Numbered from the stretch's first letter, positions 1 to 12,298 are shown. The stretch is 12,298 nucleotides of DNA from Candidatus Micrarchaeota archaeon (GCA_043803815.1 JAZDJR010000011.1:1-12298); one strand, 5' to 3'. Notes: a model not told the origin generated them from the sequence alone. Program-made: numbers and translations.

Positions 1-3000
1 CAAACCGATTTCTTTTTTGAGGGTTGCAATGACGCGCGAATCCTCGATTCCTTCGCGCAAGGACTCCAATGCCAGAGAAGAGTACACTTCGGATTTCCAG
101 GAAGGCACAATCAATTCAAAATTTTCATAGCTGCGCTGATAAGGGTCCGCGCCAAGGGAATAACTCCAATAGGCCTCCTGGTCATCGTAGGGCTCCCAAC
201 CCCAATCCCCGTACGCATACACAAAAACGTTTTTGGCGTCCAAAGCCGAGGCATAAATGCCGTTATAAAAACGATTGTTCAAAACAACCGGCTGGTTGGC
301 CGGAAAGGTCGTATAATACGAAAAATCGTCTCCGGCAGCACGCGTTTTTTCGAGTTCGCTTTCCGTCGCATGATACAACAGGTATGCGCGGTTGTCCAAA
401 TATTGGTCCATGGGTCCCAAATTGCCCGCGGCATCGGGAGAATGAGTGTATGACCAGTTCGGACTGAGGGCGATGGTCCAGTTCCGGTTGCGCCAGAAAT
501 CCTCCCAAAAATAAACCTGCAGGTTTTCGTCGGAAGACCATCCGTTCGCAACTTCAAAGCGCACTTCGTTGGCTTGGCCGGGAACCAGGTACTGCGCGAG
601 GTCCACATGGAAGGACTGGTACGCATAATCCAACGCGGTTTTTTCCCAAACTGGTTGGTTGTTTACAAGCACGCGCTTGATGGTGTCAAAGCCTTCTGTT
701 TTCGGGTTCCGGTCATCCAAAGAAAAGGAAAGGGTGCTCGGAACAGGCTCTCCCGGCTGAATGGTCGTGGACATGGAAAAAACCTGATTCGGATTCAAGT
801 TGGAAGATTGCTGGGCGATTTGCGCGAGTTCGGCGCCGGAAAACGCCCGATTGAAAATCATGACATCGTCCATTTGCCCATTGAAGTTGCCGACATACAG
901 GTAGTTCGTAACAGGAACCAAATTCCCCTGATTCGATTGGGGATAATTTTCGGTCGGATAAATATTTCCGTTAATAAAAAGCAATCCGCCTTTTTGCGCA
1001 TCGTACGTCCAGATGATATTGTACCATTGGTCGAGATTGGTAATCGCGGGGCTCATTCCGGAAACACCCTGCCAAATTTCCCCCGCCGCACCGTACATGC
1101 GAACCTTGTGTATGACGGCGGGGTCGCTGCCTTCAACGCCGTCTCCAAAAAAATACAGGACGTAATCCGCCTGGTGCTGGTAATCGGACCAAATCACTTT
1201 TTCCACGATGTGACTGGCGTAACCGGTGTTGAATTCGGTTGGATTGAACCACAAATAAATGGTTCCCTGCGTGGAAAGATTCAGGGAATCGTTGTGCGCA
1301 ACGGCCATTTGCGCGTTCTCCGAGGGCGTGTACAGAAAACCATTTTGAACCAATGCTCCGCCCTGCGGAGAACCATGATTGCCATAACCGGATTTGTCCA
1401 AAAAGTCGCCTTCAAAATCCCAAAAAGCGCGCAAACTGGAATCTTGGCTCAACCAGTCAGGCCGCGTTTTGGAATACTCCGCTAAAGAATCATGGAACGC
1501 CAGTTCGTAGCCGGCGAGCGGAATTTCACAGCTTGTGAAATAGGTCACCCAAGTCCGAAGACCCGCGCGCTTTGCAACCCGATTCAACAAATTGGATTCG
1601 CGACGCGCATCCACACGGACACCCGGTTCATCGATGAAAGTGACAATCGGCACGGTACTATAATTGGAAACAAAAAACTGTTTGTATTCCGAGAGAATCT
1701 GGCTGTAAACGGTTTCGAATTGGGGGCATGGTTCTTGGGCAAAATTCGAGTTGTTGCACGCGTTGAACCAAACCGTTCTTGCGTTATCCGTAACGGTAAC
1801 CGCCAATTCGGAAGGCATTAATCCCATCGCCCGCATGTGGTCCAGTTCCGTTAGATTGCCATACGCATTCCAATCAAATGTATGCACGGAACAACCCGAA
1901 TTTGGACTGCAGTTAACCGTTGGGCCAAAATAAACAATGGGCGGAATGCCATGGTCTGCCATGTTCTGCAGGGCCACGGTACGCGGCTCGGAAAACGCTT
2001 TTTCCGAAAGAAAAGGGGAATGCCACAAATGCGAGGCAACATCCGGGTTCTCGAGCGAAACGGAATACACCTGAACCGACAAGGGCACTTCAATCATCAA
2101 AACGCCTTCCGCTGCAACGCGAACGCTTCCCACATAGGTTCCGGCAGGTGTTCCCTCCGGAACCTTGATGGTGAGCCAGAATTGCTGTGTGGAATGCATC
2201 GGAATGGTTGCGGTCGTAAAGCGCTCCAAATACCAGGGATTAGTTCCATAATACGGGTCAAAGCTCCAATACCATCGCTTGTCAATGCTTGCCACCTGTT
2301 CCACGCGAATATTCGAAGCGGGAATCAAGTGGCCGCCTTGCGTCAAATCGGTTGGAATAACGGTGAGATTTTGCACGGTTTCAAAGGCAAAAACCGAAAA
2401 CGAAACCGGTTCGTCCTGTCCAGCCACTTCGAACGCGGAAAGGTTCGGAATGGAGGCGATTTCGGATTCAAGCGGAATTGTGTTCGGAAAAATTCGTTCC
2501 AAATAATTGCGGGAAAAAACCGCGAGCTTCCTGCCATTCGCGGAAGGAAGCGGATTGGTTTCCGTAAAATCCCTTCGAACAAGAGTGCGGGTCTGGCGTT
2601 CGGCATCTTGTTCGCTCGCGAAAACGCTGGAAGAAACAAACCGTAGTTTGATGGAATCAATCGGCAATGGATTGTGCGCCGGACCTCCACCAGACTGCGC
2701 GGGGTAATTAATCCGCAATTGGAACTTTCCGCCGATGGAACGCAGCATTTGCCAGTGCGTTGCCCCCAAAAAAACTTTCACGGTTTTCCACTGATTGTCA
2801 TTCAATCCGCCTAGTCCACTCATATCAAAAAATTCGGTGCCGGAGAAACTGAGCAGGTTCTGCAAATGCGGTCTGCAATATGCGTGAGTGGACTGGTATC
2901 CGCTGCAATTGGTCTGGTCCACGGTGTCCTTATACACCACTTCAAGAATCGCGTCTGTATATGGAACCCCGTTGGGCGCGAGCGGTAGAGTGCCCGTATT

Positions 3001-3693
3001 CACAAAAAAATTCAGGTTATTGTTTTCGAGCAGCGTGCGAATTGTCTTCCCATCCAAACTGGAAGGCGCGGAAACCCCGCCGCCTGCCTGCAGGTAAATG
3101 GAATTGACGGGATTTGAGTCACCGCTGTTTCCAACATCCAAAAAGAATTCCTGCAATGGAACTCCCTTTGTGCAGGCGCTTGCATCCAAACCGAAACAAG
3201 TGGAAAGGCAGGACAACGAACCCCCGGAAAAATCACCCGGAACCGTCAAACAGGTTTGGCTGGCCAAATCAGTGCCATCGCACGCTTCGTATCCCTCGCG
3301 AAGATGGTTGCCGCAGGTCGAGCACGCGCCGCAGTCCGCCGGGCAGGAGGAACACGATTCGCCGGAATCGCAATTCCCGTTGCCGCACAACGCGGTAGAA
3401 CCGGGATATGAATTAGGGTCCGTGGGATCGGTTTCTGCCGTATATTCCGCGGCGTTATTGAAACCGTCGCCATCCGGATCGCCGCTTCCATCCTGATTCA
3501 AATTTCCAAAATAGTGGATTTCCCATGCATCCGGCAAGCCGTCGCCGTCTAAGTCATCCACGGGCATTGAAACCGATTTTTGTGCGGTATACATCAAAGC
3601 CAAAAAAACCGCGATAACCAAAACCGCTAACAACACTCCGCCGCCGATAATCAGCAAATACTCCAAAGAACTCTGGCCCTTCTTGGGAATCAT
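1..3693 (-). CDS. Large surface protein (3' end outside window, >=1231 aa): class III signal peptide, DxDxDG repeats, Cys-rich region, GH123/DUF4091-like glycoside hydrolase with LamG-like domain
   Basis: ATG at 3693 with no in-frame stop down to base 1 (hand translation). N-terminus MIPKKGQSSLEYLLIIGGGVLLAVLVIAVFL; DLDGDGLPDAWE and DPDGDGFNNAAEY; CGNGNC..CPADC..CGN..EACDG; QQFWLTIKVPEGTPAGTYVGSV; VTFIDEPG; LamG motifs AFWDFEG, QWYNIIWTYD, LFING, FNGQMDDVMIFNRAF; last in-window segment SSLALESLREGIEDSRVIATLK. Confidence 0.92.
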   Translation of the reverse strand, partial: MIPKKGQSSLEYLLIIGGGVLLAVLVIAVFLALMYTAQKSVSMPVDDLDGDGLPDAWEIHYFGNLNQDGSGDPDGDGFNNAAEYTAETDPTDPNSYPGSTALCGNGNCDSGESCSSCPADCGACSTCGNHLREGYEACDGTDLASQTCLTVPGDFSGGSLSCLSTCFGLDASACTKGVPLQEFFLDVGNSGDSNPVNSIYLQAGGGVSAPSSLDGKTIRTLLENNNLNFFVNTGTLPLAPNGVPYTDAILEVVYKDTVDQTNCSGYQSTHAYCRPHLQNLLSFSGTEFFDMSGLGGLNDNQWKTVKVFLGATHWQMLRSIGGKFQLRINYPAQSGGGPAHNPLPIDSIKLRFVSSSVFASEQDAERQTRTLVRRDFTETNPLPSANGRKLAVFSRNYLERIFPNTIPLESEIASIPNLSAFEVAGQDEPVSFSVFAFETVQNLTVIPTDLTQGGHLIPASNIRVEQVASIDKRWYWSFDPYYGTNPWYLERFTTATIPMHSTQQFWLTIKVPEGTPAGTYVGSVRVAAEGVLMIEVPLSVQVYSVSLENPDVASHLWHSPFLSEKAFSEPRTVALQNMADHGIPPIVYFGPTVNCSPNSGCSVHTFDWNAYGNLTELDHMRAMGLMPSELAVTVTDNARTVWFNACNNSNFAQEPCPQFETVYSQILSEYKQFFVSNYSTVPIVTFIDEPGVRVDARRESNLLNRVAKRAGLRTWVTYFTSCEIPLAGYELAFHDSLAEYSKTRPDWLSQDSSLRAFWDFEGDFLDKSGYGNHGSPQGGALVQNGFLYTPSENAQMAVAHNDSLNLSTQGTIYLWFNPTEFNTGYASHIVEKVIWSDYQHQADYVLYFFGDGVEGSDPAVIHKVRMYGAAGEIWQGVSGMSPAITNLDQWYNIIWTYDAQKGGLLFINGNIYPTENYPQSNQGNLVPVTNYLYVGNFNGQMDDVMIFNRAFSGAELAQIAQQSSNLNPNQVFSMSTTIQPGEPVPSTLSFSLDDRNPKTEGFDTIKRVLVNNQPVWEKTALDYAYQSFHVDLAQYLVPGQANEVRFEVANGWSSDENLQVYFWEDFWRNRNWTIALSPNWSYTHSPDAAGNLGPMDQYLDNRAYLLYHATESELEKTRAAGDDFSYYTTFPANQPVVLNNRFYNGIYASALDAKNVFVYAYGDWGWEPYDDQEAYWSYSLGADPYQRSYENFELIVPSWKSEVYSSLALESLREGIEDSRVIATLKKEIGL

Positions 3694-3716
3694 ATCCAAA
3701 TAAAGCAATTTGAACT

Positions 3717-3724
3717 ATTTTAAA
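3717..3724 (-). promoter_or_regulatory. Putative archaeal TATA box for the large minus-strand gene (probably leaderless)
   Basis: TTTAAAAT on the minus strand 24-31 nt upstream of ATG 3693; no SD visible. Confidence 0.5.
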
Positions 3725-3748
3725 TCATCGAACCCAAAAAAACCATGC

Positions 3749-3756
3749 TTTAAATT
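3749..3756 (+). promoter_or_regulatory. Putative archaeal TATA box for gene 3778 (divergent promoter pair)
   Basis: TTTAAATT about 22-29 nt upstream of ATG 3778, preceded by an A-rich tract. Confidence 0.5.
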
Positions 3757-3777
3757 CTCCAAGCAGGTTCTGTTAGT

Positions 3778-4272
3778 ATGCCCACCCAATCGGAACGTCC
3801 AAACAAACCCGAAAAAAGCGAAGCGCAGAAACGCCGGCAAGAAAAAGCAAGAGGCACCATGCTAAAAAATATAGACGCCCGGCACTATTTTGAAAAACGT
3901 TTTAGGGCCCTGCCTGAAAGCCAGCGAATCCGAATATGGAATGAAATGACCGCGTTTGAAAAAGCGCTGCGCGAAAAATACCAGATACTTTTTCCGCTCA
4001 CTATCCAGCAAACCATCCAGCATCTTCCAACAAAAAGCAAAGAACGGGAAAGGGAATCCAAAAAAGAGCATAAAAGGCGATTCAAGGAACTGAGAGCATT
4101 ATCCCGCCTCACGGTCCAAAAGCACATTTTGTTTGAATTTTTGCCGCCCGGATTCAGAAGACAAGTTGAACAGGAACAAGTCCGCCAGCTGGCCAAAGAA
4201 CTGGCCGAAGCCGAGCAACGGCTCCAGCAAAGGGAGAATTCGCGCGACAAGAGACACCGCACCAGCGAATAA
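3778..4272 (+). CDS. Hypothetical basic, helical/coiled-coil protein (164 aa)
   Basis: Fills the gap between the divergent promoter and gatC; K/R/E/Q-rich; no recognisable motif. Confidence 0.7.
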   Translation: MPTQSERPNKPEKSEAQKRRQEKARGTMLKNIDARHYFEKRFRALPESQRIRIWNEMTAFEKALREKYQILFPLTIQQTIQHLPTKSKERERESKKEHKRRFKELRALSRLTVQKHILFEFLPPGFRRQVEQEQVRQLAKELAEAEQRLQQRENSRDKRHRTSE

Positions 4273-4329
4273 TATCCCAAATCACCAAAAAAAGCCATTT
4301 TTTATTCGTTTTGCCATTCTTTTTGCAGT

Positions 4330-4626
4330 ATGCCATCCATCAAAGTGGACCGCGAATTGTTGTTGGCAGTAGCCAAAAATGCACGCTTAAAACTGACGGA
4401 ATCCGAAATCAAGGCGTTTTTGCCCCAATTCGCGGAAATACTCAAAGCCTTTGAAAAAATCGATTCCGTGGACATCAAGGGAATCGAGCCGGCTTTTCAC
4501 CCGATTCCGCTGCAAAACCGCTGGCGCGAGGATAATGTAAAACCCTCGATTACAAACGAAGAAGCGCTCCAAAACGCGGTCCAAAAAAAACCGCCTTATT
4601 TTAAGGGACCCAAAGCCATCGAATAA
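4330..4626 (+). CDS. gatC: Asp/Glu-tRNA amidotransferase subunit C
   Basis: VAKNARLKL..EI..F..IL..FEKID.VD...IEP..HP....N.WRED.V..S...EEAL.NA......YFKGP pattern; 98 aa, directly upstream of gatA. Confidence 0.93.
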   Translation: MPSIKVDRELLLAVAKNARLKLTESEIKAFLPQFAEILKAFEKIDSVDIKGIEPAFHPIPLQNRWREDNVKPSITNEEALQNAVQKKPPYFKGPKAIE

Positions 4627-4641
4627 AAAAAAGGGAACCGC

Positions 4642-6120
4642 ATGAAAACAAAAACAATTGCAGAATTCCGCGAATCCGTCCTGAACGGTTCAGTTTCAAT
4701 TGTTGAGCGCACGCACCAAATACTTGAAGAAATTAAAAAACAAAACAAAAAATTCCACCACTTCAATTTAATTTCCGAAAAAGAAGCGGTTGAACAGGCT
4801 GAACAGTTGGAAAAGAGAATCAAGCAAGAACAAAAAAAACAAAATCAAGGCGAATTGAAAAATTTATTGCTTTTGGGAGTGCCGCTTTCGGTAAAAGATT
4901 CCATTATCGTCAAAAGCGTTGAATCGCGCGCGGGAAGCGCAATCCTGAACGGATACATTCCCTTGTTTGACGCGACCGCGGTTGCCCGCGCAAAACAGCA
5001 CGGAGCCATCACCCTTGGAAAAACCTCGCAAGACGAATTCGGATTCGGGGCGTACAGCGTAAACGTGGGAAACGGATTCGAAATACCATTAAACCCGCTG
5101 GATGAAAAAAGAAGCACAGGTGGAAGCAGCGGAGGATGCGCAGGATTTACAACGCTCACCCAATTTTCGCACGTTTCTTTGGCGGAAAGCACGGGCGGAA
5201 GCGCGGTCTTTCCAGCCTCCTTATGCGGCTGCGCCAGCATCACGCCAACCTATGGCCGCATCAGCAGAAACGGCTTGATTGATTTTGCGAATTCCTTGGA
5301 CAAGATTTCACCCATGGGAAAAACAATCCACGAAGCCGCGGAACTGCTTGAAGCGGTTGCGGGCTTTGACGAAAATGACAGCACGAGCGCGGAGCAGCCA
5401 ACTGAAAAGTTTTCTTCTTTTGCAGGAAAACCAATCAAGGGAATGAAAATCGGGATTATTTCCGAATTCGAAAAAGAAGGAATCTTACCCCCAGTCCAAA
5501 AAGCCGTTTCTAACGCGGTTTCGGAACTCGAAAAACAAGGCGCGAAAACCCAAAAAATATTTTTGCCTCTCAATTCCGAATACGCGATTCCAACTTATTA
5601 CCTGCTTGCAACCTCGGAAGCCAGCACAAACCTGGCCAAATACTGTGGCATGCGCTACGGAGCCACAGAGCGCCTCGAAGGAAATTTCAACGAATACTTT
5701 TCAAAAGTGCGGAGCAAAAACTTTGGCGAAGAAGCCAAACGCAGGTTGCTATTAGGAACCTTTTGTCGCATGAGCGGTTTCAGGGACGCATACTATTTGC
5801 GCGCACTCAAAGTCCGCCAAAAAATGATTAATGAATTCCAGCAGGCATTCAAAAAAGTGGATATATTGGTCTGCCCCGTTGCCTCCACAATTGCCCCGAC
5901 TTTTGCAGAAATCAAGGAATGGACCCCCCTCCAGCATTATTACGCGGACCGCATGGTAAACCCCCCCAATGTATCCGGCTTGCCGCACGCATCCGTAAAC
6001 GTCGGCGAGCACCAGGGAATGCCGATTGGACTATTGTTGGTTGCGAACCACTGGCAGGAAACCAAACTTGTGCAGGTTGCCAGCGCCGTCGAAAAACCAT
6101 TGCGAGGCGATGCTAAATGA
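4642..6120 (+). CDS. gatA: Asp/Glu-tRNA amidotransferase subunit A (amidase signature family)
   Basis: SVKD (K85), GGSSGG (S162), STGGS (S187), PTYGRISRNGL, EASTNLAKYCGMRYG, FGEEAKRRLLLGTF; lies between gatC and gatB. Confidence 0.95.
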   Translation: MKTKTIAEFRESVLNGSVSIVERTHQILEEIKKQNKKFHHFNLISEKEAVEQAEQLEKRIKQEQKKQNQGELKNLLLLGVPLSVKDSIIVKSVESRAGSAILNGYIPLFDATAVARAKQHGAITLGKTSQDEFGFGAYSVNVGNGFEIPLNPLDEKRSTGGSSGGCAGFTTLTQFSHVSLAESTGGSAVFPASLCGCASITPTYGRISRNGLIDFANSLDKISPMGKTIHEAAELLEAVAGFDENDSTSAEQPTEKFSSFAGKPIKGMKIGIISEFEKEGILPPVQKAVSNAVSELEKQGAKTQKIFLPLNSEYAIPTYYLLATSEASTNLAKYCGMRYGATERLEGNFNEYFSKVRSKNFGEEAKRRLLLGTFCRMSGFRDAYYLRALKVRQKMINEFQQAFKKVDILVCPVASTIAPTFAEIKEWTPLQHYYADRMVNPPNVSGLPHASVNVGEHQGMPIGLLLVANHWQETKLVQVASAVEKPLRGDAK

Positions 6121-6914
6121 AGCTTTCGCACGAACTAAAAACAGCGATTGCGGCAGCCAAGGCTGCGGGCCAAATCCAGATGAAATATTTTGGCACTCCC
6201 CTGCGAAAAAAATTCAAGGAATCTCAGGACCTTGTAACGCACGTGGATTTTGAAGCTGAAACCAAAATCCTTTCCATGCTAAAAAAAGAATTTCCCGAAT
6301 ATGGGGTTTTATCCGAGGAAAAAGGCCGTTTGGAATCCGACTCCGACTACCAGTGGATTATCGACCCGTTGGATGGCACGTTTTATTATTCGCACAATTA
6401 CCCCGCTTTCGGGGTTTTAATCGCCCTGAAAAAAAAGAATTCGATTGAAATGGGGGTGAGTTTCCAGCCAAGCCAGAACATTCTGATGTTTGCCCAAAAA
6501 AACAAGGGAGCGTACCTCAACGGGAAAAAAATGAGGGTTTCCAAACAAAAAACCGAAAACGGCGCCTTGCTTGGATACAGCGATGCCCGCTTTAGCCTGG
6601 ATGCGGCACCAAAACCGTTTAACCAACTGCTCCAGAACTTTTTTTGGAGGACTGGAATACCGGCTTTTCCCGCGTTTTCCTATTTGTCCCAAGGCATTTT
6701 GGACGCGTACCTGTACAATTACATCCATTACAAAAAAAACACGGTTATGCATCCCTGGGACATTGCCGCCCACAAAATCATCGTGGAAGAAGCCGGGGGA
6801 AAATTCTCCAATTACAGGGGAGAAACCGATTTGGACAAAATCCAAAGCGTTGTTGCCGCCAACCCGTACTTACATAAAAAAATAATCAAACTTTTCAGAG
6901 GCGAAACAAAATGA
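6117..6914 (+). CDS. Inositol monophosphatase (FIG superfamily) paralogue 1
   Basis: DLVTHVD, SEE, WIIDPLDGT, PWDIAA, EEAGG motifs. Confidence 0.93.
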   Translation: MKLSHELKTAIAAAKAAGQIQMKYFGTPLRKKFKESQDLVTHVDFEAETKILSMLKKEFPEYGVLSEEKGRLESDSDYQWIIDPLDGTFYYSHNYPAFGVLIALKKKNSIEMGVSFQPSQNILMFAQKNKGAYLNGKKMRVSKQKTENGALLGYSDARFSLDAAPKPFNQLLQNFFWRTGIPAFPAFSYLSQGILDAYLYNYIHYKKNTVMHPWDIAAHKIIVEEAGGKFSNYRGETDLDKIQSVVAANPYLHKKIIKLFRGETK

Positions 6915-7705
6915 AGTTTTCCCACGAACTCGAAACTGCGATTCGCGCCACCAAAGCAGCGGGAAAAATTCAAATGAAATACTTTGGAAAGCCATTGGAA
7001 AAAAAGATGAAGGAAAAAAACGATTTTGCGACCCAAGCGGATTTTGAAAGCGAAAAGGCGATTATCAAAATTTTGCAAAAAGAATTTCCGGATTACGGAA
7101 TCCTTTCGGAAGAAAAAGGCGAAACCAAGGGGAATTCCGATTATCACTGGATTGTGGATCCCTTGGATGGAACGGTTTGCTATTCATACGGATTCCCTTT
7201 CTTTGGGGTTTTGATTGCGCTTGAAAAAAAGCAGAAACTGGAACTCGGCGTGGTGTACCAAACCGTTCAAAACGAGGCATTGGCTGCGCAGCGAAACAAA
7301 GGGTGCTTTCTGAACGGAAAAAAAGTGCAGGTTTCCAAAAGAGCCGAACTCCAAGAAGCATTCCTAGGATACAACGGAATCCGGGACCAGCTCAAAAAAT
7401 ACCCCGAACAGTTCCGCAATCTGCTGAATGCAGCCAATTGGAGAACAGGCGTTCCAAGCCTGCAAGGAACCATTAGTTTGTGCAGCGGGCAACTAGACAT
7501 TTTTTTGCAAAGCACGGGAAAATACAGAATCATGAAGCCATGGGACACCGCCGCCCCAAAAATAACGATTGAAGAAGCAGGCGGGGTTTTTTCCAATTAC
7601 CGCGGAGAAAAAGAGCTCGACAAAATCGATTTCTGGCTGGCAACCAACCAAAAACTGCATTCCAAAGTAATCCAAATATTGAACCCAAAGAAGGAAACCC
7701 CATGA
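6911..7705 (+). CDS. Inositol monophosphatase (FIG superfamily) paralogue 2
   Basis: DFATQAD, SEE, WIVDPLDGT, PWDTAA, EEAGG motifs. Confidence 0.93.
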   Translation: MKFSHELETAIRATKAAGKIQMKYFGKPLEKKMKEKNDFATQADFESEKAIIKILQKEFPDYGILSEEKGETKGNSDYHWIVDPLDGTVCYSYGFPFFGVLIALEKKQKLELGVVYQTVQNEALAAQRNKGCFLNGKKVQVSKRAELQEAFLGYNGIRDQLKKYPEQFRNLLNAANWRTGVPSLQGTISLCSGQLDIFLQSTGKYRIMKPWDTAAPKITIEEAGGVFSNYRGEKELDKIDFWLATNQKLHSKVIQILNPKKETP

Positions 7706-8511
7706 AACTCTCGCACGAACTAAAAACCGCAGTCTTGGCAGCTCGCTTGGCAGGAAAAATCCAGTTAAAGCAACTCGGAAAACCCCTGCAAAAAACAATG
7801 AAAGGGGAAAAAGATTTCGTAACCCAAGTCGATTTGGCCTGCGAAAAGGCAATTTTAGGCGTTCTTCAAAAAGAATTCCCGGATTATGGCATTCTGTCCG
7901 AAGAGAAAGGAACCGTTTCCGCTTCGGGCGATTATCGCTGGGTTGTAGACCCGTTGGACGGGACACTCCGGTATTCGCGGGGCATGGAAGGGTTTGGCGT
8001 GCTCATTGCGCTCCAAAAAAAAGGGGACACCATACTGGCGGTATTGCACCAACCGAACCAATCCAGCCTGTTGGTGGCTGAAAAAGGAAAAGGAGCATTT
8101 CACAATAACCACATGGTTCATGTTTCGGCTCAAAGCAACCTTTCCAAGGCAATCCTTTCCAATGATACGGTTCAATATTTCCTTGACCAGTATCCCGCGG
8201 GCTTCAAAAAAATCTATGACCAAGCCGCTTATCGAATTGCCACCCCTTGGTTAACAGCCATCACCAAAGTGTGCCGCGGCGAACTGGATATATTTTTAGG
8301 TGGATACCAAAAATACAGCCCAGCACAATCTTGGCTCATGAGCGCATGGGATGTTGCCGCGCCAAAATTTCTCATCGAGGAAGCAGGGGGCATTTTTTCA
8401 AATGCAAAAGGGGAAACTACGCTTGAAAAAATGGACTGCGTAGTTGCAAGCAACGGACACCTTCACCCCGCACTAATAAAGATACTGCAAGCCACCGGAG
8501 CAAAAGCATGA
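7702..8511 (+). CDS. Inositol monophosphatase (FIG superfamily) paralogue 3
   Basis: DFVTQVD, SEE, WVVDPLDGT, AWDVAA, EEAGG motifs. Confidence 0.93.
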   Translation: MKLSHELKTAVLAARLAGKIQLKQLGKPLQKTMKGEKDFVTQVDLACEKAILGVLQKEFPDYGILSEEKGTVSASGDYRWVVDPLDGTLRYSRGMEGFGVLIALQKKGDTILAVLHQPNQSSLLVAEKGKGAFHNNHMVHVSAQSNLSKAILSNDTVQYFLDQYPAGFKKIYDQAAYRIATPWLTAITKVCRGELDIFLGGYQKYSPAQSWLMSAWDVAAPKFLIEEAGGIFSNAKGETTLEKMDCVVASNGHLHPALIKILQATGAKA

Positions 8512-9899
8512 ACCTGAAATACGTTCCTGTGATTGGATTGGAAATCCACGTTCAATTGCACACCAATTCCAAATTGTTCTGCGGTTGCTCAACCAAAGGA
8601 ATCGAACCCAATTCCGCAACCTGCCCGATTTGCCTCGGCCATCCCGGTTCCAAACCGGTTTTGAACAAAAAAGCCTTGGATTATGCCCTGAAAATCGCCA
8701 TGGCTCTCAATTGCCAAATCAACGAATCTTTTTCGTTTTCGCGCAAAACATACTTTTACCCGGATTTGAGCAAGAATTACCAAATTACGCAGTACGAGCT
8801 TCCCATCGGCCAAAATGGATTCCTTGAATTGTCCAGTGGAAAAAAAATCCGCATCACCCGCGTTCATTTGGAAGAAGACCCCGCAGCGCTCATCCACGAA
8901 AATAGTTGCTGCCTCGCGGACTACAACCGCTCCGGCATCCCCCTTGCGGAAATCGTCACGGAACCAGACCTTGCATCCCCATCCGAAGCGCGCGAATTCA
9001 TGGACCGCCTGCTCAATCTGCTGAATTTTTTGGAAGTGTTCAAGCTCGGCGAAGATACCTTAAAAGCGGATTCCAACATTTCGCTCAAAGGAAGCGAAAG
9101 GGCGGAAGTCAAAAACGTTTCGGGTTTTCGCAACATTGAAAAGGCATTGCAGTACGAAATCGAGCGCCAAACCAAAATGCGCGACGAAAACGAAAAAATT
9201 TCGCGCGAAACCCGCGGGTTCAACGAGGAACGCCAAACCACCTACCTGCTCCGCAAAAAAGAATCCGAAGAGGATTACGGCTATATTTTCGAGCCCGACT
9301 TGACCCCGTATCGCTTGTCCAAAAAGGATTTAGATGAAATCAAAAAAACCATTCCCGAGCTCCCCGCCCAAAAAAGCGCAAGATTCCAAAAACAATTCGG
9401 TTTAGCCGCGTACGACGCCAATGTTTTGTGCGCGAGCAAAAAGCTTTCGGATTTGTTTGAGGAAATTGCAAAATCGGTTTCCCCAAAAACAGTTTCGGTT
9501 TTTTTGACGCGCGAAATCCTTGGAATCGTGAATTACAACAAACTGGAGCTGGATTCCGTCGAATTAAACGCGGTTCATCTAACCGAACTATTGCAATTGC
9601 TCGAAAACAAAAAGGTTTCCGAAAAAAACGCAAAAGAAGCCGCAATCCATTACGTGCTGGAAAAAACTCCCCCAAAAACCTATTTGGAAAAGCAAAACCT
9701 GCTCATGGACACGAATTCCATGGATGCTGAAAAGATTGTTGAAAAAATCCTTGTCCAAAACCCCAAAGCGGCTGAAGACTTGAAAAGCGGAAACCCCAAA
9801 AGCCTCAACTTTTTGGTGGGGCTTGTGATGCGCGAAACCAAGGGAAAGGCGAACCCCCGCGAAATACAAAAAATGATTGAAAAAAAAGTGAAAAAATGA
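8508..9899 (+). CDS. gatB: Asp/Glu-tRNA amidotransferase subunit B
   Basis: IGLEIHVQL..SKLFCGC, CPICLGHPG, RKTYFYPDL.KNYQITQY, HLEED, DYNRSGIPL.EIVTEPD, EVKN, C-terminal FLVGLVMRETKGKANP (Yqey-like). Confidence 0.97.
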   Translation: MNLKYVPVIGLEIHVQLHTNSKLFCGCSTKGIEPNSATCPICLGHPGSKPVLNKKALDYALKIAMALNCQINESFSFSRKTYFYPDLSKNYQITQYELPIGQNGFLELSSGKKIRITRVHLEEDPAALIHENSCCLADYNRSGIPLAEIVTEPDLASPSEAREFMDRLLNLLNFLEVFKLGEDTLKADSNISLKGSERAEVKNVSGFRNIEKALQYEIERQTKMRDENEKISRETRGFNEERQTTYLLRKKESEEDYGYIFEPDLTPYRLSKKDLDEIKKTIPELPAQKSARFQKQFGLAAYDANVLCASKKLSDLFEEIAKSVSPKTVSVFLTREILGIVNYNKLELDSVELNAVHLTELLQLLENKKVSEKNAKEAAIHYVLEKTPPKTYLEKQNLLMDTNSMDAEKIVEKILVQNPKAAEDLKSGNPKSLNFLVGLVMRETKGKANPREIQKMIEKKVKK

Positions 9900-10414
9900 G
9901 CCCAAAGCCGTTTAAAATTCCCCCGCCTGCCCGAACACCCTTCGGCCGCTTTTTTCAGGAGCGCCGCATACAAAAAATAAAAGCCAAGCGCTTGGCCCCT
10001 CCTTTTTCATTGAAGCGCTTTGAAAACCGCATGCGCTTTGTTGCCGAACAGCTTCAAACCATCCACGACACACAACTCGGCGAACAGCAAAACTGGTCCG
10101 AATGGATGCAGCGTTTCAATATACTCAAAAAAAAATCCGGCTTTGAACTAAACCTGCGCGACATCCTGCAAACCACCGTTGAAATGGAAGAAACCGCGCG
10201 GGAAACGGATAAAGAACTGTCCGGAATCGGGAAAAAAATCAGGATAATTAATAAATGGCTGAAAGCCAACAATCCCCCCGAAAACCAAAAAAGACAATTA
10301 CCCCAAAGAGTGTTTCAGGCAATTCAAATCCTGCGGGAACTTCAAAAGCGGCAGGCCGAATGGAAAAAAACCCTTGCCACCAACGCCGCGAAGTTCGCGG
10401 CAAAGGGCAATTAA
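9896..10414 (+). CDS. Hypothetical basic helical protein (172 aa)
   Basis: ATGA overlap with the gatB stop; Pro/Arg/Lys-rich N-terminus followed by amphipathic helices; no recognisable family. Confidence 0.75.
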   Translation: MSPKPFKIPPPARTPFGRFFQERRIQKIKAKRLAPPFSLKRFENRMRFVAEQLQTIHDTQLGEQQNWSEWMQRFNILKKKSGFELNLRDILQTTVEMEETARETDKELSGIGKKIRIINKWLKANNPPENQKRQLPQRVFQAIQILRELQKRQAEWKKTLATNAAKFAAKGN

Positions 10415-10552
10415 GGAAAATTCATCCGTTTGAATTCGCAGTTCCAACCAGAAAAAAAACCGAATCGTTGAAACCGCAGCTTAATGCCTAAACGCCAAAT
10501 CAGGGTTGAAATTATCAAAACCCCTTGAAAAAGCGCTGAATACTCTTTTCAG

Positions 10553-10629
10553 AAATTGTACCAATTTGGAACCTAATTGTACCAAAATCGCTTTATTAAC
10601 TCCCGAAAGAAAGGGTATTGTAACAAAAT
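10553..10629 (+). promoter_or_regulatory. Putative promoter (TATA TTTATTAA 10592-10599) with repeated TTGTA(C/A)CAA operator-like boxes
   Basis: AATTGTACCAA at 10554 and 10575; TTGTAACAA at 10618; first box extends to the palindrome AAATTG-TAC-CAATTT (10553-10567). Confidence 0.6.
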
Positions 10630-10670
10630 AGGGGCATTGGGGATTGTTTTTATTTCCTCCTCAAGGGGTT

Positions 10671-10705
10671 GGTTTCCAATCCGGTCGTTCAGCCGGATTG
10701 GAGCC
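10671..10705 (+). other. Stable stem-loop in the putative 5' leader
   Basis: TCCAATCCGG (10675-10684) pairs perfectly with CCGGATTGGA (10693-10702), 8-nt loop, extendable by G-U and G-C pairs. Confidence 0.6.
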
Positions 10706-10757
10706 TCCATGATTCTTTTAATTGTTTTGATGAAGTGTAATTACAGGGGGCATCTTT

Positions 10758-11147
10758 TTGGAGTCAAAAACCATTGCCGTATTGGCCATTTTAGGAGTCA
10801 TTGTTATCGTCGGCGGAATTATGGTGTCGGAAAGCACCAATTCCCAGCCGTGGAATGTTTTTCGGCCGGTTGAAAATTTTTCGGTTTCATTGGCCATGAT
10901 AACCACGATTTTGGTGCTGGTTTTGTCGGCCGGAATGTTTGTCGTTTCGCTTAAGGCCTATGCCAAAAACAACACGTCGCGTTTTTTGCTGCTGACTTTG
11001 GCTTTTGGGCTGTTTGCCGCCAAGTTTTTGATTAAACTCATCGATTTTTTTTACAGCCCGGGCAATTTTTTTTCGCAGGCCAGCGAAAATGTGTTTGACT
11101 TGTTTGTGCTCGTGGCTTTGTTTGCCTCCCTGCTGAAAAAGGAGTAA
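10758..11147 (+). CDS. Small multi-pass membrane protein (about 4 TM, 129 aa)
   Basis: TTG start after AGGGGG; four hydrophobic segments; SLKAY...RFLLLTLAFGLF pattern; 6 nt upstream of the HTH gene. Confidence 0.8.
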   Translation: MESKTIAVLAILGVIVIVGGIMVSESTNSQPWNVFRPVENFSVSLAMITTILVLVLSAGMFVVSLKAYAKNNTSRFLLLTLAFGLFAAKFLIKLIDFFYSPGNFFSQASENVFDLFVLVALFASLLKKE

Positions 11148-11153
11148 GGCATC

Positions 11154-11690
11154 ATGTGGCCCGGCAACGAACCATTGGAATTGGATACGCGGAACAAATT
11201 GTACAAAATAATCGAAAAATCGCCCGGCTTGCATTTTCGCGAAATCCAGCGCCGAAGCGGCCTTGCGGTCGGCGCACTGCAATATCACCTTGATTATTTG
11301 CAGAAACGAAGCTTTGTTTCGGTTCAAAAAGAAGGAAAATTCGTCCGCTATTATGCCCTGCGCACCAAAAAAACCGTCGAGAACAAGGGCCTGATGTCCT
11401 TGCTGCGCCAGGAACAGCCGCGCCACATCCTGCTTTTTTTATTGCAGCGAAAATTTGCGGCCAACGAGCGCATCGCCGAAGCGGTGAACCTTTCGCAATC
11501 CACGACGTCAACGTACCTGAAAAAAATGCTGGAAAGCGGGGTAATCGAGCGGAAAAAACAGGGGCGCAAAATCATTTTTTTGGTTGTCAATAAGGGCCAG
11601 GTCGCGGAGCTGTTAAGTCAGTACAAAAAAAGCTTTTTGGACGAACTCGTGGACAATTTTGTCGATGTCTGGCAGACCGTCGGAAAATAA
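11154..11690 (+). CDS. Archaeal double winged-HTH transcriptional regulator (COG3398-like / ArsR-related)
   Basis: HTH1 IEKSPGLHFREIQRRSGLAVGALQYHLDYL; HTH2 NERIAEAVNLSQSTTSTYLKKMLESGVIERKKQGR; C-terminal SFLDELVDNFVDVW. Confidence 0.88.
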   Translation: MWPGNEPLELDTRNKLYKIIEKSPGLHFREIQRRSGLAVGALQYHLDYLQKRSFVSVQKEGKFVRYYALRTKKTVENKGLMSLLRQEQPRHILLFLLQRKFAANERIAEAVNLSQSTTSTYLKKMLESGVIERKKQGRKIIFLVVNKGQVAELLSQYKKSFLDELVDNFVDVWQTVGK

Positions 11691-11715
11691 TTTTTTTTAC
11701 CGGCTTTTTGTTTTT
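11691..11715 (+). terminator. Archaeal oligo-U terminator
   Basis: T8 immediately after the TAA at 11690, followed by two further T5 runs. Confidence 0.55.
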
Positions 11716-11816
11716 GAACTATAAATCGAAAGCGAATTTTTGCCGGATAGCCACGTTAGCGTTAAACCGCCGGTTTAAGCGGTTGAGTTTTCTTCGAAAC
11801 AACGGCATAAAATCAA

Positions 11817-12092
11817 TTACAAAATTTCAAAGTCGTCCGTTTTTTTGCCTTTTAACGAATCCAGTTTTTGCTTGAGCTGGCCGGGCGAAATGTCGGTTTT
11901 GATTCCCGTTCCTGCGGACGGTGTAATGGCCGGGCAGGTTCCGCTTTTGATGTTTCTTTTGTACGCGTTGATTTCATCGATGGCGCCTTCGCGGGGAGTT
12001 CCCTGATAATGGCACCAGATGCATTCATGGTCGCCGGTTTGCAGTCGTTTCATGTCCATTCGGGCGCACTGCGGGCAATACTTCATCTTCAT
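11817..12092 (-). CDS. Small Zn-ribbon protein (91 aa; start reassigned from GTG 12101 to ATG 12092)
   Basis: YCPQC...HECIWC Cys pairs. The track's GTG start lies inside an AGGTGA SD motif (12098-12103) placed 5 nt upstream of ATG 12092. Confidence 0.78.
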   Translation of the reverse strand: MKMKYCPQCARMDMKRLQTGDHECIWCHYQGTPREGAIDEINAYKRNIKSGTCPAITPSAGTGIKTDISPGQLKQKLDSLKGKKTDDFEIL

Positions 12093-12177
12093 TTTTTTCA
12101 CCTTGGTTGTTAGGCAATATTTGAAATTGCAATGTCATTATACTGTTTTTAGTCTTTAAAATTGCTGTGTTGCACGA

Positions 12178-12212
12178 TTATTTTGGGGTGGGTTGGCATT
12201 ACCCCAAAATAA
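12178..12212. repeat. 12-bp perfect inverted repeat overlapping the DUF2080 stop codon
   Basis: TTATTTTGGGGT (12178-12189) and ACCCCAAAATAA (12201-12212), 11-nt spacer. Confidence 0.8.
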
Positions 12213-12298
12213 CCACGTAGGCTCTTTTTCCCACATATTTCACTGGCACATCGGCTTTGGCTGAGTTGCCAAACGGTGTTACCGTTCGGTCAAGAACG
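12199..12298 (-). CDS. DUF2080-family (putative transposon-associated) small protein, 3' end only
   Basis: Minus strand reads ...VLDRTVTPFGNSAKADVPVKYVGKRAYVVILG*, matching the VTPFGNSAKxxVPxxYxGKRxYVII pattern I recognise for DUF2080; TAA at 12199-12201. Confidence 0.8.
   Translation of the reverse strand, partial: VLDRTVTPFGNSAKADVPVKYVGKRAYVVILG

Follow-up and report, generated by a model that had tools for sequence, protein, structure and literature searches.

Three tandem IMPase-family genes between gatA and gatB in a small archaeal genome: candidate SuhB-like phosphomonoesterases in an Asn-tRNA gene cluster

Introduction

GatCAB and the Asn-transamidosome have been well studied and, to our knowledge, neither has a known phosphatase partner. 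What, then, are three genes for IMPase-family phosphatases doing between gatA and gatB in a Candidatus Micrarchaeota archaeon? They lie in a stretch of 12,298 nucleotides (hereafter, the window) from a genome (G000) of 1.08 Mb that is 85.6% complete. The original prediction, which drew attention to this arrangement, held that there was no established link between the two systems, and the part of the literature on IMPase with GatCAB, AsnRS or AspRS that was available to us names none. The question reaches beyond a single genome: (i) a 1-Mb genome retains three diverged copies of an enzyme whose classical substrates apparently cannot be made, and (ii) a pair consisting of an IMPase and an RNase Z-like diesterase is kept in or beside Asp/Asn-tRNA genes across many families of one archaeal order, which could be either a clean case of housekeeping passengers in a reduced-genome translation operon or the sign of an unrecognised step tied to tRNA(Asn) charging.

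A GatCAB operon split by three phosphatase genes

The genes read gatC-gatA-IMP1-IMP2-IMP3-gatB-orphan gene, head to tail on the + strand (Table 1), with an even GC content over the whole unit. The ATGA overlaps that the original prediction described on both sides of the phosphatase genes occur at all five junctions from gatA through the orphan gene and, from this layout, gatC-gatA-IMP1-IMP2-IMP3-gatB-orf172 is predicted to be one co-transcribed unit by design.

Table 1. Features of the unit and of the gene that precedes it (positions in the window)
Feature	Coordinates	Strand	Evidence
Hypothetical 164-aa gene, upstream of gatC	3778..4272	+	ORF only
gatC	4330..4626	+	PF02686 E 2.5e-18; TIGR00135 79.2 bits vs cut-off 47.1
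gatA, amidase subunit	4642..6120	+	PF01425 E 9.8e-101
IMP1, IMPase-family paralogue 1, 265 aa	6117..6914	+	PF00459 E 7.9e-46
IMP2, IMPase-family paralogue 2, 264 aa	6911..7705	+	PF00459 E 1.3e-51
IMP3, IMPase-family paralogue 3, 269 aa	7702..8511	+	PF00459 E 4e-45
gatB	8508..9899	+	GatB_N PF02934 E 3.9e-94; GatB_Yqey PF02637 E 5e-33
Orphan gene, 172 aa, final gene of unit	9896..10414	+	ORF, ATGA overlap with gatB

This is a GatCAB operon, in which gatC, gatA and gatB are all present and GatB has both its catalytic and YqeY domains (551.7 bits for NF004012, whose cut-off is 338). GatA, which is 74% identical to its counterpart in the nearest relative (G003), has TIGR00132 as its top NCBIfam model at 409 bits, which falls short of the model's cut-off of 481. 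The order and identity of gatC-gatA-gatB are those of canonical gatCAB or aspS-gatCAB operons, but between gatA and gatB come from one to three IMPase genes, with MBL, GNAT or other genes there in relatives. Since no AsnRS above cut-off was found in G000 (the best match to the asnS model has 106 bits, against 342.6), GatCAB should make Asn-tRNA(Asn) here; a second PF02934 match in the genome fits GatE.

Three intact, diverged members of the IMPase family

That these are three intact tandem paralogues, as originally proposed, is borne out by their full-length open reading frames and their PF00459 matches (scores of 154.8-176.2 bits where the cut-off is 27; 3-268 of the 271 profile positions), which are the only ones in G000. 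The proteins are 53%, 45% and 49% identical to one another (45-54% as a summary range), and E67-E68, D83-P-L-D86-G-T88 and W-D, which include the metal ligands listed in the original prediction, are invariant in all three and align with those of relatives and bacterial SuhB. A repeat finder detects the copies in a 794/791-nt register at a nucleotide identity of only 66-80%, which argues against recent gene conversion; an assembly artefact was likewise rejected as their source, the copies being too unlike. The stretch LQKEFPDYGILSEEKG, shared by copies 2 and 3, does differ synonymously as had been noticed, at 9 of 16 codons. dS is saturated in all comparisons and pN and pS are reported in place of dN/dS; pN is 0.31-0.38 whereas pS, at saturation, is 0.73-0.79, which fits long-term purifying selection and so agrees with the suggestion that the copies are under such constraint.

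The AlphaFold2 model of copy 2 (pLDDT 94.6, pTM 0.92) places that copy in the alpha-beta-alpha-beta-alpha sandwich fold; in Foldseek, it has 275 PDB matches at E <= 0.001, with SuhB/IMPase at the top and a TM score of 0.90 to P. aeruginosa SuhB (8wdq). Bacterial SuhB/IMPase are also the nearest solved sequences (E 6e-34). The likeness to bacterial SuhB (8wdq; E. coli 6ib7/2qfl) covers the fold, the EE/DPxDGT/WD motifs and a size of ~265 aa, but the window copies are archaeal, only 28-30% identical to it, arranged three in tandem and embedded in gatCAB. Moreover, the R-x-G-S/T-A-A-L motif, a downstream Glu and the Gly of WDxAAG, which are retained in the order's typical slot IMPases (those between gatA and gatB) and in bacterial SuhB, have given way to other residues in copies 1-3 and in the G003 orthologue; the R-x-G-S-A-A-L motif and the Glu are what we take, after IMPase structures, to be inositol-binding residues. 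The window's IMPases also carry an insertion of 5-8 residues ahead of the WD motif, and no others in the order score as low on PF00459 (154-176 versus about 180-255 bits).

Archaeal IMPase-family genes are usually annotated as the bifunctional IMPase/FBPase of the MJ0109 / AF2372 type, a member of the same superfamily that lies much further from the window copies than the bacterial enzymes do (MJ0109 type, E 1e-12; PDB 1lbv family, E 2.6e-12). Its model NF009321 gives 92-108 bits on these copies against a cut-off of 264. The top NCBIfam models for the copies are HisN, IMPase, FBPase/IMPase and CysQ, all with scores far under the curated cut-offs. HisN (TIGR02067), the best model for all three, reaches 158-172 bits against 275, and the solved HisN 5yht is matched at only E 2.6e-14; inositol-1-monophosphatase (NF008027) reaches 104-127 bits against 332, and the NADP phosphatase / NAD kinase type (NF010678) 40-66 bits against 493. 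The pipeline labels 'inositol monophosphatase' and 'histidinol-phosphatase' are probably wrong for these proteins, which are good candidates for a new specificity in a heavily annotated family.

An old slot in the Asp/Asn-tRNA gene cluster

Is the insertion a peculiarity of this genome? The survey of gatA-gatB neighbourhoods that the original prediction had proposed was carried out on the window's archaeal order (196 genomes, with 100 gatB loci fetched), within a phylum-wide set of 215 genomes, and the answer is no. An IMPase gene sits between gatA and gatB in 48 of 100 gatB loci, and also in G000, G003 and a third genome (G092). Among 94 IMPase-bearing genomes, the gene occupies the gat slot in 51 and lies beside aspS/asnS in 17, so that 68 have it in gatCAB or adjoining aspS/asnS, while it is elsewhere in 26 (near PGM/PMM, sugar nucleotidyltransferase, CDP-alcohol phosphatidyltransferase, ATCase or EamA genes). 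Neither partner requires the other, since 40 of 100 GatB-bearing genomes have zero IMPase matches and a GatB-type gene is missing from 33 IMPase-bearing genomes. In the relatives' loci, gatA directly adjoins gatB in 25 of 100 and aspS is upstream of gatC in 60 of 100; other slot occupants include GNAT (11 loci), DUF218 and LAGLIDADG genes. Three copies are found in G000 only and two in four relatives; the nearest relative has one slot copy. A single IMPase in the gatA-gatB slot is ancestral, and only the triplication is lineage-specific.

A bacterial control, in which genome contigs were scanned with the universal W-x-x-D-P-x-D-G-T motif (at least 80 loci), had gat genes within 4 kb in 0 of 80 SuhB-like IMPase loci among the matches listed. 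Metagenome contigs scanned with copy 2 gave 309 pattern matches and zero relatives.

In relatives, the slot IMPase usually has as its neighbour an MBL gene, absent from the window, of the YhfI-type / arm-less RNase Z-like kind (1zkp, 6kns; NF041851), whose product is RNase Z-like and YhfI-like without the arm segment. It follows the slot IMPase in 14 loci and is the sole slot occupant in nine; G000 itself has one distant MBL gene, on contig C31. The IMP/MBL pair adjoins aspS/asnS in 17 genomes without the gat slot, including relatives with AsnRS in place of GatCAB, and its order is IMP-MBL in gat operons and MBL-IMP in one family (f27).

History of the three copies

In a careful tree, which the original prediction had also called for, the three copies and the single slot copy of G003 form one clade (support 100/99) that branches as (1,(2,(3,G003))), with copy 1 earliest. 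Copy 3 is sister to the G003 slot IMPase (support 99/96), of which it is the probable orthologue. This position in the best tree implies that the duplications are probably older than the G000/G003 split; monophyly of copies 1-3 is absent from that tree, yet it is not rejected by the AU test (p 0.125). The clade has evolved at 2-3 times the rate of GatA, GatB and GatC, with dN against G003 of 0.40-0.52 for the IMPases and of 0.20, 0.22 and 0.14 for gatA, gatC and gatB, respectively.

What might the phosphatases do?

We lean towards regarding these proteins as SuhB-like small-molecule phosphomonoesterases, old residents of the cluster that are co-expressed with Asn-tRNA synthesis, and neither GatCAB subunits nor genuine inositol monophosphatases. 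Each would be an intact, translationally coupled and metal-dependent enzyme of the IMPase fold. The slot IMPase would be a long-standing member of the Asp/Asn-tRNA gene cluster in this small-genome order, with aspS-gatC-gatA-IMPase-(arm-less RNase Z-like / YhfI-type phosphodiesterase)-gatB-(UPF0047) as the typical arrangement. In the window's lineage, the cluster would have lost the phosphodiesterase, undergone two IMPase duplications (which probably predate the divergence from the nearest sampled relative) and diverged fast, with the catalytic metal site retained and the substrate pocket remodelled. The predicted activity is hydrolysis of small phosphomonoesters, most plausibly nucleotide- or sugar-derived salvage products, the range of which may be divided among the three copies; this assignment draws on the fold, on the phosphodiesterase partner (diesterase then monoesterase makes a plausible two-step pair in relatives) and on the pathways missing from an incomplete MAG. 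Expression would follow that of a constitutive Asn-tRNA operon, in the way that ribosomal-protein operons carry adenylate kinase along. Three observations pull the other way: the linkage has come through a GatCAB-to-AsnRS change and an inversion of gene order, which exceeds easy inertia and hints at a direct link; YbaK-GatB fusions in 14 relatives mean that the cluster does recruit true tRNA-related accessories; and faster evolution with a lost motif could be compatible with functional decay.

A direct coupling, in which the IMPases (and the RNase Z-like phosphodiesterase where present) take part in Asn-tRNA formation, on its tRNA or aminoacyl-tRNA side, is a tentative possibility that we hold to be somewhat unlikely. 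They might take a 2'/3'-phosphate or cyclic phosphate off tRNA 3' ends, dispose of a nucleotide that AspRS, AsnRS or GatB releases as a by-product or, by analogy with SuhB, which moonlights in bacterial rRNA antitermination, assist the transamidosome as accessory or scaffold proteins. The 68 of 94 linked genomes speak for it, as do the survival of this linkage through the replacement of GatCAB by AsnRS plus an AsnA-like protein and through the IMP-MBL / MBL-IMP switch, the fact that the partner MBL is paralogous to RNase Z, the YbaK-type editing domains that GatB carries as fusions or insertions in these clusters, and the presence of SuhB in RNA polymerase/Nus complexes among the nearest solved relatives. 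However, 40 of 100 GatB genomes manage without an IMPase and 26 IMPase-bearing genomes have the gene elsewhere, the MBL is devoid of the tRNA-binding arm segment of RNase Z, the sole IMPase-GatB fusion is truncated on both sides in a damaged locus, and the asnS linkage can be explained by in-place replacement inside an inherited cluster. We know of no IMPase-family enzyme that acts on RNA ends, nor of an archaeal counterpart to the Nus-factor role of SuhB. A broader version, which we consider quite unlikely, would unite the IMPases, the arm-less diesterase, UPF0047 and YbaK-GatB in an undescribed tRNA 3'-end/aminoacyl-tRNA maintenance module for Asn-tRNA synthesis; an IMPase-family enzyme would then work on a phosphorylated RNA end or on the nucleotide by-product of the Asx-tRNA enzymes, and the three copies would be specialised versions, or subunits of a hetero-oligomer, that succeeded the lost diesterase. 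A complex prediction for GatB with IMPase copy 2 (25-row alignments each) scored 0.00 and informs neither way.

The idea, offered in the original prediction, that a panel of classical activities uses the gat promoter, with inositol-1-P, fructose-1,6-bisphosphate, pAp, NADP(H) and histidinol-P split among the copies, has become improbable. Family membership and an intact catalytic site are in its favour, together with the identity of the best NCBIfam models, the promiscuity of IMPase-family enzymes, a PDB title among the fold matches that names a riboflavin synthesis role and the fact that no dedicated FBPase, whether class V or class 1, was found in G000. Yet those models score far under their cut-offs, none of the three copies retains the GSAAL motif or the Glu, and searches of the 85.6%-complete genome found no myo-inositol-1-phosphate synthase (MIPS, PF01658; a control search matched 6 of 14 named genomes), no NAD kinase (PF01513) and no histidinol dehydrogenase (PF00815), with only a marginal APS kinase match (25.6 bits); at this completeness, such absences are provisional. 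It is very improbable that the copies are relaxed or decaying duplicates that have drifted since the phosphodiesterase partner was lost, with at least one no longer functional. The raised dN, the low Pfam scores, the lost pocket motifs and insertion, and the presence of only one slot copy in the nearest relative would all fit, but the three frames are full length with intact ATGA coupling, the metal ligands are invariant, pN is less than half of a saturated pS, copy 2 is predicted to fold with high confidence and, the duplications being probably old, dead copies should have gone from a 1-Mb genome.

Fused frames and flanking genes

Long GatB frames of 614-650 aa in relatives were considered as possible inteins, which was rejected when Pfam found a YbaK-type tRNA_edit domain in them; GatB bears this editing domain as a fusion in 14 relatives, and the portion of the YbaK literature that we consulted names no GatB fusion. 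A 513-aa frame in another relative (G027) is not an IMPase::MBL fusion, since Pfam finds the MBL domain alone there and the IMPase is a separate 265-aa ORF in another frame. The only frame that joins IMPase and GatB (676 aa, in G008) was rejected as a Rosetta-stone fusion, because it lacks the last ~40 IMPase profile positions and the first 39 of GatB_N; the gatA next to it is truncated, and the frame is treated as damage or misassembly.

The orphan gene that ends the unit has no Pfam or NCBIfam match and a single homologue in 5.8 billion proteins (67% identity); its Atlas model is a helical bundle without usable relatives, and the idea of a hidden YbaK or GNAT found no support in family, homologue and model searches. 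The 164-aa gene upstream of gatC, which matches no Pfam or NCBIfam family, has a weak homologue between aspS and gatC in G003 (30% over 89 aa) and appears, on our reading by eye, to have its own TATA-like box.

Three divergent IMPase genes within a gat operon

The three tandem genes that separate gatA from gatB (an interval hereafter called the slot) encode members of the IMPase superfamily, and the main features that had been read off the DNA have held up. All three are intact frames recognised by Pfam and NCBIfam, in which E67-E68, D-P-L-D-G-T and W-D are invariant, and the ATGA start/stop overlaps predicted to couple them to both neighbours occur at every one of the five gene boundaries between gatA and the orphan gene that follows gatB. 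GC content is even along the unit from gatC to that orphan gene. Pairwise protein identities are 53, 45 and 49%, and in the stretch of copies 2 and 3 originally quoted for its synonymous differences, such differences indeed affect 9 of 16 codons. In their 794/791-nt register, the copies share just 66-80% nucleotide identity, which means that there was no recent gene conversion and that an assembler could not have created them. They are the sole IMPase-family genes in the assembly (1.08 Mb, 85.6% complete), in which the window of 12,298 bases makes up one entire contig (C11) out of 36.

The purifying selection initially proposed is confirmed as a long-term regime, since pN is 0.31-0.38 vs a pS of 0.73-0.79 (dS is saturated in every comparison), yet these genes evolve 2-3 times faster than their neighbours, dN against the nearest relative (G003) being 0.40-0.52 for the IMPases but 0.20 for gatA, 0.22 for gatC and 0.14 for gatB. 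In both trees that we built (a quick one with 79 sequences and a careful one with 25), the three copies group with the slot copy of G003 (support 99 and 100/99, respectively), and the careful tree resolves them as (copy 1,(copy 2,(copy 3, G003))), with supports of 96/85 and 99/96. This branching implies that both duplications are probably older than the split between the two genomes, with two copies then lost from G003, although a tree that keeps the window's three copies monophyletic is not rejected (AU p 0.125). In four relatives with two copies (G093, G094, G095 and G109), one is canonical and one divergent, and they belong to different clades of the quick tree.

The closest solved proteins by sequence are bacterial SuhB/IMPases (E 6e-34), whereas the archaeal MJ0109/AF2372 type is distant (about 1e-12), and the predicted fold of copy 2 (pLDDT 94.6) matches P. 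aeruginosa SuhB with a TM of 0.90. In alignments, the clade formed with G003 is devoid of the R-x-G-S-A-A-L motif, the subsequent Glu and the Gly of WDxAAG, all of which are retained by typical slot IMPases and bacterial SuhB, and the window's copies carry a 5-8-residue insertion ahead of the WD motif. From the IMPase literature, we take the lost residues to be those lining the inositol and phosphate pocket.

All three copies score far below the cut-offs of the NCBIfam equivalogs for (i) HisN (158-172 bits vs 275), (ii) IMPase (104-127 vs 332), (iii) FBPase/IMPase (92-108 vs 264) and (iv) CysQ (80-92 vs 229). Myo-inositol-1-phosphate synthase, NAD kinase, histidinol dehydrogenase, class V FBPase, class 1 FBPase (present in some relatives) and an AsnRS above cut-off were not found in this 85.6% complete genome, in which APS kinase gives a marginal match only. 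Sub-cut-off scores, missing pathways and the lost motif led us to reject genuine inositol monophosphatase, HisN, CysQ and NADP phosphatase identities. Weak PF00459 matches in 300-330-aa frames of several relatives (including G035) are class 1 FBPase-like (267 bits, below cut-offs).

Coordinates of features in the window and in related genomes (L, fetched loci; C, contigs; G, genomes)
Feature	Position	Strand	Basis or remark
Surface-type protein, >1236 aa	window 1-3708	-	cut by contig end
Hypothetical gene, 164 aa	window 3778-4272	+	ORF
gatC	window 4330-4626	+	ORF; Pfam and NCBIfam agree with name
gatA	window 4642-6120	+	ORF; Pfam and NCBIfam agree with name
IMPase-family copy 1	window 6117-6914	+	ORF; Pfam and NCBIfam
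IMPase-family copy 2	window 6911-7705	+	ORF; Pfam and NCBIfam
IMPase-family copy 3	window 7702-8511	+	ORF; Pfam and NCBIfam
gatB	window 8508-9899	+	ORF; Pfam and NCBIfam agree with name
Orphan gene, 172 aa	window 9896-10414	+	ORF
Double winged-helix regulator	window 11154-11690	+	
Long AspRS of the window's genome	C10:1902-3683		off-contig
Class 1 FBPase-like frame	L226:1569-2459	-	PF00459
Slot GNAT (family f10)	L085:6003-6485, L104:4536-5027, L112:6055-6558, L117:5406-5879		7 more loci
Metallo-beta-lactamase gene before gatB	L025:1880-2635, L076:5343-6101		20 more loci
Metallo-beta-lactamase gene before gatB	L029:2834-3589	-	
AspRS with GAD domain	L116:3863-5632	-	59 other loci
UPF0047	L071:4937-5338		34 other loci
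UPF0047, further coordinate	L008:2249-2668		
GatB with YbaK-type domain	L031:4682-6526, L041:6055-7932, L068:4140-6041		
GatB with YbaK-type domain	L067:1467-3323, L113:1417-3348	-	
GatB with YbaK-type domain, further loci	L050, L069, L076, L116-L121		
Free-standing YbaK-type gene	L070:2700-3245	-	just upstream of gatB, 1 genome
Short frame after IMPase	L204:5766-5865		G003
IMPase-GatB frame, 676 aa	L071:2886-4916		G008
GatB_N gene	C1:1588-2454		G060

Conservation of the slot across the order

Our survey covered this phylum (215 genomes, of which 196 form the order) and bacterial controls, and the census dealt with the gatB loci of 100 genomes with a GatB-type gene, genes being labelled by tblastn and Pfam. 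At least one same-strand IMPase lies between gatA and gatB at 48 of the 100 loci, followed by a metallo-beta-lactamase-fold (MBL) gene at 14 of these and in two tandem copies at 4. The insertion is not confined to this genome (such confinement, together with dN/dS near 1, had been named as counting against the original prediction); it is found in G003 as well, and in G092, where it is split across two contigs. Three slot copies were seen in the window only, among the loci surveyed. The other loci have an MBL gene without IMPase (9/100), a GNAT acetyltransferase of ~160 aa (11/100, present twice in L110), gatB directly after gatA (25/100), only a YbaK-type insertion in GatB (3/100), an empty 326-nt gap (1/100) or no gatA in view (3/100), and DUF218 (L068), LAGLIDADG endonuclease (L104) or unknown genes occur at single loci. 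In the bacterial control, gat genes were found within 4 kb of none of the 80 IMPase loci among the matches listed. An IMPase match is absent from 40 of the 100 GatB genomes, and a GatB-type gene from 33 IMPase-bearing ones, absences that are provisional because all genomes are MAGs (55-99% complete).

The gene order in G003 is aspS-hyp-gatC-gatA-IMPase-gatB, with a single IMPase, and identity to the window is 74% for GatA, 70% for GatC and 82% over 117 aa for GatB. Right after its IMPase stop (ATGA overlap), a short frame that repeats the GatB N-terminus in its first 16 residues is followed by an inverted repeat, the real gatB starting ~100 nt further on, and this junction looks like a rearrangement scar. 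In G008 (76% complete), IMPase (profile positions 9-230 of 271) and GatB (GatB_N from position 40) form one frame next to a gatA without its first ~130 residues, which probably reflects damage to the locus or its misassembly. The GatB_N match in G060 (400.9 bits vs at most 331 elsewhere in the order), whose usual neighbours are not in view, may stem from contamination or from transfer of a bacterial gene.

Linkage beyond GatCAB

AsnRS scores above cut-off in 78 of the 196 genomes. Among 20 loci fetched for coordinate proximity of IMPase and AsnRS matches (hence not a random sample), IMPase adjoins aspS/asnS at 17. The arrangements are aspS?-MBL-IMPase-(AsnA-like)-asnS in 11 genomes (family f27, L210-L220), aspS-asnS-IMPase-UPF0047 (G031), aspS-asnS-IMPase-MBL (G027), aspS-asnS-IMPase (G015), asnS-IMPase (G175), aspS-IMPase-MBL (G007) and IMPase next to asnS on the opposite strand (G181). 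AsnRS, archaeal-type AspRS and asparagine synthetase A all pass their curated NCBIfam cut-offs. Such gene orders, in relatives without GatCAB, suggest an in-place exchange of the indirect Asn pathway for the direct one, inside a single inherited cluster. The asparagine synthetase A-like gene of f27-type clusters encodes 332 aa, and further loci listed with GatCAB-less clusters are L221, L222, L223, L225 and L229.

For the 94 genomes with an IMPase match at E <= 1e-20, the gene is in the gat slot in 51, beside aspS/asnS in 17, and elsewhere or on a contig too short to tell in 26. Flanks were annotated for nine of the loci placed elsewhere: five have named neighbours (EamA, PGM/PMM, sugar nucleotidyltransferase, CDP-alcohol phosphatidyltransferase, ATCase), three have unknown genes only (L009, L020 and L015, a short contig), and L018, counted with the f27 aspS/asnS loci, has an MBL gene and an AsnC-type regulator alongside.

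Other members of the cluster

All ORFs of the 100 loci were clustered and Pfam was run on one representative per family. The MBL protein (~250 aa), encoded between IMPase (or gatA) and gatB at 23 loci, aligns to RNase Z models as two separate blocks, skipping the arm segment, and also matches a cyclic-nucleotide phosphodiesterase model, all below cut-offs; its closest solved relatives are YhfI-like (1zkp, 6kns). It adjoins IMPase in AsnRS-type clusters too, and the window's genome has just a distant MBL, on another contig. Upstream of gatC, 60 loci have a bacterial-type AspRS of 589 aa that includes a GAD domain. This long AspRS is still there in G003, and a short archaeal-type AspRS is found in AsnRS-type relatives and G092. 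Another recurrent passenger is UPF0047 (YjbQ-like, 133 aa), whose gene comes after gatB in 35 loci and also follows IMPase in the asnS cluster of G031.

In 14 loci, GatB carries a YbaK/ProX-type tRNA_edit domain (PF04073, E 1e-19 to 1e-24), at its N-terminus or inserted after ~residue 30, and one further locus has it as a separate gene just upstream of gatB; Pfam verified the domain in five fused proteins and the free-standing one. We know of no described fusion of GatB with an editing domain, and none with a YbaK-type domain was found in those parts of the literature open to our search. A free YbaK-like gene is present on contig C4 of the window's genome.

Possible function

Taken together, the neighbourhoods suggest that an IMPase-fold phosphomonoesterase has long travelled as a passenger in the Asp/Asn-tRNA cluster of this order, and its usual partner phosphodiesterase could supply it with substrate. 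In the window's lineage, the diesterase would have left the cluster, after which the IMPase would have duplicated twice and its pocket been remodelled. We lean slightly towards the prediction that these enzymes hydrolyse small nucleotide- or sugar-derived phosphoesters and are co-expressed with the amidotransferase rather than part of it. The metabolic contexts around many IMPases, and the absence of IMPase from many GatCAB genomes, speak against the main rival, a direct tRNA-related role, although the linkage outlasts both the switch between GatCAB and AsnRS and the reversal of IMPase/MBL order, and the cluster counts a YbaK editing domain and an RNase Z paralogue among its components. This paralogue is without the arm segment, and the sole single frame joining IMPase to GatB belongs to a damaged locus (G008) and is cut short at either side. 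We consider such a role the less likely one, at perhaps one chance in four. No paper tying IMPase to GatCAB, AsnRS or AspRS appeared in the portions of the literature accessible to our search, and, to that extent, what is new here is an IMPase-fold subfamily that has been triplicated and has diverged, set in an operon context that is conserved and has apparently not been described.

Flanking genes of the window

The organism is an archaeon, and GatE-type matches besides GatB occur in it and its relatives. No tRNA gene or Rfam family was found within the window. The orphan gene, ATGA-coupled to gatB, has a single homologue (67% identity) among 5.8 billion proteins, and its product is a helical bundle in the predicted Atlas model. 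Domains recognised in the surface-type protein at the contig end are Laminin_G_3, GH123_N and TSP3. The double winged-helix regulator has an HVO_0163-type N-terminal HTH, and its family also occurs downstream of gatB in 15 relatives.
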